From assembly GCA_041658885.1 (NCBI GenBank), contig JBAZZJ010000002.1, forward strand, positions 14,649 to 78,648: a DNA stretch of 64,000 nt. The letters are read 5' to 3'. Source of the DNA: Minisyncoccota bacterium. GTDB lineage: Bacteria; Patescibacteriota; Minisyncoccia; Phycocordibacterales; 21-14-all-36-13. The notes under the pieces are model-generated. The model did not search any database. It saw only the letters and a list, made by a program, of their open reading frames with translations, and had not been told where the DNA came from. Below are positions 1 through 64,000 of this stretch, piece by piece (the first letter of the stretch is position 1; the number at the start of each line of letters is the position of its first letter). Made by a program: the position numbers and the translations under genes.

Positions 1-695
1 TTTCTGAAATTGAAATGGCAATAGAGATTATAAAAAGTAATCAAAATATTTTTATTGAAGGAATATGTTCACATTTTGCAGATGCGGACGGGGATGATTC
101 TGGTTATACAATTGATCAAATAGAAAAATGGAATGAGATTGTAAAAATTTGGAAGGAGAATTTTTCAGAAACAATTTATTATCATATATCAGCAACGGCT
201 GGAAGTATGTTTTCTGGAAGTATTAACGCAAACGCAATGAGACTAGGTATCGGTTTATATGGGATAAACGTAAGTCTGGATGACAGATTAAATTTAAAAC
301 CTGTTTTAGAAATGAAATCAGTAATTAGTTCAATTAAAGAAATAAAAAAAGGCAACAAGGTGGGATATAACACGACTTTTACAGCGGAAAAAGATATGAA
401 GATTGCAAATATTCCGGTTGGATATTATGAAGGCGTTGATAGACGACTCTCAAATAATGGTTTTTTAAAAATTAAAAATAAATTTTGTCCCATTATAGGA
501 ATTGTAAGTATGAATATAACTACGATTGATGTTACAGATACAGAACAAGTTAAAATTGGTGATGAGGTTGTTATTATAAGTTCTAATAGTAATGATGAAA
601 ACTCCGTTACAAAAATTGCTAAAAAATGTAACACAATTCCTTATGAAATTTTAGTGCATATACCAGAACGACTCAAACGGATAGTCGCGGACTAA
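1..695 (+). CDS. alr: alanine racemase, C-terminal part (5' end lies outside the window)
   Basis: Frame is open from the window edge. Motifs ICSHFADAD, PVGYYEGVDRRLSN and SMNITTIDVT fit the end of the alanine racemase barrel and its C-terminal beta domain. Confidence 0.85.
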   Translation, partial: SEIEMAIEIIKSNQNIFIEGICSHFADADGDDSGYTIDQIEKWNEIVKIWKENFSETIYYHISATAGSMFSGSINANAMRLGIGLYGINVSLDDRLNLKPVLEMKSVISSIKEIKKGNKVGYNTTFTAEKDMKIANIPVGYYEGVDRRLSNNGFLKIKNKFCPIIGIVSMNITTIDVTDTEQVKIGDEVVIISSNSNDENSVTKIAKKCNTIPYEILVHIPERLKRIVAD

Positions 696-715
696 ACGCG
701 GACTCGCACAGATAA

Positions 716-739
716 AAATCACTAAATCACTAAATTATA
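716..739. repeat. 8-nt tandem repeat AAATCACT x3, just after the alr stop
   Basis: aaatcact aaatcact aaattata read directly. Same repeat type as at 4541, 35759 and 56391. Confidence 0.7.
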
Positions 740-977
740 AAAGCAAAACTATTTTCTAATTTAATTAAATAGTTGAATAGTTAAAAAACGAGAAAAATAG
801 AAACTAAAAAACCCCAGCGTATAGCTCGGGTTTCTTTTGACTAAATTAATAGTCAAAATTACTTTCTTTGTCTTTGTTCCACCACAGAGAATCTGATGAT
901 TTTTCACGGTTTGCAACAATTTTTTGTGACAAATCGTTTCTTTCTACCTTCTCACCATCTTGGGTTAGTTCATAAAT

Positions 978-1241
978 TTATAACCCATATTCATCAAATG
1001 AATAAAAAAGATTAGGTAAAATACTTTCAATTTCTTCTTCTGAAATATATTTTACCAAAATATCAGCGGAAAATTCTTGCTGGTACATTATTTTTATAAA
1101 GAACCACTTTTTCATTTTGCCCTCCCGAGCATTTAATTGAAAAATAATTGTTTTTGAATCTACATACATGATAGCATAATCTGATTTTTCTGTCAAGTAT
1201 TTTAATAAAATACGGCTTAAAATAAGCATATCTCTAAACAT
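978..1241 (-). CDS. hypothetical protein (87 aa)
   Basis: ORF only; no recognisable motif. A further 44 sense codons follow its TAA stop in the same frame down to about 846. Confidence 0.4.
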   Translation of the reverse strand: MFRDMLILSRILLKYLTEKSDYAIMYVDSKTIIFQLNAREGKMKKWFFIKIMYQQEFSADILVKYISEEEIESILPNLFYSFDEYGL

Positions 1242-1280
1242 AGTCCTATAATATTACCCAAACTTGGACACCGAGTGTCC

Positions 1281-1319
1281 AAAAAAAGACCACGGAGGCA
1301 ACGCCTCCGTGGTTTTTTC
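1281..1319. terminator. strong bidirectional intrinsic-terminator-like hairpin between divergent genes
   Basis: ACCACGGAGGC-AAC-GCCTCCGTGGT, an 11-bp GC-rich stem, with an A-run on the left and a T-run on the right. Confidence 0.6.
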
Positions 1320-1429
1320 TTTAAAAACTTGATTAAAATAAAATATAAGTATACTATTTTATTTTAGATGGTAGGTTATTTCAAATTTTTAATTTATTTT
1401 TTTTGAACCATAATTTCTAAGGAGGAAAA

Positions 1430-1699
1430 ATGGCACGGAATGCTTTAAAGATAGAATTTGAATTCTATCTTAGAAATCAAACGAGACTTGTTAAAAAATA
1501 TAGCGGAAGATATCTTCTCATAGTTAAAAGAAGAGTACGTGGAGATTTTGAAAATTATGGCTCCACTTATCTTTTCGGATTAAAAAAATATAAACTAGGT
1601 ACTTTTTTAATTCAAAAATGTTCGCCTGGTGACAAAGATTACACTGCTAATATCTTTTTACACAAGGCTTCGGTTAGAAAATCTAAATCTAGAAAATAA
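1430..1699 (+). CDS. hypothetical small protein (89 aa)
   Basis: AAGGAGG lies 6 nt upstream of the ATG and a hairpin terminator follows directly. Confidence 0.5.
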   Translation: MARNALKIEFEFYLRNQTRLVKKYSGRYLLIVKRRVRGDFENYGSTYLFGLKKYKLGTFLIQKCSPGDKDYTANIFLHKASVRKSKSRK

Positions 1700-1702
1700 C
1701 TT

Positions 1703-1736
1703 TTGCCACAGACTCATTCTGTGGCAATCTTTTTGT
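1703..1736 (+). terminator. intrinsic terminator
   Basis: TTGCCACAGA-ctcat-TCTGTGGCAA followed by a T-rich run. Confidence 0.7.
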
Positions 1737-1787
1737 TTATATTTCATAATTTATCAAAACCATTTCAAAATGTTATATTAAAAGGCA

Positions 1788-2471
1788 ATGAAACAATTTT
1801 TTATTATAGCCACGCCAATAGGAAATCTTGAGGACATAACCCTTAGGGCAATTCGTACTCTAAAAGAGGTTGATTTGGTTTTGTGTGAAGATACACGAGT
1901 TACCAAAAAACTACTTGATAAGTATGAAATTAAAACTCCCACAATGAGTTATCACTCACAAAGTAAATTATCAAAAATTGATAAAATTTTAGATTTAATT
2001 GAAGAAAGAAAAACATTAGCACTTGTTTCTGATGCAGGCACGCCGTGCATCTCTGACCCAGGTTCACTTCTTGTTTCTAAAATTAAAGAAAAATTTTTAG
2101 AAGATATACAAATAATTCCGATACCCGGACCGAGTGCAGTTATTTCAGCTCTTTCTGGTGCAGGAGTTCCGGTGTCAGATTTTTTATTTTTAGGATTTTT
2201 ACCGCATAAGAAGGGAAGAGAAACATTGTTTAAAGAAATTTCCGAATCAAAAAGAACAGTTGTTTTTTTTGAATCACCTCACAGGATTTTAAAGACATTA
2301 GAATCTCTAAAAAAATATTTAAAAGACAATAAGAAAATAACAATTGCTCGTGAACTTACAAAAATCTATGAACAAATTATTTCAGGAGATTCGGAAGAAC
2401 TTCTAAGTTATTTTAATAAAAATAAAGATAAAATTAAGGGTGAATTTGTTGTAATTATTTCAAAAAATTAA
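1788..2471 (+). CDS. rsmI: 16S rRNA (cytidine1402-2'-O)-methyltransferase
   Basis: IATPIGNLEDITLRAIRTLKEVDLVLCEDTR, SDAGTPCISDPG and FFESPHR are characteristic of the RsmI tetrapyrrole-methylase fold. Confidence 0.9.
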   Translation: MKQFFIIATPIGNLEDITLRAIRTLKEVDLVLCEDTRVTKKLLDKYEIKTPTMSYHSQSKLSKIDKILDLIEERKTLALVSDAGTPCISDPGSLLVSKIKEKFLEDIQIIPIPGPSAVISALSGAGVPVSDFLFLGFLPHKKGRETLFKEISESKRTVVFFESPHRILKTLESLKKYLKDNKKITIARELTKIYEQIISGDSEELLSYFNKNKDKIKGEFVVIISKN

Positions 2472-2527
2472 CTATCACATTACAATTGGTACAATACAAT
2501 ATTTAACCAATTGTAATCTTGTGGTAG
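2472..2527. repeat. hairpin directly after the rsmI stop
   Basis: ATTACAATTGGT (2479-2490) and ACCAATTGTAAT (2506-2517) are a perfect 12-bp inverted repeat, extended by imperfect pairing. Confidence 0.65.
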
Positions 2528-2529
2528 TT

Positions 2530-2662
2530 AAACCCAGCACTATTTTTACAAAACAATTTCTTACTCAATGGTTTAAAAGAGTTTTGTGAATATTGAAAAT
2601 AATTTTTAGTCTTTCAAACTAAAAATTGTGGGAGCTTATCTCGTAAAAATAGTGCTGGGTTT
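2530..2662. repeat. inverted-repeat element, family D copy 1 (CCAGCAC-TATTTTT type)
   Basis: AAACCCAGCACTATTTTTAC (2530-2549) is the perfect reverse complement of GTAAAAATAGTGCTGGGTTT (2643-2662). Related termini occur at 35301-35412 and 35908-35992. Confidence 0.75.
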
Positions 2663-2729
2663 ATTATCCGCTTGCCATATTTATATATTACTGTAAACAA
2701 TGGTATATAAATTATGGGCGGATAATAAA
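2660..2729. repeat. nested hairpin element
   Basis: TTTATTATCCGC (2660-2671) pairs with GCGGATAATAAA (2718-2729). There is an inner ATATTTATATA / TATATAAAT pairing. Confidence 0.6.
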
Positions 2730-2761
2730 GTTTAAAAAACATTGAAAATAGTGTATAATTT

Positions 2762-2820
2762 ACCCCGTGGAATATGATGCTTTAGTATCATAAAACCTGA
2801 AGGTTTTTATTTCACAGGGT
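2762..2820 (+). ncRNA. three-way-junction RNA motif, family B copy 1 (paralog of the groES leader element)
   Basis: Closing stem ACCCCGTGGAAT / ATTTCACAGGGT encloses hairpins TGATGC-TTTA-GTATCA and AAAACC-TGA-GGTTTT. It is homologous to 55968-56026, with compensatory changes. Confidence 0.5.
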
Positions 2821-2830
2821 AAATATTAAT

Positions 2831-3000
2831 ATGAATCCCCACACTAATCTTGATTTCGTTTGAAACAGATTAGTCTATAAAATAAGGGTGAATGGTGGAT
2901 TTTGAAGCAGGTAAAGAAACCACAGTAGTAGAGCAAAGCTCACTACGTGGCAAGCAAATGAGGTCAATATTATTAAAATTAAGATTAGTATAGGGATGAA
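2831..3000 (+). mobile_element. MITE-like inverted-repeat element, family A copy 1 (coordinates include the flanking ATGAA repeats)
   Basis: ATGAA-T-CCCCACACTAATCTTGATTT ... AAATTAAGATTAGTATAGGG-ATGAA. About 20-bp terminal inverted repeat, an internal hairpin CCACAGTAGTAGAGC-AAA-GCTCACTACGTGG, and the 3' ATG is the start of the next ORF. Confidence 0.6.
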
Positions 3001-3274
3001 CAGAAAAAGAAAATTATTTATGACATTGGGAATTATAATTGCTTTAATTCCTCTTTTTAGCATCCCGGTTGGTTTTAAGTACTTTTTTATAATAATTTTA
3101 TCACTTTGGATTGTTGGTTCCGCATTCCTTTCCGACAGAACGTTAAGTGATTTTGTTGCAAAGAAAATAGGGATAAGAATTCATAAAAAGAAATTAACTA
3201 TAAAAAAAGCCGAAAGTTTACTTTTTAGAGAAGATAAAAATGAAGAAAAAAAGGAAGAAGTAGAACAACCATAA
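2996..3274 (+). CDS. small membrane protein (92 aa, two hydrophobic helices, acidic/basic tail)
   Basis: ORF with LFMTLGIIIALIPLF and YFFIIILSLWIVGSAF hydrophobic segments. Confidence 0.5.
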   Translation: MNRKRKLFMTLGIIIALIPLFSIPVGFKYFFIIILSLWIVGSAFLSDRTLSDFVAKKIGIRIHKKKLTIKKAESLLFREDKNEEKKEEVEQP

Positions 3275-3298
3275 AAACTCAGATTACAAAAATTAAAA

Positions 3299-4540
3299 AT
3301 GTTTAAACGAAAAAACAATACCTCAAAAAAAACACAACATTTATTGTTGTCGTTTTTTTTGTTGGTTTTTTTTGTGGTTCTTTTTTTTGTTGTTCCAATG
3401 GTGATTCCTACGAAATATAACTCCCCGAGTGCCAATAAAAAACAGATACAAACTAAAGAGGAAAATGTTTTTAAGGCAACACACATTAAAACCCCAGAAA
3501 TTGTAAAAGCTTTGTATATGACGAGCTGGGTTGCTGGAACCCCAAGTTTTAGAAAAAAAGTTATAGATATTATTGATAGAACTGAAATAAACTCAATTGT
3601 TATAGACATAAAAGACTACACCGGGAAAATATCTTTTGAAGTTGAAGATCCTTTTCTGAAAGAAGTTGGTTCGTCGGAAAATAGAATTCCTGATATAAAA
3701 GAATTTATAAAAACACTACATGACAAAAATATTTATGTAATAGGAAGAGTTTCTGTTTTTCAAGACCATGAATTAGTTTCAAAACGACCAGAACTTGCGG
3801 TTAAGAGAGCTTCAAATGGGGCTGTCTGGAAAGATCATAAAGGAATAAGCTGGTTAGACGCTGGTTCAAAAGAGGTTTGGGATTATGCTGTTGCAATCGG
3901 GAAAGAAAGTTATAGAATCGGATTTGATGAATTAAATTTTGATTATATAAGATTTCCTTCCGATGGAAATATGAACGACATTAGTTATCCGTTTAGTGAA
4001 GAAAAAATTTTGGCCGACAAAGAAAACGGAAAGACGGTTATTATGGAAAACTTTTTTAGATATTTATCAAACAAACTTAAAAAAGAAACAAATGCACCAA
4101 TTTCGGCAGATTTGTTTGGGATGGTGACAACTAATTCTGATGATTTAAATATAGGACAAGTTTTAGAAAGAGCGTTACCATATTTTGATTTTATAGCACC
4201 AATGGTTTATCCGTCTCATTACCCAAAAACTTTCATAGGTCTTTCTAACCCAGCATCATATCCATACGAGGTAGTTAAATATTCAATGGATTTTGCGGTC
4301 AAACGTGCGATCGCACTTGATAATGTTGGGATCGCGACGACCACGCTTCCATTTAACAAGACTACAAGTAAAAGTGTAAAAAAACTTCGTCCATGGCTTC
4401 AAGACTTTGATTTAGGTGCTACATACACGGCAGAAATGGTAAGAAAACAAATTCAGGCGACATACGATTCTGGTTTAACTTCGTGGATGTTGTGGGACGC
4501 TGCAAATACTTACACGGAATCAGCCTTGCTCAAAGAATAA
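3299..4540 (+). CDS. membrane-anchored putative glycoside hydrolase (DUF4015 / COG1306-like TIM barrel)
   Basis: N-terminal TM helix. VKALYMTSWVAGTP...EINSIVIDIKDYTGKISF and FDELNFDYIRFPSDG resemble the DUF4015 putative glycosyl hydrolase family. Confidence 0.65.
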   Translation: MFKRKNNTSKKTQHLLLSFFLLVFFVVLFFVVPMVIPTKYNSPSANKKQIQTKEENVFKATHIKTPEIVKALYMTSWVAGTPSFRKKVIDIIDRTEINSIVIDIKDYTGKISFEVEDPFLKEVGSSENRIPDIKEFIKTLHDKNIYVIGRVSVFQDHELVSKRPELAVKRASNGAVWKDHKGISWLDAGSKEVWDYAVAIGKESYRIGFDELNFDYIRFPSDGNMNDISYPFSEEKILADKENGKTVIMENFFRYLSNKLKKETNAPISADLFGMVTTNSDDLNIGQVLERALPYFDFIAPMVYPSHYPKTFIGLSNPASYPYEVVKYSMDFAVKRAIALDNVGIATTTLPFNKTTSKSVKKLRPWLQDFDLGATYTAEMVRKQIQATYDSGLTSWMLWDAANTYTESALLKE

Positions 4541-4628
4541 AATCACCAAATCACTAAATCACTAAATCATTAAATCACTAAATCACTAAATCACTAAATC
4601 ACTAAAAACATAAAAACATAAAAACATA
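4541..4628. repeat. 8-nt tandem repeats starting at the first base after a stop codon
   Basis: AATCACTA x8 (4541-4604, two variant units) then AAAACATA x3 (4605-4628), counted unit by unit. Confidence 0.9.
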
Positions 4629-4630
4629 AA

Positions 4631-4668
4631 ACCACTTTCTAATTCGTGCGAATTAGAAAGTGGTTTTT
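4631..4668 (+). terminator. intrinsic terminator
   Basis: ACCACTTTCTAATTCG-tg-CGAATTAGAAAGTGGT (16-bp perfect stem) followed by TTTT. Confidence 0.85.
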
Positions 4669-4731
4669 AAATTCTAATCATTTTCTACTCAACCATTCAA
4701 TTGAATTAGAGAATAGATTGAAAATAAAAAA

Positions 4732-4759
4732 TTGACAAAATTATTGAATAATATATAAT
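4732..4759 (+). promoter_or_regulatory. sigma70-type promoter
   Basis: TTGACA (4732-4737), 16-nt spacer, TATAAT (4754-4759). Confidence 0.6.
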
Positions 4760-4805
4760 ATATACGAAAATTAGTTCAATAATAAATTAAAAATAGGAGG
4801 TTAAG

Positions 4806-5210
4806 GTGTTTACTCACGAACTTCAGTCTGGCATTTTAGTTATTGTTATCTTTTGTTTATTTTTCCAAATAACAGGCATATATTGGATATTCTCAAAGAA
4901 AAACAAGTTACAAAATGGGTTAGAAGATAATCTTATTTCTGATAATTTTGAAGAATTACCAATGATATCTATTGCTATCGGATTTATTTCAGGAATAATG
5001 TTGGTATCAGTTATTCTTTACTCATTTTACCCGGGTATATTGGCAATTAAAACAACCGACATCTCCACTTTTTTAATGTGTGTAATGCTTATAATGTATG
5101 GATGTGGAATTTTTTTTATGACTTGCACAAGTTGGGGAATTTTTAGGTTTTTTATAGAACAAATATTTCCGGAGGCAGATGTAGCAAGTTGGGATTCTAT
5201 AACAATATAA
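4806..5210 (+). CDS. integral membrane protein (134 aa, GTG start)
   Basis: TAGGAGG lies 6 nt upstream of the GTG. Four hydrophobic segments; a terminator follows. Confidence 0.55.
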   Translation: MFTHELQSGILVIVIFCLFFQITGIYWIFSKKNKLQNGLEDNLISDNFEELPMISIAIGFISGIMLVSVILYSFYPGILAIKTTDISTFLMCVMLIMYGCGIFFMTCTSWGIFRFFIEQIFPEADVASWDSITI

Positions 5211-5216
5211 GTATAG

Positions 5217-5249
5217 AAAGCCGTTCTGTGTCCCAGAACGGCTTTTTTT
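5217..5249 (+). terminator. intrinsic terminator
   Basis: AAAGCCGTTCTG-tgtcc-CAGAACGGCTTT followed by a T-run. It lies inside the N-terminal extension of the track ORF 5189, so the start at 5279 is preferred. Confidence 0.8.
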
Positions 5250-5278
5250 ATTTCTCTAAACATTCTATAATTAACACA

Positions 5279-7312
5279 ATGGCAAATGGAGATAAAATTA
5301 CATATTTTGCTGAAACTGATTACAGAAACAAAAAGACAAGATTTGGCATAAAAGGAAAAGATAGATTAAGACACGTCTATGTAATAGGAAAAACTGGAAC
5401 AGGCAAATCTACTCTTCTTGAAAATATGGCTATCCAAGACATACAGGATGGCAATGGTATTGCCTTTGTTGACCCTCACGGAAAGTCAGCAGAACTTCTG
5501 CTTGATTATGTTTCTGAAAACAGAATAAACGATGTTCTTTATTTTGCTCCATTTGATTTGGACAACCCAATCTCTTTTAATGTTATGGAAGATGTTGGCA
5601 TGGACAAAAGACATCTTGTTGCAAACGGATTAATGAGCGCGTTTAAAAAAATATGGATTGATTCTTGGTCCGCAAGAATGGAATATATTTTGAATAATAT
5701 ATTACTTGCTCTTCTTGAATATCCAGAAGCAACACTTCTTGGTGTTAATAGAATGTTGGCAGACAAAGAATACAGAAAGATAGTAGTTGATAATGTGACA
5801 GATGTTTCGGTGAAGGCGTTTTGGCAAGATGAATTTGCAAAATATGGAGAAAGATATATGCAAGAGGCTGGAGCGGCAATACAAAATAAGGTTGGACAAT
5901 TTATTTCAAATCCTTTGATAAGAAACATCATAGGACAGCCCCACTCTTCTTTTGATTTCAGAGATATAATGGATAATAAAAAGATAGTTATAATTAACTT
6001 ATCAAAAGGGAGAGTCGGAGAGGCAAACGCAAGCTTGCTTGGAGGAATGCTCATAACAAAAATTTATCTTTCCTCTATGTCACGTGCGGATGTTTCTGAA
6101 GAGGGATTAAAAAAACTTCCAAACTTTTATTTATATGTTGATGAATTTCAATCTTTTGCCAATGAATCGTTTGCAGATATTTTATCAGAAGCAAGAAAAT
6201 ATAAATTAAATTTAACAATAGCCCATCAATATATAGAACAGATGGTTGATGAAGTTAAGGCGGCGGTTTTTGGAAATATTGGTACAATGATAGTTTTTAG
6301 AATAGGAGCAAATGATGCAAAAGAGTTAGAAAAAGAATTTGCTCCCCAATTTATCCCAGAAGATTTGGTAAATCTTGGTTTCGCTCAAGTATATTTGAAA
6401 TTGTTAATAGACGGCATAGGTTCGCCACCTTTTTCAGCCAGAACGCTTCCGCCAATAGAGGCTCCAGAGGTTTCTTTTAAAGAAAGAATAATTGAGAGTT
6501 CCAGAAAGAAGTTTGGTAGACCTCGTGCGGAAGTTGAGAGTTATATTATTGATTGGCATACAAACACTTATAAAGTTAATAAGAGAGATGATAGCGCTTC
6601 CAGTTTTAAACAAGAAATTAAACCGAACAAAAATAATAATTTTTCAAAAAATAAAGAAAATTTTAATAGTGAAAAAAATAAAAATTTTGGAAACAATTTT
6701 AAACAAAATAATTATAAAAATAATCAGTATTCAAACCGACAAGAGAATCAACAGACAAGTCAACAGACAAGTCAACAGACAAGTCAACAGACAACAAACC
6801 AACAAACCTCACAACCTATATTGCAACGACCAAATCAACAAATAGATGAACAAAAAAATCGAAGAAATAGAACTTATCAAAATAATACTTTCCATAAACC
6901 ATTTAAGACACAAAATAATGAGGAAGAATTTAGAAAGGCCATCTCACTTAATTATTTGAAACCAGTTGATGATACAAAAAAACCAATTGAAAGAAAGAAG
7001 AAAATGTCAGAGGAAAATGTTTTTGCTCTTAGAGAAGCATTAAGTGAGATTCTTAGTGAAACTAAAAAAAATGGAGAAACATCAACCTTGATTAGTTCTA
7101 ATGGGAGTAAGAGTACTCAAAATACAAACACAGATACAAAAAAAACAGAAGAAGACACAAAAATAGCATCAAAGACCGAACCTTCTCCAGATAAAATTAT
7201 TGATGATGAAGGAGAAAAACAAAAAGAAATACCGGAAGAGGTTTTAAGGAATATATTAGTTGTAGAAGATGAAAAATTAGATAGTAAGGAACACAAAGAA
7301 GATAAGAAATAA
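5279..7312 (+). CDS. P-loop ATPase of the TraD/VirD4 (type IV coupling protein-like, FtsK/HerA superfamily) type with a long disordered K/N/Q/E-rich C-terminus
   Basis: Walker A VIGKTGTGKST, Walker B FYLYVDEFQSF and KYKLNLTIAHQYIEQM. There is no N-terminal TM segment. The last about 250 aa are low complexity. Confidence 0.65.
   Translation: MANGDKITYFAETDYRNKKTRFGIKGKDRLRHVYVIGKTGTGKSTLLENMAIQDIQDGNGIAFVDPHGKSAELLLDYVSENRINDVLYFAPFDLDNPISFNVMEDVGMDKRHLVANGLMSAFKKIWIDSWSARMEYILNNILLALLEYPEATLLGVNRMLADKEYRKIVVDNVTDVSVKAFWQDEFAKYGERYMQEAGAAIQNKVGQFISNPLIRNIIGQPHSSFDFRDIMDNKKIVIINLSKGRVGEANASLLGGMLITKIYLSSMSRADVSEEGLKKLPNFYLYVDEFQSFANESFADILSEARKYKLNLTIAHQYIEQMVDEVKAAVFGNIGTMIVFRIGANDAKELEKEFAPQFIPEDLVNLGFAQVYLKLLIDGIGSPPFSARTLPPIEAPEVSFKERIIESSRKKFGRPRAEVESYIIDWHTNTYKVNKRDDSASSFKQEIKPNKNNNFSKNKENFNSEKNKNFGNNFKQNNYKNNQYSNRQENQQTSQQTSQQTSQQTTNQQTSQPILQRPNQQIDEQKNRRNRTYQNNTFHKPFKTQNNEEEFRKAISLNYLKPVDDTKKPIERKKKMSEENVFALREALSEILSETKKNGETSTLISSNGSKSTQNTNTDTKKTEEDTKIASKTEPSPDKIIDDEGEKQKEIPEEVLRNILVVEDEKLDSKEHKEDKK
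6749..6796 (+). repeat. 12-nt in-frame tandem repeat (QQTS)n
   Basis: CAACAGACAAGT x3 plus one variant unit. Confidence 0.85.
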
Positions 7313-7316
7313 CAAA

Positions 7317-8798
7317 ATGAAGTATTATTTTTATCTTTTTATATTAATATTCGCGTTAGCATTACCGTGTTATGTTCACGCGGATATTTTTATTACAGAG
7401 ATAATGTATGACAACTCTGGTTCGGATACTGGAAGGGAATGGATTGAAATTTTTAATTCTGGTGGTGAATTGGTTGATATTACTGATTGGAAATTTTTTG
7501 ATGATTCTAACCATGTTTTGAATGAACCACCAAAAAACGCTAGCAGGGGCTCTCTTTTGTTAAGCTCTGGAGTATATATCATTTTGACCGGTGATGCGTC
7601 TCTCTTTATTTCGGAAAATTCATCATATTATGGTTCTGTTATAGATACCGTAATGAGTTTGAAAAATACTTCAGGGCAGGTTGGAATTTTAAATGCCGAA
7701 GGAACAGAAGTTGATAAGGTTTTATATGGTCAGGAAATTGGCGCGAATGGGGATGGAAACTCTCTACAAAAAACAAGCTCGGGATGGACGGCTTCTTCCC
7801 CAACCCTTGGTTCATCAGCATTTTCAATTTCGATAAATCAAAATAATAATTCTAACAACTCTTCAAATCAAAATATCTCAAGCAATCAAGCCACAAGTAG
7901 CAACAATACACGACCAGACTTAAGGCCTCAAATGTATGCTTTTGCTGGGGAAGATAAAACAGTTATTGTTGGGGCAGATACTTTTTTTGAAGGGAAGGCT
8001 TTTGGTTTAGAAAATAAAAAACTTGAGAATGCAGATTTTTTATGGAATTTTGGTGATGGTTCTATTAAAAAAGGAGAAAAGGTTTTGCATTCATATAATT
8101 ATCCAGGAAAATATGTAATTTTTTTAGATGTTTCGTCTGGGGAATTTTCAACAACAGATAGAATAAATGTAAATGCACTTCCTGCAGATATTATTATTTC
8201 AAATATAGGAAGAACTGATAAAGATAATTTTGTTGAAATTTACAATAAAACCAATAGAGAACTGGATTTATCATGGTGGCGGTTGCAGGTTGATAATAAT
8301 TTTTTTACATTACCAAAAAATACAATAATTTTACCGAACCAAAAAATCATTTTTTCTAAAAATACAACAAATTTAATTACAAAAGAAAACTCAATTGTAA
8401 ATCTTCTTTATCCAAACGGTAGTTTAGCTGTTTCTTTTAATAAAAACGAAGATATTGGTTCAAAAATTTCATACCAGAATAGTAATGTGACACAAACAAA
8501 CAAAAATTTATTAAATTTGAATGAAGAAGCAAACAAGAGTGTGAATATTGTAGCTGAAATGAAGAAAAATTCAAACGAGGCAAATAATTCTGCGTCAGTA
8601 GTAAATTCTGAAATTATTGAAAACACGGCTTCAAATAAGGATATTTTCAAGTGGGTGATAGCCTTATTTTCTGTGATATTATTATCAATTGTGAGTTATC
8701 TGTATGTCAGAAAAAATTCAACGAGGGGAGAACAAAAAGACCAAGAAGACATAGAAAAAATCTCAAACGAAATAGAAATTTTTGAGTCCCCACACTAA
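7317..8798 (+). CDS. lamin-tail-domain (LTD) x2 / PKD-domain protein with signal peptide and C-terminal TM anchor
   Basis: ITEIMYDNSGSDTGREWIEIFNSG (LTD), FLWNFGDGSIKKGEKVLHSYNYPGKYVIFLDV (PKD), a second LTD (FVEIYNKTNRELDLSWWRL) and the C-terminal helix WVIALFSVILLSIVSYLYV. Confidence 0.8.
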   Translation: MKYYFYLFILIFALALPCYVHADIFITEIMYDNSGSDTGREWIEIFNSGGELVDITDWKFFDDSNHVLNEPPKNASRGSLLLSSGVYIILTGDASLFISENSSYYGSVIDTVMSLKNTSGQVGILNAEGTEVDKVLYGQEIGANGDGNSLQKTSSGWTASSPTLGSSAFSISINQNNNSNNSSNQNISSNQATSSNNTRPDLRPQMYAFAGEDKTVIVGADTFFEGKAFGLENKKLENADFLWNFGDGSIKKGEKVLHSYNYPGKYVIFLDVSSGEFSTTDRINVNALPADIIISNIGRTDKDNFVEIYNKTNRELDLSWWRLQVDNNFFTLPKNTIILPNQKIIFSKNTTNLITKENSIVNLLYPNGSLAVSFNKNEDIGSKISYQNSNVTQTNKNLLNLNEEANKSVNIVAEMKKNSNEANNSASVVNSEIIENTASNKDIFKWVIALFSVILLSIVSYLYVRKNSTRGEQKDQEDIEKISNEIEIFESPH

Positions 8799-8952
8799 TC
8801 TTAATTTCGTTTGAAACAGATTAGTTTGTAAAATAGGGTAAAAACGGTGAGTTTTGAGATAGATAAAGAAACCACAGTAGTAGAGCAAAGCTCACTACGT
8901 GGCAAGCAAACAAGGTCAATGTTATTAAAATTAAGATTAGTGTGGGGATGAA
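8783..8952 (+). mobile_element. MITE-like element, family A copy 2
   Basis: TTGAG-T-CCCCACACTAATCTTAATTT ... AAATTAAGATTAGTGTGGGG-ATGAA with perfect 20-bp termini and the same internal hairpin as copy 1. It supplies the last codons and the stop of the LTD gene. Confidence 0.6.
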
Positions 8953-8957
8953 TAAAA

Positions 8958-9974
8958 ATGAATCAAAAAATAAAAATATTAATAACAACCGGGATTTACC
9001 CACCAAAAGTTGGTGGACCATCACAATATGCAAAAGAATTAGAGGAGGAATATAAAAGAAAAGAGCATACTGTAAAAGTAATAACGTATAAAATTGAACA
9101 CAAACTACCAATTGTTATTAGACACATAGCTTTTTTCTTTAAAGCAGTCTTTAATTTATTTGGTAAAAATTTTATAATATCTCTCGATACATTTAGCACC
9201 GGTTTCCCAACAATTCTCGCGTGTATTTTGTTTAGAAAAAAAAATGTAATAAGAATAGGTGGTGACTTTTTGTGGGAATCTTATGTAGAACGAACTGGGC
9301 ACATGATTCCATTGAATATTTTTTATTTCGGACATAAAAAGTTTTCTATAAAAGAAAAAATCATTTACTTTTTAACAAAATTTGTTTTAAATAATTCTGG
9401 TTCACTAGCATTTAACACAAAGTGGCAAAAGGATATTTTTGTTAGAGATTATAAACTTTCAGACAAGAAAAATATTTATGTAATAGAAAATTTTATTGGA
9501 GAAAAAGAAAAGTCCGAAAAATACAAAGAAAAGAACTTTCTTTGGTTTGTAAGAGATATTAAGTTGAAAAACGGCGATTTATTAAAAAAGGCCTTTTCAG
9601 AAGCAAAAGAAAAAAACGAGGAGATAATTTTAGAAACGGGAAATCTTTCTCACGAAAAATTGTTTGAAAAAATCAAGAGTTGTTATGTGGTAATATTACC
9701 CTCTTTAAGTGATATAGGGCCAAATTATATACTTGACGCTATAAGGTTTAATAAACCGTTTATACTGACAAAATATAGCGATTATTACGAGAAGTTCAAA
9801 AATATAGGCATTTTTGTTGATCCTTTAGACAAAGGAGACATAAAGAATAAAATACTTTATTTGGCAGACGAGAAAAATTATTTAAAACAACAAGAAAAAA
9901 TAAAACAATACAATTCCTCTCATACATGGTCAGAAATAGCAGAGGAATTTTTAAATATTTATAAGAAATTATGA
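8958..9974 (+). CDS. glycosyltransferase, GT4/GT1 (GT-B) family
   Basis: KILITTGIYPPKVGGPSQYAKEL N-terminus typical of GT4 enzymes. Confidence 0.75.
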   Translation: MNQKIKILITTGIYPPKVGGPSQYAKELEEEYKRKEHTVKVITYKIEHKLPIVIRHIAFFFKAVFNLFGKNFIISLDTFSTGFPTILACILFRKKNVIRIGGDFLWESYVERTGHMIPLNIFYFGHKKFSIKEKIIYFLTKFVLNNSGSLAFNTKWQKDIFVRDYKLSDKKNIYVIENFIGEKEKSEKYKEKNFLWFVRDIKLKNGDLLKKAFSEAKEKNEEIILETGNLSHEKLFEKIKSCYVVILPSLSDIGPNYILDAIRFNKPFILTKYSDYYEKFKNIGIFVDPLDKGDIKNKILYLADEKNYLKQQEKIKQYNSSHTWSEIAEEFLNIYKKL

Positions 9975-11119
9975 TTTTACTTAGCATAGGAACAGAAAGA
10001 AGAATTTTTGATATAGAAAGTGAAGCTCACTCACGAATTTTTTCCTACAGCAAACTTTTCGATGAAATGTATGTAATTGTTTTTAATACTAAAAAAAATT
10101 TAAATATAAATTTTAATCAAAAAAAATTTGGAGAAAAATTATTTGTTTACCCAACCAATTCAATAAATAGATGGTTTTATGTTTTGGATGCAATAAAAAT
10201 AGGGTTAAGAATAATAAAAGAAAAAAAACTAAATAAAAATAATTCTTATATAACAGCACAAGATCCATTTGAGACCGGTCTAGTCGGATGGTTTTTATCT
10301 TTTAGGTCAAAAATAAAATTGAATATTCAGATTCATACTGACATTTTCAGTTCATATTTTAAAAAGGGACACATTTTAAATTTATTAAGAATTCCAATAT
10401 CTAACTTTGTAATACCAAAAGCTGATTCTATAAGAGTTGTATCAGAAAGTATTAAAAATTTAATTATAAAAAAATTTAATGTAGATAAAAATAAAATTAC
10501 AATACTTCCAATTGTTGTTGATGAACAAAAAATTATAAACTCTGAAATAACCACTGATTTACACAAAAAATATTCTCAATTTGATTTTATATTTTTAATT
10601 ATTTCACGGCTTGAAAAAGAAAAAAATATTCCAACAATTATAGAATCTTTTAAAGAAGCGTTAAAACAGAATCCAAAAACCGGCCTTATAATAATAGGGG
10701 ATGGAAATTGTAAAAAACTATTGGAAGAGTTCGTTAAAAAACATAATTTACAAAAAAATATTATTTTTGAAGGCTGGAGCAATAATATTCACACTTATTT
10801 AAAAACTGCGGACGCATTTGTTTCATCTTCTTTTTATGAAGGGTATGGGATGGTATTTATTGAGGCGGTTTTATGCAATTGTCCAATTATTTCCTCAAAT
10901 GTTGGAATTATAAAAGAAGGGTTCAAAGATGAAGAAAATGCCATGATTTGTAATGCAGACGACAAAGAATGTTTTTCTAAAAAAATGACAAAGATTGTTA
11001 ATAATAATATTTTAAGAAATAAATTAATTAAAAATGCTACAAAAGTTTTGGAAAATAATAATATTATTCTCAACTCAGATAAATATTTGGTGAATTATAA
11101 AAAACTTTTTGAATTATGA
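9971..11119 (+). CDS. glycosyltransferase family 4
   Basis: ISRLEKEKN, EGYGMVFIEAVLCNCPIISSNVG (the E-x7-E region). ATGA overlap with the upstream gene. Confidence 0.85.
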   Translation: MILLSIGTERRIFDIESEAHSRIFSYSKLFDEMYVIVFNTKKNLNINFNQKKFGEKLFVYPTNSINRWFYVLDAIKIGLRIIKEKKLNKNNSYITAQDPFETGLVGWFLSFRSKIKLNIQIHTDIFSSYFKKGHILNLLRIPISNFVIPKADSIRVVSESIKNLIIKKFNVDKNKITILPIVVDEQKIINSEITTDLHKKYSQFDFIFLIISRLEKEKNIPTIIESFKEALKQNPKTGLIIIGDGNCKKLLEEFVKKHNLQKNIIFEGWSNNIHTYLKTADAFVSSSFYEGYGMVFIEAVLCNCPIISSNVGIIKEGFKDEENAMICNADDKECFSKKMTKIVNNNILRNKLIKNATKVLENNNIILNSDKYLVNYKKLFEL

Positions 11120-11997
11120 AAAAATTAAAAAACAAAAATAAATTAAATATAGGTTTTATAGGACAAGGATATATAGGCAAGAATTATGCTAATGACTTTG
11201 AAAACAGAGGATTTAGTGTAGTTAGATATTCTGCCGAAGAAGCACACAAACACAATAAAGAAAAAATAAAAGAATGCGACATTGTTTTTATAGCAGTCCC
11301 AGCGCCAACTACCCCAAAAGGATTTGATGACAGTATAATAAAAGAGGCCTTAAAACTCATTGGTAAAAATAAAACAGCTATTATTAAGTCAACAATTCCA
11401 GTTGGTAAAACAGAGGAACTTCAGAAAAAAAATAGGAATATTTATATTTTTCACTCACCCGAATTTTTGACAGAAGCAACTGCGTCATATGATGCGGCAC
11501 ACCCAGATAGAAATATAATAGGATTGCCTGTTTGGAATAATATCTATAAAAAAAAAGCAGATAAAATCTTAAAAACACTTCCCAAATCACCATACAACCT
11601 GATTTGCAATTCAAAAGACGCAGAACTTATAAAGTATGGAGGAAATTGTATGTCTTATACAAAAGTAATATTTGTTAATATCTTTTATGATTTAGTTTCA
11701 AACTCTGGCGCTAATTGGGACATAGTTAAAGAAGCAATAACAGCTGATCCAAGAATAGGGAAACATCACATTGAACCAATTCACAAAAGCGGAAGAGGTG
11801 CCGGCGGTCATTGTTTTATAAAAGATTTTGCCATGTTTTCAAAAATGTATGATGAATTTGTTGGAAATAAATATGGTAAAAATGTTTTAAAAAGTTTAGA
11901 GGAAAAAAACAGACATCTTCTAACCAAAACAAAAAAAGACATAGATTTACTTAAAATGGTATATGGACACGACAAAAAAAGAAAAAGTAAAAAATGA
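11116..11997 (+). CDS. UDP-glucose/GDP-mannose dehydrogenase family protein (short form lacking the C-terminal nucleotide-sugar domain)
   Basis: IGFIGQGYIGKNYA Rossmann motif, FHSPEFLTEATASYDAAHPDRNIIG and GGHCFIKD. Confidence 0.65.
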   Translation: MKKLKNKNKLNIGFIGQGYIGKNYANDFENRGFSVVRYSAEEAHKHNKEKIKECDIVFIAVPAPTTPKGFDDSIIKEALKLIGKNKTAIIKSTIPVGKTEELQKKNRNIYIFHSPEFLTEATASYDAAHPDRNIIGLPVWNNIYKKKADKILKTLPKSPYNLICNSKDAELIKYGGNCMSYTKVIFVNIFYDLVSNSGANWDIVKEAITADPRIGKHHIEPIHKSGRGAGGHCFIKDFAMFSKMYDEFVGNKYGKNVLKSLEEKNRHLLTKTKKDIDLLKMVYGHDKKRKSKK

Positions 11998-12166
11998 AAT
12001 TACGATAAAAACTTTTAATTTTTCATTTTTAAAAGGAATCGAAAGTTCAGCAATATTGTCACAAATTAAATTAATTGATGCAAAGAGATTAAGTCGTCAT
12101 GTGGGTAATATATCTGAAGATGATTTTAGTAAATTAAAACAAAAACTCAAGGAATTATTACCTTGA
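11963..12166 (+). pseudogene. 3' remnant of a PemK/MazF-like toxin gene (paralog of 58926-59312)
   Basis: SSAILSQIKLIDAKRLSRHVGNISEDDFSKLKQKLKELL aligns with AFAIISQIRLIDTKRLANKIGMLDKTQFETIKKAVKDLI of the intact gene. The N-terminal two thirds are missing and the ORF overlaps the preceding gene. Confidence 0.6.
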
Positions 12167-12176
12167 GTGTTTTTTC

Positions 12177-12215
12177 CTCTGTCTTTCGACAGAGTCGGGC
12201 CGAAGCCATTTGTAA
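12177..12215 (+). ncRNA. conserved structured element 3' of the MazF-like remnant
   Basis: CTCTGTC-tttc-GACAGAG, then GGC-CGAA-GCC, then CATTTGT. It is homologous to 59331-59370 with compensatory stem changes. Confidence 0.4.
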
Positions 12216-12242
12216 ATTCAATGTTATACTACTCTTGGTGAT

Positions 12243-13325
12243 ATGTCAATGAAATTACTAATAATAACTCAAAAAGTAGATAAAAATGACCCAATATTAG
12301 GGTTTTTTCACGGTTGGGTGGAAGAATTTTCCAAAAACGTTGAAAAGCTTACTGTGATTTGTTTAGGGGCTGGTGAACATGATTTGCCACAAAATGTCCA
12401 AGTTTTTTCTTTAGGAAAGCCAACCCAAGGTTGGCCAGCCTCGGGCCGGGAAAGATTATTTTGTAAGCTAAAAGCCTTGGCAATTTTTTATAAATACATA
12501 TTCAAATTACGAAAAGAATATGATGTAGTGTTTGTGCACATGAACAAAGAATATGTATTTCTCGGAGGATTGTTTTGGAAGTTGTGGAATAAAAAAATCG
12601 CATTATGGTACAACCACTCGTTCGGAGATTTTATGGTAAAAATTTCTGTTTTTTTATCTGATAATGTTTTTTATACATCTCCACAGGCGTTTACTTCAAA
12701 ACATAAAAAATCTAAGCAAATGTCAGCAGGAATAGATACAAATCTTTTTAAAAAAATAGAAAATATAGAAAAAAAGAAAAACTCGTTATTATTTTTAGGA
12801 AGAATTTCTCCAATAAAAAATTTAGATTTGCTTATAGATTCTGTAATTTCAATTAATAAATTTGGAAATGACTTGAAATTAGATATATTTGGCGGACCAG
12901 CAAACCCGGGTGACTATTCTTATGCAGACGAATTAAAAAAGAGAACAAAGGAACAAAATAAATTCATAATATTTAATGGGCCAGTAGCAAATTATAAAAC
13001 CCCGCAAATATTTAACGAACATGAAGTTTTTGTAAATTTAACTCCAAGTGGGAGCTTAGACAAAACAACGCTTGAAGCAATGTCATGCGAGACACTGGTT
13101 CTGACATCAAATAGATATTTTGAAGACGTGTTAGAAAATGATTTGAAAAAAATAATCTTATTTAAAGAAAAAAATCGTGATGACTTAATTATTAAAATAA
13201 AACAAATTTTTAAATTAAAAAACGATGAAAAGAAAAAAATATCAAAAGAATTAAGAAAAATTGTAATTCAAAAACATAGTTTGTTATTTTTGGTAAAAGA
13301 TGTGATTGAAACTCTATCAAAATAG
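12243..13325 (+). CDS. glycosyltransferase family 1/4
   Basis: FLGRISPIKNLDLLI and GSLDKTTLEAMSCETLVLTSN, the GT-B C-terminal domain signature. Confidence 0.8.
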   Translation: MSMKLLIITQKVDKNDPILGFFHGWVEEFSKNVEKLTVICLGAGEHDLPQNVQVFSLGKPTQGWPASGRERLFCKLKALAIFYKYIFKLRKEYDVVFVHMNKEYVFLGGLFWKLWNKKIALWYNHSFGDFMVKISVFLSDNVFYTSPQAFTSKHKKSKQMSAGIDTNLFKKIENIEKKKNSLLFLGRISPIKNLDLLIDSVISINKFGNDLKLDIFGGPANPGDYSYADELKKRTKEQNKFIIFNGPVANYKTPQIFNEHEVFVNLTPSGSLDKTTLEAMSCETLVLTSNRYFEDVLENDLKKIILFKEKNRDDLIIKIKQIFKLKNDEKKKISKELRKIVIQKHSLLFLVKDVIETLSK

Positions 13326-13332
13326 TTTTTAT

Positions 13333-13466
13333 ATGAATCCCCCCGCTAATCTTAATTTCGTTTAAAACAAATTGGTATATAAAACAGGGCAAGTGGTAAA
13401 TTTTAAAATAAACAAAGAAACAAACAAGGTCAATATTATTAAAATTAAGGCTAGTGTAAAGATGAA
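13333..13466 (+). mobile_element. MITE-like element, family A copy 3 (shorter, degenerate arms)
   Basis: ATGAA-T-CCCCCCGCTAATCTTAATTT ... AAATTAAGGCTAGTGTAAAG-ATGAA. It lacks the internal hairpin and the arm substitutions are not compensatory. Confidence 0.55.
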
Positions 13467-14631
13467 CAAAAAAAAAATAATTTATTTAACCAATACAAGA
13501 CTACCAACGGAAAAAGCGCATGGTTTAGCCACGGTTAAAATATGTGAAGCGTTTGCCGATTTAGACTACGAAGTTACCATAATCTCACCTATTTTATGGA
13601 GAAAAAACCAAAAAGATGTTTTTTCTTATTATGATATAAAGAAAAATTTTAAAATCATTAAAATTTTTTCAATAGACTTAATTCCTTTTAAATTTTTTCA
13701 AAGAATTACATTTTTAATTCAAGTATTTTCTTTTTCAATATTTTCATTTTTTTATATTTTATTTAAGTATTGGAAATCATTGAATGATATTGTGTTTTTC
13801 TCGCACGACCACATTCCGCTATTTTTTATTTCGTTCATATCAAAAAATATTTTTTATGATATACACCATTTTCCAGATAGAAACTTTCTATATAAAAGAA
13901 TTTTGAAAAAAGCGTTTGGTTTTGGGACACAAACAAAATGGAAGATGAATATGTTAAAAGAAAAATTTGGCATCAATTTTAATAAAATAATATATTGGCC
14001 AAACGGTACTGATATAAAAAAATTTATGTTGAGTATTTCTCAAGATGAAGCAAGAAAAAAACTCAAACTACCAGAAAAACAGAAAATCGTTCTTTACGTT
14101 GGATCTTTAATTAGTTGGAAGGGGGTGGATTCTCTGGTCGGTACAATAAATTTTTTATCAGAAGATATATTCATATACATAGTCGGTTCTTCCCCAGAAG
14201 ATATAAAGAGATTTAAAAAAGAATTTCCGATAGCAAATCACGAAAGAGTAATATTTATTCCTTTTCAACACACAAATATAATTCCGATTTGGTATAAATC
14301 GGCAGACGTATTAATTCTTCCAAATACTGGTAAACAAAAAGTTTCTACTTTTTATACATCACCGATGAAACTTTTTGAATACATGACTTCTGGTGTGCCT
14401 ATTATTGCGTCCAAAATTTTATCTATAGAAGAAATTGTGAATGAAAATTTAATTACATTTGCAGAAGCCGATAATCCAAAATCTTTCGCAAATATGATAG
14501 AATCAGTACTTAAAAACGAAAATGTATCTAGAAATAAGGCCTTATTAGCACAAAAGAAAGTTTTTGAGTATACGTGGTTAAAAAGAGCTGAAAAAATAAC
14601 AGATTACATAAATAATTTTAAATTTTTTTAA
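13462..14631 (+). CDS. glycosyltransferase family 4
   Basis: Start moved from track position 13372 (inside the repeat element) to the ATG at the element's 3' end, by analogy with the other copies. Motifs EKAHGLATVKICEAFADLDYEVTI and YTSPMKLFEYMTSGVPIIAS. Confidence 0.75.
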   Translation: MNKKKIIYLTNTRLPTEKAHGLATVKICEAFADLDYEVTIISPILWRKNQKDVFSYYDIKKNFKIIKIFSIDLIPFKFFQRITFLIQVFSFSIFSFFYILFKYWKSLNDIVFFSHDHIPLFFISFISKNIFYDIHHFPDRNFLYKRILKKAFGFGTQTKWKMNMLKEKFGINFNKIIYWPNGTDIKKFMLSISQDEARKKLKLPEKQKIVLYVGSLISWKGVDSLVGTINFLSEDIFIYIVGSSPEDIKRFKKEFPIANHERVIFIPFQHTNIIPIWYKSADVLILPNTGKQKVSTFYTSPMKLFEYMTSGVPIIASKILSIEEIVNENLITFAEADNPKSFANMIESVLKNENVSRNKALLAQKKVFEYTWLKRAEKITDYINNFKFF

Positions 14632-16028
14632 TGAATCCAATTAAAAATAAAACAATTTTTTTTAGTGTCGCATCAAAGTTTATAATGAGAAACTTCTTTT
14701 TTGTTAAAGATGGCATTTTTGATATTTTAAAAAATAACAAAAATTTAAAAATAGTTTTATTGATGAGCGAAGCTCTTTATAAAAAAAATGAAGATTTTTT
14801 TAAGAAAAATTCCTTACCAAATGTTGTTATAGAAAAAATAGAAACAACTTATCATATGGTGGGAGAAAATATATTACAAAAATTATTTATATTTTTTTAT
14901 TCATATCTTATTTTTACACCAACTACACGACTTCTTGCATCAAAAGGAGCAAGAGCCGATATATCGGTTTCAAAGTATGCACATTATTTTTATCTTTTTA
15001 AGTGGCTAAACTATCAAATATTTGGTCATTTCTTCTTTATAAAAAAATCATTAGTTTCAAAACTTTACCCTTTAATTTTTAAGAAAAGACAATATAAATA
15101 TCTATTTGATAAATATAAACCTGACTTATTATTTATTCCTAACATTGCACATAATCCAGATTTGAAACTTTTAGATGAAGCAAAAAGACAAGGAATAAAA
15201 ACAATTGGAATGTGCGGGAGTTGGGATCATTTTAATAAATATTTTGTTCCAATAAGATCCGATGTACTTTTGGCTTGGAATGATCCACTAAAAGAAGAAG
15301 CAATAGAGTATGAAGGATATGATTCAAAACAAATAGAAATGGTAGGTTTTCCTCAGTTTGATTCGTATGTTAAAAATGATTTTCTAATTTCAAAGGAGGA
15401 GTTTTATAAAAAAATTGGATTTGAAAAAGATAAAAAAATAATATTTTTTGTTTCAGAAGGGGCATATTCTTTAGATGGTAAAGATATTATAGACATGATG
15501 ATTAAATGGATAGAACAAAGGAAATTATCAAAGGATTCAAGAATAATATTAAGGCTGTACCCGGGTGTAAATTCTGAAGAAGAAACGTATAAAGAATTTT
15601 TTAACAATAAATTTGTTTTTGTTGATAGAGTAGACAACTGGAGTACCAAAGATAATTTTTATAATTTTATAAACACTATGTATTATTCGGATATAGTTAT
15701 AAGTACATACTCAACAATTTCTGTTGAAGGATGTGTTTTTGATAAACCGCTTATAAATATAAACTTTGATGGATATTCAAAAAGACCAGCAAATAAGACG
15801 GTTAAACGATTAAGGGCGCTTTCTCACTTTAAACATGTTTCCGATACAGGAGCACTTTCAAATGTTTCTTCTGAAGAAGAACTTTTAAACACAATAAACA
15901 AATATTTAAAAAATTCTGAATTTAAATCAGAACAAAGAAGAAAAATGATAGACAGAATGTGTTTTAGATTAGACGGGAAATCATCCGAAAGAATTGTTAA
16001 AAGTATAACTAAAAGTTTAAATAAATAA
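14631..16028 (+). CDS. GT-B fold protein, TagB/TagF (CDP-glycerol glycerophosphotransferase)-like, paralog 1 of 4
   Basis: Block KYKPDLLFIP..EAKRQGIKTIGMCGSWDHFN..LLAWND..KEEAI..VGFPQFDSY..IIFFVSEG..STYSTISVEGCVFDKPLININFDG..FRLDGKSSERIV is shared with 17409, 20081 and 21452. The family assignment is tentative. Confidence 0.45.
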   Translation: MNPIKNKTIFFSVASKFIMRNFFFVKDGIFDILKNNKNLKIVLLMSEALYKKNEDFFKKNSLPNVVIEKIETTYHMVGENILQKLFIFFYSYLIFTPTTRLLASKGARADISVSKYAHYFYLFKWLNYQIFGHFFFIKKSLVSKLYPLIFKKRQYKYLFDKYKPDLLFIPNIAHNPDLKLLDEAKRQGIKTIGMCGSWDHFNKYFVPIRSDVLLAWNDPLKEEAIEYEGYDSKQIEMVGFPQFDSYVKNDFLISKEEFYKKIGFEKDKKIIFFVSEGAYSLDGKDIIDMMIKWIEQRKLSKDSRIILRLYPGVNSEEETYKEFFNNKFVFVDRVDNWSTKDNFYNFINTMYYSDIVISTYSTISVEGCVFDKPLININFDGYSKRPANKTVKRLRALSHFKHVSDTGALSNVSSEEELLNTINKYLKNSEFKSEQRRKMIDRMCFRLDGKSSERIVKSITKSLNK

Positions 16029-17419
16029 TGAACGAAGAAAATAATAATAAAAATTCTTTTTCTAAATCTTTTTTAAAAGGAGAAACATCTTTTGGCTCTT
16101 GGAATATTTTATCTAAATTGATGGGTTTTGTTGCATCCATTATCGTAATTAAATATATAACTCTTTATGAATACGGTGTTTATCAGTTAGTCTTGGCTTT
16201 TAGTGGTCTTGTTGGAAGTCTATTTTTAAAATTACTCACGGATGTTTCTCTAAACGACATTATTAGATTTATTAGTGAGAAAAAAGAAAGTTTTGCAAAA
16301 AAACTTTTTCATCAATATGCATTTTTTAAAATTTCTATAGGGGCAGTATCTTTTGTTGTGATTTTTCTAGGAGCTGAAATCATTTCTAAATACTATGATG
16401 AAAATATCGCTGGCTTATTTAGGTTGGTATCTTTTTTAATTTTGATTGATTCAATTTACAATGTAATGAAAATTGTTTTAGAGATAAGATTAAAATTTAA
16501 TGCAATAGCATCTAGACCTGTTATATATCAATTTTTGAGGATAAGTCTGGTTATAGGAGTTCTTCTTTTGTTTGGATTAAATGTAGAAAAAATATTAATA
16601 GTAAATATAATAGCATCAACTCTTGCAACTGTGATATTTATTCCTCTCTTTTTGAAGAATTATTATATTTGGAAAAATATTGATAGAGAAAAAGAAAATG
16701 TTCTTTTTTCAATCATAAAAAATCACGGAAAATGGTCAATGATAAGACCAGCTATTGCTAGTATTCCAAATAATATACAACCGTGGTTAATTAAAATTTT
16801 TGTTGGAACGGAGGCGGTTGGAATCTTTAATCTGGCTTCTATGTTGTTTGCGACAATAAAAAGCTTCCTCCCATTAAATACACTAACATATTTGATTCCA
16901 TTAGAACTTTCAAATAAAGAACGCTCACAAAAAATATTTTCATATTCTGTCAAATATATAACTATTTTTTCAATATTTCTTTGGGTTGTATCATTTGTCG
17001 GTGGGTATTTATTTATTGGCACTATATTACCTAAATATGCAGAATCTCTCCCATTATTTTATATAATGCTTCTATCGCTACCTTTTTCTGCATTTGGTTC
17101 TGTCATAACCAGTTTCTTGATTGCTATGAGAAAACAAAAATATTTATTTATTCAAATGATAGTAAAAATGATTTTTTCAACCGCTATGTTTTTAATTCTT
17201 TTGCCAATATTTGGTTTGGTTGGTTTAGCAATAGAACAAATTTTAACCGCCATTTTTATTTCCACACTCATTTTAATATATTTACATAAAATAAAGGTAG
17301 GATTAAAAGTAGAATGGAATATAGTTTTTTCATTTAAAAAAGAAGATAAAATATTTATTAAAAACCTATATACAGATATAAGAAAAAAATTTAAAAATAA
17401 AATATTGTTTGCAAAATAA
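16028..17419 (+). CDS. Wzx-like polysaccharide/oligosaccharide flippase (MOP superfamily)
   Basis: 463 aa with about 12 hydrophobic helices, placed inside a glycan locus. Confidence 0.65.
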   Translation: MNEENNNKNSFSKSFLKGETSFGSWNILSKLMGFVASIIVIKYITLYEYGVYQLVLAFSGLVGSLFLKLLTDVSLNDIIRFISEKKESFAKKLFHQYAFFKISIGAVSFVVIFLGAEIISKYYDENIAGLFRLVSFLILIDSIYNVMKIVLEIRLKFNAIASRPVIYQFLRISLVIGVLLLFGLNVEKILIVNIIASTLATVIFIPLFLKNYYIWKNIDREKENVLFSIIKNHGKWSMIRPAIASIPNNIQPWLIKIFVGTEAVGIFNLASMLFATIKSFLPLNTLTYLIPLELSNKERSQKIFSYSVKYITIFSIFLWVVSFVGGYLFIGTILPKYAESLPLFYIMLLSLPFSAFGSVITSFLIAMRKQKYLFIQMIVKMIFSTAMFLILLPIFGLVGLAIEQILTAIFISTLILIYLHKIKVGLKVEWNIVFSFKKEDKIFIKNLYTDIRKKFKNKILFAK

Positions 17420-18779
17420 AATGAATAAAACAATAACAATTTTTATAACAAGTTTTCATGGACTTCTATCGAGAGTTCTTAGTGGCGGTGTTTTAGAAGG
17501 TTTGTTGAAAGATAAAAAAGTGAGAATTATTATTTTTTGTTTGGATTTTAAAAAAGATTATTATGAAAAGGAGTTCGGTTCCGAAAAAGTCATTATAGAA
17601 CCAATAGATTCTAAGATACTCCCTTTTGGGGCTTTATTGTTTCAAAAAATTGCATTTAAACTACTTTTAACAAAAACAACCAAAATACAGACATACAATG
17701 ATCTAGTAGAAAAAAAAGAATACTTACAATTTGTATCACGAAGAATTCTGTCTTTTTTGGGTAGTTTTAAATTAATGAGAAAATTATTCCGTTTTATTTA
17801 TTTTTATTTTTCTAAAAATAATTTTTTTTCAGAATATTTTGACAAATATAAACCAGGTCTAATATTTTTAATGGATTGTAAACATATGTTTGATTCACAA
17901 CTGATGCTTGAAGCAAAAAAAAGAAAAATTAAAACAATAGGAATGATAAGATCTTGGGATAATTTAACTGCAAAGGGCATTCTAAAAATCATCCCAGATA
18001 ATTTAATTGTTTATAACGAAACAATTAAAAAAGAGGCAATTAAATATTCTGATGTTGATTCCGGTTTAATATACATATCAGGTATTTCTAATTATGATAT
18101 ATATACAAATGAAAAAAGAACTCCAAGAAAAAAGTTTTTAGAAAAAATTAAGATAAATGACACCCAAAAAATAATTCTTTTTGCTCCGACGGGTAATCAC
18201 TATAGCAAAACAGACTCACAAATAATGGAAATTTTAGATAATTCAATTAAAAAAGATCTCATTCCAAATAATCCTCACGTCATAGTTAGATTTCCTCCAG
18301 GAGATTTCGTAGATACAAAAAACTTTCAACCAGGAGTAAATTTTTCGTATGATTTTGTCGTTCCAGATACAAAACTTGATAATATAAAAGATAATGAAAT
18401 GACACTTGAAAAGTCCATTTACCTTGCTGATTTGATCTATCATAGTGACGTTATTGTTGCCGGCCCGTCAACTATTTTAGTAGACGCTATAGCATTAAAT
18501 AAACCATCAATCGCGATTGGTTTTGATGGTTTTGAAAATAAAAAATATTATGAGAGCATTGGGCGTCTTTTTGATTACTCACACATGAGTAATCTGATAT
18601 CCACCGGAGCAGTAAAATTAGCAAAAAGTGAGTTAGAATTGATAAAATTTATTAACGAATATCTAAAAAATCCAGATTTAAACAAAAAAGAAAGGCAAGA
18701 CGCTGTTAACCAACAATGTTTTAAATTAGATGGAAAATCTAGTGAGAGAGTATCTAAATATATTTTGAGTAAAATATAA
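17409..18779 (+). CDS. TagB/TagF-like GT-B protein, paralog 2 of 4
   Basis: KYKPGLIFL..EAKKRKIKTIGMIRSWDNLTAKG..IILFAPTGNHYS..FKLDGKSSERVSKYI. The true start may be the ATG at 17421. Confidence 0.45.
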   Translation: MQNKMNKTITIFITSFHGLLSRVLSGGVLEGLLKDKKVRIIIFCLDFKKDYYEKEFGSEKVIIEPIDSKILPFGALLFQKIAFKLLLTKTTKIQTYNDLVEKKEYLQFVSRRILSFLGSFKLMRKLFRFIYFYFSKNNFFSEYFDKYKPGLIFLMDCKHMFDSQLMLEAKKRKIKTIGMIRSWDNLTAKGILKIIPDNLIVYNETIKKEAIKYSDVDSGLIYISGISNYDIYTNEKRTPRKKFLEKIKINDTQKIILFAPTGNHYSKTDSQIMEILDNSIKKDLIPNNPHVIVRFPPGDFVDTKNFQPGVNFSYDFVVPDTKLDNIKDNEMTLEKSIYLADLIYHSDVIVAGPSTILVDAIALNKPSIAIGFDGFENKKYYESIGRLFDYSHMSNLISTGAVKLAKSELELIKFINEYLKNPDLNKKERQDAVNQQCFKLDGKSSERVSKYILSKI

Positions 18780-18789
18780 TATTTATTAT

Positions 18790-19929
18790 ATGAAAGAATA
18801 TAAAATAAAAATAAGAAATATTTTTATTATACTTATAACGCTTATATTAAGTCCTTTCTTATTTTTTTTAATAAACAGAAAAAAAAATAATGAAAATAAA
18901 GATTTAAAAATTTTAATTATTCCACAACTAACAAGAATAGGCGACTTGATTTGTTCTACGCCCGTTTTCAGAGCTATTAAATTGTCATATCCTGAAAGTC
19001 ATTTATCTGTTCTTGTTTCGAATAAAGCAAGTGGAATCATAAAAGACAACACAAGAATTAATGAAATTATAATTTATGAAGATTATTCATTTTGGGCGCT
19101 CACAAAAAAAATCAGAAGAGAAAATTTTAATTGGGGTTTTTCTCTCTCTGCTACATCCGTAAGTACCATTTTATTTTTTTTAGGACTTATTAAAAACAGA
19201 GTTAAAACAACAAGAGAAAATAAGCCAATAACAGAAAAAATAACTGACTGGCTCAATAATTTTAAATTGTTATATAAAAATTACACTTATTTACCAAAAC
19301 ACCATCTCGATTTGCTAAAATTTATAAATATCACTAATCCAGAAGAAAAAAAAGAGATATTTTTTTCTCATGAAGGGAATAAAAAGATGGTAGCATTTTT
19401 AAAAGAAAATAATGTTTTAGAAAGAGATAAATTGGTTGGAATTAGTATTTCTGCTGGAAATAAAATAAAAGAATGGGGAGATGGAAAATTTTTATCTCTA
19501 GCTGAAACAATAATAAACAAATATAAAGTAAAAATATTTTTTTTGGGATCTAAAAAAGACGAATACAGAATTAAAAAATTATTAGAAAATAAAATAAGAG
19601 ATAAAAATTATGTAATTGCGACAAACTTTTCTCTTGAAGACCTGCCGTCTCTTATTAAAAGCTTTTCACTCTTTATGTCTGCTGATACCGGTCCGCTTTA
19701 TATTGCAAACGCAATTAATATTCCAACAATAAATATTATTGGTCCAGTTGATCCAAGAGAACAACCACCAAAAGAAGACCAAAACACTCTTCGTGTTCTC
19801 CCAACAAACAACATAGAACCAACAAGTTTTGTTTTTAAGGAGGGAAACAAAGAAAAATCAAAGGAGGCGGTTGAATCAATAAGCATTGAAATGGTTTTAG
19901 ACGCGGTTGATAAACTACTAAAAATCTAA
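18790..19929 (+). CDS. glycosyltransferase family 9 (heptosyltransferase-like)
   Basis: ILIIPQLTRIGDLICSTPVFRAIKLSYPESHLSVLV and SADTGPLYIANAINIPTINIIGP are GT9 hallmarks. Confidence 0.7.
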   Translation: MKEYKIKIRNIFIILITLILSPFLFFLINRKKNNENKDLKILIIPQLTRIGDLICSTPVFRAIKLSYPESHLSVLVSNKASGIIKDNTRINEIIIYEDYSFWALTKKIRRENFNWGFSLSATSVSTILFFLGLIKNRVKTTRENKPITEKITDWLNNFKLLYKNYTYLPKHHLDLLKFINITNPEEKKEIFFSHEGNKKMVAFLKENNVLERDKLVGISISAGNKIKEWGDGKFLSLAETIINKYKVKIFFLGSKKDEYRIKKLLENKIRDKNYVIATNFSLEDLPSLIKSFSLFMSADTGPLYIANAINIPTINIIGPVDPREQPPKEDQNTLRVLPTNNIEPTSFVFKEGNKEKSKEAVESISIEMVLDAVDKLLKI

Positions 19930-20080
19930 TAATATTAGCGAATTGCTTATCCCGTTAGAGATAAAACACGAGATACACATACAAAATAAGTAAAATGAGA
20001 ACGATAGCATTAAACAAAAATTATAAGTTAAAAAATTATGGATTGAAAAGTCCATTTAGGACTTTTCAATTTCTAATGAG

Positions 20081-21448
20081 ATGAAAACGATTTTTCTTTT
20101 TATATATCATCACTCCCATATATCTGACCTATTGAATACAAAATACATTGAATACCTTAGTTCAAAATATAAGATTGTTGTTATCTTGCCCAAAAGGGAA
20201 GGTGAAACTTCTGCAAAGAGTGGTAATTATTTTAAAAATAATAATATAGAATATGAAGAATATTCAATGGTTAATGTTAAGTGGTGGTATAGGTTTAAAC
20301 TTTTAAGAGCGTCTTGCGTAAGAAAATTTGATTATCTTCTCCATTCAAAAATAAATTATACAAGAAACAAATCAAAAGACGAAAGAAGAATCGTATTAAG
20401 AATAATTTCTCGTTTGTTGCCGATGAAATTTACAGACCCAAAGGTTTTTACATTTCTTGAAAAAATATTTACAAAGAAATCAAAACAATTTGATGAATAT
20501 GTTAAAAAATATAAACCATCATTAATTTTGACAGCCACTCCCGGGTTTACATTTTTTGAAGCGGAAGTAATTATTCTTGCTAAAAAAGCCAAAATACCAA
20601 CCACCGCCATTAACTTTACTTGGGACAACCTTACTTCAAACGGTAAGTTAATAAGAAAAACTGATTATTTAATTGTTTGGAATAATATTATTAAAAAAGA
20701 AGCAAAAGATTTTCATAATTATCCTCTTGAAAATGTTTTTATTTCTGGAAGCTTACGATTTGATTGTTATTTTGAAAAAATGAATGGCGAATTGAAAAAA
20801 GAAGAATTTTTAAAAAGCAAAAATCTTGACCCGAAACTCAAAACTATTTTTATAGCGACAATGTCGCAAAATAATTATCCAGCTCACACAGAACTGATAG
20901 AAGATATTTTAAAATTTAGAGATGAAAAAAAGATAAAAGAGAATGTAAATATTTTTGTTAGGGTTCATCCTAAAGACAGCGTTTCACTTTACGAACATCT
21001 AATAGATAAAAATATCAAAAATTTTCATATTGAAATTGCTGGTACACAAATAAAAAAAGACGGAGCTAAAGGACAAAAAATACAAATGGACGAAGAAGAT
21101 ATTTTAAATCTTAAAAATACTTTGATGAATATAGACATATCAATAAATCCTTTTTCAACGATGTCTTTGGAATCAATGATTTTTGATAAACCAGTTATAA
21201 ATATAGGACTCATAAAAGAATATAGACCAGCTTTGTATTATTTACACTACAAGCCACTTTTAGATGCAAAATCTGTAAGAGTTGCTTTTGATAAGAGACA
21301 GCTGGTTAAACATATAAATGCATATCTTGAAAACCCAAAACTTGATTCTGATAACAGAAAAAAAATAGTAAATGACTTTGTATGTTTTACAGATGGACTA
21401 TCATACAAAAGAAATGTTGATTTTTTGGATGAAATTTTAAAAAGATAA
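20081..21448 (+). CDS. TagB/TagF-like GT-B protein, paralog 3 of 4 (most divergent)
   Basis: KYKPSLILTA..AKKAKIPTTAINFTWDNLTSNG..LIVWNN..KKEA..FDKPVINIG..FTDGLSYKRNV. Confidence 0.4.
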   Translation: MKTIFLFIYHHSHISDLLNTKYIEYLSSKYKIVVILPKREGETSAKSGNYFKNNNIEYEEYSMVNVKWWYRFKLLRASCVRKFDYLLHSKINYTRNKSKDERRIVLRIISRLLPMKFTDPKVFTFLEKIFTKKSKQFDEYVKKYKPSLILTATPGFTFFEAEVIILAKKAKIPTTAINFTWDNLTSNGKLIRKTDYLIVWNNIIKKEAKDFHNYPLENVFISGSLRFDCYFEKMNGELKKEEFLKSKNLDPKLKTIFIATMSQNNYPAHTELIEDILKFRDEKKIKENVNIFVRVHPKDSVSLYEHLIDKNIKNFHIEIAGTQIKKDGAKGQKIQMDEEDILNLKNTLMNIDISINPFSTMSLESMIFDKPVINIGLIKEYRPALYYLHYKPLLDAKSVRVAFDKRQLVKHINAYLENPKLDSDNRKKIVNDFVCFTDGLSYKRNVDFLDEILKR

Positions 21449-21451
21449 AAC

Positions 21452-22819
21452 ATGAAAATAAAAACAATACTCATCCCAATTTTTCAGGGTGTTGAAGCAA
21501 GAAATATCTTACGTACGGATATATTTAAAAAACTAAGAGAACAAAAAGACATCAAAATAGTTCTGCTTGTTTCTAATGAATACAAGCTTGAATACTACAA
21601 AAAAGAATTTGGTGAAGACAATTTATTAAAATTTGAAATATTTGATGATTTTAAAAAATCTTTTTTAGAAAAACTATTTTCTAAATTTAAAATATACCTT
21701 CTCAATACGGAAACAATGGATATAAAAAGAAAATTAAGATTACACGACTCTAAAAATTATCCGAGATATCTTGTTAGTTTTGTTTTTAACAGAATTATTG
21801 CAAGACCATTTTTTATAAAGGTTGCTCGTTTTCTTGATTATTATTTGATTAAAGATAATAATTTTAAAAATCTATTTGATAAATATAATCCCAACTTAGT
21901 TTTCTTAGCGCATCTTTTTGGTGATATAGAGATATCAATACTTCGTGAAGCAAAAAAAAGAAACATTAAAACAGTTGGTTTTATAAACTCATGGGATAAA
22001 TTAACTTCAAGATGTATTTTAAGAATTTCTCCAGATTGGCTTATTGTTCCAAACGAAATTACAAAAAAGGAGGCGATAAAATATCAAAATATAGATGAAA
22101 AAAGTATTTTTGTAAGTGGACCGCCTCAGTTTGATATTTATAAACAATATGCAAATTATTCTAAAAGAGAAGATTTTTGTAAAAAACACAATATAGACCC
22201 ATCCAAAAAAATAATTTTGTTTTGTCCTCTCGGAAGTACATTTAGTAATTTTGATTGGTTGACTATAGAAATGTTAAATGATTTATATCAAAACAGAGAA
22301 ATCCCACAAGACATTCATTTTATTGTTCGTTTTCCACCAAATGATATTGTCAATATAAAAGATAATATAGATAAATCAATTTTTTCATTTCAAACCCCAG
22401 GGATAAGATTTAGTTCTAAAAGAGGAATTGATTGGGATATGAATGAAGAAGATGTGAAATTATTAATTGACACCGTGCATCATAGTTCATTGGTTATTTG
22501 TTTTCCTTCAACAATAAGTATAGATGCATCTATTCTGGACAGGCCAGTAATGAATGTTAATTTTTTATATGATAAAAGATTTAATATGGAAGGTCTTTTT
22601 CATTACTATCAAATGACACACTATAAAGAACTTTTAAAACATAATGGTATAAAGTTAGTTAAAAATAAAGAAGAATTAACTGATACAATAAATAAATACT
22701 TAGAAAACCCTAATTTGAATAAAGAAGGAAGAATGAGTATAGTTAATGAACAAGTTTGGAAGTTTGACGGTAAAGCTGGTGAAAGAGTAGCTAATTTTTT
22801 AGTTAAATTAATAAAATAA
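21452..22819 (+). CDS. TagB/TagF-like GT-B protein, paralog 4 of 4
   Basis: KYNPNLVFLA..EAKKRNIKTVGFINSWDKLTSR..IILFCPLGSTFS..WKFDGKAGERVANFL. Confidence 0.45.
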   Translation: MKIKTILIPIFQGVEARNILRTDIFKKLREQKDIKIVLLVSNEYKLEYYKKEFGEDNLLKFEIFDDFKKSFLEKLFSKFKIYLLNTETMDIKRKLRLHDSKNYPRYLVSFVFNRIIARPFFIKVARFLDYYLIKDNNFKNLFDKYNPNLVFLAHLFGDIEISILREAKKRNIKTVGFINSWDKLTSRCILRISPDWLIVPNEITKKEAIKYQNIDEKSIFVSGPPQFDIYKQYANYSKREDFCKKHNIDPSKKIILFCPLGSTFSNFDWLTIEMLNDLYQNREIPQDIHFIVRFPPNDIVNIKDNIDKSIFSFQTPGIRFSSKRGIDWDMNEEDVKLLIDTVHHSSLVICFPSTISIDASILDRPVMNVNFLYDKRFNMEGLFHYYQMTHYKELLKHNGIKLVKNKEELTDTINKYLENPNLNKEGRMSIVNEQVWKFDGKAGERVANFLVKLIK

Positions 22820-22824
22820 AATAG

Positions 22825-23808
22825 ATGCTTACAACACTTATAGCAGAATCACATAATTATTCAGATAAGGCGCTTAAAGTTTATAAGTCGCTCGGGCGAG
22901 TTTTGTTGGTCAAGAAAGACAATAAGGTTTCTAAGAAAAAACAAATTTTAAATGATATAAATATACTTGTTATAAGAAATTTGACACAGGTAGATAAAAA
23001 ATTAATTAATTTAATGCCAAAGTTAAAAGTACTTGCTTCACCCACAACCGGACTAAATCATATAGATGTAAATTATTTAAATAAAAAAAATATTAAATTG
23101 ATTTCTCTTAGAGGACAGACAAAATTTTTGGAAACGATACCTTCTACCGCCGAGCATACCATGGCTCTTTTATTATCATTAGTAAGACATATTCCATGGT
23201 CTTTTGATGAGGTTAAAAAGGGGAATTGGCCAAGGGATGAATTTATAGGAAACCAGCTCAAAAATAAAACAATAGGAATATTAGGGTATGGGAGGCTTGG
23301 TAAAATAGTAGCAAAATATTGCAAAGCTTTTGATATGAATATAATTTCTTGCGATCCAAACGTGAGCAAAGAAGTAATATTAAAAAACGGAGTTAAAAAA
23401 GTTGGATTTGATGAATTATTTAAAAAATCTGACATTGTTTCTATTCATGTACTATTAACTGAAAATACAAAAAATCTAATAAAAGAAAAACATTTTCGTA
23501 TGATGAAAAGAGATTCAATATTTATTAACACTTCAAGAGGTGAAATAATAGAAAAAAATGCTCTATATAATGCTCTAAAAGAGAAATTTATTAAAGCCGC
23601 CGCTGTTGATGTAATGTGGGACGAGAGAAAGAACGGGAACCATTTAAAAAGAGACCCACTTTGGAAATACGCAAAAACATATAAAAATTTATTAATATCA
23701 TCCCATCTCGGGGGTGTCAGCTATGAAGCAATGGAAGAAACAGAAAATTTTATAGCCGACTTAGTTAAAAAACATATTAAAAATAATAAATATACGGAGG
23801 AAAAATGA
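22825..23808 (+). CDS. D-isomer-specific 2-hydroxyacid dehydrogenase family protein
   Basis: GILGYGRLGKIVAKYCKAFDMNII (NAD site), FINTSRGEII and SSHLGG. Confidence 0.85.
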   Translation: MLTTLIAESHNYSDKALKVYKSLGRVLLVKKDNKVSKKKQILNDINILVIRNLTQVDKKLINLMPKLKVLASPTTGLNHIDVNYLNKKNIKLISLRGQTKFLETIPSTAEHTMALLLSLVRHIPWSFDEVKKGNWPRDEFIGNQLKNKTIGILGYGRLGKIVAKYCKAFDMNIISCDPNVSKEVILKNGVKKVGFDELFKKSDIVSIHVLLTENTKNLIKEKHFRMMKRDSIFINTSRGEIIEKNALYNALKEKFIKAAAVDVMWDERKNGNHLKRDPLWKYAKTYKNLLISSHLGGVSYEAMEETENFIADLVKKHIKNNKYTEEK

Positions 23809-24674
23809 ATATTTTTGAAAACAAATTTTTAAAAAAAATTATTAAAACAAACCCCGACATAAAAATTGTTGGTTTGGATAAAGATGGCAACCATAAATAC
23901 ATAATAACTGAAGAATGTTCCAATAAGGGTGAGAGGTATTTTCCAATAGTACTGGATGATAAAAACTGGGATCTTTCGGAACAAGAAAAAAGTGCCGATG
24001 AATTTAAAGATAAAATAAGAAGAATTCATGACCTTGAAAATATTGAACCCGGGAGAGAGGAAAGCATTAAAGACGACATCCGAAGAATTGAGATTATAGA
24101 GTCTATGGATTTTGGTAAACATGTTCTTGAGTTTGGGTGTTCAGATGGAACAGTGTCTATACACATTGCTAAAAATCCATCTGTCAAAAATATTGTTGGT
24201 GTAGATATAAGAAAATCCGCAATAAAAGATTCAAAAGAGAATCTAAAAAATCTTCTTGAGAATGGGTTCATATCTGAAAAAGAAAGCAAAAAGATTTCTT
24301 TTTTAAGAGGTGATATAAATAAAATTAAATTTCCTCACAAAAAATTTGACACTGTTTGTGCTTTTGAAGTTTTAGAGCACATTCATCCTTCTAATCTTGT
24401 CGGTATATTTAATAAACTATATGAACTTTTGGAAAAAAATGGCAATATGATGATTAGTTTGCCAAATCGTTATCCTAATGAAAAATATGTAAGAGAAAAC
24501 AGACACAGATGGCCGTGGCCTGACCACAAGAACTTTTTTTCCAAGATAAGTTTAGAACTCTTTCTTAGAGATTATTTTGAAAGTGTTGTTTTCTTCCCGC
24601 TTTATGGACACGAACAAGTCCACGAAAGTATTTATTTAATTTGTATATGTAATGGGAAGAAGAAGGCGCTGTAA
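23805..24674 (+). CDS. class I SAM-dependent methyltransferase with an about 100-aa N-terminal domain of unknown function
   Basis: VLEFGCSDGTVSIHIA (motif I), FDTVCAFEVLEHI. ATGA overlap with the upstream gene. Confidence 0.75.
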   Translation: MNIFENKFLKKIIKTNPDIKIVGLDKDGNHKYIITEECSNKGERYFPIVLDDKNWDLSEQEKSADEFKDKIRRIHDLENIEPGREESIKDDIRRIEIIESMDFGKHVLEFGCSDGTVSIHIAKNPSVKNIVGVDIRKSAIKDSKENLKNLLENGFISEKESKKISFLRGDINKIKFPHKKFDTVCAFEVLEHIHPSNLVGIFNKLYELLEKNGNMMISLPNRYPNEKYVRENRHRWPWPDHKNFFSKISLELFLRDYFESVVFFPLYGHEQVHESIYLICICNGKKKAL

Positions 24675-24694
24675 TACGGTGCCTTTTATTATTG

Positions 24695-24724
24695 TTGAAA
24701 GTAAGACGAAAATATGCTAAAAAT
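24695..24724 (+). promoter_or_regulatory. candidate promoter of neuC (paralogous to the one at 29337)
   Basis: TTGAAA, 17 nt, TAAAAAT. About 50 nt are homologous to the neuA upstream region. Confidence 0.45.
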
Positions 24725-24743
24725 AAGCAATCTACTCTAATTT

Positions 24744-25904
24744 ATGAAAAATCAGAAAAAAAGAAAAATTTGTTTTCTTATAACAAATCGTATCCATTAC
24801 GCCAGACAGAAACGGCTTTTAGATATTTTAAACAAGGACCCAAGATTTGATTTGCAATTAATTTTAGGAGGTTCAGTTGTTGTTCCTAAATATGGAGACA
24901 AGGTTTTTAAAGAGATAACAAACAACGGATACAATATTTCTGATACATTAAACACAATAGTTGAGGGTGGAAATAATATAGCAATGGCAAAGACAACGGG
25001 TATTTCTTTGATTGAGTTTGCATCTGCTATTGATAGATTAAATCCTGATATTGTTATTTTGCGCGGAGATAGATTTGAAGTTTTAGCTGGAGCTATTGCT
25101 GCGGCTTATTTAAATAAAACAATTGCTCACATAGAAGGAGGGGATGTTTCTGGAACGATAGATGAAAGTGTAAGACATGCAATAACAAAATTAGCTCACA
25201 TACATCTTACGACAAACGAAGATTCCTATAACAGGGTTTTGAGGATGGGTGAAAATCCAAAAAATGTTTTTAATGTTGGTTCTCTTGATGTAGAACATAT
25301 TTCCTCAACAAATAAAAAATTATCACAAAAAGTAATAGATAATACTGCGTCTGGGGCCTATTTGGATATAACAAAACCATTTATAACTGTTATGCAACAT
25401 CCAGTGACCACAGAAACAAATAATGGAGAAAATATTTTAGAAACGATTGAAGCGGTTAATAATCTAGGAATTCAGGTTTTATGGTTTTGGCCAAACGCTG
25501 ACGCGGGGACAGATAGTATTTCAAAATCTATAAGAATGTTTAGAGAACATAAAGATCCTAAAAATATAACTTTTATAAAAGAACTTTTGCCAGAAGATTT
25601 TTATGCCGTTCTTAGAAAAACATCTTGTTTGGTTGGAAATTCTTCGTGCGGAATAAAAGAATCATCATATATTGGAGTTCCCGTTGTAAACATAGGTACA
25701 AGACAAAACGGGAGAGTGAAAGCTAAAAATGTTTTAGACGTCAGGTACGATAGAAAAGAAATTAAAAACGCTATTAAATCTCAAATGAAAAATGGTTTTT
25801 ATGAACCATCTAATCTTTACTACAAACCGAACACAAGTAAAATGGTAGTTAAAATACTCGGGGAGATAGAGCCAGAAACCCAAAAAGCCTTTTTTGATTT
25901 GTAA
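24744..25904 (+). CDS. neuC: UDP-N-acetylglucosamine 2-epimerase (hydrolysing), NeuC/LegG type
   Basis: LRGDRFEVLAGAIAAAYLNKTIAHIEGGDVSGTIDESVRHAITKLAHIHLTTNE. Confidence 0.85.
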   Translation: MKNQKKRKICFLITNRIHYARQKRLLDILNKDPRFDLQLILGGSVVVPKYGDKVFKEITNNGYNISDTLNTIVEGGNNIAMAKTTGISLIEFASAIDRLNPDIVILRGDRFEVLAGAIAAAYLNKTIAHIEGGDVSGTIDESVRHAITKLAHIHLTTNEDSYNRVLRMGENPKNVFNVGSLDVEHISSTNKKLSQKVIDNTASGAYLDITKPFITVMQHPVTTETNNGENILETIEAVNNLGIQVLWFWPNADAGTDSISKSIRMFREHKDPKNITFIKELLPEDFYAVLRKTSCLVGNSSCGIKESSYIGVPVVNIGTRQNGRVKAKNVLDVRYDRKEIKNAIKSQMKNGFYEPSNLYYKPNTSKMVVKILGEIEPETQKAFFDL

Positions 25905-26820
25905 GAAAACAAATAATTATCATACTCTTAATATGGACGCGACATTAATTTTTCTTCTTTGTATATTACCAGCAACGGTGTTGCTTGGTGCCTACGAAGT
26001 ACTCATTAAAAAACTATTAAATACAGGGATAAACGAGAGATTTCTGTTAAGTCTTATTTTTGGTTTCGCGGGCGTAATTATTTTAATAGTATCCTCAATT
26101 GTTGGATTTCCTGAGATTAAAGATGGGTTTTTGATTGCGTTTATTGGGACATCAGTTTTAAACACATTTGCTATGTGGTTTTGGTATAGAGCTATTCAAC
26201 AGGAAAATGTTTCAATAATATCTCCTATAAGATTGATTTCTTCACCTCTGATCCTTTTAACTTCTTTTTTTATTTTAGGAGAAAAACCAAACATTTGGGG
26301 AATTGCTGGAGTTTTTATAATAGTAGTCGGTTTGTGGTTATTGCTAGATACTAGAATAGAAATAAAGAAAGTTAGTTTCAAAAAAATAGCAAAGTATTCT
26401 GGTATTTGGTTTGCATTTCTTGGAGCAATTCTCTTTGCATTTTCGTTTCCCTTAGATAAACAAGCCGTTGTTTCGTCGTCGTCTCTTTTTTCAGCCTCTC
26501 TTGTATTCATTACTGTTTCAATATTAAATTTTATAATCGGATATATAACAAGCAAAAATAAAAACAAATTTTGTATAATTCCAAAATCGGTTGGTTTTTT
26601 ATTACCACTAATAATTTTAGTTTTTGCTGTTGGAAGCGTTTTAGCTCTTGAATCACTCAACTACTCTCTAGCCGGATACGCATCAAGTGTTAAAAGATTG
26701 TCTGTATTATGGGCAGTTATATTTAGTGGTGTTTTCTTGCAAGAAAGAAAATATGAAAAAAGAATAATGGCTACTATAATTATGTTGTTAGGTTTATTTC
26801 TTATGGTTTTCTTTGGGTAG
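25894..26820 (+). CDS. EamA/DMT family transporter
   Basis: About 10 hydrophobic helices in a two-fold EamA-like arrangement. The real start may be the ATG at 25933. Confidence 0.7.
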   Translation: MICKKTNNYHTLNMDATLIFLLCILPATVLLGAYEVLIKKLLNTGINERFLLSLIFGFAGVIILIVSSIVGFPEIKDGFLIAFIGTSVLNTFAMWFWYRAIQQENVSIISPIRLISSPLILLTSFFILGEKPNIWGIAGVFIIVVGLWLLLDTRIEIKKVSFKKIAKYSGIWFAFLGAILFAFSFPLDKQAVVSSSSLFSASLVFITVSILNFIIGYITSKNKNKFCIIPKSVGFLLPLIILVFAVGSVLALESLNYSLAGYASSVKRLSVLWAVIFSGVFLQERKYEKRIMATIIMLLGLFLMVFFG

Positions 26821-26836
26821 ACCAAATTCTTAGAAT

Positions 26837-27932
26837 AGTCATGCACATTTCGGACACGAAAAAGGTATAGAATATTATTATTAAATAATTAAACCTCGTG
26901 TCATCATGTGAAATATCAAATATATACAACATTTCAAAAGAAAAACATTATTAATCAAGTAGAATCATCAAAGGACAAGAAAAGAGAATTAATCAAGTTA
27001 AATATATCAAGAAGTACATATTATGAATGGAAAAACAATAATGGAGAAACAAAAAGCAAAGCTCCAAACACAGTATGGAACAAGACTCCACAGAGTATTG
27101 AACAAACAATAGAAGAATATCGTTTGAGTGGAGAAAAAACAAAGAACTCTCCTATGAGAATAGTAGAGAACTTGGAAGAAAGAGAGGGATATGTAATGAG
27201 TGAATCAGGAGTTAGGTCAGTATTGAAAAGAAAGAAGTTAAATTCATTAATCAGAGTAAAAAAAAGATACTATCATATTAGACCAAAAGCGGAGAAGTTT
27301 CTTGATGTTGTATGTTTTGATGATGTTGAGTTCACAAGAAGTAAACCAAGAGATACATATATACTTAATTTTATTGATGAATCATCATATTTAGACTTAA
27401 AATCAATAGTTTTAGAACATAGAATAAACAGATGCGATATTACTAAAGGATTAAAGATCATTAAAAAGAAATATGGTAGATATCCTAAAACAGTTCGTTG
27501 TGATAATGCACAAGCACACAAGAGTATTTTGTTAAGAACATTTTGTTTAAAAAATAATATTAAGATAGATTACATAACAAGTGGATGTCCTGAGGAGAAC
27601 TGGCCCGTGGAATCATTTCACAGAAATCTTAATCAAGATATTATCTATCAGAATGGATTTAGAGATATTAAAGAATGGCAGAGAGTTATTGATAATTACA
27701 CAGAATTTCATAATAAACAAAAAAGATTAAGGTTTGATCCAATACAGAGAACTCCACATGAAATTGCCTTTGCCTATACAACCAAACTCACGCAATTTAG
27801 ATTAAAAACCAAGCTTCAGAGAAAATTACACGGACAAACCTCTGTACAGAAATGGGTGGATAAGAAAATTTTAAGTGATTATCAAAATGTTATTAGTTTA
27901 AGCCATATACCGTGTCCGAAATGTGCATGACT
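26837..27932 (+). mobile_element. insertion sequence with one DDE (rve/integrase-type) transposase, IS481/IS3-like
   Basis: Perfect 22-bp terminal inverted repeats AGTCATGCACATTTCGGACACG (26837-26858) and CGTGTCCGAAATGTGCATGACT (27911-27932). The right repeat encodes the transposase C-terminus. No clear target duplication seen. Confidence 0.8.
26908..27930 (+). CDS. DDE transposase (integrase core domain), GTG start
   Basis: N-terminal HTH-like region, VVCFDDVEF, NFIDESSY, VRCDNAQAHKS and NWPVESFHRNLNQD (D, D, 35-residue spacing, E). Confidence 0.8.
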   Translation: MKYQIYTTFQKKNIINQVESSKDKKRELIKLNISRSTYYEWKNNNGETKSKAPNTVWNKTPQSIEQTIEEYRLSGEKTKNSPMRIVENLEEREGYVMSESGVRSVLKRKKLNSLIRVKKRYYHIRPKAEKFLDVVCFDDVEFTRSKPRDTYILNFIDESSYLDLKSIVLEHRINRCDITKGLKIIKKKYGRYPKTVRCDNAQAHKSILLRTFCLKNNIKIDYITSGCPEENWPVESFHRNLNQDIIYQNGFRDIKEWQRVIDNYTEFHNKQKRLRFDPIQRTPHEIAFAYTTKLTQFRLKTKLQRKLHGQTSVQKWVDKKILSDYQNVISLSHIPCPKCA

Positions 27933-28017
27933 TAACTATCAGTTGACAAACACATAAATACCTGTATTATATATGACGAAACGTAGTTCTTAAACAAATT
28001 GAGGAGGACAACAAAAA

Positions 28018-28332
28018 ATGTCGTATTCAACTGCTTTAGAGGAATTAAGGGATAAAGTAGAAGATAAGATGGTAAAAAGACTATCTTTGTCTGAAAAACA
28101 AAAACAGCAATTATACCCGTGTTTTCAGAATATGTTTTCTTATTTTCCAATTAAATTCGAAAACTTTAGTTCCTTCAAATTTTCAAAAGTTGTGGAAGAT
28201 TCAATAAATATGTTGGATCTCTCCAAACAACAGAAAAGTGCTTTGGGTCATGTTGTAGCAGAGATTGTAGAAATAACAGAAAGTTATTTAAAACAAGCTC
28301 AGACAATGATGTCACTTGTCAACATGATGTAG
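28018..28332 (+). CDS. hypothetical protein (104 aa)
   Basis: GAGGAGG upstream of the ATG and a terminator downstream. Confidence 0.5.
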   Translation: MSYSTALEELRDKVEDKMVKRLSLSEKQKQQLYPCFQNMFSYFPIKFENFSSFKFSKVVEDSINMLDLSKQQKSALGHVVAEIVEITESYLKQAQTMMSLVNMM

Positions 28333-28344
28333 CTATTTCTTTTT

Positions 28345-28372
28345 AAAAACCAGCATAAAAGCTGGTTTTTTT
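28345..28372 (+). terminator. intrinsic terminator
   Basis: AAAACCAGC-ataaaa-GCTGGTTTT followed by a T-run. Confidence 0.75.
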
Positions 28373-28459
28373 ATTATTAGACCATCTTGATTTTTATTTT
28401 GGAAAGGAGTAGTGTCTATTTAGATAATAATTCTTTGAATAATATAAAGGAGGTGTCTA

Positions 28460-29299
28460 ATGACACATAAAACCAAAATAATTGTTGAAATTGCTTCTAG
28501 TCATAATGGAGACATTGAACTTGCAAAGGCAATGGTTAAAACGGCTTCATTTTGTGGGGCTGATATTGTTAAGTTTCAGTCATGGCAAGCAAAAAATGTA
28601 TCTTTAAATGACCCAGACAGAAAGAGATATGAGCATCTTGAATTAAGTGATGAAGATCATTTTATTCTTATGGAAGAATGCCGAAAATGTGGAGTTGAAT
28701 TTTTAACTACATGTTTTGATATTGGTAGAATTCCTTTTTTGAAAAGTTTGGGACTTAAAAGAATAAAAGTTCCCAGCGTTTCTCTTAAGGAAACAAAACT
28801 TCTTTCAGAGCTCGGTAAGAATTTTGACCATGTAATTGTTTCTTCAGGTATGAGTACTGCCGAAGAAATAAAAAATGCCGTAAAAACACTTTCTTTTGTA
28901 GATTTTACAATTATGCATTGTGTTGCGATTTATCCAACACCACTGCATAAGGCTAATTTAGAAAAAATAAATTGGCTGAAGAAATTTGTTCCGTCAGTTG
29001 GTTACTCTGACCACACTCTTGGCACAGAGGTTCCAATTGTTGCGATGAGTATGGGAATTGATTTTCTCGAAAAGCATTTTACATTGAGTAGACATCTCCC
29101 ACAGGAAACTCATACAACAGCTGTTGGTGGTAAGCAAATAACTACCCATCAAATTGCTGCTGAGCCACACGAGATTTTTGAGATCTGCCAGTGGAGAGAT
29201 TTTATTGAAAAAACAAAAGGAAATCTCCGATTAAAAATGTATTCTGACGAAATCAAAACTCGTAAAAAATATACCGGTCGTCTAGGGAACAACAAATAA
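28460..29299 (+). CDS. neuB: N-acetylneuraminate (nonulosonate) synthase family protein, short form without the C-terminal SAF domain
   Basis: IIVEIASSHNGDIELAKAMVKTASFCGADIVKFQ, GYSDHTLG. AAGGAGG upstream. Confidence 0.8.
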   Translation: MTHKTKIIVEIASSHNGDIELAKAMVKTASFCGADIVKFQSWQAKNVSLNDPDRKRYEHLELSDEDHFILMEECRKCGVEFLTTCFDIGRIPFLKSLGLKRIKVPSVSLKETKLLSELGKNFDHVIVSSGMSTAEEIKNAVKTLSFVDFTIMHCVAIYPTPLHKANLEKINWLKKFVPSVGYSDHTLGTEVPIVAMSMGIDFLEKHFTLSRHLPQETHTTAVGGKQITTHQIAAEPHEIFEICQWRDFIEKTKGNLRLKMYSDEIKTRKKYTGRLGNNK

Positions 29300-29305
29300 T
29301 TTCCG

Positions 29306-29332
29306 CCGCACTTTAAAAAGTGCGGTGTTTTT
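29306..29332 (+). terminator. intrinsic terminator
   Basis: CCGCAC-tttaaaaa-GTGCGG followed by TGTTTTT. Confidence 0.65.
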
Positions 29333-29336
29333 ATTG

Positions 29337-29365
29337 TTGAAATATAGTCAAAAATATGTAAAAAT
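29337..29365 (+). promoter_or_regulatory. candidate promoter of neuA (paralogous to the one at 24695)
   Basis: TTGAAA, 16 nt, TAAAAAT. Confidence 0.45.
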
Positions 29366-29380
29366 GGCTAATAAGATTTT

Positions 29381-30103
29381 ATGACAAAGATCCCAAAATA
29401 TAATATTTTAGCCGTTATAACGGCAAGGGGTGGCTCAAAGGGCATACCTAGAAAGAACATAATTAAATTTATAGGCAAACCACTTTTAGCCCACGTTCTT
29501 CAAAAAGCTCTAAAAAGTAAATATATAACAAGAGTTGTTGTTTCATCAGAGGATAATGAAATTCTATCTGTCGCAAAAAAATATGGAGGTAAAGAAGTTA
29601 TTTTAAAAAGACCAGAAGAATTAGCTAGAGATAACTCATTATCTCTGCCAGTTGTTCAACATGCAGTAAAAGAAGTTGAAAAGAAAGATAAGGTAAAATT
29701 TGATTTTATAATTTTACTTCAGCCAACGACACCGCTTATGACAATAGAAGATATTGATAATGCAATTGAAAAATTAATAAAAACAAAGGCAGATACGGTT
29801 GTTAGCGTGTGTGAAATAAACGATGCCCACCCAATTAAGATTAAAAAAATAGTTAATGACAAACTTGTTCAGTATGTTGATTCTATGAAAGAAAATATTT
29901 TTAGAAGACAAGATATGCCGAAGGCATATAAAAGGAATGGTGGAATTTATGCAAACAAAAGAAATGTTGTTATGAAAGAAAATTCTTTGTACGGAATAGA
30001 AAAAGATTGCAGGGCATATATTATGCCAAGAGAAAGGTCTATAGATATAAATTCAATAGAAGATCTTTATTTGGCTGAAATTATTTATAAAAAATATTCT
30101 TAA
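29381..30103 (+). CDS. neuA: acylneuraminate (CMP-nonulosonate) cytidylyltransferase
   Basis: ILAVITARGGSKGIPRKNI, LLQPTTPL and YKRNGGIY. Confidence 0.9.
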   Translation: MTKIPKYNILAVITARGGSKGIPRKNIIKFIGKPLLAHVLQKALKSKYITRVVVSSEDNEILSVAKKYGGKEVILKRPEELARDNSLSLPVVQHAVKEVEKKDKVKFDFIILLQPTTPLMTIEDIDNAIEKLIKTKADTVVSVCEINDAHPIKIKKIVNDKLVQYVDSMKENIFRRQDMPKAYKRNGGIYANKRNVVMKENSLYGIEKDCRAYIMPRERSIDINSIEDLYLAEIIYKKYS

Positions 30104-30147
30104 TAACAAAAAGAAGTAACTTGTGAATTTGTTTTTAATTGTTTTAT

Positions 30148-30588
30148 ATGGCAATAACAAAGATACATAAAGCAAACGGTAAACATTTTGAGTTTGAGAC
30201 TCATATAAATGAGTTCTTAATTTCTAGAGAAAAAACTAAATCTTCAGAGACATTTTTAGTAATTATAAAACCGGATAAATACACCCATATGCATATTCAC
30301 CCCGATGTCGAACAGACCTTTTACATTATCAGCGGGAAAGGCATAGTCTGGACTAAAAAGAGTGTTAGTGGTAAGCTAAAAAAAGCTTGTTCCATAAAAA
30401 CAGGGGACTTGGTGTTTATTCCTTTAAACAACTGGCATCAAATAAAGTCAGTTGAAAAATCAAGACTGGAATATATTTGCTTTAATTCTTTTCCGAAGGG
30501 TTTTCTGCCAGGTGAAAAAACCGCTCTGTCTCACGCTAAGAATATTAAAAAAGCACTGATAAAGAAAAAAATGAAAAATGAGAAATAA
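30148..30588 (+). CDS. cupin domain protein
   Basis: HMHIHPDVEQTFYIISGKG ... FIPLNNWHQIKS. ATG at 30148 preferred to the TTG at 30139. Confidence 0.7.
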   Translation: MAITKIHKANGKHFEFETHINEFLISREKTKSSETFLVIIKPDKYTHMHIHPDVEQTFYIISGKGIVWTKKSVSGKLKKACSIKTGDLVFIPLNNWHQIKSVEKSRLEYICFNSFPKGFLPGEKTALSHAKNIKKALIKKKMKNEK

Positions 30589-31762
30589 AAAATACATCAT
30601 ATTAAATTTTACGCACGGAAATGCTCCTTATTTGAGAACGACGGAGTTGGCTCTGGCGGTCAATGATTTACTCGAAGAGGCGGGTTTTAATAGATTAGGA
30701 ATTATAGTTCCTTGGGTTTATAAGACCAGACAGATATCCATAATGAAAGATAATTTTGGCAAGGTTATAAAAAAGAAACGCGGGGAGATATTATTAGATA
30801 AAAATATTGGGGAATATCTCAACTCCGTTTTTTATGGCGAAGAAACTTTTGAAAAATCTTTGGAGAATCTTATTGAAAAACACAAAGATGTAAATAAAAA
30901 AATAGAGGATTATTTTTCAGAAGGATTAAAAACAGAAGATTTTTTTGGTAATGAAGTAGTTGTTAATAGAGAAGATATTATTATGGAAATCAATCGTTGT
31001 CCAGTAGTTAGTTTTGGAATAAAACCCTCTTATTACACAAGTTTTGCATACATGTCAGAAATTCTTGAAAATTCGTTAGGCAAGACTGATATTATTAACA
31101 TTCAAGAAAATCTACTAAGAAAATCAGCAGACTATTATTTCGAATTGGAGAAAAAACAAGATTTACGTTTTATAGCTGAACCGGGAACATTTTATTATTT
31201 AAATAAAAAAGAAAAGCACAAATCGCAATTTTATACTCCTCCGAACACAAGACAAATTCCTAGAACCCCCTTTTTTAGTTTTTTTAGAAAAGGGATTTAT
31301 GTAAATGTGACAGGCATAGTCGGTTTTAATAAACATCTTTTTGAAGAGACCAATAGTTTTGGATTAAAAATATATACTAACAAACCGGGACTAATATTTT
31401 CTGGTAAAAAAGCAAAACCGGATGTTATTTCGAGTAAAAATATAGTTTTTCACTATGCCAGAGCGGGATGGGGTTCTATATGGCTCTCGTATTTCACCAA
31501 AACGCCTTTTATTGCAATGCCATATAATCCAGATGATGATCCGGAGATTTACTTCAACAATATTTGCATTGAAAAAATTGGTTTAGGAAAAATCTATACA
31601 GGACAACCAATAGGTGAATTATTAAAATTTGCGGAAGAATATAAAAATAATGTAGAATTAATAAATAATCAATTACTTAATAAATATGGGACCCTTGATG
31701 GAGTAGGATACACCGCAAGACATATAGTAGAGCATTTTTTGAGTAGTAACAAATTGTCTTAA
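30578..31762 (+). CDS. hypothetical protein, possibly a divergent GT-B (GT28/MurG-like C-terminal half) transferase
   Basis: FHYARAGWGSIWLSYFTKTPFIAMPY...NNICIEKIGLG weakly recalls the GT28 C-terminal domain. Context is directly downstream of neuA. Confidence 0.3.
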   Translation: MRNKKYIILNFTHGNAPYLRTTELALAVNDLLEEAGFNRLGIIVPWVYKTRQISIMKDNFGKVIKKKRGEILLDKNIGEYLNSVFYGEETFEKSLENLIEKHKDVNKKIEDYFSEGLKTEDFFGNEVVVNREDIIMEINRCPVVSFGIKPSYYTSFAYMSEILENSLGKTDIINIQENLLRKSADYYFELEKKQDLRFIAEPGTFYYLNKKEKHKSQFYTPPNTRQIPRTPFFSFFRKGIYVNVTGIVGFNKHLFEETNSFGLKIYTNKPGLIFSGKKAKPDVISSKNIVFHYARAGWGSIWLSYFTKTPFIAMPYNPDDDPEIYFNNICIEKIGLGKIYTGQPIGELLKFAEEYKNNVELINNQLLNKYGTLDGVGYTARHIVEHFLSSNKLS

Positions 31763-31772
31763 ATACAAAACA

Positions 31773-34007
31773 ATGAATTTAAATAAAATATTAAAATATA
31801 TTATAAACACAGGAGTATTTTTAGTGCCGTTTATACCCCTTGTTGTGACTGGTTCATTATTTTTTCCATTTATCTCTGGGAAAAATTTTTTGTTTAGAAT
31901 CATTGTAGAAATAATATTTGGAGCATGGGCAATTCTCGCCATAAAAAACAGGGAATACAGGCCAAAACATTCTTGGATTCTCTGGTCTGTTTTTGGCTTC
32001 GTGGGAATAATTGGTGTAGCAGATTTGTTTGGAGTTAATGTGATGAAAAGTTTTTGGAGTAATTTTGAAAGAATGGAGGGGTGGATAACTTTAATTCATT
32101 TGCTCGGATATTTTTTGGTTGTTAGTACAATTCTTAACACACAAAAACTCTGGAATAGATTTTTTAATACATCTATATGTGTGAGCATAATAGTTGGTTT
32201 TTACGGGATTCTACAACTTCTTGGAGTTCTTACGATAAATCAAGGAGGAGTTCGTCTTGATTCAACGTTTGGAAATGCAACGTATCTCGCTATATACATG
32301 GTCTTTAATATTTTTCTAGTAATGATGTTTCTTTTTAGAAGATTGAACGATAGATATAAAAACGGGGGAAAGATTGTTGCGTTTAATTGGCCAGATTTGT
32401 TTTATATATTTGCAATATTAATTCAAGTTTTTATTTTATATCATACAGCAACAAGGGGAGCGATACTTGGTTTAATAGGAGGTTTAATTATTACTTTTGT
32501 GTTGTTAATAATATTTGACGAAAAGGGAGGAATTCTTAGAAAAATTTCTAAATATAAACTCATTGCACTTTTTGTTTTGATTCTAGTATTTTTTGCTATA
32601 AAAAATACAGACATAATTAAAAATAGTCCGTCTCTATCAAGAATTGCATCAATTTCAATTGATGAGGCAACGACGGCTCGTTTTCCAGTTTGGAATATGG
32701 CGCTGAAAGGTTTTCAAGAAAGACCAATTTTAGGCTGGGGACAAGAGAATTTCAATTATGTCTTCAATAAGAATTATGAACCAAAAATGTATAGCCAAGA
32801 GCAGTGGTTTGATAGGGCACATAATATTGTAATGGATTGGCTTGTTGCAGGCGGGATTCTTGGTTTGTTGTCTTATCTGTCGCTTTTCTTTTTTGGATTA
32901 TTTTGTTTGTGGAAGAAAGAGAGAATTGAAAATAACAATGAAATTTCAAAAAACAATTTTTCTTTGTCTGACAAGGCAATTTTGACCGGATTACTTGCTG
33001 GGTACTTTTTTAGCAACCTTTTTGTTTTTGATAACATAACGAGTTACATTTTATTTTTTTCTGTCCTCTCTTTCATATATGTTTTTAGTTTTAATAAAAA
33101 AATTGAACGAGACAAACCTATAAACGTTCATAATGATTGGCTAAAAAATGTAGCAGTTGCATTTGTGACCATTTTAACGATTGGTTCAATTTACTTTTTT
33201 AATGCAAACGGGATCATGACTGGTAGATCTTTAATAGATGCACTTAAAAACAGGAATAATCCAGAATTAAGTTTAGAAAGTTTTAACAAAGCTTTTTCTT
33301 ATGGTTATCTTGGAAAAACTGAAGCGAGAGAACAAATTGTTCAAACCTCTGCTTCTATGGCAGATGTAAATATAGATTTGAATGTAAAACAAAAGTTTTT
33401 TGATTTAGCAAATTCAGAAATGTTGGAACAGATAAAAGAAGACCAAGAAAATGCTAGGCATGAAGTATTCTTAGCCACATTTTTAAATAGATACAGATTT
33501 TATGATAATGCTATTCCTCATTTTGAAAGGGCGCTTGAACTTTCTCCAAACAAACAGTCAACAATGTTTGAGTTAGGTGCAAGTTATTTAAATAAAGGAG
33601 AAAAAGTAAAAGCTTTAAAATTGTTGAAAAAAGCTTTTGAATCCGATGAAAGTTACTTAGATGCAAGAAAAATATATGCGGTTGGTGCGATTTATAACAA
33701 TAACGAAAAATTACTTGAAGAACTTTTGATACCTACTTATGGCACAGTTCTTGTTCCAGACGACATAATAATTAAGGCTTATTTTGATACAAACCAATTT
33801 GAAAAAGTAATCACAATAGAAAAAGAAAATATTAAAAAAGATCCTGGGAATATTCAGAATAGGTTATATTTAGTATCTTCTTATTTAAAACAGGGAAGAA
33901 CGAGTGATGCCATAAAAGAAGTTGAAAAAGCAATACAAGATATTCCCGCATTCAAAACGCAAGGAGAATCAGTGATTAAAGATATAAAAAACGGCTTATA
34001 TAAATAA
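31773..34007 (+). CDS. O-antigen ligase/polymerase-like (Wzy_C) membrane protein with C-terminal TPR repeats
   Basis: Multiple TM helices, LYHTATRGAILGLIGGL, DRAHNIVMDWLVAGGILG, then TPR-like repeats in the last about 250 aa. Confidence 0.75.
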   Translation: MNLNKILKYIINTGVFLVPFIPLVVTGSLFFPFISGKNFLFRIIVEIIFGAWAILAIKNREYRPKHSWILWSVFGFVGIIGVADLFGVNVMKSFWSNFERMEGWITLIHLLGYFLVVSTILNTQKLWNRFFNTSICVSIIVGFYGILQLLGVLTINQGGVRLDSTFGNATYLAIYMVFNIFLVMMFLFRRLNDRYKNGGKIVAFNWPDLFYIFAILIQVFILYHTATRGAILGLIGGLIITFVLLIIFDEKGGILRKISKYKLIALFVLILVFFAIKNTDIIKNSPSLSRIASISIDEATTARFPVWNMALKGFQERPILGWGQENFNYVFNKNYEPKMYSQEQWFDRAHNIVMDWLVAGGILGLLSYLSLFFFGLFCLWKKERIENNNEISKNNFSLSDKAILTGLLAGYFFSNLFVFDNITSYILFFSVLSFIYVFSFNKKIERDKPINVHNDWLKNVAVAFVTILTIGSIYFFNANGIMTGRSLIDALKNRNNPELSLESFNKAFSYGYLGKTEAREQIVQTSASMADVNIDLNVKQKFFDLANSEMLEQIKEDQENARHEVFLATFLNRYRFYDNAIPHFERALELSPNKQSTMFELGASYLNKGEKVKALKLLKKAFESDESYLDARKIYAVGAIYNNNEKLLEELLIPTYGTVLVPDDIIIKAYFDTNQFEKVITIEKENIKKDPGNIQNRLYLVSSYLKQGRTSDAIKEVEKAIQDIPAFKTQGESVIKDIKNGLYK

Positions 34008-34010
34008 TTC

Positions 34011-34964
34011 ATGCACGATTTAAAAGGTAAAAAAATAGTTGTAACTGGCGGGGCTGGATTTATAGGCTCAAATATAGTTGAAGAACTTCTTGATAGGGAG
34101 GCGGATGTTATTGTTATTGATAATTTAAGTACTGGGCGAATTGAAAACATAAAACCATTTTTAGATAAAATAACTTTTATTGAAAAATCTATAACAGATT
34201 TAGACATGCTCTTGGAAGAATTTAAGAATGTTGATTATGTTCTTCATCAAGCCGCAATCCCCTCAATACCGAGAAGTATAGAAGACCCAATAGGAACAAA
34301 TAATGCAAACATAAACGGAACACTGAACGTTTTTTATGCAGCACATAAAACTGGAGTCAAAAGAGTTATATATGCATGTTCTAGTTCTACATACGGCGAT
34401 GTGGAGAAAATGCCAGTTCATGAAAACATGCCACTCAATCCAATATCACCTTACGCGGTTCAAAAAACAGTTAAGGAAATGTATGGAAAATTGTTTCATA
34501 GAATTTATGGTTTAGATACAATCGGTTTGAAATATTTTAATGTGTTTGGTCCTAAACAAGATCCAAATTCTAAATATTCCGCGGTTATCCCCATTTTTAT
34601 TAAAAGTATTTTAAAAGACGAAAGGCCAACTATAAACGGAGACGGAACAACGACAAGAGATTTCACCTATGTTAAAAATGTTGTGAACGCAAATTTGTTA
34701 GCATGTTTAGCGCCGGAAATAGGGGGCCATGTTTTCAATGTTTCCTCTGGAAAAAAAGTTTCAATTAATGAATTGGTTCAAAAAATAAATGAAATATTAA
34801 AAAAAGATATAAAACCGGAATATATTGATTTTAGAAAAGGTGACATATTACATAGTTATGCAAACATAAGTAAGGCACAAAAAATGTTGAATTATAGTGT
34901 TGAAGTTGATTTTGATGAAGGTTTAAGAAGGGTTATTGAGCACTATATTAAGGAACTGGGTTAA
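34011..34964 (+). CDS. NAD-dependent nucleotide-sugar epimerase (WbpP/TviC-like SDR)
   Basis: VTGGAGFIGSN, catalytic SPYAVQK (YxxxK) and TTRDFTYVKNVVNAN. Confidence 0.85.
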   Translation: MHDLKGKKIVVTGGAGFIGSNIVEELLDREADVIVIDNLSTGRIENIKPFLDKITFIEKSITDLDMLLEEFKNVDYVLHQAAIPSIPRSIEDPIGTNNANINGTLNVFYAAHKTGVKRVIYACSSSTYGDVEKMPVHENMPLNPISPYAVQKTVKEMYGKLFHRIYGLDTIGLKYFNVFGPKQDPNSKYSAVIPIFIKSILKDERPTINGDGTTTRDFTYVKNVVNANLLACLAPEIGGHVFNVSSGKKVSINELVQKINEILKKDIKPEYIDFRKGDILHSYANISKAQKMLNYSVEVDFDEGLRRVIEHYIKELG

Positions 34965-34993
34965 CTTCAAAAGCTCAAAATAAGCTTTTGAAG
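34965..34993 (+). terminator. hairpin at the end of the glycan locus (no T-run)
   Basis: CTTCAAAAGCT-caaaata-AGCTTTTGAAG, an 11-bp perfect stem. Confidence 0.45.
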
Positions 34994-35022
34994 ATGGGTG
35001 CTTGATTTTTAATCCGTTTCCC

Positions 35023-35050
35023 TTGATTTTGTTTTTAGTTGTGATATACT
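35023..35050 (+). promoter_or_regulatory. candidate extended -10 promoter
   Basis: TTGATT, 16 nt, TGaTATACT. Confidence 0.45.
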
Positions 35051-35056
35051 GCATTG

Positions 35057-35125
35057 TAATGTGAGTGCGTAAATACGCGCGCTTCCAAACAAAGTTCGCA
35101 CTGAACCCCGCTTCGCGGGGTTTTG
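35057..35125 (+). ncRNA. candidate small RNA 1 (about 70 nt)
   Basis: Lies between the promoter at 35023-35050 and the terminator CCCCGCTTCGCGGGG-TTTT (35106-35124). Has internal AGTGCG/CGCACT pairing. Confidence 0.3.
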
Positions 35126-35131
35126 TGTTTA

Positions 35132-35260
35132 CCCCGTTAGAAGTTTTGTACTAAATACGGTTAAAAAATATACGGAGCCGTAAGACCCGCCAAGAGCGGA
35201 CAGGCGAATTCTATCTCAAATATTATTAAAGTGTTTGTTCTAAAGGAACTTCTAATGGGG
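35132..35260. repeat. inverted-repeat element, family C copy 1 (CCCGTTAGAAG type)
   Basis: CCCCGTTAGAAGTT ... AACTTCTAATGGGG termini. The interior contains a GAGCCGTAAG...GGCGAATTC block related to the other copies. Confidence 0.7.
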
Positions 35261-35265
35261 TTTCC

Positions 35266-35299
35266 CAAAAAATAAGAAGCGAAGAGACTATATTTTTTG
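35266..35299. repeat. short hairpin, family E (CAAAAAATA ... TATTTTTTG with a GAAGCGAAGAGA loop)
   Basis: Read directly. Relatives occur at 35413-35445 and 36210-36252. Confidence 0.55.
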
Positions 35300-35300
35300 A

Positions 35301-35412
35301 GGACCCAGCTCTACTTTTGTAGCTTATGTACATATTAAATTATTAAACACAAGAAAGTTAACTTAATTTGAAAATATATTTAGAATCGGAAACAAAAATA
35401 GGGCTGGGTTCC
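35301..35412. repeat. inverted-repeat element, family D copy 2
   Basis: GGACCCAGCTCTACTTTTGTAG ... AACAAAAATAGGGCTGGGTTCC (imperfect). Confidence 0.6.
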
Positions 35413-35472
35413 GATAAGAAGCGAAGCGACTATATTTTTGTTTTTCTTTTTTATGCATGATATATTGTATTC

Positions 35473-35599
35473 AGTTGTTTTTAACTACGGTCAGCGGCTG
35501 CACTCACATAGAACTTAACATGGAGCTCGCACCCGCTGGCCTTAATTGAATGAAACTAACGCAGACAAAAATCATTCCAGTTAACTGGAATGATTTTTA
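35473..35599 (+). ncRNA. candidate small RNA 2 (about 125 nt)
   Basis: TTGTTT-17-TGaTATATT promoter (35438-35466), stem GGTCAGCGG/CCGCTGGCC (35489-35541), and perfect terminator ATCATTCCAG-TTAA-CTGGAATGAT followed by TTTT. Confidence 0.3.
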
Positions 35600-35670
35600 G
35601 TTTATAATAATATTTTTTTGAATTCATTTTTTTAAATTTTAAATTGTAATTTTTAATTTTTAGGAGCTCG

Positions 35671-35745
35671 CCCCGTTAGAAGTTTAATATTAGATGCGAT
35701 TTAATAATAAACAAAGCCGTTAGGCGAATTCGTTTTCGTTCTCTA
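35671..35745. repeat. family C copy 2, 5' half only
   Basis: CCCCGTTAGAAGTTTAATATTAGATGCGATTTAATAATAAACAAAGCCGTTAGGCGAATTCGTTTTCG aligns with 58194-58260. No 3' arm is present. Confidence 0.6.
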
Positions 35746-35758
35746 AAAAATATTTTTT

Positions 35759-35790
35759 GTTTTTATGTTTTTATGATTTTGTGTTTTTAT
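35759..35790. repeat. 8-nt tandem repeat GTTTTTAT x4 (reverse complement of the ATAAAAAC-type post-stop repeats)
   Basis: gtttttat gtttttat gattttgt gtttttat. Confidence 0.75.
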
Positions 35791-35800
35791 GAACACAGAG

Positions 35801-35809
35801 TTATCCACA
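35801..35809 (+). promoter_or_regulatory. perfect DnaA-box consensus TTATCCACA
   Basis: Exact 9-mer. One of three in the window, all intergenic and all on the + strand. Confidence 0.4.
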
Positions 35810-35907
35810 AAATTTCAAAAAAATTCTTGTTTTTACTTTCTTTATATAAGATAATTAATACATATTAAAGTTGTGATGTTGTTAATTTATGCGAAATATT
35901 TTTTAAT

Positions 35908-35992
35908 CCAGCACTTATTTTTGTAACCAATTATTTTTCCACTATTAATTTTTTATAATATTTTTTGAATGGGAAACAAAAATAAGTGCTGG
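35908..35992. repeat. inverted-repeat element, family D copy 3
   Basis: CCAGCACTTATTTTTGT (35908-35924) is the perfect reverse complement of ACAAAAATAAGTGCTGG (35976-35992). Confidence 0.75.
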
Positions 35993-36057
35993 AAAAAAAT
36001 AAGGTCGGACATCTTCAACTAAAATACTTTGACATTAAGTTAAAGTAAAAAATAAAA

Positions 36058-36150
36058 ATGAAAAAAAGAAAAGTAGCAAAGAAAAAAGTAGTAAAGAAAG
36101 CTCCAAAAAGAAAAACGACAAAGAAATCAGCAAAGAAAAGAAAAAAATAA
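36058..36150 (+). CDS. 30-aa extremely basic peptide MKKRKVAKKKVVKKAPKRKTTKKSAKKRKK
   Basis: Below the ORF-track cutoff and translated by hand. A strong terminator follows immediately. No obvious SD. Confidence 0.4.
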   Translation: MKKRKVAKKKVVKKAPKRKTTKKSAKKRKK

Positions 36151-36163
36151 CATCAGCATAAAA

Positions 36164-36205
36164 AATAACCGCTAAAATCCTCAAGATTTAAGCGGTTATT
36201 TTTAT
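36164..36205 (+). terminator. intrinsic terminator
   Basis: AATAACCGCTAAAATC-ctcaa-GATTTAAGCGGTTATT followed by TTTT. Confidence 0.75.
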
Positions 36206-36209
36206 TTTC

Positions 36210-36252
36210 CAAAATATACAGATGAGCCGATAGGCGAAGAGAATATATTTTG
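36210..36252. repeat. short hairpin, family E
   Basis: CAAAATATA ... TATATTTTG with a GAGCCGATAGGCGAAGAGAA loop. Confidence 0.5.
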
Positions 36253-36256
36253 AGAA

Positions 36257-36397
36257 CCCCTTCATCAATTTTGATTCGGTTTATTGTTTAATTCTGTATA
36301 AGTATGAGATTTATATTCTCTCGCAACGCAGAGCTGGAATAAGCCGAGCGTTAGCGAGTGCGTTGCCACGAGAATATTGTTCAAAATTGATGTGGGG
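36257..36397 (+). promoter_or_regulatory. long nested hairpin in the secA upstream region
   Basis: Outer stem CCCC-TT-CATCAATTTTGA / TCAAAATTGATG-T-GGGG. Inner stem ATATTCTCTCGCAACGCA / TGCGTTGCCACGAGAATAT. It ends 57 nt before the secA ATG. Confidence 0.5.
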
Positions 36398-36454
36398 TGG
36401 GGTGAAAATATTTGGATTTTGTGTTAAAATACCACGACAAAATAAGACAAAACA

Positions 36455-38950
36455 ATGGCCATAAATCTAATAAGTAAAATTTTTAAAGACGAAAACACAA
36501 AATCTCTCCAAAAAATAGAGCTGATTGTAAAAAAGATAAATTCTCTTGAAAAAGAGGTTTCTTCTTTGTCTGATGAGAAATTAAAAGACAAAACGAAAGA
36601 ATTTAAGAAAAAACTTAAAGAAGGGCAAACTCTTGATGATTTGTTGCCTGAAGCATTTGCTGTCGTTAGAGAAGTCTCAAAAAGGACCCTCAAACAAAGA
36701 CACTTTGATGTTCAGTTGATGGGTGGAATTATTTTACACAATGGAAGCATCGTCGAGATGAAAACAGGAGAAGGGAAAACTCTCGCGGCGACACTCCCAA
36801 CATATTTAAATGCACTTACAGAAAAAGGAGTTCATGTTGTTACGGTTAACGACTATCTCGCAAGAAGAGATGCTGTTTGGATGGGTCAAATATATTCTTT
36901 TTTGGGTTTGAGCATTGGAATTATAAACAACGGAGCGTCTTATTTGTATGATTCAAAATATGAAAAGAAAGAAGACGACCAAGAAAGAGATGAATTTGGA
37001 TACTTTAAAATCTCTCATAGTTTTTTAAGACCATGTGAGAGAAAAGATGTTTATAAAGCAGATATTACTTACGGAACAAATAATGAATACGGGTTTGATT
37101 ATTTGAGAGACAATATTGCTTATAAAAAAGAAGAATTAAGACAAAGGGAATTCAATTATGCGATTGTTGACGAAATTGACTCTATCTTAATTGATGAGGC
37201 GAGGACACCTCTCATTATTTCTGCTCCGACTATAGAGTCCGAAGACTTGTACAGAAAATTTTCAGACATAGCCAACAAATTAAAAAAAGATGAAGACTAC
37301 GAAGTTGACGAAAAATTAAAAGCCACAACTCTCACAGATAACGGAATTGAAAAGGCCGAAAAATTTCTTGGTATTGAAAATATTTACACAGAAATGGGAA
37401 TAAAATATGTTCATCATTTGGAAACTGCCATTCGTGCGAAAGCCCTATTTGCTAAAGACAAAGATTATGTTGTTCGTGACGGACAGGTTTTAATAGTTGA
37501 CCAATTTACAGGGAGAATTCTTCTGGGAAGAAGATACTCGGAAGGGATACATCAAGCAATTGAAGCAAAAGAAAAAGTTTTTGTTCAAAGAGAATCTCGC
37601 ACATTTGCATCAATAACATTCCAAAATTATTTTAGATTGTATAAAAAACTATCTGGTATGACAGGTACTGCAATGACATCGGCAGAAGAATTTAGAAAAG
37701 TTTACGGATTAGACACAATTAACATTCCAACAAATCAACCAATAAAAAGAGAAGACAGACAAGATTTAATATTTCAGACAGAACAAGGGAAATTTAAAGC
37801 AGTAGCAAACAAAATAAAAGAATTAAACCAGAGTGGTCAGCCGGTTCTCATAGGCACAGTTTCAATAGAAAGAAATGAGCTCCTTTCGGAATATCTTTCT
37901 ATACAAGGAGTAAAACATAATATATTGAACGCTAAAAATCACGAAAAAGAGGGAGAAATAATTGCCGAAGCAGGCAAAAAAGGATTTGTAACAATTGCCA
38001 CAAACATGGCTGGTAGAGGAGTTGACATTAAATTGGGTGGGCAGTCGGCTACAGAAGAAGAATACAATGAAGTCAGAAATCTTGGTGGGCTTTTTGTATT
38101 AGGGACCGAAAGGCACGAGGCAAGAAGAATTGATAATCAGTTAAGAGGTCGTTCGGGTAGACAGGGAGATTCAGGAGAAACCCAGTTTTTTGTTTCACTA
38201 GAAGATGATTTGATGAGGGTTTTTGCTTCAGATTCAATTAAAAAAATGATGAATAGATTTGGCATTCCAGAGGATCAACCTATTGAAAATAAAATGATAA
38301 CGAAGGCTCTTGAATCTGCACAGACAAAAATAGAAGGTTTTAACTTTGATTCTAGAAGACATATTCTTGAATTTGATGATGTTATGAATCATCAAAGAAG
38401 AACAATCTATGAAAGAAGAAGAAAGATATTGTTTGCAGATAATATTTTTTTGAAAGAGTTTTTGGAAGAGAGAACCGATGATTTAATTGAATTTAAAAAG
38501 ACGTTTGAAGAAAAGCTGTTGTTATTAGGTGAAAAAGATTTTTTTGAAACAGTAAGACAAATAATTTTACAAACAATTGATATGTTTTGGGTTGAACATT
38601 TGGAGATGATGGATTACATGCGTTCAAGTGTTAATTTGAGAGCGTATGGTCAAAGAGACCCTCTTGTTGAATACAAAAGAGAAGGGCTTTCAATGTTTAA
38701 ACAAATGGAATTTAATATAGATGAACAAATTTTTCAACTTTTTCCAAGAATAGGAGAAGGAATGAAATTAAACGAGAAGGAAAGAGAATTAAATGAAATA
38801 CATGAAAGCGGTAAGATAATAGGAGAATCTGATAAAAATTCCTCGACTACGCTCGGAACAGGCAAAAGTGTGGATGGACATAAGATAGGAAGAAATGATC
38901 CATGTCCGTGTGGTAGTGGTAAAAAATATAAAAAGTGTCATGGACAATAA
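36455..38950 (+). CDS. secA: preprotein translocase ATPase SecA
   Basis: MKTGEGKTLAATLP, VDEIDSILIDEARTPLIIS, TNMAGRGVDIKLGG and the C-terminal zinc motif CPCGSGKKYKKCHG. Confidence 0.97.
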   Translation: MAINLISKIFKDENTKSLQKIELIVKKINSLEKEVSSLSDEKLKDKTKEFKKKLKEGQTLDDLLPEAFAVVREVSKRTLKQRHFDVQLMGGIILHNGSIVEMKTGEGKTLAATLPTYLNALTEKGVHVVTVNDYLARRDAVWMGQIYSFLGLSIGIINNGASYLYDSKYEKKEDDQERDEFGYFKISHSFLRPCERKDVYKADITYGTNNEYGFDYLRDNIAYKKEELRQREFNYAIVDEIDSILIDEARTPLIISAPTIESEDLYRKFSDIANKLKKDEDYEVDEKLKATTLTDNGIEKAEKFLGIENIYTEMGIKYVHHLETAIRAKALFAKDKDYVVRDGQVLIVDQFTGRILLGRRYSEGIHQAIEAKEKVFVQRESRTFASITFQNYFRLYKKLSGMTGTAMTSAEEFRKVYGLDTINIPTNQPIKREDRQDLIFQTEQGKFKAVANKIKELNQSGQPVLIGTVSIERNELLSEYLSIQGVKHNILNAKNHEKEGEIIAEAGKKGFVTIATNMAGRGVDIKLGGQSATEEEYNEVRNLGGLFVLGTERHEARRIDNQLRGRSGRQGDSGETQFFVSLEDDLMRVFASDSIKKMMNRFGIPEDQPIENKMITKALESAQTKIEGFNFDSRRHILEFDDVMNHQRRTIYERRRKILFADNIFLKEFLEERTDDLIEFKKTFEEKLLLLGEKDFFETVRQIILQTIDMFWVEHLEMMDYMRSSVNLRAYGQRDPLVEYKREGLSMFKQMEFNIDEQIFQLFPRIGEGMKLNEKERELNEIHESGKIIGESDKNSSTTLGTGKSVDGHKIGRNDPCPCGSGKKYKKCHGQ

Positions 38951-39326
38951 AGCAACTATAAAACACATAGAATTCTGGACTTCTGATTTAGATCGTTCAA
39001 TTAAGTTTTATGAAGACATTTTTGGGCTAATTGGGTGGGAAAAAATTGAGGCAAATGCCTTTAGTAATGGAGAAACCAAGATTTATTTCATTCAACAGCA
39101 TGTTAAATCAGAAAAAACGGTTGGTCCTAGACACTTATGTTTTTTGGCAAATTCGCAGCGGGTCGTGGACGAGGTTGCTAATTTTCTTCTGAAAGTTAAG
39201 GCCGATATAATTCGTGGCCCAGTAAAATCGAAGTACAATGGTAATGAGTCGTATACCATAGATTTTAGAGATCCGGATGGATATATTATTGAAGTGGCAA
39301 CTAAGTCGGAGCTCCTGCGGGAATAG
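38940..39326 (+). CDS. VOC (glyoxalase/bleomycin-resistance) family protein
   Basis: IKHIEFWTSDLDRSIKFYEDIFGL...DPDGYIIEV. Start taken at the ATG that overlaps the secA stop by 11 nt. Confidence 0.7.
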   Translation: MDNKATIKHIEFWTSDLDRSIKFYEDIFGLIGWEKIEANAFSNGETKIYFIQQHVKSEKTVGPRHLCFLANSQRVVDEVANFLLKVKADIIRGPVKSKYNGNESYTIDFRDPDGYIIEVATKSELLRE

Positions 39327-39540
39327 TAATAAGTCGAAGAAATGTCACGGTAAATAAGCCTCAAAATAAGGCCTCCAACGAAGTAATAACTCATTTTAGG
39401 TGTTTAAAATGCCAAAAATGGTGGTCTGTGAGCTCAATACCGAAAAACAAGAAAAAATGGTATTGTCCATGGTGCGGGGAAGAGCAGAAATAGACTATTT
39501 TTTTTAAATTAAGCTATAATATTACTACCTACATATCTCA

Positions 39541-40965
39541 ATGGCTAAAAAATATGAACCAACAATAGGGCTTGAAATTCACACTGAATTAAAGACAAAT
39601 ACAAAGATGTTTTGTAGTTGTAAAAATGACCTTGAAGAAAAAAGACCTAATATTAATGTATGTCCTGTGTGTATGGCACACCCAGGAACTTTGCCTGTTA
39701 TGAATAAGGAGGCAATAAAAAGTGTTTTGAAGGTTGGTATGGCTTTGGATGGTAGAATTGCTGACTATACAGAATTTGATAGAAAGAATTATTTCTATCC
39801 CGACATACCAAAAGGATATCAAATAAGTCAGTATAAACACCCACTTGTTTTAGGTGGAGAACTTGTTGGAGTAAAAATAACAAGAATTCATCTTGAAGAA
39901 GATACAGCAAAATCTGTTCATGACAGAGGAGACTTTAGTTTGATTGATTACAACAGAGCTGGAGTACCACTGATGGAACTTGTTACTGAACCAGTAATTA
40001 AAGACGGAGCAACTGCTGTAAAATTTGCAAAAGAACTCCAATTAATTTTGAGATATTTAAATGTGAGTGATGCAGATATGGAAAAAGGTCAGATGCGTTT
40101 GGAGACGAATATTTCTGTTTCAGAAAATAAAAATAAATTAGGAACGAAAGTTGAAGTAAAAAATTTAAACTCATTTAGGTCAGTCGGACTTGCGATTGAT
40201 TATGAAATAAAAAGACAGACAGATGTGTTGGAGAGGGGAGAGGAGATAAAACAGGAGACGAGAGGTTGGAATGAAAACAAACAAGAAACTTTTTCTCAAA
40301 GAGAAAAAGAATCTTCTCACGACTACAGATATTTTCCCGAACCAGATTTACCAAAATTAAAAATAAGTGAGATAGAAGAATTTTCAAAAAAATCTCTCTC
40401 AAAAGAAATTCCAGAACTTCCATCAGAGAAAAGAGAAAGATACAAAAAAGAATATGGAATCAAAGATGAAAATATAGAAATTTATATTACAAATGAGAAG
40501 TTAAGAAGTCTTTTTGAAGAAACAATTAAAGAATTTAAAAATAATAAAAATCTTATCAAGTTGGTATCAAATTATATTACATCGGACATTGTTGGTTTTT
40601 CAAAAGGAGAGAATGGTGTGGTTGGGAAAATAGAGCCAAAAAATTTAGCAAGAATGATTGAAATGATTGAGGAAAGTCTAATTTCATCAAGAGGAGCAAA
40701 AGACGTTTTATTAATGATGTATGAAAAAGGTGGAAATCCGAAGGAAATTGCAAAAAGTAAGAATTTGCTTCAAGTTAGCGACGAAAACAGGCTAAAAAAA
40801 ATAGTAGAAAAAGTCATAAAAAACAACCAAAAAGTAATAGAAACCTATAAAAATGGGAATGAGGCTTCATTACAATACCTTGTAGGGCAAGGAATGAAGG
40901 AAAGTGGAGGATCTGCTAATCCAAATGCTCTTAAAAAGCTTATAATCTCGGCCCTATCTAGTTAA
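39541..40965 (+). CDS. gatB: Asp-tRNA(Asn)/Glu-tRNA(Gln) amidotransferase subunit B
   Basis: YEPTIGLEIHTELKTNTKMFCSC, NINVCPVCMAHPGTLPV, RIHLEEDTAK and DYRYFPEPDLP. Confidence 0.97.
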   Translation: MAKKYEPTIGLEIHTELKTNTKMFCSCKNDLEEKRPNINVCPVCMAHPGTLPVMNKEAIKSVLKVGMALDGRIADYTEFDRKNYFYPDIPKGYQISQYKHPLVLGGELVGVKITRIHLEEDTAKSVHDRGDFSLIDYNRAGVPLMELVTEPVIKDGATAVKFAKELQLILRYLNVSDADMEKGQMRLETNISVSENKNKLGTKVEVKNLNSFRSVGLAIDYEIKRQTDVLERGEEIKQETRGWNENKQETFSQREKESSHDYRYFPEPDLPKLKISEIEEFSKKSLSKEIPELPSEKRERYKKEYGIKDENIEIYITNEKLRSLFEETIKEFKNNKNLIKLVSNYITSDIVGFSKGENGVVGKIEPKNLARMIEMIEESLISSRGAKDVLLMMYEKGGNPKEIAKSKNLLQVSDENRLKKIVEKVIKNNQKVIETYKNGNEASLQYLVGQGMKESGGSANPNALKKLIISALSS

Positions 40966-41029
40966 TAGGGGATTTAAAAATATTTTAAATTAAAAACCAA
41001 GTTTGGGCTTTTTTTTGTTTAAATTCTCT

Positions 41030-41127
41030 GTGAAACATTAAATAGATTTTGACGAGATAAACGAGATATTCTTATTTTGAAATCTTTTTTAGAATTTCTC
41101 GTATAAATATTTTTTTAATGTTTCACA
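41030..41127. repeat. nested hairpin element upstream of the giant gene
   Basis: TGTGAAACATTAAA (41030-41043) is the perfect reverse complement of TTTAATGTTTCACA (41114-41127). There is an inner GAGATATTCT/AGAATTTCTC pairing. Confidence 0.65.
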
Positions 41128-41534
41128 CATTGGTTTTTATATCAGTTTTTTTAAATGGTTTTAAAAGTTTAAATTTTGTTTTTATTTGCATCTCTAATTA
41201 AAGCTATTCTGGTGGTGGCCTCTAATTTAATCAAATTTGATTCAGGTGAAGTCTATTTTTAGTACTCGGTCTTTTTTGTTTGTAATAAAAATATTTTATT
41301 GACATTTTTAACCTCATAATGACAAATTAAAAATGTATTTTTATATCAAACTATCTACTATAAAAAACCAATAAAATTTTTTATTAAAAAATTACTAATT
41401 TTGTATTCATTTTTTGTCACAAAAATGATGTTTTTGGGAGTTTCACACCAATCTCGGTTCTTTCTCGTCTAAGTTTTTTAAATTTAGCTTAAACAAAAAA
41501 CATCTCGTCTCTCTTTTTCTTGTTTAGACGAGAT

Positions 41535-41543
41535 TTATCCACA
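41535..41543 (+). promoter_or_regulatory. perfect DnaA-box consensus TTATCCACA, 60 nt upstream of the giant gene
   Basis: Exact 9-mer directly abutting the hairpin ATCTCGTCT-N15-AGACGAGAT (41502-41534). Confidence 0.4.
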
Positions 41544-41602
41544 GTTTTATTAATGTTTTTGGCATTTTGAATGTAAAATATAAGTAGTAAAAATTACTGA
41601 AA

Positions 41603-44600
41603 ATGAAAGACGAAATTTTCATAAAAGGGGAGAAATATATTACTACTAAATCTGCATCTGAATTGACCAACTACACGAGTGATTATGTAGGTCAACTTTC
41701 TCGTTCAAATAAAATCAAATCAACGATGATAGGGCATACAAGATATGTGTGTGAAGACGATATTTTGAATTATGGTGAAAATGGAGGTGTTTTAATTAAT
41801 GACAAAAAATATATATCTACAAAAAAAGCTTCTGAATTGACGGGCTATACAAGTGATTATGTAGGACAGATATCTCGTAGTGGAATAATAAAATCTAAAT
41901 TAGTTGGAAAAACTAAATTTGTTGAAGAAATTGAAATTTTAGAATACGCAAAAAAATTTGGTAGAACAAATTTTATAGAGAATAATTTAAACGAAGAAGA
42001 AAAAGATACTTTAGCAAAAAAAATAATTGGTGATAAAAAAGAAAAAAATTTTGTTAAAACAAAAGATGTAAAATATTTTGACGATAATTTCTCTCTAATT
42101 CCAGAATTAAAAAAAGACAGGGAAGGTTTTTCAAAAGAAAAATATTTATCTGAGCAGACAAAAAAAATAATTTCTCCATTTGAAAAACCAACATCGTTTG
42201 CAAGCGATGCACTCTTTAAAAAAGTTGTAGCACTTTGTTTGGCAATAACTGTGATTCTTGGACCATATGCTTTTATGCAAACTCCGTACGCGGAAGCTTC
42301 ACAGGAAAAATTAAAATCTCTCGCAAATAATGTTTATGAAATTGGAAGTGAAGTTATAGAAAAGATAAATAATGATGGAGTAATAATTTTAATAACAGAC
42401 TCAATTGCTTATACTAAAAATGTTTTAAAAGACAAAACAAAATCACTTGCTGTAAATACAGCGAGTGTGATTTTATCAGCAAATGTTCAAAAAACGAGTT
42501 TCTCAATTAAGAATTTTGCTAAGAAAATTTACGTATCTATAAACTCGCTTTTTGGAAAAAATGAAATAGATGAAAATATAGAATTAGTTCAATCAGATAA
42601 CTTGGTGTCTAAGACACCAAGTTCACCAAGTTCACCAAGTTCACCAAGTTTGTCAGATTTACCATTAACAAAAACAGTTGTAATTGAAGGCCCAACAAGG
42701 ATTGTAGAGAGAATATTGGAAAAACAATCAATTGTCAGTGGTATTTCAAAAGAAGAATTAGAAAGTAAGATTCAACAATTAGACAACAAATTAAGCTCAA
42801 AAATATATGCAGTTTCTTCTGGGACTCCAAATAGTGTCCAGACCGTTTACCAAATGGTGTCTCAAACGAACAAAATTGATAAATTAGTAAGCGGGGTTGA
42901 AATAGTTTCTCCAGCAATAACGGGGGGTACACTAAAAGACACAATAGTAACAGGTTCAACCTTTTCCGGAACCACAATGAGCGGTTCCACACTAACATTA
43001 ACCGGCGGAGCAACAGTTGGAGGCCAATTAATAGTTTCTGGAATATCAACGTCAACAATCGCAGGTGATACAAATTTTGATACAGGCACATTATTTATTG
43101 ATTCTTTGAATAATAGAATTGGAATAGGGACATCAACGCCACAATATGCGTTAGATATTGTCGGAACTTTAAATGTTTCAAGTATTGTGACATCTGCAGG
43201 AGAAACAATAGGCGGGAACCTTGATATAACGGGCAACACAACGCTCGGAAATGCTACAACTTCTGATAAAACATATTTCAACTCAAGAATAGGAACATCA
43301 CTAATACCAACAATAGATAATGTATTAGATATCGGAGATAGTTCAAATTGGTTGAGATGGAGGTCGGGATTTTTTGGAACATCTGTTGGAATCGGAGGAA
43401 CATCTACATCAACGGGCTCATCTCTCCTTTCATCTGGAGTTTACACAATTGATTCTATAAATGGGATTCTTTTTAATACAACAAACAATGCTTCAACCAC
43501 TTTTGGTACAGGTCTTGTGACTCTTCCAAATCTTTCTGGTACAAACGCAACAACGACCAACTCGACTTCGACGAACCTCTATTCGTCTACGCTCGTTGCA
43601 GGAAATGCAACTACTACGAACTTCTATACTTCTATATTTAATGCAGTATCTGGTATCTTTTCAAATTTAATCACAACAACATTCACAGCAACAAATTCAA
43701 CAACAACAAACGCCACAAGCACAACACTTGCAATAACAAACACAGCGACAACAAGCAATCTTATTGTTTCAAATGACACAACAATCTCATCTCTAACACC
43801 GTCAAGGTTAGTGTCTCTAAACAGTTCAAGAAAACTAACTAACACAGATTTATTCTCTTGGGTTTCAGGAACGACAAATCAAATTACAATCACAGACGAT
43901 TCTGATGGAACAATTACACTTTCACTTCCGCAAAATATTCACACATCAGCAAATCCAACATTTAATAATCTAACTCTCACAGGAACTCTAAACACAACAG
44001 GTTTATCATCTTTCACACAGGCGTCAACTACACGACTTTCTGTTTTTGATACTTTGTATGTTGGAGGAACTTCAACAACTACAATCACACAATCTGCAAT
44101 CAACATTCCAACAGGAGGAAATTATCAAATCAACGGAACAAGTGTTCTTTCCGCGACAGTACTTGGTTCAGGAGTTTTGTCCTCATCTCTCACAAGTGTC
44201 GGGACGCTCTCTTCTCTTACCATTGGAGGAACATTAGCAATGGGAGCAAACAATATTACATCTACTGGTTCACTAGGTGCTACCGGTGCCAGAATATTAA
44301 AAGGTTGGTTTACTGATTTAGAAAGTACCAATGCAATTGTAGGTTCTATTACTGGCAACGCCGCTACTGTCACTACTAATGCTAACTTGACTGGTCCAAT
44401 AACTTCTGTTGGTAATGCAACAGCGATTGCTTCACAAACAGGAACTGGAACAAAGTTTGTAGTAGATACTTCTCCAACTTTAATAACTCCTCAATTAGGT
44501 TATGCTTCATCTACTCAACTAAGTATCGGCTCGGACTACATAACAGATATAAATGGAACCGGATTAACACTTTCTGCCGGCGGAGTGCTTTCTCTTAACG

Positions 44601-47600
44601 CAACAGGAAACTGGACAGGTACATTTGATAATCAAGAGGGAAGTTATTATCTAGATGCAAGAAATTTAACAAACTTCGGAAGTCCCTTTTATACATATTT
44701 TAGTGCAACAACAACAGATGCATTAACTCAAGGTTCAACTAATAAATACTGGTCTCAAACTTTATTTGATAATGCCCTTACTGCGACAACAACTCTACCC
44801 AAAATTACTGCATTAACTTCGTTGTCAATCACAAAGAGTCAAGTCAGTGATTTTGGAACATATGAAAATCCACTAACATTTAATTATCCATTATCAAGAA
44901 GTGTTAATGCAATTTCAACAGTAGCAACTTCATCACTCGGACTTTTGGTAGGTTCTTTTGCCTCACCAAACATCTCACAATGGACAAATAATTCAAATTA
45001 TATAGCTTTGACTAATTTATCCGCCACAAATCCTATAACCTACAATAATGGAACTGGTGCAATAGGGTGGACTAATTCAAATAACTATATTGCTCTTACA
45101 GATTTGTCGGCAACCTATCCAATTATAAAAACAAGTGGAGTGTTCAGCACGGGTTTTGGAACAACAACAACAAATATTTTTTCTGCATTAAACACTTTTG
45201 CTAATGCTACCACCACTCTTTTAACTGCACCCGATGTTTGGATTACAAAACTTCGCAATCTTACCTCTAATGGTTTTATAAAAACATCTGGTGGCGACGG
45301 GACATTAAGTATTGATACAAATACATATCTAACAACGGTAGGTTCGGGAACAAACGGAAATTTAGCTTATTGGAATGGGACTAATACTTTAACAGGAGTA
45401 GCTACGACCACACTCACAGCAACGGCACCAATGACACTATCTCAACCAATTTCTGTTATAGGTTCAAGTGCTTCAGTTTTAACTTGTGCCACTGCCTCTG
45501 GTTCAGTGTCGGGATGTCTTTCATCAACAGATTGGACTACATTTAATAATAAAGGAAGTGGAACCATTACCTCAATAGCTACTAATAATGGATTGACAGG
45601 TGGAACTATTACAACATCAGGAACGATAGGATTAAATACTGCAGGATTTTCTACAAATGCTCTTCTAACTTGGAATGGTTCAAATCTCGTAGCAACGGGA
45701 ACACCTGCATTGACGGCTGGATACTTTATAGCTACGACAACAACTGCGACATCAACATTTGCTGGGGGACTAACCGCAGGTTCTAATTCCGCACTTGTTG
45801 TTGAAAGTGGAGCTACCGCCAATAGTTTATATGTTAAAACAAATGGCAACGTCGGTATCGGGACGGTGAGTCCTGGAGAGAAGTTGGATGTTGTTGGAGT
45901 AGTTAAGATTGAAACCGGGACTGGTGCAACTACTTATGCTAATAGAGAAGCAGTGTTGAACTTCGGTGCAGCAAACTACCTCACTACATATCGGAATAGA
46001 ATAACGAATAGTATTTCCTCTACACTTGCAGATGCGACGATGAATTTTGAAGTTACAAATGGTGCTTCAACATATGCTTCTGTTATGACTTTAACAGGAG
46101 CTGGCAACGTCGGCATCGGGACGACCAGTCCATACGCAAAACTATCAATTGAAGGAACATCTGCTTTAGGAAACTCCGCACTTGCTGGATATTTCATTGC
46201 GACTACAACAACTGCTACATCAACTTTTGCAGGAGGTTTAACTGCGGGAACGAACAATGCTTTAACAGTTGAAGGTGGTGCTACTGCTAATAGTTTATAT
46301 GTTAAGACAAATGGAAATGTCGGCATCGGGACGACGGTTCCTGGTCTAATTCTTGAAGTTAAAGCAGGAACAGGAAGTAACTATCCTGCTGGTTTCACTA
46401 CGAGTGATTGGGTCTCTGGGACAACAGGATCGCGCTTAGCATTCGGATTCGGGGCGAATACTGGGAACACATACGCAACACTTAATGCGCAAACAGCAGG
46501 GGGCTCAGTCTCAACGGGGAGTCTTGTGTTAGCGAATCTCGGAGGCAACGTCGGCATCGGGACGACGGCTCCAGGGTATCAACTGACAGTCAAAGCACCA
46601 GTAACGCAGGATACAAATATCTCTTTAGATAATACGAGTTCTGGTAGCCGATGGTTAGTTCAACAAAAAGTGAGCGGAGATTTTGCCATTGTGGGTGCTG
46701 GTGAATACTTACGGATTTTAAATACTTCCGGCAACGTCGGCATCGGGGATGCGGCTCCATCGTTTAAATTGGATGTAGAATCAAGTTTAGATAATTGGGT
46801 AGCAAGCATAAAAAATACAAGAACAAGTGATATTTACGGAAGAGGACTTTATGTTGAAGGAGGGAGTACTAGTACAGATTTTTTGTTTCAGGTAAATGCA
46901 GCTGGTACGGAAAGATTAGTAATAAAGGGCAACGGCAACGTCGGCATCGGGACGACGACACCTATCTCCACCCTCTCAGTTCAAGGTTCATTGTGTGTTC
47001 GTGATACAGGAAGTTGTGGTACAACCGCAGGAACTATTTATGCGACAACAGCTACAATAACAGACATAGACCTTGCTGAAAATTATTTAACCAATGACCA
47101 AACAATTGAAGCAGGTGAAATTGTATCTTTGGACTTAAGTAATCCTGAATTTATAAAAAGAGCAGAAACAGGAGAAAAATTACTTGGGGTAATTTCAACA
47201 AAGCCAGGTATACTTCTCGGACAAGAAATTAAAAATGGAAAGCCGATAGCTCTAAAGGGTAGAGTGCCAGTAAAAGTAAATTCAGATGGAGGAGATATAT
47301 TTATAGGAGATAAAATTACAATATCGAGTGTTTCAGGGGTTGGTATGAAGGCAAACAAAACTTCTCAGACGATAGGCACCGCTCTAGAACCGTTTATTGG
47401 AGGTGGAACAAGTTCAATTATGGTAAATGTTGAAAATGAATTCACTTTCTCTCAATTAGATTTCTTTGTTGATTCCAACGGCAACGTCGGTATCGGCACA
47501 TCAACTCCAGAATACAAATTGCATGTTGTCGGAGAAATAGCGGCGCAGTCATTTATAAACATTTCAACTCGCGATGAAAAAGAGGACATTTCATACTACG

Positions 47601-48661
47601 ATGATTCTGATTATGAATCAGCGCTTGAAAAAATTTCAGGAATGAAAGTTGCAACATACAATTATAAAAAAGGTCCTTATGGGAGTGAGATGGTTAGAAA
47701 TGGTTTTGGTTTTGGATTTGGATTTGACGGAAATATAGGAATGGGTGATAGCGCTGGTGCTATCGTTAACACAGAAACAGGAGAAACTATTAATTTAGAA
47801 ACAGGAATGATGACAACCCGCTATCTCGGTTTGATTGCAGAAGAAGCTCCGGCGGAAGTTTTGTCAGTAGACGGAAAAGGGGTTGATTTATATAAATTAA
47901 CAACGCTCACACTTTCGGCCGTGAAAGCACTGGACATTCGTTTAGACGAACTCTCGGCTCGTATGAATGCTTTTGGTTTTGGAGAAGCAACTTCAACAGA
48001 TTCAGTTAGTTCAGGCTCAACGATAATTGACTCACTTCTCGCATTTCTTGAAAAGTTGGGTGTGAAGATTACAGACGGACTTGCTTCTTTCAAAGGGCTT
48101 GTTGTAAATACACTCAAGGTTGGTTCAAAAGAATTGCCGAGCGGTATTACACTTTATGACGAGAAGACAGGCGAACCGTATTGTTTGAAAATTAAAAATG
48201 GAGTAGTGGTTTCTTCAGCGGGGGAATGTGCTAATTCTGCTTCTGCTTCTGCTTCCAGCGGTTCAACCGTTGATATTAATTCCGACGGCTCCGCCTCTGG
48301 CTCCGCCGGACAAAGTACGACAACTCCTGTAATTACACTTATCGGAAACAATCCTGCAGAGATTGAAAAGGGAACAACATTCGTAGACCCTGGAGCAACA
48401 GCTGTAGATTCAAAAGGACAATCATTAATGCCAGACATAATTGAAAACACAGTTGATACGTCGATGACCGGTGAATATAAAGTTGTTTGGTCAGTTAATG
48501 ACAGCGAATCAAATTATGCAAGTACGACCAGAAGGGTAATTGTTATTGACCCAAATACGACAGAAAATACGACAGAAACTACCACAACAACCTCGATAAA
48601 TCCAGAGCAAGCCACTTCGACAAGTTCAGAGCAAACAGCAACATCAACAGAATCTCAATAA
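41603..48661 (+). CDS. giant (2352 aa) membrane-anchored fibre protein: N-terminal tandem HTH-like repeats, one TM helix, tail-fibre-like repeat region, endosialidase-chaperone (peptidase S74)-like segment, terminal Ig-like domain
   Basis: YITTKSASELTNYTSDYVGQLSRS / YISTKKASELTGYTSDYVGQISRS; TM helix VVALCLAITVILGPYAF; seven NGNVGIGT-type motifs; YLGLIAEEAPAEV...LYKLTTLTLSAVKALDIRLDEL; PVITLIGNNPAEIEKGTTFVDPGATAVD. Confidence 0.85.
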   Translation: MKDEIFIKGEKYITTKSASELTNYTSDYVGQLSRSNKIKSTMIGHTRYVCEDDILNYGENGGVLINDKKYISTKKASELTGYTSDYVGQISRSGIIKSKLVGKTKFVEEIEILEYAKKFGRTNFIENNLNEEEKDTLAKKIIGDKKEKNFVKTKDVKYFDDNFSLIPELKKDREGFSKEKYLSEQTKKIISPFEKPTSFASDALFKKVVALCLAITVILGPYAFMQTPYAEASQEKLKSLANNVYEIGSEVIEKINNDGVIILITDSIAYTKNVLKDKTKSLAVNTASVILSANVQKTSFSIKNFAKKIYVSINSLFGKNEIDENIELVQSDNLVSKTPSSPSSPSSPSLSDLPLTKTVVIEGPTRIVERILEKQSIVSGISKEELESKIQQLDNKLSSKIYAVSSGTPNSVQTVYQMVSQTNKIDKLVSGVEIVSPAITGGTLKDTIVTGSTFSGTTMSGSTLTLTGGATVGGQLIVSGISTSTIAGDTNFDTGTLFIDSLNNRIGIGTSTPQYALDIVGTLNVSSIVTSAGETIGGNLDITGNTTLGNATTSDKTYFNSRIGTSLIPTIDNVLDIGDSSNWLRWRSGFFGTSVGIGGTSTSTGSSLLSSGVYTIDSINGILFNTTNNASTTFGTGLVTLPNLSGTNATTTNSTSTNLYSSTLVAGNATTTNFYTSIFNAVSGIFSNLITTTFTATNSTTTNATSTTLAITNTATTSNLIVSNDTTISSLTPSRLVSLNSSRKLTNTDLFSWVSGTTNQITITDDSDGTITLSLPQNIHTSANPTFNNLTLTGTLNTTGLSSFTQASTTRLSVFDTLYVGGTSTTTITQSAINIPTGGNYQINGTSVLSATVLGSGVLSSSLTSVGTLSSLTIGGTLAMGANNITSTGSLGATGARILKGWFTDLESTNAIVGSITGNAATVTTNANLTGPITSVGNATAIASQTGTGTKFVVDTSPTLITPQLGYASSTQLSIGSDYITDINGTGLTLSAGGVLSLNATGNWTGTFDNQEGSYYLDARNLTNFGSPFYTYFSATTTDALTQGSTNKYWSQTLFDNALTATTTLPKITALTSLSITKSQVSDFGTYENPLTFNYPLSRSVNAISTVATSSLGLLVGSFASPNISQWTNNSNYIALTNLSATNPITYNNGTGAIGWTNSNNYIALTDLSATYPIIKTSGVFSTGFGTTTTNIFSALNTFANATTTLLTAPDVWITKLRNLTSNGFIKTSGGDGTLSIDTNTYLTTVGSGTNGNLAYWNGTNTLTGVATTTLTATAPMTLSQPISVIGSSASVLTCATASGSVSGCLSSTDWTTFNNKGSGTITSIATNNGLTGGTITTSGTIGLNTAGFSTNALLTWNGSNLVATGTPALTAGYFIATTTTATSTFAGGLTAGSNSALVVESGATANSLYVKTNGNVGIGTVSPGEKLDVVGVVKIETGTGATTYANREAVLNFGAANYLTTYRNRITNSISSTLADATMNFEVTNGASTYASVMTLTGAGNVGIGTTSPYAKLSIEGTSALGNSALAGYFIATTTTATSTFAGGLTAGTNNALTVEGGATANSLYVKTNGNVGIGTTVPGLILEVKAGTGSNYPAGFTTSDWVSGTTGSRLAFGFGANTGNTYATLNAQTAGGSVSTGSLVLANLGGNVGIGTTAPGYQLTVKAPVTQDTNISLDNTSSGSRWLVQQKVSGDFAIVGAGEYLRILNTSGNVGIGDAAPSFKLDVESSLDNWVASIKNTRTSDIYGRGLYVEGGSTSTDFLFQVNAAGTERLVIKGNGNVGIGTTTPISTLSVQGSLCVRDTGSCGTTAGTIYATTATITDIDLAENYLTNDQTIEAGEIVSLDLSNPEFIKRAETGEKLLGVISTKPGILLGQEIKNGKPIALKGRVPVKVNSDGGDIFIGDKITISSVSGVGMKANKTSQTIGTALEPFIGGGTSSIMVNVENEFTFSQLDFFVDSNGNVGIGTSTPEYKLHVVGEIAAQSFINISTRDEKEDISYYDDSDYESALEKISGMKVATYNYKKGPYGSEMVRNGFGFGFGFDGNIGMGDSAGAIVNTETGETINLETGMMTTRYLGLIAEEAPAEVLSVDGKGVDLYKLTTLTLSAVKALDIRLDELSARMNAFGFGEATSTDSVSSGSTIIDSLLAFLEKLGVKITDGLASFKGLVVNTLKVGSKELPSGITLYDEKTGEPYCLKIKNGVVVSSAGECANSASASASSGSTVDINSDGSASGSAGQSTTTPVITLIGNNPAEIEKGTTFVDPGATAVDSKGQSLMPDIIENTVDTSMTGEYKVVWSVNDSESNYASTTRRVIVIDPNTTENTTETTTTTSINPEQATSTSSEQTATSTESQ
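42615..42650 (+). repeat. 9-nt in-frame tandem repeat (PSS)n
   Basis: CACCAAGTT x4. Confidence 0.85.
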
Positions 48662-48670
48662 TTAACACCC

Positions 48671-48693
48671 TGTCAAACACCCGGTGTTTGACA
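48671..48693. repeat. REP-like palindrome P1
   Basis: TGTCAAACACC-C-GGTGTTTGACA, followed by a partial copy of the promoter cassette. Confidence 0.85.
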
Positions 48694-48765
48694 ATTTTGC
48701 GATAGTTGATAAAAGAAAAATTTTTTCTGATACGCGTGATTTAAAAAGATTTATGTTAAACACCA

Positions 48766-48788
48766 TGTCAAACACCGGGTGTTTGACA
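48766..48788. repeat. REP-like palindrome P2
   Basis: TGTCAAACACC-G-GGTGTTTGACA (the central base is flipped relative to P1 and P3). Confidence 0.85.
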
Positions 48789-48812
48789 ATTTTGCGATAA
48801 AAGAAATATAAT
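48783..48812 (+). promoter_or_regulatory. consensus sigma70 promoter upstream of hicB, with its -35 inside palindrome P2
   Basis: TTGACA, 18 nt, TATAAT. Confidence 0.6.
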
Positions 48813-48848
48813 ATATGTTATGATATGATATAATATAAATATAAATAT

Positions 48849-49097
48849 ATGAAAAAGATTAAAACACAAATTAAGACTGACTACGGAATATTTCTCTGCA
48901 CATTTACACCAGATGAAGTAGGATATGTTACATTATGTCCTTCTGTTGAGGGGGTGGTAAGTTGGGGAAAGAATTTGTCCGAGGCAAAAAAAATGGTTAA
49001 AGAAGCCATTGAATTATGTATCGAAGCAAAGGTTGAAGACAATATAAAAAATGGAGTTGCCTCCAAGAGCGTCTCAATAAAAACATTAGTAGCATGA
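48849..49097 (+). CDS. hicB: HicB-family antitoxin (short form, no obvious DNA-binding domain)
   Basis: FLCTFTPDEVGYVTLCPSVEGVVSWGKNLSEAKKMVKEAIELCIE. ATGA overlap with hicA. Confidence 0.7.
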   Translation: MKKIKTQIKTDYGIFLCTFTPDEVGYVTLCPSVEGVVSWGKNLSEAKKMVKEAIELCIEAKVEDNIKNGVASKSVSIKTLVA

Positions 49098-49321
49098 GCA
49101 TTGTTCCCATCATAGTTGCAAGAGTTGTCATAACAACACTTGTTCGAGCAGGTTTTGTTGTTTTGCGTCAAAAAGGAAGTCATGTGTTTCTAAAAAACTC
49201 TATAACTCGAAAAATAACCTCTGTCCCAATGCATTCTGGAACACTCAAAAAAAGAACGCTTCTTGCTATTATTAAACAAGCCGGACTGACACTTGAGCAA
49301 TTTATTAAACTTTTACACTAA
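49094..49321 (+). CDS. hicA: HicA-family mRNA interferase toxin
   Basis: LVRAGFVVLRQKGSHVFLKN...VPMHSGTLKKRTLLAIIKQAGLTLEQF. Confidence 0.8.
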   Translation: MSIVPIIVARVVITTLVRAGFVVLRQKGSHVFLKNSITRKITSVPMHSGTLKKRTLLAIIKQAGLTLEQFIKLLH

Positions 49322-49369
49322 TTAGACTATAGATAAGAATATGGCTTGTAGCATATCAAACATCTTGTA

Positions 49370-49392
49370 TGTCAAACACCCGGTGTTTGACA
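49370..49392. repeat. REP-like palindrome P3
   Basis: TGTCAAACACC-C-GGTGTTTGACA. Confidence 0.85.
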
Positions 49393-49416
49393 ATTTTGTG
49401 ATAAAAGAAATATAAT
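49387..49416 (+). promoter_or_regulatory. consensus sigma70 promoter of the Y1 transposase gene
   Basis: TTGACA, 18 nt, TATAAT. The ATG lies only 7 nt after the -10, so the mRNA would be leaderless or nearly so. Confidence 0.6.
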
Positions 49417-49423
49417 ATATGTT

Positions 49424-50092
49424 ATGAATAGAGAAAATATCTCAGTAGATGAGCATTATCATATTTATAATAGGGGAGTTGGCAAAAAGATAATTTTCAA
49501 AGACGAAAGAGATCGGATTAGGTTTCTTTTTATAATTTTGTATTTTCAAGCAGAAAATTATTTTCCCCAAATTTCTAGAATTATTTCTTCATATGTCAAA
49601 CACCGGGTGTTTGACATAGATGATGATGTTAAAAGTCAGATAATTAAAGAAAGATTTGTGGAATTAGTTGGTTTTGTTTTAATGCCCAACCATTTTCATC
49701 TTATTGTAAAAGAAGTAAAAGAAGGAGGAATGGGTAAATATATGCAACGAGTTTTAAATTCTTATGCAAAATATTTTAATGCTCGCTATGGTGTATCTGG
49801 ACATCTTTTTGAAAGTCCCTATAAAGCAGTGCATGTTGAGGATAATGAACAGCTTTTATATCTTTCTGCTTATGTACATTTAAATCCAAAAGAATTAAAT
49901 TTGTGGAATGGGAAGGAAGACATTTTTCCTTGGTCAAGTTATCAAGATTATGTTAGAGAAAATCGTTGGGATGAAATTTTAAAAACGGAAATTATTTTTG
50001 AACAATTTAAAAACAAAGGAGAATACAAAAGTTTTGTTCAAACCAGTGGTGCAAAAGAAAAGAACGAAGAATTCAGTTTAGATTTAGATTAA
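49424..50092 (+). CDS. IS200/IS605-like Y1 (HUH) transposase of the REP-associated (RAYT) type
   Basis: YHIYNRGVGKKIIF, HUH motif LMPNHFHLIV, GHLFESPYKAV and catalytic-Tyr region LSAYVHLNP. Confidence 0.8.
   Translation: MNRENISVDEHYHIYNRGVGKKIIFKDERDRIRFLFIILYFQAENYFPQISRIISSYVKHRVFDIDDDVKSQIIKERFVELVGFVLMPNHFHLIVKEVKEGGMGKYMQRVLNSYAKYFNARYGVSGHLFESPYKAVHVEDNEQLLYLSAYVHLNPKELNLWNGKEDIFPWSSYQDYVRENRWDEILKTEIIFEQFKNKGEYKSFVQTSGAKEKNEEFSLDLD
49593..49617. repeat. REP-like palindrome P4, inside the transposase coding sequence
   Basis: ATGTCAAACACC-G-GGTGTTTGACAT, a perfect 25-nt palindrome translated in frame as YVKHRVFDI. Confidence 0.85.
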
Positions 50093-50099
50093 AAATAAA

Positions 50100-50152
50100 T
50101 GTCAAACACCGGTGTTTGACAAGTGTTTGACAAGTTTGACAACAATTTGACA
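50100..50152. repeat. REP-like palindrome P5 plus an array of TTTGACA half-sites
   Basis: TGTCAAACACCGGTGTTTGACA (50100-50121), with TTTGACA at 50115, 50126, 50135 and 50146 (spacings 11, 9, 11). Confidence 0.8.
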
Positions 50153-50153
50153 T

Positions 50154-50176
50154 AAAAGCCCCTATTAGGGGCTTTT
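50154..50176. terminator. bidirectional terminator between convergent genes
   Basis: AAAAGCCCCTA-T-TAGGGGCTTTT. Confidence 0.8.
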
Positions 50177-50180
50177 AAAG

Positions 50181-51368
50181 TTAATTCGTGTCTTTTATTG
50201 AGAGGGAATATTTTAGTCCGAGCAGAACAAAAATTCCAGTGGCTAAAAATATATATTTTAAATCAAAAAATATTAAAAATACACTTCCAAATATCGGAGC
50301 GATTAGATAAGCAATTGGTCCGGCCATTCTAAAAAAAGTTAGAATATCAGTATCGGAACTATCTGTATTTTTAAAAAAGTAAGTTTCACTCATTGATTCT
50401 ATCATCGCGGCTCCGATTCGCGTGCTGAACAAAACTAATGACCAAACAATTAAACTCGAACTAGTTATATAAGAAACAATCATCGTTGTAATCGCTAAAA
50501 TAATAAAACCAATGTTTAGGATTTCTTTTTCCCCGAATTTGCTGTCAGATAATTTACCAAGAGGGTATTCCAAAAGCAGGTAGGCAAACATTGCTACGGT
50601 TAACATAATACCCATTGAATTGAAATTGAAACCTATATGATTAAGCAAATACATTGGGGTATATATAACCATTATTGCAAAAAATACTCTCATTATTATA
50701 CTAACTACAAAAATATTTTTTATATCTTTGTTTTTTCTAAATCGCCCAAATGTCTTCCAAAATTTTAATCTTTTATATTCTGGATCTCTAAACTTTCTGA
50801 AATTTGAACTGAGTAAAAATACTACAGGGATAAGAAAGACAAGAGATATCAAATATGCTTTCCAGTAATATCCTTTTCCAACTAAAAACCCAGCCAAAAC
50901 AGGAACAATTACCCAGGCAAGATTGTTCATAGTTAAATACGCTCCTCTTATGGCACCGGTTTTTTGATCTTTTGAATTGTGCTCAAGCAGAACATCTACA
51001 TTCATTCCGAATGTAAGATTAAAGATAAAGTGCACAAAAAAAGCCAGAATTATAAAAATCAATTTATTGAAAACAACCATACCAACAATTGCGAATATTT
51101 CAAGAAGAATCAAAGACATCATCGTTCTATAATCGCCGAATTTTTCAATAGACTTTGTTGCGGCTATAATTCCAAGAATTGCCAAAAAAGATCCTACCGC
51201 AAATACAATTCCAACAAACTGTTCACCTATAAAACCAGAGAGAAATGAAGAATTTATATATAAAGGTATCCCAATATGTAAGACCAAAAATATTGCAATC
51301 AGATTTATTATCCAAAGAGAATTCTTCTTTAAATCCCTGAAATCAAAGTTTTTTATTATTTCTTTCAT
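50181..51368 (-). CDS. MFS transporter
   Basis: 395 aa with about 12 hydrophobic helices in a 6+6 arrangement and a basic central loop. Confidence 0.75.
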   Translation of the reverse strand: MKEIIKNFDFRDLKKNSLWIINLIAIFLVLHIGIPLYINSSFLSGFIGEQFVGIVFAVGSFLAILGIIAATKSIEKFGDYRTMMSLILLEIFAIVGMVVFNKLIFIILAFFVHFIFNLTFGMNVDVLLEHNSKDQKTGAIRGAYLTMNNLAWVIVPVLAGFLVGKGYYWKAYLISLVFLIPVVFLLSSNFRKFRDPEYKRLKFWKTFGRFRKNKDIKNIFVVSIIMRVFFAIMVIYTPMYLLNHIGFNFNSMGIMLTVAMFAYLLLEYPLGKLSDSKFGEKEILNIGFIILAITTMIVSYITSSSLIVWSLVLFSTRIGAAMIESMSETYFFKNTDSSDTDILTFFRMAGPIAYLIAPIFGSVFLIFFDLKYIFLATGIFVLLGLKYSLSIKDTN

Positions 51369-51487
51369 CCCGTTAGAAGCAGGTCGCGGTCAGCTATATT
51401 CTGCTAGATTAAATTGTTAATTTGAAATACTTTTTTCCTTATTATTATAAGTCCTGTTTTGAAACCGTGACCGCGGCTTCTAACGGG
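51369..51487 (-). repeat. inverted-repeat element, family C copy 3, filling the rnj-MFS intercistronic gap
   Basis: CCCGTTAGAAGCAGGTCGCGGTC ... GACCGCGGCTTCTAACGGG. On the coding (-) strand it reads ATGGA-T-CCCG...CGGG-ATGAA, with the last ATG being the MFS start. Confidence 0.7.
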
Positions 51488-51495
51488 ATCCATAT

Positions 51496-53484
51496 TTATA
51501 CAGCCAACACAACGGGAATTACTAACGGTTTTTTATCAGTCTGTTGAAGTAAAAATTTTCTTACACTATCTGTTATGTTTGTCTTTATGTAATCAAAGTT
51601 TATAGGGTATGAACCCGCGGTTGATTCCTCAACAACCTTTTTTATTATTAAGCGAGTTTGCTGAAGTAATTCTTGTGATTCTCGTAAATAAACGAAACCC
51701 CTTGAAATTATATCAGGAGATTTTCTTAATTTACCAGTTCGTGCATTTATTGTTGCCACAATAATAAATATACCATCTTCTGCGAGCAGTCGTCTGTCTC
51801 TTATAACAACATCTTGCATATTTCCAATTGAAAATCCGTCAACCATAACTGGGTCAGAAGGGGCTTTTTCTTTTCTCATACTAATTTTTTTGCCGTGTTC
51901 TGTTATTTCAATTACCGAACCGTTATCCGGAATCACTATATTACTTTTTGGTAGACCGAGACTCTCTGCAAGTTCTGCATGAATACGAAGCATAAAATGA
52001 TAACCATGAAGTGGGATAAAAAATCTATGCGGAATTTGTTTGTGTATCCATTCCAATTCCCCACGATTTCCATGCCCGCTTGCGTGAACGTCTGAATCAG
52101 CATAAGTTATTATTTTTGCATTTTGTCTATAAAGATTATCTTTAAGTCTCGTGATAGATCTTTCATTCCCTGGAATTGCAGATGCAGAAAACAAAATCGT
52201 ATCTGACGGTTCCAATTTTATAAATTTATGTGTTTTACTTGCGATTCTATCAAAAACAGAATATTCCTCACCTTGAGCTCCTGTTGCAATTACTACAACT
52301 TTATTTGAAGGATAATTTTTCATCTCTTCAATAGGAATAATGTTATCTAACTTTACCAAGTTAAGTAGGCGAACAATCTCTATGTTTGTTTTCATACTTC
52401 GCCCATCAATTACAACTTTTTTGTTATAATGTTGAGACATTTTTATAAATTCCATAATACGCTCAACTTGTGAAGCAAACGTTCCAATAATAAGTCGCCC
52501 CGGAACATTTTTCATTATTTCATTTATTGTTTCAATTACACGAGATTCAGGAATAGAAAACCCGGGTTTTTCAACGCTTGTAGAATCCATAGTTAACAAA
52601 AGCATCTCCTCGTTTTTAAATTGCGCGTAGCGTTTAATTTCCTTTTCAGTAGGGACTCCATTTATATGTTCCAGCCTCACGTCTTCTATAAATGCAATTT
52701 TGCCGACAGGTGTTTCTATAATTAATCCCATTGAATCTGGTATTGCGTGTGAAATAGCAAAGAAACTTATTTTAAAATGTTTCCCGATTGTCATTGTTTC
52801 GTCACCTTGAATTATATTCATATTCAAAGTAGGTAAGTCAGGAAATTCTGCTTGTCTTTTTTCTATTGTATATGCGCCAAATTGTCTTGAATAAATAGGC
52901 GGATTTCCAATTCTATCTACTATATAGGGGATAGCCCCAATATGGTCGTAGTGTCCGTGTGTTATGAAAATGGCCTTTATTTTTTTCTTCATTTTTTCCA
53001 AATATGAAATGTTTGGAAGAAGAAAATCTATACCAGGCGTTTCTGCCTCACTAAATTGAAAACCACAATCAACAACAATTATATCGTCCCCATATTCAAT
53101 AACCGTCATGTTTTTTCCAATCTCTTCAACCCCACCAAGAGGAACAATTCTAAGAACCCCGTCTTTTATTGGCGGAACACGACTCTCGCTGGTTATATTT
53201 TTATTCTTTTGGCTTTGTTCAAAGTTTGATTCAAAAACAGTATCTTCAAAACCTTCATTATAGACCTTTCTTTTTTCAGGAATTTTAATTTTTCTTTCCG
53301 TCTTTTTGTTATGTTTTGTTTTTAAATACGCGGGTGTGAAAGTATCTTTTTCTACGACGCTCCCTGTAATATCAGGAAGAAGATGCGTTACTTCTCTCTT
53401 ATCTTTATTTTTTGAAGAAGAAAAATGTCTATGAAAATTTTTTCCGCCTCGTTTTCTATTTTTATTTTTTTGTTCGTCGTTCAT
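51496..53484 (-). CDS. rnj: ribonuclease J with an about 100-aa basic N-terminal extension
   Basis: LRIVPLGGVEEIGKNM, FITHGHYDHIGAIPY and SGHGNRGEL (beta-CASP). Confidence 0.9.
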   Translation of the reverse strand: MNDEQKNKNRKRGGKNFHRHFSSSKNKDKREVTHLLPDITGSVVEKDTFTPAYLKTKHNKKTERKIKIPEKRKVYNEGFEDTVFESNFEQSQKNKNITSESRVPPIKDGVLRIVPLGGVEEIGKNMTVIEYGDDIIVVDCGFQFSEAETPGIDFLLPNISYLEKMKKKIKAIFITHGHYDHIGAIPYIVDRIGNPPIYSRQFGAYTIEKRQAEFPDLPTLNMNIIQGDETMTIGKHFKISFFAISHAIPDSMGLIIETPVGKIAFIEDVRLEHINGVPTEKEIKRYAQFKNEEMLLLTMDSTSVEKPGFSIPESRVIETINEIMKNVPGRLIIGTFASQVERIMEFIKMSQHYNKKVVIDGRSMKTNIEIVRLLNLVKLDNIIPIEEMKNYPSNKVVVIATGAQGEEYSVFDRIASKTHKFIKLEPSDTILFSASAIPGNERSITRLKDNLYRQNAKIITYADSDVHASGHGNRGELEWIHKQIPHRFFIPLHGYHFMLRIHAELAESLGLPKSNIVIPDNGSVIEITEHGKKISMRKEKAPSDPVMVDGFSIGNMQDVVIRDRRLLAEDGIFIIVATINARTGKLRKSPDIISRGFVYLRESQELLQQTRLIIKKVVEESTAGSYPINFDYIKTNITDSVRKFLLQQTDKKPLVIPVVLAV

Positions 53485-53654
53485 CCTGTTAGAAATTGAA
53501 AAATTTGTTTAAGACTTTTCAATCCATAATTTTAACTTATAATTTTTGAATTTGTATTGTAAATATTAAACGCCAGATTAAAACAGAAAATATTAAGGGT
53601 TAAAATGCTCTCCCAGAGATTTTCAAATATGGATGAAAATCTGGCACTACTCTT

Positions 53655-53677
53655 AAAAACCTCTCCCAGAGGTTTTT
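53655..53677 (-). terminator. intrinsic terminator (bidirectional shape)
   Basis: AAAAACCTCT-CCC-AGAGGTTTTT, just past the stop of 53681-55435. Confidence 0.7.
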
Positions 53678-53680
53678 AAG

Positions 53681-55435
53681 TTAATTTACAAATATATTCC
53701 AAACTCTTTGCGTGTTTACATACCACCTGTGAACATCTAAAAATCTTTCAGCTGAAGTTGTAACAACACCCAATTCAATGCCTTTGAGGTTTTTAGGTAT
53801 TACATATATAAAATCTGGAGAATAAAGAAAGATTGCAGGTGTATCTTTCTTTATCTCTTCTATGAATTGAATATATTTTTCGTACTTTTCTTTCTCGTCG
53901 GAATTTTTTCTTATGTCTTCAAGAATTTTATCTATTTTTACATTTGTATATGAAGCAATGTTAAGTCCGGGGTCGTTTCTTTGAGATGAATGCCAAAATG
54001 CAAATAAATCCATATCTCTTCCAACTATTTCTCCAAAGAGTAACGCGTCATATTTTCTAGGTCTTATAATTTCCTGATTTAAATTATTTGTTTCAAAAAA
54101 TTGTAAGTTTACCTTTGCTCCTATTTCAGATAATCTTTTTTGAATTATTATTGCAGTATTTTTAAGTTCGGGAATATTTGAAGTAGAAATGGTAAATTCA
54201 AGATATTCCACCTTCTTGCCTTTTTTCTTTGCTCTTACACCAGCCTTTTCATCAAATTTCCATCCGTTTTTTTCTAATATTTCTATGGCCGTGATGATTC
54301 TTTCTTTCTCGGTTAACAGACTTTCTGATTGATAGTCAGAATTTTTAAATCTGATTGATCCCGGTGGTATTGGGTTATTTGCGACCTCTCCATAGTTATT
54401 TAAAATTTCTTTAACAATATATTTTTTATCAATTGCAATATCTATGGCCTGTCTCACTTCTTTATTTATAAATATTTGTGCTTGGTTTTGGTTAAAAAAT
54501 ATTCCAAACACCCTTGGTAGAGGATATGTCTCTATTCTATTACCAGCATCTTTTAATTCTTTTGCTACAACGGTTGAAATTGTATTTATAGAGTCAATAG
54601 AATTTTTCTCATATGCTTTTATAAGAGCCTCTTCATTTGAATAAAATTTAATTTCTATATCGGAAATAAAAGGTTCCCCCAAAGAATAATTTTTAAAAGG
54701 TTCAAGAATATAACTTTCAGAAATACCAGCCGAGTTTCTACTAATGCTTTTAATTTTATAAGGGCCAGAACCAATGGGCTCAACATTAAATTTACTAAAC
54801 ACAAACTGTTCAGAATCTATTCCTGACCAAATATGTTTTGGTAATATTCCAAGTGTCGTATTTTCCAAAAACGGTGAGTAGGGCTGTTTAAGGGTAAATT
54901 TAATTTCTTTTTCTCCTATTTTTTCAACACTTACTCCATCCCAGGCTGCTCTTTTTGGGCTTTTTATTATATTGTCTAAACCTTTTTGTATTGTAAATAA
55001 AACATCGTCAGCCGTAACCGGCGTGTCATCATGAAAAATTGCGTCGTTTCTTATTTTGAATATATAAATTAAACCATCTTCTGAAATACTATAACTTTCA
55101 GCCAAATCTTTTATTATTCTTCCGTCTGGCGTTGCTTTCATTAAGCCAGAATATAAAAGTATAGAAAGGTCTCTATCAGCGTCAGAAATTGCTAATACTG
55201 GATTTATAAAACGCGGGAATCCTATAACTCCTTCAACTATTTTTCCACCACTTACAGGAACCTCTGTTGATATGTGGTCGTTTATTTTCCAAAGTATAGA
55301 TATTGTGCTTAAAGAAAGTAAAACAGCAAAAAAATAAAAAATCAATTTTTCTATAAAAGAGAAAGATTGAAATGTTTTTGTTAGTTTTTCAATAAGAGGA
55401 ACATCAAAACTTTTTCTAAGATCTATTTTAGACAT
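53681..55435 (-). CDS. ABC transporter substrate-binding protein, family 5 (peptide/nickel type), membrane anchored
   Basis: 584 aa with an N-terminal TM helix, IGSGPYKIKS, and SBP_bac_5-like organisation. Confidence 0.75.
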   Translation of the reverse strand: MSKIDLRKSFDVPLIEKLTKTFQSFSFIEKLIFYFFAVLLSLSTISILWKINDHISTEVPVSGGKIVEGVIGFPRFINPVLAISDADRDLSILLYSGLMKATPDGRIIKDLAESYSISEDGLIYIFKIRNDAIFHDDTPVTADDVLFTIQKGLDNIIKSPKRAAWDGVSVEKIGEKEIKFTLKQPYSPFLENTTLGILPKHIWSGIDSEQFVFSKFNVEPIGSGPYKIKSISRNSAGISESYILEPFKNYSLGEPFISDIEIKFYSNEEALIKAYEKNSIDSINTISTVVAKELKDAGNRIETYPLPRVFGIFFNQNQAQIFINKEVRQAIDIAIDKKYIVKEILNNYGEVANNPIPPGSIRFKNSDYQSESLLTEKERIITAIEILEKNGWKFDEKAGVRAKKKGKKVEYLEFTISTSNIPELKNTAIIIQKRLSEIGAKVNLQFFETNNLNQEIIRPRKYDALLFGEIVGRDMDLFAFWHSSQRNDPGLNIASYTNVKIDKILEDIRKNSDEKEKYEKYIQFIEEIKKDTPAIFLYSPDFIYVIPKNLKGIELGVVTTSAERFLDVHRWYVNTQRVWNIFVN

Positions 55436-55502
55436 ACGTTATTTGAGTAGAGTGACTCTGTAGAGTTTTATTAGATTTAATTTTAGGTGCAAAAGATTAT
55501 TA

Positions 55503-55736
55503 CTAAAGAGTAAGAGACAAGAGAGCGGTAATTATAAATAGAATAGCTATTATTATAGAACCATTAAATAATATTTTCTCAAAACCTCTTCTTGTATGTT
55601 GCATTCCACCAGCATCATTACCACCACCAAAAACAGAACCAAGAGTGGCGTCCGACTGTTGCATTAATATTCCGATTACCAACAAAACAGATAATACTAT
55701 TTGTATGTAAGGTAATATATTTACTAAAGATTCCAT
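55503..55736 (-). CDS. secG: preprotein translocase subunit SecG
   Basis: MESLVNILPYIQIVLSVLLVIGILMQQSDATLGSVFGGG...RRGFEKIL. The internal ATG at 55736 is preferred to the track start. Confidence 0.8.
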   Translation of the reverse strand: MESLVNILPYIQIVLSVLLVIGILMQQSDATLGSVFGGGNDAGGMQHTRRGFEKILFNGSIIIAILFIITALLSLTL

Positions 55737-55772
55737 TTCAAAACATGATATCACAATAATAAAAATTAAACA

Positions 55773-55872
55773 ATCCCCCACTTTTGCACCAGAAAACAAA
55801 TTTAAGGTGCGTTTTGTTTAATAGTTTAAAGTCAAATTTCATGTAGAATTCTAAGATTAAAAAAGTGGGGGA
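55773..55872. repeat. hairpin element in the secG-groES divergent region
   Basis: TCCCCCACTTTT (55773-55784) is the perfect reverse complement of AAAAGTGGGGGA (55861-55872). Confidence 0.65.
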
Positions 55873-55877
55873 TAAAT

Positions 55878-55906
55878 TTGACATTTGACAAAAATACAAA
55901 TATAAT
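55878..55906 (+). promoter_or_regulatory. consensus sigma70 promoter of groESL
   Basis: TTGACA, 17 nt, TATAAT. A second overlapping TTGACA lies 7 nt downstream. Confidence 0.6.
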
Positions 55907-55967
55907 CTTATATAATATACAATAATCATTTAAAAGGTCTTTTTAATAACAAAAAAGGTTTTAATTC

Positions 55968-56026
55968 ACTCCGTGAAATATGATGCTTTAGCATCATAAA
56001 AACTAAAGTTTTTTATTTCACAGGGT
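55968..56026 (+). ncRNA. three-way-junction RNA motif, family B copy 2, in the groES 5' leader (candidate translational control element / RNA thermometer)
   Basis: Closing stem ACTCCGTGAAAT / ATTTCACAGGGT encloses TGATGC-TTTA-GCATCA and AAAAAC-TAAA-GTTTTT. The GGG of the 3' arm lies 8 nt before the groES ATG. Confidence 0.5.
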
Positions 56027-56033
56027 AAAAAAC

Positions 56034-56399
56034 ATGTCTAAGAAAAACAAAAAAGTTATTCCTACGGAAAAATTATCAAAAAAGGACAAAGTAAGTAAAA
56101 ATTCAGAAATTATTCCTTTGTCTGATAGGGTTTTAATTAAAGAACTTAATCAAGATGAAAAAGACAGAAAAACGAGTTCTGGAATAATAATTCCTGATTC
56201 TGTTCATGAAGACAAAGGATCAAAAAAGGGGAAAGTTGTTGCTGTTGGAGAAGGAAAATACGAAGATGGAAAATTGGTTCCAATGAAAGTAAAAATTGGA
56301 GACATTGTTTTATTTTCTTGGGGAGATGAAATAAAAATTGATGGAGAAGAATATCAAATCGTAAATGAATCAAGCATACTCGCAATCTTAAAATCATAA
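56034..56399 (+). CDS. groES: co-chaperonin GroES with an about 27-aa Lys-rich N-terminal extension
   Basis: IIPLSDRVLIKELNQDEKDRKTSSGIIIPDS...GKVVAVGEG...GDIVLF. Confidence 0.9.
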   Translation: MSKKNKKVIPTEKLSKKDKVSKNSEIIPLSDRVLIKELNQDEKDRKTSSGIIIPDSVHEDKGSKKGKVVAVGEGKYEDGKLVPMKVKIGDIVLFSWGDEIKIDGEEYQIVNESSILAILKS

Positions 56400-56438
56400 A
56401 AACATAAAATCATAAAATCATAAAATCAAAAAACCAAA
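56391..56438. repeat. 8-nt tandem repeat overlapping the groES stop
   Basis: aaatcata aaaacata aaatcata aaatcata aaatcaaa aaaccaaa. Confidence 0.8.
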
Positions 56439-56459
56439 AATTATTAATTCAATTTTTAA

Positions 56460-58100
<1,641 letters not shown>

Positions 58101-58110
58101 AAAGCAAGAA

Positions 58111-58142
58111 AAAAGTTCAGATTTTAAAATCTGAACTTTTTT
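58111..58142 (+). terminator. intrinsic terminator of groESL
   Basis: AAAAGTTCAGATTT-taa-AATCTGAACTTTT followed by TT. Confidence 0.85.
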
Positions 58143-58193
58143 GTTATAATACCTACATTATAAAATAATTTATCTGCGTTTAGTCTGCGCTCG

Positions 58194-58306
58194 CCCCGTT
58201 AGAAATTTGGTAGAAAATATAAATTTAATAAATAAAGAAAGCCGTTAGGCGATTTCGTTTTCATAAACTATTGAAAGTATATAATCTTAATGAACTTCTA
58301 ACGGGG
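58194..58306. repeat. inverted-repeat element, family C copy 4
   Basis: CCCCGTTAGAAATT ... GAACTTCTAACGGGG. The interior AAAGCCGTTAGGCGATTTCGTTTTC matches copy 2. Confidence 0.7.
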
Positions 58307-58335
58307 TAAATCCGCATTCTAATCCGCGTCTTTAT

Positions 58336-58923
58336 ATGGAACAAGAAAAAACATTTGTACAAAAAAATTTGTGGCAGATTATATTAATAGTTGTTGTAGT
58401 TGCAATAATCGGTTGGGGAATTTCAAAGTACAATTCTTTTGTTGTAATGAACGAAGGAATTACTTCACAGTGGTCTCAAGTTGAAAATCAATATCAGAGA
58501 AGATTTGATTTAATCCCCAATATAGTTAATACGGTAAAAGGCGTTGCCGGACAGGAACAAAAAGTTTTTGGCGACATTGCAGAAGCACGAACAAGATATA
58601 GCGGAGCAGTATCAACAGATGAAAAAGCACAAGCCGCTAGTCAAGTTGAATCAGCTCTCGGAAGACTTTTAGTAATAGCTGAAAATTATCCTGTTCTACA
58701 ATCATCACAAGCTTATAGAGATTTAATAGTTTCTCTTGAGGGAACAGAAAACAGAATTTCAGTTGAGAGAATGAAATATAATGATATGGTCAAAGTTCTC
58801 AATGCAGGTATAAAAGTATTTCCGTCATCAATTATCGCTGGAATTTTTGGAGTAGCTGAAAGAACTTATTTTGAAGTACCAGAAGAAAATCAAGTAGTGC
58901 CAAAGGTTGATTTTACAGAGTAA
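58336..58923 (+). CDS. lemA: LemA family protein
   Basis: N-terminal TM helix, QWSQVENQYQRRFDLIPNIVNTVKG and ENYPVLQSSQAYRDL. Confidence 0.9.
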   Translation: MEQEKTFVQKNLWQIILIVVVVAIIGWGISKYNSFVVMNEGITSQWSQVENQYQRRFDLIPNIVNTVKGVAGQEQKVFGDIAEARTRYSGAVSTDEKAQAASQVESALGRLLVIAENYPVLQSSQAYRDLIVSLEGTENRISVERMKYNDMVKVLNAGIKVFPSSIIAGIFGVAERTYFEVPEENQVVPKVDFTE

Positions 58924-58925
58924 AA

Positions 58926-59312
58926 ATGCACAAAGATTTTGATAGTTGGAATAATCAGAAAAAATCTATTCATTCAGATGGTGAAAATAAGTTTTATCAT
59001 TCTCGCGAGATGTGGTGGTGTTCTCTCGGTGTTAATGTTGGATTTGAACAAGATGGAACCGGCGAAGAAAATCAACGGCCTGTTCTGATTCTTAAGGGTT
59101 TTAATAAAAATGTTTGTCTGATAGTTCCATTGACAACATCACACAAAAAGAACATTTATAATATTTCTGTTGGAGTAGTAGACAAGAAAAAAGCTTTCGC
59201 TATAATTTCACAGATTAGATTAATTGATACAAAAAGATTAGCAAATAAAATAGGAATGTTAGATAAAACTCAGTTTGAGACAATTAAAAAAGCTGTCAAG
59301 GATTTAATCTGA
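58926..59312 (+). CDS. PemK/MazF-like toxin domain protein with no adjacent protein antitoxin gene
   Basis: FDSWNNQKKSIH...REMWWCSLGVNVGFEQDG...QRPVLILKGFNKNVCLIVPLTT...ISQIRLIDTKRL. Confidence 0.65.
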   Translation: MHKDFDSWNNQKKSIHSDGENKFYHSREMWWCSLGVNVGFEQDGTGEENQRPVLILKGFNKNVCLIVPLTTSHKKNIYNISVGVVDKKKAFAIISQIRLIDTKRLANKIGMLDKTQFETIKKAVKDLI

Positions 59313-59330
59313 CAGTTTTTAATTTTTCTT

Positions 59331-59370
59331 CCCCTCAATAAAGAGGGGACAAGCCCGAAGGCATTTGTGC
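59331..59370 (+). ncRNA. conserved structured element 3' of the MazF-like gene
   Basis: CCCCTC-aataaa-GAGGGG, then GCC-CGAA-GGC, then CATTTGT. Both stems covary with 12177-12215. Confidence 0.4.
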
Positions 59371-59406
59371 AAGCATTATATCACAAATTAATTTAAAAAG
59401 TCAATA

Positions 59407-60303
59407 ATGAATATTAATTACAAAAAATTATCAATCGTGGCTTTATTCCTAACTATTTTACCACTCGTTTCTTGGGCTTTTGTTGTGCCTGAAAAACCAT
59501 CCAGTTTTGTTTCTGATTACGCTGGTATGTTGAAGCCGGACGAAAAAACAATTTTGGAAAATAAACTTTCGGAACTTGAAAAACAAACAACAAATGAAAT
59601 TGGAGTTGTAATAATAAAATCATTGGGCGGAGATACAATAGAAAATGTTGCGCAAGAAATTTTTACTCAATGGGGGATTGGAAAGAAAGAAAAAAATAAC
59701 GGAGTTCTTCTTTTGATTTCTCTTGATGACAGACAAACCCGTATACACACAGGCTATGGGGTTGAACCTTATCTTACAGATATAGGAACTTCTTATATTC
59801 AAAGTGATGTTATTACGCCGGCGTTCAAACAAGGAAATTATTTTGGTGGGATAGATGGGGCTGTTGATAAAATGATTGAAGCACTTGGTGGCCAACAAAT
59901 AATTCCTGAAGGATATTCTGAAAATTCTGACGGACCAAAACTCAATTTTAATTTTATTTTTTTTATACTGATAATTTCTCAATGGATTATAGCTGTTCTT
60001 GCTAGGTCAAAATCGTGGTGGGCAGGAGGAATTTTCGGGGGGGCTGTTGGCCTCGTAATCACATTCTTTTTTGTTGGTCTTACTTTGATTGCAATACCAA
60101 TAATTCTTTTCTTCACTGGGTTTGGATTGTTTCTGGATTTTATAGTTTCCCGCGCATACGAAAAATTTAAAAGGGGTGGAGGAACTCCTCCGTGGTTTTT
60201 AGGTGGCGGAGGATTTGGAGGAGGAAGTGGACACGGAGGCGGTGGCTTCAGTGGTTTTGGTGGAGGAATGTCTGGAGGAGGTGGGTCAAGCGGAAGGTGG
60301 TAG
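59407..60303 (+). CDS. TPM-domain (YgcG-like) membrane protein with a Gly-rich tail
   Basis: FVSDYAGMLKPDEKTILENKLSELEKQTTNEIGVVII, WGIGKKEKNNGVLLLISLDDRQTRIHTGYG, then TM helices and a GGGGFGGGSGHGGGG tail. Confidence 0.85.
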   Translation: MNINYKKLSIVALFLTILPLVSWAFVVPEKPSSFVSDYAGMLKPDEKTILENKLSELEKQTTNEIGVVIIKSLGGDTIENVAQEIFTQWGIGKKEKNNGVLLLISLDDRQTRIHTGYGVEPYLTDIGTSYIQSDVITPAFKQGNYFGGIDGAVDKMIEALGGQQIIPEGYSENSDGPKLNFNFIFFILIISQWIIAVLARSKSWWAGGIFGGAVGLVITFFFVGLTLIAIPIILFFTGFGLFLDFIVSRAYEKFKRGGGTPPWFLGGGGFGGGSGHGGGGFSGFGGGMSGGGGSSGRW

Positions 60304-60365
60304 ATTTCAATCTTAAAGCTCAAATCTCAAATCTAAAATCTGTAGAAAATTGAAATATTAAATAT

Positions 60366-60451
60366 GGAGAGGTGGCAGAGTGGTCCCCAGTATCATCAGC
60401 CTTTGACTGAGCTACCTGCCTACCGTAGGCAGGCGGAGCAGGCTAATGCAC
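60366..60451 (+). pseudogene. tRNA-Ser 5' fragment split by a 58-nt insertion
   Basis: GGAGAGGTGGCAGAGTGGT (60366-60384) and CTAATGCAC (60443-60451) are identical to nt 1-28 of the intact tRNA-Ser. The downstream sequence cannot form anticodon or T arms or a matching acceptor strand. Confidence 0.6.
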
Positions 60452-60515
60452 AAGATTGTTCCCAATTTGTTCAAGAGCGTAGCGATTGAATACAAATCGC
60501 AATCCCCCATATGGC

Positions 60516-60605
60516 GGAGAGGTGGCAGAGTGGTCTAATGCACATGCTTGGAGAGCATGAGTTCGGGAAACCGGACCGCAGGTTCAAATCCTGTCCTCTC
60601 CGCCA
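60516..60605 (+). tRNA. tRNA-Ser (anticodon GGA), class II, CCA encoded
   Basis: Acceptor GGAGAGG/CCTCTCC, 3-bp D stem, anticodon stem CATGC/GCATG with loop TTGGAGA, long variable arm GTTCGG-GAAA-CCGGAC, T loop TTCAAAT, G73, CCA. Confidence 0.85.
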
Positions 60606-60611
60606 TGTGGG

Positions 60612-60669
60612 GGAGAGAGCATGGGTCCATTAACGCGGATTGCAGGTTTAAATCCCATACCTTCCGCAA
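60612..60669 (+). pseudogene. degenerate tRNA-Ser 3' half (anticodon loop to 3' end)
   Basis: GAGAGCATGGGTCCATTAACGCGGATTGCAGGTTTAAATCCCATACCTTCCGCA aligns with GAGAGCATGAGTTCGGGAAACCGGACCGCAGGTTCAAATCCTGTCCTCTCCGCC of the intact gene. The T stem no longer pairs. Confidence 0.6.
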
Positions 60670-60683
60670 CGATTTTTTAAAAA

Positions 60684-61703
60684 TTAAAGCACATATCTTT
60701 CGTATTTGTGTTTGCACGGATTAGCCCAAGCGACATCCATCCATTTTTCTTTTGGGTTCATTATTATTGATGCGATTGTAACTCCAAAGTTTGAATGCTT
60801 TTTATTGTCATGACCACATATTCCTGTTCTGTGCTCTTTCAATATTTTTCTTAGTCCGTCCAAATTTTTATTTTTTTCTTTTTCTAAAAATTTTTTCACT
60901 CTTTGATATCTTTCCAAAGATTCTTTTTCTGTGTTTTCTTCATTTTGTTCTTTCTTTATAAGTGGGTGATTAGTATGAATAAGGAAATCTTTACCATAGA
61001 AAAAATTATCATGATTAAAAAAATCTTCTACATCCAAAATTTTTAAATCTTTTGATGCATAGATAGTATTGCTATTTATACTACTCTCAAACAAATCTTC
61101 CCTCACTGCGTCTCTAACTGATTTTGAAGTTAGTATTGCGCGCATCTGAAAATTTTTTGGTATTCCATATCTAAACTTTCCAGAGCCGATTGAATTTCCA
61201 GTAAAACAAAAACCAAAAGAATTTAATCCGCAACTTGAACCCGGTAATGTCCCAATATAATTTAAACTTAGAAAGCTTATATCATTAATTTTACATTTGA
61301 GAACATAAAGACCGTTCGTTCTATATTCTTTCAACCAGTCTTCATTATGTCCTAACAATATTTCTTTTTCATTTTTTATAGCTATGCTTGTGCATTTATT
61401 CATTTTAAACTCCAATAATTCTTCCTCGCAAATTAAAACCATCAATTCTGTAAGTTTTATTTCAGCCCCATCGCTCATACCTTGAGCTTCTTCAACAAGA
61501 ACTGGGAAAAATTTCATTGTTTCTGGCAAAAAATTCAAAGCCGTTCTTTCCAATTCTTTAAAATCAACATCTTTTATTTCACGATATATTTTTTTATTTG
61601 AAGCAAGTCGTTTTCTAATCTGATTTTTCAGAATTTTTCCTATTTGATAACCGAGGTCATAATTATTTTTTGCTTCTATGTTTATAAAGGGAATTTTTTC
61701 CAT
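60684..61703 (-). CDS. peptidase C45 / acyl-CoA:6-aminopenicillanic-acid acyltransferase-like Ntn hydrolase
   Basis: NKCTSIAIKNEKEILLGHNEDW (nucleophile Cys and HNEDW region). Confidence 0.65.
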   Translation of the reverse strand: MEKIPFINIEAKNNYDLGYQIGKILKNQIRKRLASNKKIYREIKDVDFKELERTALNFLPETMKFFPVLVEEAQGMSDGAEIKLTELMVLICEEELLEFKMNKCTSIAIKNEKEILLGHNEDWLKEYRTNGLYVLKCKINDISFLSLNYIGTLPGSSCGLNSFGFCFTGNSIGSGKFRYGIPKNFQMRAILTSKSVRDAVREDLFESSINSNTIYASKDLKILDVEDFFNHDNFFYGKDFLIHTNHPLIKKEQNEENTEKESLERYQRVKKFLEKEKNKNLDGLRKILKEHRTGICGHDNKKHSNFGVTIASIIMNPKEKWMDVAWANPCKHKYERYVL

Positions 61704-61757
61704 ATATTAATTTAATAATTGTAGCATTTTTTAAAATACAAATATTCACACAAATTA

Positions 61758-61785
61758 TTGACAAGTTACATTTTTTTGATAATAT
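61758..61785 (+). promoter_or_regulatory. extended -10 promoter with no annotated gene immediately downstream
   Basis: TTGACA, 16 nt (ending in TGa), TAATAT. Confidence 0.5.
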
Positions 61786-61954
61786 ATAAACACCAATATG
61801 AATATATTAGGTAGAAAATTTAATCATCATAAAGGAAACCTCTAAAAGGGGCCCTTTTGTGTGTTGATTACAATTTTCAATTAAACCCAAAACTGACCTC
61901 TTTTAAGGGGTTTTTTTGTTTTGGGATTTTTTGTTATTTGAAATGGAGGTTTTT

Positions 61955-62023
61955 ATGAAAAGAAAGAATTTCCATCGTTCTTTTGGAGGAACAGGTCCAC
62001 ACATGTTTGGTAATGTTTCTTAA
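61955..62023 (+). CDS. candidate 22-aa peptide MKRKNFHRSFGGTGPHMFGNVS
   Basis: GGAGG lies 5 nt upstream of the ATG. Translated by hand; below the ORF-track cutoff. Confidence 0.3.
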   Translation: MKRKNFHRSFGGTGPHMFGNVS

Positions 62024-62072
62024 ATCGTTGTCATGGTGGGCATAACACATAAAAAATATGCCCACTTTGTAT

Positions 62073-62148
62073 GGTCATCGTAGCTCAATGGAAGAGCGCT
62101 CGTTTGTGAAGCGAGTGGTTGGGGGTTCGAATCCCCTCGGTGACCCCA
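62073..62148 (+). tRNA. tRNA-His (anticodon GTG) with encoded G-1 and CCA
   Basis: G-1 pairs with C73, acceptor GTCATCG/CGGTGAC, D arm TAGCTCAATGG, anticodon loop TTGTGAA, T loop GGTTCGAATCC. Confidence 0.9.
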
Positions 62149-62205
62149 AAAAATAATAAATGCAATGCATAGCATTTTGAAATAATATTTTTTGAAGTAA
62201 TTTTT

Positions 62206-63165
62206 ATGAGTTACAAAAGTAAAAAAAGAAAAAAAACAAGAGCGTCAAAATTACAACGCGACTTTGTGATTTTTCTAAAAAAGTTCTTTGTAAAATTTAG
62301 TAGAAAAATAGAAAAGTTCTTTGAAATAAAAAATAAAAATGAGGAGAATAAAATGAGATTTCCACAAACAAAAATTATTATGGAACAGCTTCGTGAGAAA
62401 GCTAAAAGAATTCGTCCAAACAATTTAAAAATAAATGAATGGATAGATGATTATATTGATAGTTGTATTTTAGAAGGTAAACAAATAGAAATTATTACTC
62501 AATATTGTCTTTCTAAAGATTTAGAATTTCGTTATCAAAAACAAGGCAATAAGTTTGTTCCACTACCAGCAGAAAGGAACATGTTTGAAAAAACGATTCC
62601 AGAAATTATTTCTTTGTTTGAAAAAAATGGTTTGACTCTAAATTGGTATGTAACATTTAACGATTCTTTTTTGGATAGAGGGCGGGTTTCTTCTGACATA
62701 AAAAGTATTTATATGTGCATGATTAAAAATCTTGCTGAAGAAATAAAATCGTTAGAACAATCAATAATCTTTTTAGACTGGGAGCTTGATGTTCTAGGAA
62801 AGCAGTCAGGACCAAATATGGAAGTAACAAATTATTTTGATTCCCTTGTTCCTAAAGAAGCCTTCAATTTAGATATGAAAAATCTTTTGAAAAGGGTTAA
62901 AGAATATAAGGATTTTTCAAAAACAGAGGATGATCTTAAAAGAGAAACAAAATTTAAAATTTCTTGTGAAGCCGAAGAAGGAAGATTTATGTTAAGCCAG
63001 GAATCCCCATTTTCTAATGGGAATTTCATTCTTGTTCCTTTAGAGTTTCCAGAGAGATATGTATTTTTTGAAATTCTTGCTCCAAACTTTCAGAAACGAC
63101 TCGCTTCCATTATAAAACCATATCCTTGGAGAATGGATGCTGATAATTTGAGGTACGAAATGTGA
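62206..63165 (+). CDS. hypothetical protein
   Basis: ORF only. A GAGGAG 8 nt before the internal ATG at 62353 suggests the real start may be there (270 aa). Confidence 0.5.
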   Translation: MSYKSKKRKKTRASKLQRDFVIFLKKFFVKFSRKIEKFFEIKNKNEENKMRFPQTKIIMEQLREKAKRIRPNNLKINEWIDDYIDSCILEGKQIEIITQYCLSKDLEFRYQKQGNKFVPLPAERNMFEKTIPEIISLFEKNGLTLNWYVTFNDSFLDRGRVSSDIKSIYMCMIKNLAEEIKSLEQSIIFLDWELDVLGKQSGPNMEVTNYFDSLVPKEAFNLDMKNLLKRVKEYKDFSKTEDDLKRETKFKISCEAEEGRFMLSQESPFSNGNFILVPLEFPERYVFFEILAPNFQKRLASIIKPYPWRMDADNLRYEM

Positions 63166-63177
63166 TTTTTTGAGACT

Positions 63178-63206
63178 AATGACTGCCGGTTAAAGGCAGT
63201 CATTTT
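63178..63206 (+). terminator. intrinsic terminator
   Basis: AATGACTGCC-ggttaaa-GGCAGTCATT followed by TT. Confidence 0.7.
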
Positions 63207-63340
63207 ACTTTTTACCCCCCCATATTAATTTTTGTAAAAAATCTCTCACTTTTAATGCCCAATCCTCAACGTCTTTCAATTTGTTTTTATTTCCCATTTT
63301 ACAACTCTCAAAATTTATTTTTTGGTGTTGATTTTTAACG

Positions 63341-63349
63341 TTATCCACA
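63341..63349 (+). promoter_or_regulatory. perfect DnaA-box consensus TTATCCACA upstream of the ribonucleotide reductase gene
   Basis: Exact 9-mer, about 350 nt before the RNR ATG. Confidence 0.4.
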
Positions 63350-63563
63350 GAGCTTTAGTAAATTTTTTGTTGTAAAATTAAAATCCACTAGAAAACTATT
63401 AGTTTTTTATAAAAACATGCCAGAAAATCAGAAAAAAGTTGAAAAAAATATTGAAAAAGTAAAAAATTTTGATGTTTTTGTAAAAAAGTATTAAAAAGAG
63501 ACGGATTAATCGCCTCTTTTAATATGAATGTGTTTAAAATTTATTGAAAGAACAAAAAAATAA

Positions 63564-63702
63564 ATGAATCCCCACACTAATCTTAATTTCGTTTAAAACA
63601 GATTAGTTTATAAAATAGAATGAGTGGTGGACTGTTGAGTAAATAGACAAAAATAACAAACAAGGTCAATATTATTAAAATTAAGATTAGTGTAGGGATG
63701 AA
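63564..63702 (+). mobile_element. MITE-like element, family A copy 4
   Basis: ATGAA-T-CCCCACACTAATCTTAATTT ... AAATTAAGATTAGTGTAGGG-ATGAA. The 3' ATG is the RNR start. Confidence 0.6.
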
Positions 63703-64000
63703 AAAAACAGAAACCCTAAAAAAATCTGCAGTAAAAACTTCTAGAATGTCAAAAAAGATTTCTCATATTCAAAAAAGAGATGGGCGCGTTGTTTTGTTTG
63801 ATTCTAATAAAATTTATTCTGTTATTTTTAAAGCCTTTTTAGCTGTTAGAGAAAAAAATGGTCCTATAGTTGGAAAAATTTCAAAAAAAGTTATTTTTAA
63901 TTTGGAAAAATCTTTTTCAGGTAAAATTCCAAATGTTGAAGAAATTCAGGACACAATAATAAATGTTTTAAGGGATGAAGACTTTAGCGATGTTGCCGAA
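63698..64000 (+). CDS. ribonucleotide reductase catalytic subunit, N-terminal ATP-cone (3' end outside the window)
   Basis: Translated by hand; open to the window edge (101 codons). ISHIQKRDGRVVLFDSNKIYSVIFKAF...VEEIQDTIINVL is an ATP-cone. The RNR class cannot be decided from this fragment. Confidence 0.7.
   Translation, partial: MKKTETLKKSAVKTSRMSKKISHIQKRDGRVVLFDSNKIYSVIFKAFLAVREKNGPIVGKISKKVIFNLEKSFSGKIPNVEEIQDTIINVLRDEDFSDVAE

Follow-up and report, generated by a model that had tools for sequence, protein, structure and literature searches.

Correia elements (also called NEMIS or CREE) of Neisseria are non-coding sequences of 100–160 bp, with terminal inverted repeats of about 26 bp and a short target-site duplication. 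They number in the tens or higher, and most lie a short distance ahead of genes and are transcribed together with them; the long hairpin in the mRNA is a substrate for RNase III. The ERIC/IRU, RUP and BOX elements are imperfect palindromes of about 100–130 bp in transcribed intergenic regions, and their RNA hairpins affect the fate of the mRNA. Known safe havens for transposons include tRNA genes, terminators, REP sequences, attTn7 and Pol III start sites. In the MS2 coat-to-replicase system and with erm leader peptides, a start hidden in a helix is exposed when ribosomes translate an ORF upstream of it. Some Correia subtypes carry promoters (PMC10969869). ERIC/IRU, RUP and BOX have been grouped as transcribed intergenic inverted-repeat elements (PMC3184786). 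The REP2 repeats of Neisseria and the Borrelia plasmid IR are dispersed repeats which lie directly upstream of unrelated ORFs and end in the ATG initiation codon (PMC3184786). Rickettsia palindromic elements (RPEs) are small palindromic mobile repeats that survive in or at genes and leave the reading frame undamaged (PMC10969869).

The repeat family described here, F1, was analysed in a window of 64,000 nt (the whole stretch of DNA under study) and in related genomes. It resembles the Correia elements in its size, in being non-coding, and in having terminal inverted repeats and a short duplication. However, Correia elements duplicate TA, whereas F1 duplicates ATGRR, and Correia elements are found in both orientations and do not directly adjoin start codons. 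There is no sequence similarity between the two, the inverted repeats are unrelated, and the F1 host, a Patescibacterium, belongs to an unrelated phylum. REP2 and F1 both adjoin unrelated ORFs and end at an ATG, but REP2 has neither terminal inverted repeats nor a duplication, both of which are found in F1. REP2 also has a recognisable promoter and ribosome-binding site, whereas F1 lacks a Shine-Dalgarno sequence and any clear promoter. The RPEs lie in frame inside coding sequence and are translated, while F1 stays outside the ORF by means of a regenerated start codon. The ERIC/IRU, RUP and BOX elements differ from F1 in having no start-codon target, no duplication containing ATG and no fixed orientation. 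The comparison with MS2 and erm coupling is an analogy of mechanism only, these being evolved regulatory devices and not transposon insertions. In the literature searched, no bacterial element was found for which the start codon itself is the duplicated target, and the niche is undescribed there.

The F1 family and its copies in the window

F1 is a family of non-coding repeats of 123–161 nt in an uncultivated lineage of Patescibacteria (CPR). The catalogue contains at least 21 distinct copies at no fewer than 14 independent loci, drawn from the window and from three to four closely related genomes of Paceibacteria type, so that the sampling covers three to four closely related species. Copies were collected by running a loose arm pattern against metagenomes; most of the matches were due to chance and were filtered using nhmmer. 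The counts are lower bounds. One metagenome-assembled genome, MAG KR11_S3.mb.10, holds at least 11 loci. The window holds four (c1 to c4, Table 1), all of them found where the original prediction had placed four copies of an inverted-repeat element; the 20-nt terminus has seven matches with three or fewer mismatches, against 0.03 expected from shuffled sequences.

Table 1 Positions of the F1, F2 and F3 elements and of the repeats flanking F1 in the window
Feature	Positions	Strand	Remarks
c1 5' duplication ATGAA	2831-2835	+	Starts decoy ORF MNPHTNLDFV-stop (2831-2863)
c1 F1 element, 160 nt	2836-2995	+	Arms 2836-2856 and 2976-2996; extra hairpin 2920-2950
c1 3' duplication ATGAA	2996-3000	+	ATG is the start of a 92-aa membrane-protein gene, 2996-3274; gene caller agrees
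c2 degenerate 5' repeat TTGAG	8782-8786	+	In last codons of upstream LTD/PKD-domain gene 7317-8798
c2 F1 element, 161 nt	8787-8947	+	Perfect 21-bp arms 8787-8807 and 8928-8948; extra hairpin 8872-8902
c2 3' ATGAA	8948-8952	+	Opens 35-codon out-of-frame ORF; glycosyltransferase starts at 8958
c3 5' duplication ATGAA	13333-13337	+	Starts decoy ORF MNPPANLNFV-stop
c3 F1 element, 124 nt	13338-13461	+	Decayed arms, arm duplex only -12 kcal/mol
c3 3' duplication ATGAA	13462-13466	+	ATG is the start of a 389-aa group-1 glycosyltransferase gene, 13462-14631
c4 5' duplication ATGAA	63564-63568	+	Starts decoy ORF MNPHTNLNFV-stop
c4 F1 element, 129 nt	63569-63697	+	Arms 63568-63589 and 63678-63699
c4 3' duplication ATGAA	63698-63702	+	ATG is the start of the gene for B12-dependent ribonucleotide reductase, whose far end lies beyond the window
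F2 (TCCCGTTAGAAGCCGCGGTCA...TGACCGCGACCTGCTTCTAACGGG)	51369-51488	-	Flush with start codon of MFS transporter gene 50181-51368
F3 (TCCCGTTAGAGAT...ATTTCTAATGAG)	19950-20080	+	Flush with start codon of gene 20081-21448; no 5' ATGAA kept
F3, 5'-truncated or diverged	53485-53570	-	3' half ends ...TTTTCAATTTCTAACAGG, flush with start of RNase J gene (51496-53484)

F1 copies are 123–129 bp long, or about 160 bp when a secondary hairpin is present. Their coding capacity amounts to one ORF of 5–10 codons, with no transposase; the decoy ORFs of c1, c3 and c4 read as had been claimed. The terminal inverted repeats are 21–22 nt long, and 93% of their cells are paired over the 21 copies. In the window, arm complementarity is complete (100%) in c2, 95% in c4 and 86% in c1, and the arms of c3 have decayed. 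The predicted fold is at -56.7 kcal/mol (z = -8.1) for c2 and -31.1 kcal/mol (z = -4.6) for c4. The extra hairpin of 31–35 nt that had been noted in c1 and c2 is indeed identical in these two, and is seen in no other copy, including their own orthologues. The c4 element is 100% identical to the copy at rplM on another contig of the same assembly, which points to a recent exchange among copies.

The sequence also agrees with the original description of the flanks, in which ATGAA follows all four copies and is a gene start at three (c1, c3 and c4), and precedes three of the four, with TTGAG at c2. The stop codon (TAA) of the LTD/PKD-domain gene upstream of c2 falls in the 5' arm of the element.

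Target-site duplication and the identity of F1

The repeat on the two sides of F1 follows the host gene. It is ATGAG/ATGAG at rplQ (the protein begins with MRH), ATGGAA/ATGGAA or ATGAAA/ATGAAA at rplM, and ATGAA elsewhere. Since the repeat changes with the gene, and encodes the N-terminus of that gene, it is duplicated host sequence and not sequence of the element.

Relatives provide the corresponding empty sites. At rplQ, a single ATGAGACAYCA is found at four loci (L131, L135, L139 and L142) and a single ATGAAACATCA at another (L136), while L116 is filled. The rplM site is empty in L139 (...GAATTTGTTTAAttaatATGAATAAAG) and filled in L116 (...GAATTTGTTTAAatatttttATGAAA[F1]ATGAAAAAATAT), and the ribonucleotide reductase gene has an empty site in L145 (tgtagtaattATGAAAAAAAC) to be set against the filled c4. 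All these empty sites carry a single ATGRR. In addition, the two copies of a tandem F1 pair (L117) have one ATGAA in common. The elements had been read from the outset as miniature transposons (MITEs) with a target-site duplication, with empty sites to be sought in related genomes, and the gene-dependent repeats, the empty sites and the tandem pair all support this. The 5' repeat differs from the 3' repeat at three F1 loci: c2 and L002 (TTGAG), L071 (ATGGGC) and L006b (ATTCA). The length of the duplication is ambiguous: 5 nt, which falls to 4 nt (TGRR) when the T...A tips are assigned to the repeats, with one more base at rplM. The copy at L006b adjoins a truncated F1 copy.

F1 thus has a small non-coding size, terminal inverted repeats, duplications that differ from site to site, and dispersed copies with filled/empty polymorphism, as expected of a MITE. 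The identification of F1 as a MITE, and so as an element of known kind with an unusual start-codon target, is supported, and we consider it probable that F1 is a non-autonomous DNA transposon with terminal inverted repeats, an ATGRR duplication and a start-codon niche, belonging to a narrow Paceibacteria-like clade. A MITE would also be expected to have an autonomous IS relative that shares its inverted repeats. None was found in the window or across some 200 kb of related loci, nor were extra inverted-repeat pairs or a transposase with F1 ends. The sole transposase gene found among the roughly 20 of the 49 window ORFs scanned against Pfam is that of an rve_3 IS at 26837–27932; its ends are unrelated to F1, in line with the earlier remark that no transposase in the window has matching ends. 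Viral contigs gave no match to F1 or F2.

A different origin would be an element of the IS200/IS605 type (Y1 transposase, single-strand) or some other site-specific derivative. Elements of that type insert beside a particular pentamer, always in one orientation. There would then be no duplication, and the 3' ATGAA would be part of the element. Such an origin would fit the strict orientation relative to an asymmetric target, and a co-occurring relative (L146/L147) has a Y1 transposase gene close to its reductase locus. However, the 3' repeat varies (ATGAG, ATGGAA) and encodes the N-terminus of the gene itself, and the ends of F1 are long inverted repeats that pair together and not separate subterminal hairpins, which makes this origin extremely improbable. 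Identity with an IS200/IS605-derived PATE was rejected because the ends pair mutually and the 3' repeat is gene-specific host sequence. A site-specific-recombinase model was likewise rejected, the 3' repeat being host sequence that differs by gene. Integron attC sites, in which the core sites 5' RYYYAAC ... GTTRRRY 3' enclose an imperfect palindrome on the 3' side of a cassette ORF, were rejected on inspection: F2 and F3 have GTTAGA on the 5' side and TCTAAC on the 3' side, which is the reverse order, and F1 has neither.

Before these comparisons, a conserved cis-regulatory RNA had been offered as the alternative to a MITE. The version weighed here is a structured leader (riboswitch, thermometer or attenuator-like) common to a regulon and not mobile. 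The predicted fold of F1 is very stable, the element is kept at orthologous sites in sister species, and one arm change, from T-A to C-G in L001 and L010, is compensated. That is the one pair changed on both sides (2 cells). Of 500 shuffles, 30 attain the covariation score, which is no better than in shuffled controls and, with sequences as similar as these, carries little information. In 16 of the 21 copies, position 11-173 has a C.A mismatch. The attenuator-like switch suggested at first is correct in so far as CTAATCT and the proximal AGATTAG do pair, in 96% of cells; it has no covariation support, showing zero compensatory changes, and it is broken in L001 and L010 by the arm change. Further points against a leader RNA are that the downstream genes have no common theme, that the duplications depend on the site, that sites are empty in relatives whose proteins are 79–83% identical, and that the core varies and can accommodate an insertion of 35 nt. 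There is no match in Rfam 15 at the gathering threshold in the whole window, or at E ≤ 1 over c2 and the c4 region; the one weak match, to SpF25 (E = 0.044), falls short of the threshold and lies on the other strand. Because the element is confined to a narrow clade and has a single compensated arm position, a conserved regulatory RNA is disfavoured, and we regard it as very improbable.

Position, orientation and conservation at start codons

The ATG of the 3' repeat is the true start codon at 13 of the 14 independent loci, among the matches listed. The proportion expected among ATGAA sites at which insertion would not be disruptive is about 48%, based on the approximately 20 start-codon sites and 22 other non-coding ATGAA sites in the window, and the bias is significant (p = 6e-4). 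Both flanking direct repeats and enrichment at start codons, the two properties by which the MITE reading was to be judged, are present. The 13 loci include the genes for the ribosomal proteins L13, L17 (MRHH...) and S18, for CsoR, for the reductase and for a ValRS-like aminoacyl-tRNA synthetase, the last named solely from its PPPNVTGxLHxGH motif; genes for glycosyltransferases and membrane proteins are also found downstream of F1. The start at c4 is genuine: relatives have no second Met and yet keep the N-terminal tail.

All 21 F1 copies, and all four F2 copies, are in the sense orientation with respect to the downstream gene. This counts against the MITE reading: a symmetric inverted-repeat element moved by a DDE transposase should insert both ways, and the invariant orientation would therefore have to come from selection for some asymmetric function inside the element. 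Orthologous F1 copies are 88–97% identical, compared to 68–86% for their flanks (binomial p from 7e-10 to 0.07 across pairs). Search patterns derived from the element inflate the apparent conservation of the 21–22 nt concerned, and the excess conservation persists after these have been removed. Orthologous pairs also keep private internal signatures, for example c2/L002 and c4/L004/L063/L150. The original prediction took c3 as a sign that the family is a decaying mobile repeat. The arms of c3 have indeed decayed, but the family is not simply decaying, because orthologous copies have diverged less than the coding DNA around them. Most arm substitutions are G-to-A changes in the 3' arm, giving a helix of -24.0 kcal/mol in the sense strand against -27.7 kcal/mol in the antisense strand. 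Since the arm changes weaken it, the sense-strand helix is probably not the selected feature.

F1 is not the only family with these properties. At least three further inverted-repeat families (F2, F3 and F4) have T-CCC...GGG-A tips like those of F1. F2 and F4 use the same start-codon niche, and F2 and F3 are also present in the window (Table 1), where F2 is flanked by ATGGA (51493–51489) and ATGAA (51368–51364). The same start codon can be used by different families: that of rplM by F1 and F2, and that of the reductase gene by F1 and F4.

This repeated use bears on whether F1 is a selfish MITE without effect on the host. The similarity of orthologues would then result from gene conversion or from repeated insertion at hot-spot ATGRR sites, and the start-codon bias from survivorship. 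Besides the striking of the same start codons by different families, the identity of c4 to the rplM copy in the same assembly would fit, as would the decay of c3 and the restriction of an identical 35-nt hairpin to c1 and c2, from whose orthologues it is missing. However, free homogenisation would erase the private signatures that orthologues keep, the invariant orientation requires selection on something internal, and survivorship alone predicts that about half of the copies would be at non-start intergenic ATGAA sites. A purely selfish element is thus doubtful. For the MITE that we favour, the start-codon niche would combine a sequence preference for ATGRR with the disappearance of insertions at other places or in the opposite orientation, and the copies may be kept homogeneous by purifying selection, gene conversion or both.

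More speculatively, the four or more families may form a superfamily with unrelated arms, common T-CCC...GGG-A tips and, in three of them, an ATGRR/TGRR duplication. A putative transposase would seek out start codons actively, perhaps through recognition of the initiation region, or of the open complex, at genes with a short leader or none. The design of the elements would make them phenotypically silent, with a rebuilt start codon and a decoy ORF that unzips the hairpin, and the repeated hits at rplM and the reductase gene would reflect targeting rather than chance. We regard this as possible, though on balance unlikely. If the preference is mechanistic, it would be a new mode of target selection, in a phylum that has been little studied and whose genomes are tiny and tightly packed. 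Should survivorship be the cause, the insertion would be made harmless by the rebuilt start codon and by a decoy ORF across its own hairpin.

Expression across the element

On integration the ATGRR pentamer is cut in a staggered manner and duplicated, giving ATGRR-[T CCCC...GGGG]-ATGRR. The duplication restores a start codon flush with the 3' arm, and because the start codon is rebuilt in this way the ORF stays intact. The native initiation region ends up ahead of the decoy ORF of 5–10 codons, which spans the whole 5' arm. The real AUG would be at the foot of a helix of 21–22 bp, which would have to be neutralised. The genome is almost devoid of Shine-Dalgarno sequences, and the way in which this is achieved bears on translation initiation in Patescibacteria that lack them. 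It bears equally on how essential genes (rplM, rplQ, rpsR, and the ValRS-like synthetase and reductase genes) tolerate a 22-bp helix at the AUG.

Three models are ranked here in decreasing order. In the leading model, though a tentative one, ribosomes starting at the preserved upstream ATG may read through the decoy ORF and open the helix, which would make the AU-rich 3' arm and the real AUG available for initiation independent of Shine-Dalgarno sequences. Secondly, a promoter within the element, near the conserved TATAAAAT, might start the mRNA downstream of the 5' arm, so that the helix never forms; this we rate as possible, if somewhat unlikely. The third model, cleavage of the helix by RNase III as in Correia elements, is less likely again.

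The second model overlaps with the view that F1 is a domesticated expression cassette, retained as a promoter and 5' leader, in which case its position and orientation would reflect that role. A MITE origin is compatible with this. MITE-borne promoters are well documented (PMC10969869), and both the invariant orientation of an element whose two termini are alike and the conservation of orthologues beyond that of flanking coding DNA would follow from such a role. So might a subterminal stretch, GTTT[CG]AAA(A)CAG...TTATAA[AT]A, which is common to F1 and F2 at the same offset in spite of their different arms. A -10-like box (TAAAAT or TATAAA) is conserved in most F1 copies, but it has no -35 at 16–18 nt, and such boxes are common by chance at 31% GC. 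Promoter scans of c1, c3 and c4 gave no sigma-70-type promoter (-35, spacer and -10) conserved across copies. Individually, c4 has TTTAAA-18-TAGAAT within the element, with a terminator-like hairpin just upstream, whereas c1 has a strong predicted native promoter upstream of it (TTTAAA-17-TATAAT, 2731–2759), and the copies in tight ribosomal-protein operons have no obvious need of a promoter. A domesticated cassette is conceivable, with the odds against it. A leaderless start was set aside: judged by eye, no more than about 5 of 15 loci have a -10 box 6–8 nt ahead of the upstream ATG.

It is worth adding that F1 affects annotation. A protein search with the in-frame translation of the 3' half of F1 (...NKVNIIKIKISVGM), aimed at mis-extended ORFs, gave no match. 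Gene callers run ORFs into F1: L17, for example, is called as 138–139 aa, not 116. As ORF calls are extended into the element, N-termini are mis-annotated at such sites in CPR genome bins.

F1 copies and their distribution

The window, part of contig k141_468478 in ENA assembly ERZ27247322, carries four copies (c1-c4) of F1, an inverted-repeat family of approximately 123-161 bp with ATGRR-type direct repeats at its two flanks. The shared 5' and 3' blocks of these four copies, as originally described, are confirmed by direct reading and alignment, and alignment also recovers the extra hairpin described for c1 and c2. The flanks are as had been reported: ATGAA follows all four copies and ATGAA(T) precedes three, c2 having TTGAG. 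The arms are inverted repeats of 21-22 nt, and the 20-nt terminus has seven matches at ≤3 mismatches, against 0.03 expected. The predicted RNA folds of c2 and c4 have energies of -56.7 kcal/mol (z = -8.1) and -31.1 kcal/mol (z = -4.6).

Features of the window and of related loci (positions are those of the window unless a locus is named)
Feature	Position	Sequence	Context
F1, c1	2836-2995		
F1, c2	8787-8947		
F1, c3	13338-13461		
F1, c4	63569-63697		upstream of B12-dependent ribonucleotide reductase gene
F1 at rplQ	L116		protein MRHH...; flanks ATGAG / ATGAG
F1 at rplM	L045		protein MEIY...; flanks ATGGAA / ATGGAA
F1 at rplM	L116		protein MKKY...; flanks ATGAAA / ATGAAA
35-nt hairpin	2920-2954, 8872-8906	CCACAGTAGTAGAGC-AAA-GCTCACTACGTGGCAAG	identical; nested in c1 and c2
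F2	51488..51369 (-)	TCCCGTTAGAAGCCGCGGTCA...TGACCGCGACCTGCTTCTAACGGG	flush with MFS transporter gene start; flanks ATGGA and ATGAA
F3	19950-20080 (+), 53485-53570 (-)	TCCCGTTAGAGAT...TTCTAAYRRG	
F4	L148, 555-700	CCCGTAGTAGAAAATGACAT...ATGTCATTTTTCACTACAGG	on reductase start codon; flanks TTGAA and ATGAA
Insertion sequence, 1.1 kb, complete-looking	26837-27932	AGTCATGCACATTTCGGACACG	perfect 22-bp inverted repeats
65-nt inverted-repeat insert	2761-2826	TTTACCCCGTGG...CACAGGGTAAA	between promoter-like TGTATAAT and c1
tRNA-Ser	60516-60605		
Extra 13-bp stem	60503-60614	TCCCCCATATGGC / GCCATGTGGGGGA	encloses tRNA-Ser, prolonging acceptor stem
DnaA-box-like site	63341-63349	TTATCCACAG	conserved leader upstream of reductase gene
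Terminator-like hairpin	63494-63520		with a small ORF, after DnaA-box-like site
Perfect palindromes (another repeat family)	48671-48788, 49361-49625	TGTCAAACACCCGGTGTTTGACA	repeated; on either side of the region around 48.7-49.6 kb
Two further inverted-repeat units	2529-2663, 35901-35999	CCAGCACT(A/T)ATTTTT	arms in common

The claim that the ATG after the element opens the downstream gene stands for c1, c3 and c4; at c2, where the real start had been noted to lie further on, the glycosyltransferase starts at 8958 and the ATG itself begins only an out-of-frame ORF of 35 codons. Comparison with related reductases indicates that the c4 ATG is the genuine start, because they lack the second Met but keep the basic N-terminal tail.

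The invariant 3' block was searched against one genome per species (185,579 species). Apart from one chance match, the sole other organism was Patescibacteria MAG KR11_S3.mb.10 (KR11), with nine loci. A metagenome scan with a looser pattern and an nhmmer filter gave further copies from Ga0265292, Ga0180009 and Ga0180732, the last of which represents the KR11 population. After removal of duplicates there are at least 21 distinct copies at at least 14 independent loci; one host protein is labelled Candidatus Paceibacterota by NCBI. A pattern search of viral contigs gave no matches, and an Rfam search found no family.

Duplicated start codons and empty sites

Most copies read ATGAA-[T CCCC...GGGG]-ATGAA, and both flanks vary together with the gene's own start sequence, as the rplQ and rplM rows of the table illustrate. 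In L117, one ATGAA is common to two tandem copies. Relatives provide the empty sites that had been proposed as a check. At rplQ, species with L17 68-79% identical have a single ATGAGACAYCA in a tight rpoA-rplQ-rplM-rpsI operon. At rplM, L139 reads ...GAATTTGTTTAAttaatATGAATAAAG and the filled L116 reads ...GAATTTGTTTAAatatttttATGAAA[F1]ATGAAAAAATAT, and therefore the 5' repeat occupies the ancestral start-codon position. The reductase gene lacks the element in species at 81-83% protein identity (L145, tgtagtaattATGAAAAAAAC). The original prediction of a MITE with a target-site duplication is thus upheld, and the gene-dependent flanks and the empty sites exclude any model that assigns the 3' ATGAA to the element. 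Insertion of F1 at ATGRR is duplicative and regenerates the start codon, which fits a DDE-type staggered cut.

F1 matches the structural definition of a MITE, save for a known autonomous partner: none was found in the window or in about 200 kb of related loci, and the insertion sequence of the table (340-aa ORF, integrase-core rve_3 domain) has ends unrelated to F1-F4. A second Paceibacteria-like species, from the same sample as the window, has an IS200/IS605-type Y1 transposase gene (L146/L147, 1-144) close to its reductase locus. F1 differs from Correia elements, which duplicate TA, and from REP2, which has no inverted termini and carries a promoter and ribosome-binding site; identity with PATE was rejected. 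The reviews of bacterial MITEs and literature searched contain no element with a start codon as duplicated target, and none in Patescibacteria.

At 13 of 14 loci among the matches listed, a real ORF starts at the ATG of the 3' repeat. The downstream genes encode L13, L17, S18, the reductase, CsoR, glycosyltransferases, membrane proteins and a ValRS-like aminoacyl-tRNA synthetase, so named only for its PPPNVTGxLHxGH motif. With element-made copies removed, ATGAA occurs in the window approximately 242 times inside genes, 20 times at starts and about 22 times elsewhere in non-coding sequence. From these counts survivorship alone would place about 48% of copies at starts, and the observed excess (p = 6e-4) bears out the anticipated enrichment. 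Upstream of the real ATG the reading frame stays open for 11-33 codons (...NKVNIIKIKISVGM), for example at rplQ of L116/L152 and at window 13372, so that gene callers extend ORFs into F1; L17 of L116/L152 is recorded at 138-139 aa instead of 116.

Orientation is that of the gene in all 21 copies among the matches listed. Because the 22 or so nt directly before the ATG would be alike either way, this points to selection on an asymmetric internal feature, or to an oriented mechanism that we cannot name here.

Conservation, folding and possible release of the start codon

Orthologous KR11 regions exist for three window loci, and all three have the element. At L007, the KR11 counterpart of the c1 locus, 9 nt separate the promoter from the 5' ATGAA, whereas the window has the 65-nt inverted-repeat insert between promoter-like sequence and c1. 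The c2 interval (8787-8958) is a synteny break against L002: its upstream neighbour, the LTD/PKD gene, has a KR11 orthologue, and the gene downstream is a glycosyltransferase in the window and a 263-aa ORF starting at the element's ATG in KR11. Orthologous copies have private internal signatures in common (c4/L004/L063/L150; c2/L002, including the odd TTGAG flank). They are 88-97% identical, against 68-86% in the 300 nt on each side; third positions of identical codons match at only about 60-74%. In binomial tests three pairs have p between 7e-10 and 2e-6, and the other two have 0.008 and 0.07; identity is partly forced by the search patterns, and the excess remains after those 21-22 nt are removed. 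The suggestion of decay holds for c3, whose arm duplex is reduced to about -12 kcal/mol; the family as a whole is not simply decaying.

Exchange between copies also occurs: c4 and the rplM copy, which lies on a different contig of the same assembly, agree at 100% identity over 133 nt, and the c1/c2 hairpin is identical in both but absent from their orthologues and every other locus examined. The hairpin points to gene conversion or to a nested mini-insertion. On these data, F1 homogeneity may stem from purifying selection, gene conversion or both.

In the long helix 93% of cells are paired, two-sided change occurs at one position only (2 cells), with an unremarkable covariation score; the proximal alternative pairing gave no covariation. 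Arm substitutions are mostly G-to-A in the outer 3' arm, and 16 of 21 copies carry C.A at position 11-173. The mean helix is weaker in sense (-24.0 kcal/mol) than in antisense (-27.7 kcal/mol), the copies not being independent. The helix beside the AUG looks tolerated or eroded, not selected.

The window is 31% GC, and Shine-Dalgarno sequences are nearly absent ahead of its genes. At several gene starts (e.g. 49424, 1788, 18790) a TATAAT-like box precedes the ATG by 7-9 nt; together these suggest leaderless or short-leader mRNAs. In this host the real AUG lies at the base of the F1 helix, and the preserved upstream ATG opens a decoy ORF of 5-10 codons that spans the entire 5' arm, and stop codons occur in each of the three frames. 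We rank three ways of releasing the AUG. Our tentative first choice is that translation of the decoy ORF would melt the helix, by analogy with coupling by unfolding in MS2 or erm leaders. Slightly less probable is a promoter inside F1, which would explain the invariant orientation; promoter scans of F1 gave no conserved sigma-70-type promoter. RNase III cleavage of the helix, as in Correia elements, would be the least likely of the three.

Other families and neighbouring features

F2, F3 and F4 have arms unlike those of F1, and all four families have T-CCC...GGG-A tips in common; F1 and F2 also have in common a subterminal stretch with a TATAAT-like box. Other F2 copies are in L067 (ATGGA/ATGGA), L117 (ATGAA/ATGAA) and at rplM in L131 (ATGAA/ATGAA). 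The window copies of F3 end ...TTTTCAATTTCTAAYRRG and directly adjoin two start codons, one belonging to gene 20081-21448 and the other to the RNase J gene (53484); F3 has ATGAA/ATGAA flanks in L033, and in L071 lies away from a start codon without ATGAA. The start codons of rplM and the reductase gene are each occupied by different families: F1 sits on the latter in the window, in KR11 and in L150, and F4 does so in L148, from a species as near to KR11 as the window species is. With few checks, this repeated occupation is suggestive and not significant.

The DnaA-box-like site also occurs in L143, L145 and L146, and is kept in relatives both with and without F1. The extra stem around tRNA-Ser, possibly a helix for precursor processing, has tips similar to the T-CCCC...GGGG-A tips of the elements.

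Follow-up and report, generated by a model that had tools for sequence, protein, structure and literature searches.

A palindrome-associated Y1 nuclease gene of Patescibacteria as a probable REPtron-like unit

Genes and repeats at the locus

In the window, i.e. the whole 64-kb stretch of DNA that was analysed, the gene of a class-2 Y1 HUH nuclease and a hicBA cassette lie among five copies of the palindrome TGTCAAACACC(N)GGTGTTTGACA (Table 1). All five are located within 48671-50121 and none elsewhere in the window: the first four have 23 nt without mismatches (expected: 0; 100 shuffles) and the last is a 22-nt form. The preliminary description of the locus had found the same five, apart from starting the fourth at 49593 and thereby taking in a flanking A. 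The 11-nt half-site (≤ 1 mismatch) was found 12 times (expected: 1.0), always within 48671-50132, and a scan of the remaining ~62 kb of the window yielded no match. As single-stranded DNA each copy is predicted to fold into a hairpin with a 10-bp stem and a 3-nt loop (about -9 kcal/mol, z -3.2 to -5.7); the perfect dyad symmetry would equally suit a dimeric protein that binds double-stranded DNA. The alternating orientation that had been likened to REP doublets depends on one base in four copies, since the centre bases read C, G, C and G and copy 5 has none; with no fixed orientation rule for the copies across the Y1 family either, that likeness is not supported.

Table 1. Features of the locus, in window coordinates
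Feature	Position	Strand	Remarks
Palindrome copy 1 (centre C)	48671..48693		10 nt past the stop codon of a 2352-aa ORF; a decayed copy of the promoter stretch follows, reaching to about 48741
Left-half remnant TGTTAAACACC (1 mismatch)	48754..48764		Adjoins copy 2
Direct repeat copy A	48765..48823	+	Palindrome, TTGACA-18-TATAAT promoter (48783-48812) and ATGA
Palindrome copy 2 (centre G)	48766..48788		TTGACA of its right arm serves as the -35 for hicBA
hicB-like antitoxin, 82 aa	48849..49097	+	N-terminal HicB fold only
hicA toxin, 75 aa	49094..49321	+	Start codon overlapping the stop of hicB (ATGA)
Degenerate left-half remnant ATATCAAACATC	49353..49364		5' of copy 3; repeat family D2
Direct repeat copy B	49369..49427	+	Palindrome, promoter (49387-49416) and Y1 start ATGA
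Palindrome copy 3 (centre C)	49370..49392		54 nt before the Y1 start codon; its right arm provides the -35 for Y1
Class-2 TnpA_Y1 (RAYT/TIRYT-like HUH nuclease), 222 aa	49424..50092	+	HUH H90/H92; Y150-VHLNP; WSSY residues 170-173
Palindrome copy 4 (centre G)	49594..49616		In-frame within Y1; encodes VKHRVFD, residues 58-64, low-confidence loop
Palindrome copy 5 (22 nt, no centre base)	50100..50121		7 nt past the Y1 stop codon
Ladder of right-arm remnants, each shorter: AGTGTTTGACA, AGTTTGACA, ACAATTTGACA	50122..50152	+	
GC-rich hairpin AAAAGCCCCTATTAGGGGCTTTT	50154..50176		Lies where the Y1 and MFS genes converge; read from the sequence

The cassette is bracketed by a 59-bp direct repeat with 2 differences, as described before; a repeat-finding tool returned the same pair as 72 nt with 90% identity. 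The third, partial copy that had been placed at 48671-48720 is present (48670-48741), but it is only 65% identical, with the palindrome and ATTTTGCGATA kept and the remainder decayed. Both promoters noted earlier are indeed textbook ones (score 12/12 each). Copy 4 pairs with copy 3 and its flank as a 32-nt inverted repeat. Judging from its sequence, the hairpin AAAAGCCCCTATTAGGGGCTTTT is likely a bidirectional terminator, one that fell below the T-run threshold of the terminator scan.

The Y1 protein, whose motifs include NHFHLIV and AYVHLNP, has a Pfam match to Y1_Tnp with 33 bits. The best match of its structure model is E. coli TnpA_REP bound to a REP hairpin (4ER8_A; E 2.9e-5, TMt 0.62). 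Together with the motif Y-x-x-x-N-P this supports the earlier assignment of the enzyme to the RAYT type rather than to the IS200 type. The toxin-antitoxin genes scored 64 bits (HicA) and 27.1 bits (HicB, barely over the 27-bit cut-off), and a domain profile search detected no DNA-binding domain in HicB. The identical HicA was found in this genome context only, most Y1 loci lack hicBA, the transposase alone being the rule, and in other lineages the genes adjoining Y1 encode DHFR, APH, GNAT, ParE-TA or pilin-like proteins. The cassette is lineage-specific, incidental cargo, and the proposed fusion of a transposase with a toxin-antitoxin pair is not supported; the 59-bp repeat would fit a capture of the cassette in which the 5' end of Y1 was duplicated.

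Palindromes at homologous CPR loci and elsewhere

The arrangement of a Y1 gene flanked by a cognate palindrome, which had been recognized as REP/RAYT-like, recurs in a set of homologous loci (73 distinct ones) taken from CPR metagenomes: at least two copies of one hairpin surround the gene at 49 of them, and at 42 the hairpin is present both upstream and downstream (control windows with at least two copies: 0/75). By the criteria used, about a third of the loci (24/73) lack a repeated hairpin. The hairpin sequence is uniform within a locus and divergent across lineages (e.g. L043, L056, L074, L080, L099 and L103); relatives of 76-82% identity share the asymmetric variant TGTCAAACATCGGGTGTTTGACA in each of the three positions, and the upstream palindrome of L118 contains a compensated A-T pair. 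The upstream copy always lies 3-40 nt before the start codon. That its arm doubles as a -35 element is correct for this locus, but it is specific to the TGTCAAAC lineages, as the other lineages have unrelated palindromes there. Neither a foot of the GT[AG]G type nor flanking bases are conserved at the palindromes, and the downstream copies have no T-run.

That copy 4 is not extragenic but lies in-frame within the Y1 gene had been overlooked. This copy is not a local oddity: its position is conserved across the family, and intragenic hairpins recur at 24/73 loci in two fixed loops of the gene (23 at nt 140-200 and 6 at nt 400-480). In the structure model of the window's protein the encoded loop has a pLDDT below 50. 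Within the VKHxVFD stretch of nine coding sequences we found rare codons, with GTG in 9/9 (11% elsewhere) and CGR for arginine in 7/7 (17% elsewhere), and a covariation of the paired positions, GTC/GAC versus GTT/AAC, in 9/9. The centre residue (R, L, P, S or W) largely matches the free centre base (CNG), with S and W requiring an additional change in the arm. The constraint on the hairpin DNA overrides codon usage here.

In no case did identical Y1 proteins turn up at more than one site: protein P0070 occupies one site in all 24 contigs read, and the loci of P0003 and P0022 are syntenic, with a DEAD helicase gene on one side and an L28 gene on the other. The exact palindrome was recovered from 17 loci in diverse Patescibacteria, 12 of which have no Y1 gene in the sequence fetched (3.5-8 kb, mostly 8 kb). 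In other CPR genomes it occurs in-frame within mnmA, ligA, an rsmA-like gene and tgt, and at L074 the palindrome is in-frame in fmt. The copy in MnmA is missing from orthologues with 90% and 84% identity and supplants a native loop at a net gain of one codon only. Confinement of the palindrome to this locus, named beforehand as a finding that would refute a REP/RAYT system, applies in part. The rest of the window (62 kb) has no copy, and no species-representative genome of GTDB was found to have more than 3 exact ones; with counts this low 'REP proliferation' is at best weak and the palindrome does not form a high-copy REP family, yet solitary copies do exist in other CPR genomes. At the borders, cargo adjoining the palindromes is variable in 6/7 syntenic pairs, and in several lineages an extra palindrome and the Y1 gene enclose cargo genes. 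The window and its 76-82% relatives have four different gene contexts, one of which is common to L112 and L118; the similarity between the window and L018, read by eye, begins and stops at the palindromes.

Proposed mechanism and alternatives

We consider it probable, at roughly 0.65, that the locus represents a REPtron-like unit of a CPR-wide family, in which a single-copy, chromosomally stable class-2 Y1 HUH nuclease (RAYT/TIRYT-like) is combined with a cognate palindrome of 23 nt. In analogy to TnpA_REP of E. coli and TnpA of IS608, this palindrome would extrude on single-stranded DNA as the hairpin described above, the Y1 enzyme would bind it, and Tyr150 would cut and rejoin the DNA there. 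Such activity could keep the copies at a locus identical despite drift between lineages, occasionally generate new copies elsewhere, including in-frame ones in loops of housekeeping genes, and deposit copies within the Y1 gene as well, at two loops that tolerate them. The borders of the gene would then be hot spots of DNA exchange, and in this genome such exchange may have duplicated palindrome, promoter and start codon, which would have brought the hicBA cassette under a second version of the Y1 promoter. Since the upstream palindrome overlaps the promoter, Y1 probably regulates its own gene by binding there and, in the present genome, hicBA too.

An autonomous IS200-like element, in which a palindrome-Y1-palindrome unit of about 750 bp is mobile in its entirety and hicBA travels along, enclosed by an outer and an inner end, would account for the size of the unit (49370-50121, 752 bp; IS200-sized), for similarity to the 76-82% relatives that is apparently confined between palindromes in differing contexts, and for the cargo that several lineages place between the extra palindrome and the gene. 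We regard it as unlikely in view of the Y motif, which is not the Y-x-x-x-Q of IS200 TnpA, the residence of identical proteins at a single site, synteny maintained over species-level divergence (P0003 versus P0022), the absence of a second copy from the window, and ends that are perfect palindromes without a fixed relative orientation. Less likely still is that the palindrome is mainly a double-stranded operator/promoter, through which a dimeric binder (Y1, by way of its C-terminal extension, or a host factor) controls Y1 and hicBA, the other copies serving as roadblocks or terminators without any cleavage. Its perfect symmetry, its invariable place before the start codon with a consensus -35 here, and the expression of hicBA, whose HicB has no detected DNA-binding domain, from the same palindrome and promoter are as such an operator would have them. 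It leaves unexplained, however, that mnmA, ligA, tgt and fmt of other genomes contain in-frame copies and that close orthologues lack them; complementarity runs up to a centre of 1-3 nt, as is typical of hairpins and not of spaced half-sites, the family shows no variation at the catalytic HUH and Tyr residues, and the downstream copies lack a T-run. An origin of the repeats by chance or misassembly, for which the metagenomic source is the sole argument, has a negligible probability and is already refuted by the shuffles, by an identical locus assembled independently from another sample (L111) and by the survey of 73 loci, with the same architecture in dozens of unrelated assemblies.

Relation to known systems

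Rickettsia palindromic elements (RPE) are reportedly inserted in-frame in housekeeping genes. Like these and the intragenic REPs (Di Nocera 2013), the CPR palindromes are in-frame in tRNA-modification and DNA-repair genes and apparently tolerated in loops; unlike RPE (100-150 nt) they have 23 nt and are tied to an identifiable nuclease gene. With TnpA of IS200/IS605 (IS608, ISDra2) the system shares the HUH/Y1 fold, the border hairpins and the unit of about 0.75 kb, whereas those elements have a Y-x-x-x-Q motif, are multicopy, lack intragenic hairpins and have imperfect hairpins on one strand as left and right ends; the ends of IS608 are ordered, while the CPR copies vary in orientation across lineages.

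The family motifs (NHFH, LFQ, Y[VI]H[LR]NP and WSSY) equal those of subclass 2.1 in Table 1 of Quentin et al. (PMC6006769), i.e. the TIRYTs (Bertels group 1; Di Nocera 2013, PMC3733652), with NH[YF]H, FQ, Y[IV]HLNP, an SS tail and about 220-240 aa. Subclass 2.1 reportedly lacks REP-like hairpins and has terminal inverted repeats (GGGGWSAS) as well as an HTH at the C-terminus, whereas the CPR unit has a whole palindrome at each end and a Pfam search detected no HTH in the window's protein. A precedent for REPs that interrupt tnpA_REP in-frame is TnpA_Y1 subclass 2.4 (Quentin et al. 2018, PMC6006769), which likewise has cognate palindromes in peripheral loops with the frame intact. That subclass differs in its motifs (WQ and YIxNNP, versus FQ and YVHLNP) and in having the insertions between HuH and Y; the CPR sites lie before the HuH strand and just past the Y helix, at positions fixed family-wide.

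Compared to the REPtrons (E. coli YafM, PDB 4ER8; Nunvar 2010, Ton-Hoang 2012, Bertels 2017, PMC5581495), the system is REPtron-like but non-canonical: it is without a GT[AG]G foot and has a handful of copies per genome instead of tens to hundreds, its palindrome is perfect and of 23 nt where REPs are imperfect and of 20-40 nt, its Y1 protein scores only 31 bits with the NCBIfam RAYT equivalog model (cut-off 80), and its host is a small-genome bacterium of the CPR/Patescibacteria, which went unmentioned in the RAYT/REPIN papers that a literature search retrieved. What it shares with them are the HUH motif with a single catalytic Tyr in Y-x-x-x-N-P, the closest structure, a single-copy gene at a stable chromosomal position with its own hairpin-forming palindrome on either side, extra copies elsewhere in the genome, and a palindrome type that co-varies with the protein lineage.

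Palindrome copies in the window and inside the Y1 gene

The palindrome, the 59-bp direct repeat, the promoters and the open reading frames of the preliminary description were all recovered by sequence scans of the window (see the table). The palindrome TGTCAAACACC-N-GGTGTTTGACA (23 nt) is present in four copies without a single mismatch, where 100 dinucleotide-preserving shuffles gave an expectation of 0, and a fifth copy has a 22-nt form that misses the centre base. The 11-nt half-site (≤ 1 mismatch) was matched 12 times in the 64-kb window against 1.0 expected, with all matches located within 48671-50132 and none in the other ~62 kb. As single-stranded DNA each copy folds into a hairpin of 10 base pairs closed by a 3-nt loop, with an energy near -9 kcal/mol and z-scores of -3.2 to -5.7. 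The palindromes that flank the Y1 gene, which encodes the RAYT-like HUH tyrosine transposase-family protein, are found at -54 and +676 relative to its start codon. Two matches to TTGACA-18-TATAAT score 12/12, with the right arm of the palindrome as the -35 element. The two copies of the direct repeat differ at 2 positions (72 nt at 90% according to the repeat finder), and the third copy, after palindrome 1, is just 65% identical.

The successive copies had earlier been likened to REP doublets: the centre bases indeed read C, G, C, G in order, but copies 1 and 2 do not form a REPIN-like doublet, as their 72-nt spacer lacks self-complementarity. A fixed orientation rule (upstream copy inverted with respect to the downstream copy) is true of the window's clade and fails across the family. 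A known RNA family at the locus was likewise dismissed, since Rfam at the gathering threshold recovered only two tRNAs, both elsewhere in the window. The large ORF that ends 10 nt before palindrome 1 encodes a protein whose N-terminal part carries tandem repeats (KYI[ST]TK.ASELT.YTSDYVGQ.SRS) and whose C-terminus is Ig-like; it also has long repeats rich in Thr, Ser and Gly.

Copy 4, which had been overlooked, lies in-frame within the Y1 gene and codes for VKHRVFD (residues 58-64). VKH[RLPSW]VFD-like peptides were found in 57 of the 120 best homologues, about 54 of them at that same position. The centre residue mostly follows the free centre base (CNG, giving R, L or P), S and W requiring an extra change in an arm. 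Within nine distinct coding sequences of the stretch, GTG is used in 9/9 (vs 11% of the Val codons elsewhere in the same genes), the Arg codons are CGG or CGA in 7/7 (vs 17% elsewhere), and base 3 of codon 1 covaries with base 1 of codon 7, six sequences pairing GTC with GAC and three pairing GTT with AAC, the latter turning Asp into Asn. The rare codons and the covariation of paired bases imply that the constraint acts on the DNA (or RNA) palindrome and not on the peptide; together with the free centre residue and the unrelated peptides that occupy the same site in distant lineages, they rule out VKHRVFD as a conserved protein motif. When the proteins are aligned, the residues encoded by the palindrome occupy two variable loops: the first separates helix A from the HuH strand, and the second comes just after the Tyr helix, ahead of the (W)SS motif. 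In related lineages the first loop, the second or both are palindrome-coded, with matching gaps. Residues 46-63 of the AlphaFold model have a pLDDT < 50. Copies 3 and 4, flanks included, constitute an inverted repeat around a 201-nt segment that holds the -10 element, the start codon and codons 1-57 of Y1, and flipping of this segment would disrupt the gene.

Positions of the palindromes, genes and repeats in the window and at related loci (L-numbers, fetched loci of other genomes and metagenomes)
Feature	Locus	Position (nt)	Details
ORF	window	41603-48661	2352 aa
Palindrome copies 1, 2, 3	window	48671, 48766, 49370	23 nt
Palindrome copy 4	window	49594-49616	inside Y1
Palindrome copy 5	window	50100-50121	22 nt
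59-bp direct repeat	window	48765-48823, 49369-49427	brackets hicBA
hicB	window	48849-49097
hicA	window	49094-49321
hicB/hicA overlap	window	49094-49097	ATGA
Y1 gene	window	49424-50092 (+)	222 aa
Inverted repeat, copies 3/4	window	49361-49392, 49594-49625	32 nt, 94% complementary
Half-palindrome remnants abutting full copies	window	48754-48764, 49353-49364, 50122-50152
Half-palindrome remnants abutting full copies	L005, L115, L118
Lineage palindrome	L043		TGTTCAAAGTTCGACTTTGAACA
Lineage palindrome	L074, L088		ACTTGGACACTCCGTGTCCAAGT
Lineage palindrome	L080		ACTTGGGGGTGAAACCCCCAAGT
Lineage palindrome	L099		TATCGAGGTT-N-AACCTCGATA
Lineage palindrome	L103		CTTACGAGGCTAAGCCTCGTAAG
Apex-placed palindrome	L014	5737-5787
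Second palindrome	L041	+771 from Y1 start	TGTTCAACACCAGGTGTTGAACA
Second Y1 paralogue	L060	3670-4320 after start of first
Divergent hicB-hicA	L065	1368-1850 (minus)	beside distant Y1
Cargo between extra and Y1-flanking cognate palindrome	L056		DHFR
Cargo between extra and Y1-flanking cognate palindrome	L089		APH-family kinase
Cargo between extra and Y1-flanking cognate palindrome	L093		uncharacterised proteins
Cargo between extra and Y1-flanking cognate palindrome	L018		pilin-like protein; outer copy degenerate
Cargo between two cognate palindromes	L084	754-1253 after Y1 start	ParE-family toxin and putative antitoxin
Syntenic pairs	L089 vs L092; L112 vs L118/L121; L006 vs L050/L051; L066 vs L097; L060 vs L107
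In-frame palindrome (at least 4 copies)	L009; L010; L013; L015		mnmA; ligA; rsmA-like gene; tgt
In-frame palindrome, possible	L007		recO
In-frame lineage-specific palindrome	L074		fmt

The Y1 protein family and its hairpins

The Y1 protein (Pfam Y1_Tnp, 33 bits) contains the sequences NHFHLIV and AYVHLNP. Among 15 homologues the identity per column is 70%, H90, H92, Y150, N154 and W170-S171-S172 are invariant, and the family motifs are NHFH, HLFQ(G/S)PY, Y[VI]H[LR]NP and WSSY. The protein thus combines the Y-x-x-x-N-P and HUH motifs that define class 2 of the TnpA_Y1 superfamily (Quentin et al. 2018, PMC6006769, Table 1) and, judged by its motifs, matches subclass 2.1 (the TIRYTs, which are Bertels group 1). 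With respect to the question whether the protein belongs with the RAYTs or with ordinary IS200 TnpA, the matched motifs are therefore of the RAYT type and not Y-x-x-x-Q, but the score against the NCBIfam equivalog NF047646 (REP_Tyr_transpos) is 31.4 bits, under the cut-off of 80. Pfam gave Y1_Tnp as the sole domain and no C-terminal HTH. A comparison of folds was the only informative route to solved structures: the AlphaFold model (pLDDT 73) had 4ER8_A, E. coli TnpA_REP with a REP hairpin, as top PDB match (E 2.9e-5, TMt 0.62), followed by ISDra2 and IS608 TnpA, whereas phmmer against the PDB sequences gave 0 matches and the best hit of a profile search was ISDra2 TnpA at E 0.24. The family is large: a single search gave 1708 close homologues, and an exhaustive one gave 17,606, 5937 and 94 clusters at 50% identity (E ≤ 1e-3, ≤ 1e-10 and ≤ 1e-30, respectively). 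All named homologues are from CPR/Patescibacteria, and a MAG of Candidatus Paceibacterota has an annotated protein identical to that of the window.

A profile scan of metagenome contigs yielded 80 Y1 loci (33-82% identity), to which individually fetched homologue loci were added. For the 73 distinct Y1 genes with enough flank we counted, per locus, the hairpin with most copies in the gene window. At least two copies of one hairpin were present at 49/73 loci and at least three at 20/73; none of the 75 control windows of the same size, taken ≥ 1.5 kb away, contained two or more. At 42 loci the hairpin occurred on both sides of the gene, upstream at about -30 to -65 relative to the start and downstream at the stop codon or immediately past it. 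Intragenic copies (24 loci) are confined to two positions, nt 140-200 in 23 loci and nt 400-480 in 6. Lineages differ in their hairpin sequence, which is uniform within each locus. L018, L112, L115 and L118, whose Y1 proteins are nearest to that of the window at 76-82% identity, carry the asymmetric variant TGTCAAACATCGGGTGTTTGACA at all three positions, and in the upstream copy of L118 a compensating change has restored an A-T pair.

In several cases the palindrome forms the apex of a longer, copy-specific palindrome (L014, the upstream copies of L043 and L051, the downstream copy of L074 and, as a nested doublet, L041), some of these being terminator-like (AAAAAGCAT...ATGCTTTTT). The apex-placed copies suggest that hairpin loops are insertion targets and, together with the half-palindrome remnants, point to repeated events at or in pre-existing hairpins. 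The second palindrome of L041 is of a type that belongs to a different Y1 lineage and is situated 100 nt past the cognate downstream copy. L060 encodes two Y1 paralogues 3.3 kb apart, and its upstream, intragenic and downstream cognate palindromes belong to the second one only.

Cargo genes, genomic position and scattered copies

The fusion of hicBA and transposase had been singled out for follow-up in the preliminary description, which called for loci with the transposase and without the cassette. Such loci were found, as nearly all other Y1 loci of the same architecture lack hicBA; the arrangement is unique to the window genome and the link is incidental, not a designed fusion. HicA (75 aa) matches HicA_toxin with 63.8 bits, and HicB (82 aa) reaches 27.1 bits against HicB_lk_antitox (cut-off 27), a match limited to profile positions 9-56 of 123, with no C-terminal DNA-binding (RHH/HTH) domain detected. 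For this reason, and because nearly all other loci of this architecture lack hicBA, the palindrome was rejected as a HicB operator. Lacking a detected DNA-binding domain of its own, the HicB protein probably leaves expression and control of hicBA to the borrowed Y1 promoter and palindrome. The duplication of a promoter along with the palindrome was seen in the window only, L056 being without an extended repeat.

Other accessory genes near Y1 encode ParE toxin-antitoxin pairs, DHFR, APH, GNAT and pilin-like proteins, and in five or six lineages a gene or operon is bracketed by two copies of the palindrome. In 6/7 syntenic pairs the only segment without homology is immediately next to a palindrome that flanks Y1: one slot holds an APH kinase in L089 and a GNAT acetyltransferase in L092, and another contrast is between a 406-aa pilin-like protein and nothing.

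The position of Y1 itself is stable. The identical protein P0070 was located between pheS and a gene for a large CARDB protein in 24/24 contigs read, and P0003 and P0022, which are different species-level variants, both lie between a DEAD helicase gene and rpmB. The identical proteins P0070, P0003, P0013 and P0022 were each found in one context only, and identical HicA and Y1 proteins are confined to the window's own context. This single-copy chromosomal stability is RAYT-like behaviour (PMC5581495). Over longer times the Y1 unit has nevertheless moved: the window, L018, L112/L118 and L115 represent four unrelated gene contexts, and between the window and L018 the similarity, read by eye, starts and stops at the outer palindromes.

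A count of the palindrome, as proposed earlier to tell a genome-wide REP family from a local operator, showed it to be confined to the locus in the window and present in 1-3 exact copies per GTDB representative genome. The 17 stretches with an exact copy are all from Patescibacteria (Zambryski-, Vogel-, Paceibacterota, Minisyncoccia, Saccharibacteria); 5 adjoin a Y1 homologue, and for the other 12 the retrieved sequence of 3.5-8 kb (most 8 kb) contained no such gene. The palindrome starts with TGTC, and the flanks of 22 copies contained no GTAG-like foot and no conserved bases. A phage origin was rejected, as the IMG/VR viral contigs contained no exact match, and literature searches with the half-site gave only unrelated primer or gene matches. 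The copy in mnmA is missing in orthologues of 90% and 84% identity and is thus recent; the alignment shows that a native loop was replaced with a net gain of one codon, which rules out a plain insertion of 23-27 nt. This MnmA loop, flanked by ATGHYA and (E)G.DKEKDQSYFLW, is a hot spot among CPR orthologues (L009; P0271-P0390). Five of these proteins (P0279, P0313, P0318, P0326 and P0327) carry unrelated inserts of 20-40 aa, in which the recurring peptides KNALSSSAE...RDVFSSQ look repeat-encoded. Finally, most samples of the nusG-rplK region have a PDDEXK_3 gene between the two genes (L023-L030); in L021 and L022 it is missing, nusG was not called and rplK was called truncated.

Interpretation and relation to known systems

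The best-supported explanation is that the locus represents a REPtron-like system, in which a domesticated-looking class-2 Y1 nuclease has its recognition hairpin on either side of its own gene and within it. The observations that carry it are the architecture, the covariation, the protein class, the inheritance and the scattered in-frame copies. By analogy with TnpA_REP and IS608 TnpA, Y1 would bind and cut the hairpins on single-stranded DNA, and this cutting could homogenise the palindrome copies, seed new ones and make the gene borders recombinogenic. An autonomous IS200-like element, which might also account for movement between contexts, is unlikely: the tyrosine motif is YVHLNP and not Y-x-x-x-Q, the window contains one copy, and no Y1 protein was seen at two sites. 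The overlap of palindrome and promoter makes autoregulation of Y1 through that copy plausible. That the palindrome would be purely a regulatory operator on double-stranded DNA is improbable in view of the copies within coding sequences of other genomes. An artefactual origin of the repeats is excluded.

The genomes of CPR/Patescibacteria are tiny, and few mobile elements have been recognised in them. The placement of palindromes beside cargo, in 6/7 syntenic pairs and the bracketed lineages, favours a more far-reaching reading, in which Y1 and its palindromes constitute an integron-like platform for gene exchange: the hairpins would act as single-stranded recombination sites, and single genes or operons would be swapped beside the nuclease gene and could inherit palindrome and promoter. 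We consider this doubtful, and a neutral course, with hairpins hopping locally and ordinary indels arising close to a recombinogenic site, would produce a similar pattern. If the variable slots do reflect Y1 activity, this would give organisms otherwise regarded as genetically static a means of gene turnover. The DNA-level constraint sets codons and, in the Y1 gene, even amino acids, and the palindrome also resides in the essential genes mnmA, ligA and tgt. The dozens of nuclease/hairpin pairs, with three to five copies of the hairpin in and around the gene, form a natural covariation data set that is ideal to learn how Y1 enzymes read hairpins.

REPtrons and the co-evolution of RAYT and REP are established. 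The RAYT/REPIN papers recovered in our literature search do not mention Patescibacteria. In-frame REPs have been described inside tnpA_REP genes (TnpA_Y1 subclass 2.4; PMC6006769), and intragenic REPs in repair and tRNA-modification genes (PMC3733652). The presence of a RAYT/REP system in a CPR-like genome, as put forward in the preliminary description, was found to hold for the flanking palindromes and not for the GT[AG]G foot and the high copy number. The Y1 family resembles RAYTs/REPtrons in its Y-x-x-x-N-P and HUH motifs, the predicted TnpA_REP fold, the cognate palindrome on both sides (42/73 loci vs 0/75 controls) and the stable single-copy gene; it differs in that the window palindrome lacks the hairpin foot, REPs number tens to hundreds and are mostly extragenic, and the equivalog cut-off is not reached. 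IS200/IS605 TnpAs, in contrast, have Y-x-x-x-Q and several near-identical copies per genome. With subclass 2.1 the window protein shares, by motif match, NH[YF]H, FQ, Y[IV]HLNP and the SS tail, but the TIRYTs are reported to have a C-terminal HTH (Bac_DnaA_C, HTH_23 or HTH_28) and GGGGWSAS terminal inverted repeats without hairpins, whereas here the flanks carry full palindromes and Y1_Tnp stands alone. The in-frame cognate palindrome (VKHRVFD in the window) is reminiscent of subclass 2.4, which has WQ and YIxNNP with insertions between HuH and Y, as opposed to FQ and YVHLNP with sites before HuH and after Y. The cassette corresponds to type II HicAB in its HicA toxin domain and the overlapping upstream gene of HicB fold, not in the C-terminal RHH/HTH domain of HicB. 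The differences from known systems are a new host group, the Patescibacteria; a short perfect palindrome without GTAG foot and at low copy number; motifs of the subclass 2.1 type alongside hairpins, in a subclass reported to have none; and the two fixed intragenic sites together with the recurring variable cargo slots beside the gene.

Follow-up and report, generated by a model that had tools for sequence, protein, structure and literature searches.

Organization of the lemA-TPM locus

The window analyzed here, a 64,000-nt stretch of a contig from a Minisyncoccota bacterium, contains between lemA and a gene for a TPM-domain protein an intact gene of the PemK/MazF toxin family and, on the opposite strand, a predicted small RNA (sRNA) gene that converges with it (Table 1). 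The toxin ATG lies 2 nt past the lemA stop codon, and the -35 box of the putative sRNA promoter lies 2 nt from the TPM start codon. The two host genes are called membrane-stress genes, and the host itself is a tiny uncultured bacterium of the candidate phyla radiation (CPR). In addition, the window carries a remnant of a paralogous toxin gene followed by a second predicted sRNA gene of another subtype.

Table 1. Features of the toxin-sRNA cassette, its host genes and the truncated paralog (positions in the window).
Feature	Position	Strand	Description
Remnant ORF of paralogous toxin	11963..12166	+	Pfam PemK profile positions 69-109, E 3.3e-6
Second predicted sRNA gene, other subtype	12137..12213	-	P1 GGC-UUCG-GCC; P2 CUCUGUC-GAAA-GACAGAG; terminator 12145-12168
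Predicted promoter of the remnant's sRNA	12221..12249	-	-35 TTGACA 12249-12244; 17-nt spacer; -10 TAACAT 12226-12221; 10/12 matches
lemA	58336..58923	+	Pfam LemA E 4.3e-53; upstream host gene
Toxin-sRNA cassette, 481 bp	58926..59406		Toxin ATG to last base before TPM ATG
PemK/MazF-family toxin gene, 128 aa, intact	58926..59312	+	Pfam PF02452 E 1.3e-13
Predicted sRNA gene, about 83 nt	59286..59368	-	Single-stranded 5' ACAAAU tail, P1, P2, A-rich linker, terminator P3
P3, predicted bidirectional intrinsic terminator	59286..59321	both	Inverted repeats I16, I18; fold
P2 UCCCCUC-UUUAUU-GAGGGGA	59330..59349	-	Sequence varies between loci, structure kept
P1 GCC-UUCG-GGC, cUUCGg tetraloop hairpin	59353..59362	-	Fold and covariation
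Predicted sRNA promoter	59375..59404	-	-35 TTGACT 59404-59399; 18-nt spacer with TG; -10 TATAAT 59380-59375
TPM-domain gene	59407..60303	+	Pfam TPM_phosphatase E 2e-42; downstream host gene

A MazF-family protein without a protein partner

The 128-aa reading frame had been described in the initial annotation as PemK/MazF-like, and this assignment was confirmed by the Pfam PemK_toxin profile (PF02452), which the protein matches with 51.5 bits (cutoff 23.1) over positions 4-108 of 109. A total of 1550 homologs was found. The best profile match in the PDB was EndoA/MazF from Bacillus subtilis (4mdx; E 7.6e-6), and in this alignment R51 and T70 of the toxin coincide with the catalytic residues R25 and T48 of the B. 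subtilis enzyme; both are invariant in 32 homologs. Likewise, the top 46 PDB matches in a Foldseek search with a model of the toxin were all MazF proteins (probability 1.0, E down to 1.4e-4), with TM-scores of just 0.4-0.5 due to the low confidence of the model (pLDDT 63.6). The NCBIfam MazF model, whose cutoff is 120, scored the protein at only 25.7 bits, and it is therefore not the equivalog of the E. coli enzyme; the PADLOC defence models gave no match. An N-terminal extension of about 27 residues is conserved, and with 55-88% identity across many Parcubacteria lineages the family is unusually conserved for a toxin. Judged by profile alignment and structural model, the protein is a predicted MazF-fold endoribonuclease with intact catalytic Arg and Thr, and is presumably toxic. 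The gene has no promoter of its own in the window and is apparently read together with lemA by translational coupling, and many toxin mRNAs in related loci look leaderless.

No gene of the MazE/PemI type adjoins the toxin gene in the window. Among 143 flanking ORFs of these loci neither a recurring small ORF nor a conserved protein partner was found beside the toxin; 125 of the 143 nearest flanking ORFs are singletons, and the gene upstream of the toxin differs at nearly every related locus. The earlier claim that the toxin has no adjoining protein antitoxin thus also held when its homologs were checked for one.

Insertion of the cassette between lemA and the TPM gene

In three relatives (L093, L094 and L095), whose LemA proteins are 85-90% identical, lemA is directly followed by the TPM gene, so that the intervening segment in the window is to be regarded as an insertion, in keeping with the earlier proposal that the toxin gene has come to separate lemA from TPM. 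When the occupied sites in the window, L096 and L025 were aligned with these empty sites, homology extended through TAA-ATAA-ATG and was followed by divergence; from this comparison the cassette is placed in the 4 nt that separate lemA from the TPM gene. At the lemA-TPM junction the RNA model described below (R1) matches in L096 and in none of the three empty loci.

A predicted sRNA gene convergent with the toxin gene

The two hairpins and the CATTTGT motif that had been noticed 3' of the toxin gene are present, on the plus strand, as CCCCTC-AATAAA-GAGGGG (59331-59348), GCC-CGAA-GGC (59353-59362) and CATTTGT (59362-59368). The model R1 matches here on the minus strand (59281-59368, 63.1 bits, E 4e-12). 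On this strand the hairpins are preceded by a promoter-like sequence with 11 of 12 matches plus the TG of an extended -10 element, and a sigma-70 promoter of the form TTGxxx-N16-18-TAnnnT-N5-8-AYAARUG occurs on the minus strand in 77 of the 82 flanks from the 80 related loci, its -35 box being TTGACA or TTGACT in 61 of the 77. In condensed form this is TTGACx, 16-18 nt and TAnnnT, 6 nt ahead of ACAAAUG. Both ends of the sRNA are predicted, the start from the spacing to the promoter. The terminator P3 consists of an A-run (59286-59291), the stem GCTGTCA/TGACAG (59292-59298 and 59310-59315) and a T-run (59316-59320), and encloses the last seven toxin codons together with the stop codon. Every sRNA that was folded adopted the P1-P2-linker-P3 structure.

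A scan of the window against Rfam 15 at gathering thresholds returned only two tRNAs, and in permissive Rfam 15 scans of both sRNA loci no score exceeded 24 bits, far short of the cutoffs; the RNA family has no entry in Rfam. The window contains exactly two copies of the 16-mer GSCCGAAGSCATTTGT, while shuffled sequences lead to an expectation of 0.03, and two or more copies were present in 0 of 100 shuffles. Exact matches of this 16-mer in 10 IMG/VR contigs had raised the possibility of phage carriage, which was rejected, the matches being chance occurrences with neither the toxin (tblastn) nor the promoter. An 8-nt inverted repeat between the toxin start (58927-58934) and the sRNA start (59364-59371) was likewise discarded, since relatives do not share it and 600 AT-rich bases should contain such a repeat by chance. 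Position +5 of the sRNA is occupied by an AUG or GUG in 78 of 80 cases; the reading frame starting there varies in length between 2 and more than 42 codons and its frame is not conserved, so that an encoded peptide was rejected and the sRNA was treated as non-coding. No RNA run was found to contain the window, and the only metatranscriptome contig on a relative, from an aquifer and matching L012, contains the 5' part of the toxin gene and not the sRNA part.

Conservation, covariation and strand

A covariance model of the 3' flank over the homologs, as had been recommended, detected the sRNA in 79 of 80 related loci, where R1 scored 43-101 bits on the minus and at most 41 bits on the plus strand. 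The element therefore does travel with the 3' end of the toxin gene, and it covaries. The GGC/GCC swap first seen between the two copies in the window held up in this larger sample: among the 82 aligned RNAs, P1 has C-G as its middle pair in 68, G-C in 13 and U-G in one, and the flip requires at least 10 changes on the toxin tree. P1 is paired in 99.6% of cells and P2 in 98.7%, all five modelled pairs of P2 and all 15 pairs of P3 having changes on both sides. In this alignment, which was fitted to the RNA model, 94.9% of all cells are paired as compared to 43-59% in slid controls, and 24 of 25 pairs change on both sides, the observed values being reached in 0 of 500 shuffles. A similar result was obtained with 18 sequences aligned by MAFFT only (96% paired; 13 of 25 pairs changing on both sides; matched by 0 of 500 shuffles).

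Read on the minus strand, the alignment contains 125 G·U cells and only 21 A·C cells. In addition, the loops of P2 in relatives are mostly GCAA, GAAA or UUCG on this strand, and such loops appear only in the minus-strand reading. Within the head of the RNA, which comprises the tail, P1 and P2, positions A1, A3, U6, G7, the UUCG loop and C16 reach a conservation of at least 90%, in contrast to the variable P2 and promoter spacer. Because of the separate promoter, the UUCG and GNRA loops, the excess of G·U over A·C cells and the R1 scores, we conclude from these comparative data that the two hairpins and CATTTGT are the predicted 5' part of a separate minus-strand gene. The cis-acting reading considered in the initial annotation, by which the element would belong to the plus-strand 3' untranslated region (UTR) of the toxin mRNA, is opposed by the same observations.

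A truncated paralog and other decayed loci

The remnant ORF retains only about 43 C-terminal residues of the domain; the N-terminal two thirds with the catalytic part are gone, and the ORF overlaps the end of the upstream gene (11116-11997). As had been reported, the element is kept behind this truncated paralog: the plus strand reads CTCTGTC-TTTC-GACAGAG (12177-12194), GGC-CGAA-GCC (12198-12207) and CATTTGT (12207-12213), and R1 matches the minus strand at 12132-12213 with 37.3 bits (E 5e-6). Promoter, P1, P2 and terminator are all retained, and the terminator hairpin, the equivalent of P3, was called on both strands. A nearly identical head was found in another genome (L047, 118-200), and this genome, like the window, contains two head subtypes. 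Two further loci illustrate the same kind of decay, as toxin residues 1-62 together with the sRNA promoter and head are left in L067, and L071 has an extra sRNA promoter and head without a toxin gene.

Alternative explanations

We consider the sRNA to be the antitoxin of the MazF-type toxin, with a probability of roughly 0.7; its expression, the toxicity of the protein and its neutralization are predicted from the comparative evidence above. The RNA partner or antitoxin that had been suggested among other possibilities is therefore kept as the best reading of the element. The other proposal, that the hairpins act in cis in the 3' UTR of the toxin mRNA as a terminator or stabilizer, is now hardly credible. 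The plus strand does fold as well (z = -2.8), and read-through of the common terminator would place the hairpins in the toxin mRNA. However, the toxin mRNA has its terminator already ahead of the hairpins, overlapping the stop codon, and the conserved promoter points the opposite way; the plus-strand loops CGAA, TTGC and TTTC are not stable tetraloops, C·A mismatches number 125 on the plus strand versus 21 on the minus strand, and R1 scores are far lower on the plus strand. Equally remote is an element acting at the DNA level, in which the hairpins would mobilize the toxin gene as sites of recombination or transposition (REP, attC or IS200-like ends). The precise insertion of the cassette between two genes and its occurrence in many contexts would fit such a role, yet no recombinase travels with it, and the hairpins are not at the cassette ends because the promoter lies outside them. 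Moreover, the G·U asymmetry and the stable RNA tetraloops reflect selection on one RNA strand, and the 16-mer in the 10 IMG/VR contigs, as a chance match lacking toxin and promoter, does not speak for mobility.

It is also improbable, if less remote, that the sRNA is real and has a function other than that of an antitoxin, for instance as a regulator of other targets, a nuclease cofactor or guide, or a decoy, or that the protein is a non-toxic housekeeping RNase. The high identity of the family across Parcubacteria lineages, unusual for a toxin, and the AUG or GUG kept at +5 of the sRNA are in line with these possibilities. In contrast, the tight linkage of the pair in 79 of 80 loci with unrelated contexts is the behavior of a cassette, and decay always strikes the toxin and spares the RNA, as expected of an antitoxin. 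Furthermore, a homologous module on the Campylobacter plasmid pVir, in which the PemK-like gene is a candidate for the toxin, has a published RNA antitoxin (PMC10470494). A convergent sRNA that acts purely in the manner of type III antitoxins, its head binding the MazF-like dimer and blocking the active site, for example as a mimic of substrate or product, with the common terminator merely saving space, deserves more weight and is still rather doubtful. The head sequence is conserved well beyond the needs of antisense pairing while P2 and the promoter spacer vary, two head subtypes coexist in one genome (the window and L047), and the sRNA has no 5' complementarity to the toxin mRNA. The decayed loci L067 and L071 keep promoter and head without an overlapping terminator, although each of them is a single case. 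B. subtilis MazF, the closest solved relative, is reported to cleave at U^ACAU, and the sRNA starts with ACAAAU. Against a purely type III-like action, known type III antitoxins are tandem repeats located upstream on the same strand and processed by the toxin, whereas no repeats are present here, and the tail variant A5/G5 is explained by one change only on the toxin tree and thus has no power to test co-evolution.

A possible two-layered mechanism

For the preferred reading, the sRNA as antitoxin, we envisage that it would be transcribed towards the toxin gene from its own near-consensus extended -10 promoter and would end at a terminator that is the reverse complement of that of the toxin mRNA. 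Because the bidirectional terminator is common to both, the two transcripts would be perfectly complementary over their last 35-45 nt. In a first layer, antisense pairing at this terminator, as in the par RNAI/RNAII or txpA/RatA pairs, may lower the stability or yield of the toxin mRNA. That this is the main mode appears slightly short of an even chance. The antisense overlap is confined to the terminator hairpin, a stable fold in either RNA, and the leaderless toxin mRNAs offer no Shine-Dalgarno site that could be masked, both of which count against antisense action. In addition, predicted duplexes of the sRNA with the toxin start region were no stronger for cognate (-16.7) than for non-cognate pairs (-16.4; p = 0.34), so that par-like 5' pairing is absent. 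In a second layer, the tail-P1-P2 head may be recognized by a protein, most plausibly by the toxin, as happens in type III systems. Recognition of the conserved head as the main mode appears somewhat less probable than antisense pairing; an action by antisense pairing alone would not require the head sequence to be so strongly conserved. No tandem repeats were found near the toxin gene. Rather doubtful as well is the generalization that, in a phylum-wide clade of true MazF endoribonucleases, the MazE protein has been replaced by a single-copy structured sRNA. Through its invariant 5' ACAAAU tail and its cUUCGg hairpin this RNA would directly contact the enzyme as a mimic of substrate or product, and the common terminator would add an antisense layer, giving a hybrid type I/III class that would move as a promoter-to-promoter cassette of about 0.5 kb, inserted exactly at the start codons of host operons.

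Implications

If a large MazF clade is indeed restrained by a dedicated sRNA, the classification into types I, II and III would be blurred, Rfam would gain a new RNA family, and hundreds of CPR genes annotated as 'orphan' MazF would be accounted for. To our knowledge CPR bacteria, with their tiny genomes, have no genetic system, and an RNA-protein pair this compact and open to testing would offer useful access to their RNA biology. The window contributes an occupied site that, together with the exact empty sites, defines the cassette as 481 bp, as well as a decayed paralog in which the toxin has been lost and the predicted RNA gene kept.

Comparison with known toxin-antitoxin systems

MazF toxins are textbook examples of type II toxins that are neutralized by a protein. 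The toxin described here shares family, fold and catalytic residues with the type II MazEF and PemIK systems, but it has no MazE or PemI gene and starts 2 nt after lemA. With the type III systems ToxIN, CptIN and TenpIN the locus has in common a Kid/MazF-like endoribonuclease, a structured RNA, here the predicted antitoxin, and the lack of a protein antitoxin. In contrast to type III systems, where an array of tandem repeats lies upstream on the same strand and is processed by the toxin, the RNA is single-copy and convergent, and the toxin matches the Pfam PemK and not the ToxN family.

The arrangement resembles that of par and of type I systems with 3' overlap. In txpA/RatA, bsrG/SR4 and yonT/SR6 the antitoxin RNA converges on the toxin mRNA and overlaps its 3' end, and duplex formation would lead to decay. 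The predicted sRNA likewise converges on and overlaps the 3' end of its toxin mRNA; however, the toxins of these three systems are small hydrophobic peptides and not a soluble 128-aa RNase with a MazF fold. These B. subtilis systems have overlaps of 75-120 nt, longer than the approximately 35-45 nt here, and their RNAs are without the phylum-wide conserved, structured 5' head of the CPR sRNA. A review of systems of this kind is available (PMC6562991). The par locus of Enterococcus faecalis pAD1 (Fst, RNAI/RNAII) likewise consists of convergent toxin and RNA genes with one common bidirectional intrinsic terminator, which there is part of the pairing surface (PMC8167048). Unlike our candidate, the par toxin is a membrane peptide of 33 aa instead of an RNase of 128 aa, and the par RNAs also pair through 5' direct repeats (DRa/DRb) that mask the start site, of which none is present here.

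A further parallel is provided by the Campylobacter plasmid pVir. Its cjrA/cjpT pair is reportedly the subject of Shen et al. 2016, Mol Microbiol 101:909. A PemK/MazF-family protein encoded on pVir is 32% identical to the toxin in the window (E 8e-8), no protein partner is annotated beside its gene, and a convergent promoter (TTGATT-17-TGATATAAT) with hairpins abuts its stop codon. CjrA is cited as an sRNA antitoxin of C. jejuni 81-176 pVir that belongs to the type I system cjrA/cjpT (PMC10470494, PMC7826846). The pVir relative of our cassette is probably this published pair, and the PemK-like gene is a candidate for cjpT. With filters off, R1 gave no match at the pVir site, the best match on L081 lying elsewhere at 15 bits, and the pVir RNA differs from the CPR sRNA in being longer and having more hairpins. 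The CPR family in turn differs from the pVir module in that it is encoded on the chromosome, comprises very many members and has no Rfam entry. The same arrangement is found with a toxin on a Nitratiruptor plasmid (36% identity), where the AUAAAU-P1-P2 layout is clearer than on pVir.

The toxin gene and its relatives

The toxin encoded between lemA and the TPM-domain gene looks, to judge from its sequence, active as an enzyme. Its best PDB profile match is 4mdx (B. subtilis EndoA/MazF, E 7.6e-6), followed by other MazF proteins, its R51 and T70 align with the catalytic R25 and T48 of B. subtilis MazF, both being invariant across the family, and the top Foldseek matches of its low-confidence model (pLDDT 63.6) are MazF structures only. 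The family also keeps an N-terminal extension of ~27 residues, with invariant W8, K12 and Y24, which has no counterpart in canonical MazF and could be the docking place of an RNA partner.

Features of the toxin locus and of its truncated paralog (positions in the window)
Feature	Position	Strand	Remarks
lemA	58336-58923	+	LemA gene upstream of toxin; toxin starts 2 nt past its stop codon
Toxin ORF, 128 aa	58926-59312	+	Pfam PemK_toxin, E 1.3e-13
N-terminal extension, toxin residues 1-27	58926-59006	+	MxKDFDxWNxxKKxIH…FYHxRE; predicted partly helical, low confidence
Hairpin CCCCTC-AATAAA-GAGGGG	59331-59348		downstream of toxin stop codon
Hairpin GCC-CGAA-GGC	59353-59362		downstream of toxin stop codon
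CATTTGT	59362-59368		downstream of toxin stop codon
sRNA promoter	-35 TTGACT 59404-59399; -10 TATAAT 59380-59375	-	promoter scan, 11/12 matches; 18-nt spacer with TG
TPM-domain gene	59407-60303	+	downstream neighbour of toxin
Remnant ORF, 67 codons	11963-12166	+	domain reduced to its C-terminal ~43 residues; E 3.3e-6 over PemK profile positions 69-109

The toxin has 1550 relatives; the best 120 of the 1550 are 63-88% identical, and nearly all come from Parcubacteria/Paceibacterota-type metagenome bins. Among the 80 genome loci fetched for flank comparison, the nearest ORFs on either side are unrelated between loci (125 of 143 are singletons); the toxin is without a protein partner, in agreement with what had been noticed in the window. 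Three loci carrying the module (L020, L054 and L009) lie in bins whose record titles read Chitinophagaceae, Gammaproteobacteria and Nanoarchaeota, respectively, which could reflect contamination of the bins or real transfer beyond Patescibacteria. A TAnnnT hexamer, often with TG, precedes most toxin start codons 4-14 nt upstream (L001-L080); it lies about 6 nt upstream in 53 of 76 loci and peaks at exactly 6 nt (25 loci), suggesting that toxin mRNAs are leaderless. Since the window copy has no such hexamer upstream of its start codon, its transcription must come from the lemA transcript. A search for RNA-seq runs gave none that includes the window; among relatives, a single contig from an aquifer metatranscriptome matches the toxin of L012, and its coverage is limited to the 5' part.

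A predicted minus-strand RNA gene behind the toxin

The initial annotation described the toxin, two hairpins and CATTTGT, and a truncated paralog with a like flank (CTCTGTC-TTTC-GACAGAG, GGC-CGAA-GCC, then CATTTGT), and our ORF and Pfam searches bear this out, the GSCCGAAGSCATTTGT motif occurring exactly twice in 64 kb versus 0.03 expected. The element is general among relatives, with nearly all of the 80 loci showing TGA-CGGCTTTTCT...TCTCCC[stem]-loop-[stem]GGG-CGA-GCCCGAAGGC-ATTTGTA-N6-TATAgC-N16-18-GTCAA behind the toxin. Its reading as a 3' UTR element or terminator of the toxin did not hold: the hairpins belong to a separate predicted minus-strand gene, and the bidirectional terminator is another hairpin, which contains the toxin stop codon. 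The alternative of an RNA partner stood, except that the RNA (sRNA) is assigned to the opposite strand by its promoter, its tetraloops, the asymmetry of its G·U cells and its model scores. A minus-strand TTGxxx, 16-18 nt spacer, TAnnnT, 5-8 nt and AYAARUG were found in 77 of 82 flanks scanned, with spacers of 16 nt (48 flanks), 17 nt (22) or 18 nt (7), a -35 box of TTGACA or TTGACT in 61, and a 6-nt gap from TAnnnT to AYAARUG in 71. The window promoter places the predicted transcription start at A59368, and that of the remnant consists of TTGACA, a 17-nt spacer and TAACAT. Moreover, stable tetraloops (UUCG, GCAA, GAAA) appear on the minus-strand reading only, G·U cells number 125 versus 21 A·C cells on this strand, and covariance-model scores reach 43-101 bits versus at most 41 bits on the plus strand.

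All RNAs fold alike: behind a 6-nt tail stand P1, with 3-4 bp capped by a UUCG loop, and P2, with 5-10 bp. Tail, P1 and P2 make up the head, which an A-rich linker joins to a long hairpin and a U-run. Within this final hairpin lie, in reverse complement, the last 7 toxin codons together with the stop codon, and a T-run follows the hairpin on the plus strand, so that together with the minus-strand U-run it represents a bidirectional terminator ending both genes; the equivalent hairpin of the remnant was called a terminator on both strands. In 78 of 80 loci the sRNA has AUG (56) or GUG (22) at +5 to +7 (window 59362-59364), and the ORFs that follow have no conserved length or frame across the 80.

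The stem covariation first seen between the two window copies recurs among relatives. In 82 model-aligned RNAs 94.9% of cells are paired versus 43-59% in slid controls, and 24 of 25 pairs changed on both sides. An alignment of 18 sequences by MAFFT only, which is not fitted to structure and thus controls for the bias of the model-fitted one, gave 96% versus 40-61% and 13 of 25 pairs; in both cases 0 of 500 shuffles reached the observed value. The pair first noticed, the middle one of P1, is C-G 68 times, G-C 13 times and U-G once in the 82 RNAs. Mapped onto a quick toxin tree, its flip takes no fewer than 10 changes and is therefore not one inherited event.

Insertion and decay of the cassette

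With LemA as a marker, the toxin could be confirmed as an insertion between lemA and TPM. Three relative loci (L093, L094, L095; LemA 85-90% identical) read lemA-TAA-ATAA-ATG-TPM with nothing between, while in L096 and L025 (LemA 84%, TPM 82%, toxin only 63% identical) the cassette occupies the position that it has in the window; the RNA model matches L096 and, where lemA meets TPM in the empty loci, finds nothing. The junction alignment delimits the insertion from the toxin ATG through the base before the TPM ATG (58926-59406, 481 bp). In both window copies (12243-12251, 59399-59409) the sRNA -35 box, on the plus strand TGTCAA or AGTCAA, touches or overlaps the next plus-strand gene at its start codon (junctions GTCAATAATG and ATGTCAATG). 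Integration of the cassette thus seems to take place precisely at the start codons of genes that run in the same direction, with no clear target duplication. L096 also has, ~440 nt ahead of lemA, a reverse-transcriptase (RVT_1) gene (1149-1631). In the window, the groEL-lemA interval (58160-58330) holds a long imperfect inverted repeat (…CTGCGCTCGCCCCGTTAGAA…TTCTAACGGGGTAAATCCGCA…), and 60364-60490, a stretch shortly before the tRNA of 60516-60602, holds a copy of that tRNA's start (GGAGAGGTGGCAGAGTGGTC) not called as tRNA by Rfam.

Decayed copies have lost toxin sequence but not the RNA gene. In the window, the remnant lacks most of its toxin and retains the RNA gene; in L067 (3613-3866) the toxin ends after residue 62, with residues 1-62 kept and abutting the sRNA promoter and head; and L071 has a second promoter-P1-P2 head (3578-3642, minus strand), identical to the main one ~200 nt away, with no toxin and no terminator. 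A second toxin-sRNA copy in the partial locus L047 (1-420) has a head that reads GGC-UUCG-GCC, CGA, CUCUGUC-GCAA-GACAGAG and hardly differs from that of the remnant (window 12177-12213); the remnant's head subtype hence exists in other genomes. One genome can hold both subtypes of head.

Function of the RNA and comparison with known systems

The near-absolute linkage of both genes, the mobile-cassette behaviour and the RNA outlasting the toxin in decayed copies suggest that the sRNA is probably an RNA antitoxin (a probability of about 70%). Within this reading, antisense pairing at the shared terminator, over which toxin mRNA and sRNA are complementary, would have slightly less than an even chance of being the main mode. 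The 5' part of the sRNA shows no cognate complementarity to the toxin start region (p = 0.34). The head sequence is conserved beyond the need of antisense pairing, and L067 and L071 keep heads without terminator overlap. Together with the two co-resident subtypes, these results point beyond simple antisense control. That the head would bind the toxin directly is somewhat less likely than antisense pairing as the main mode of such an RNA antitoxin.

No Rfam 15 family matches the sRNA. Complementarity over a shared terminator is known from par of pAD1 (PMC8167048) and, likewise, from B. subtilis systems with 3' overlap. Using tblastn, PemK-like relatives of the toxin were found on Campylobacterota plasmids. 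In a Nitratiruptor plasmid copy (36% identity), a convergent TGTATAAT promoter is followed by AUAAAU-P1-P2, with the end at the stop codon. The copy on pVir of C. jejuni is 32% identical (E 8e-8); there the convergent promoter is TTGATT-17-TGATATAAT, several hairpins are present, and the CPR RNA model does not detect the RNA. A type I system made up of the sRNA antitoxin CjrA and the toxin CjpT has been reported for pVir, according to the papers citing this work (Shen et al., 2016; cited in PMC10470494 and PMC7826846), and cjpT is likely the pVir PemK-like gene. What would be new here is an RNA-antitoxin system with a MazF-fold RNase as toxin and a conserved structured head.
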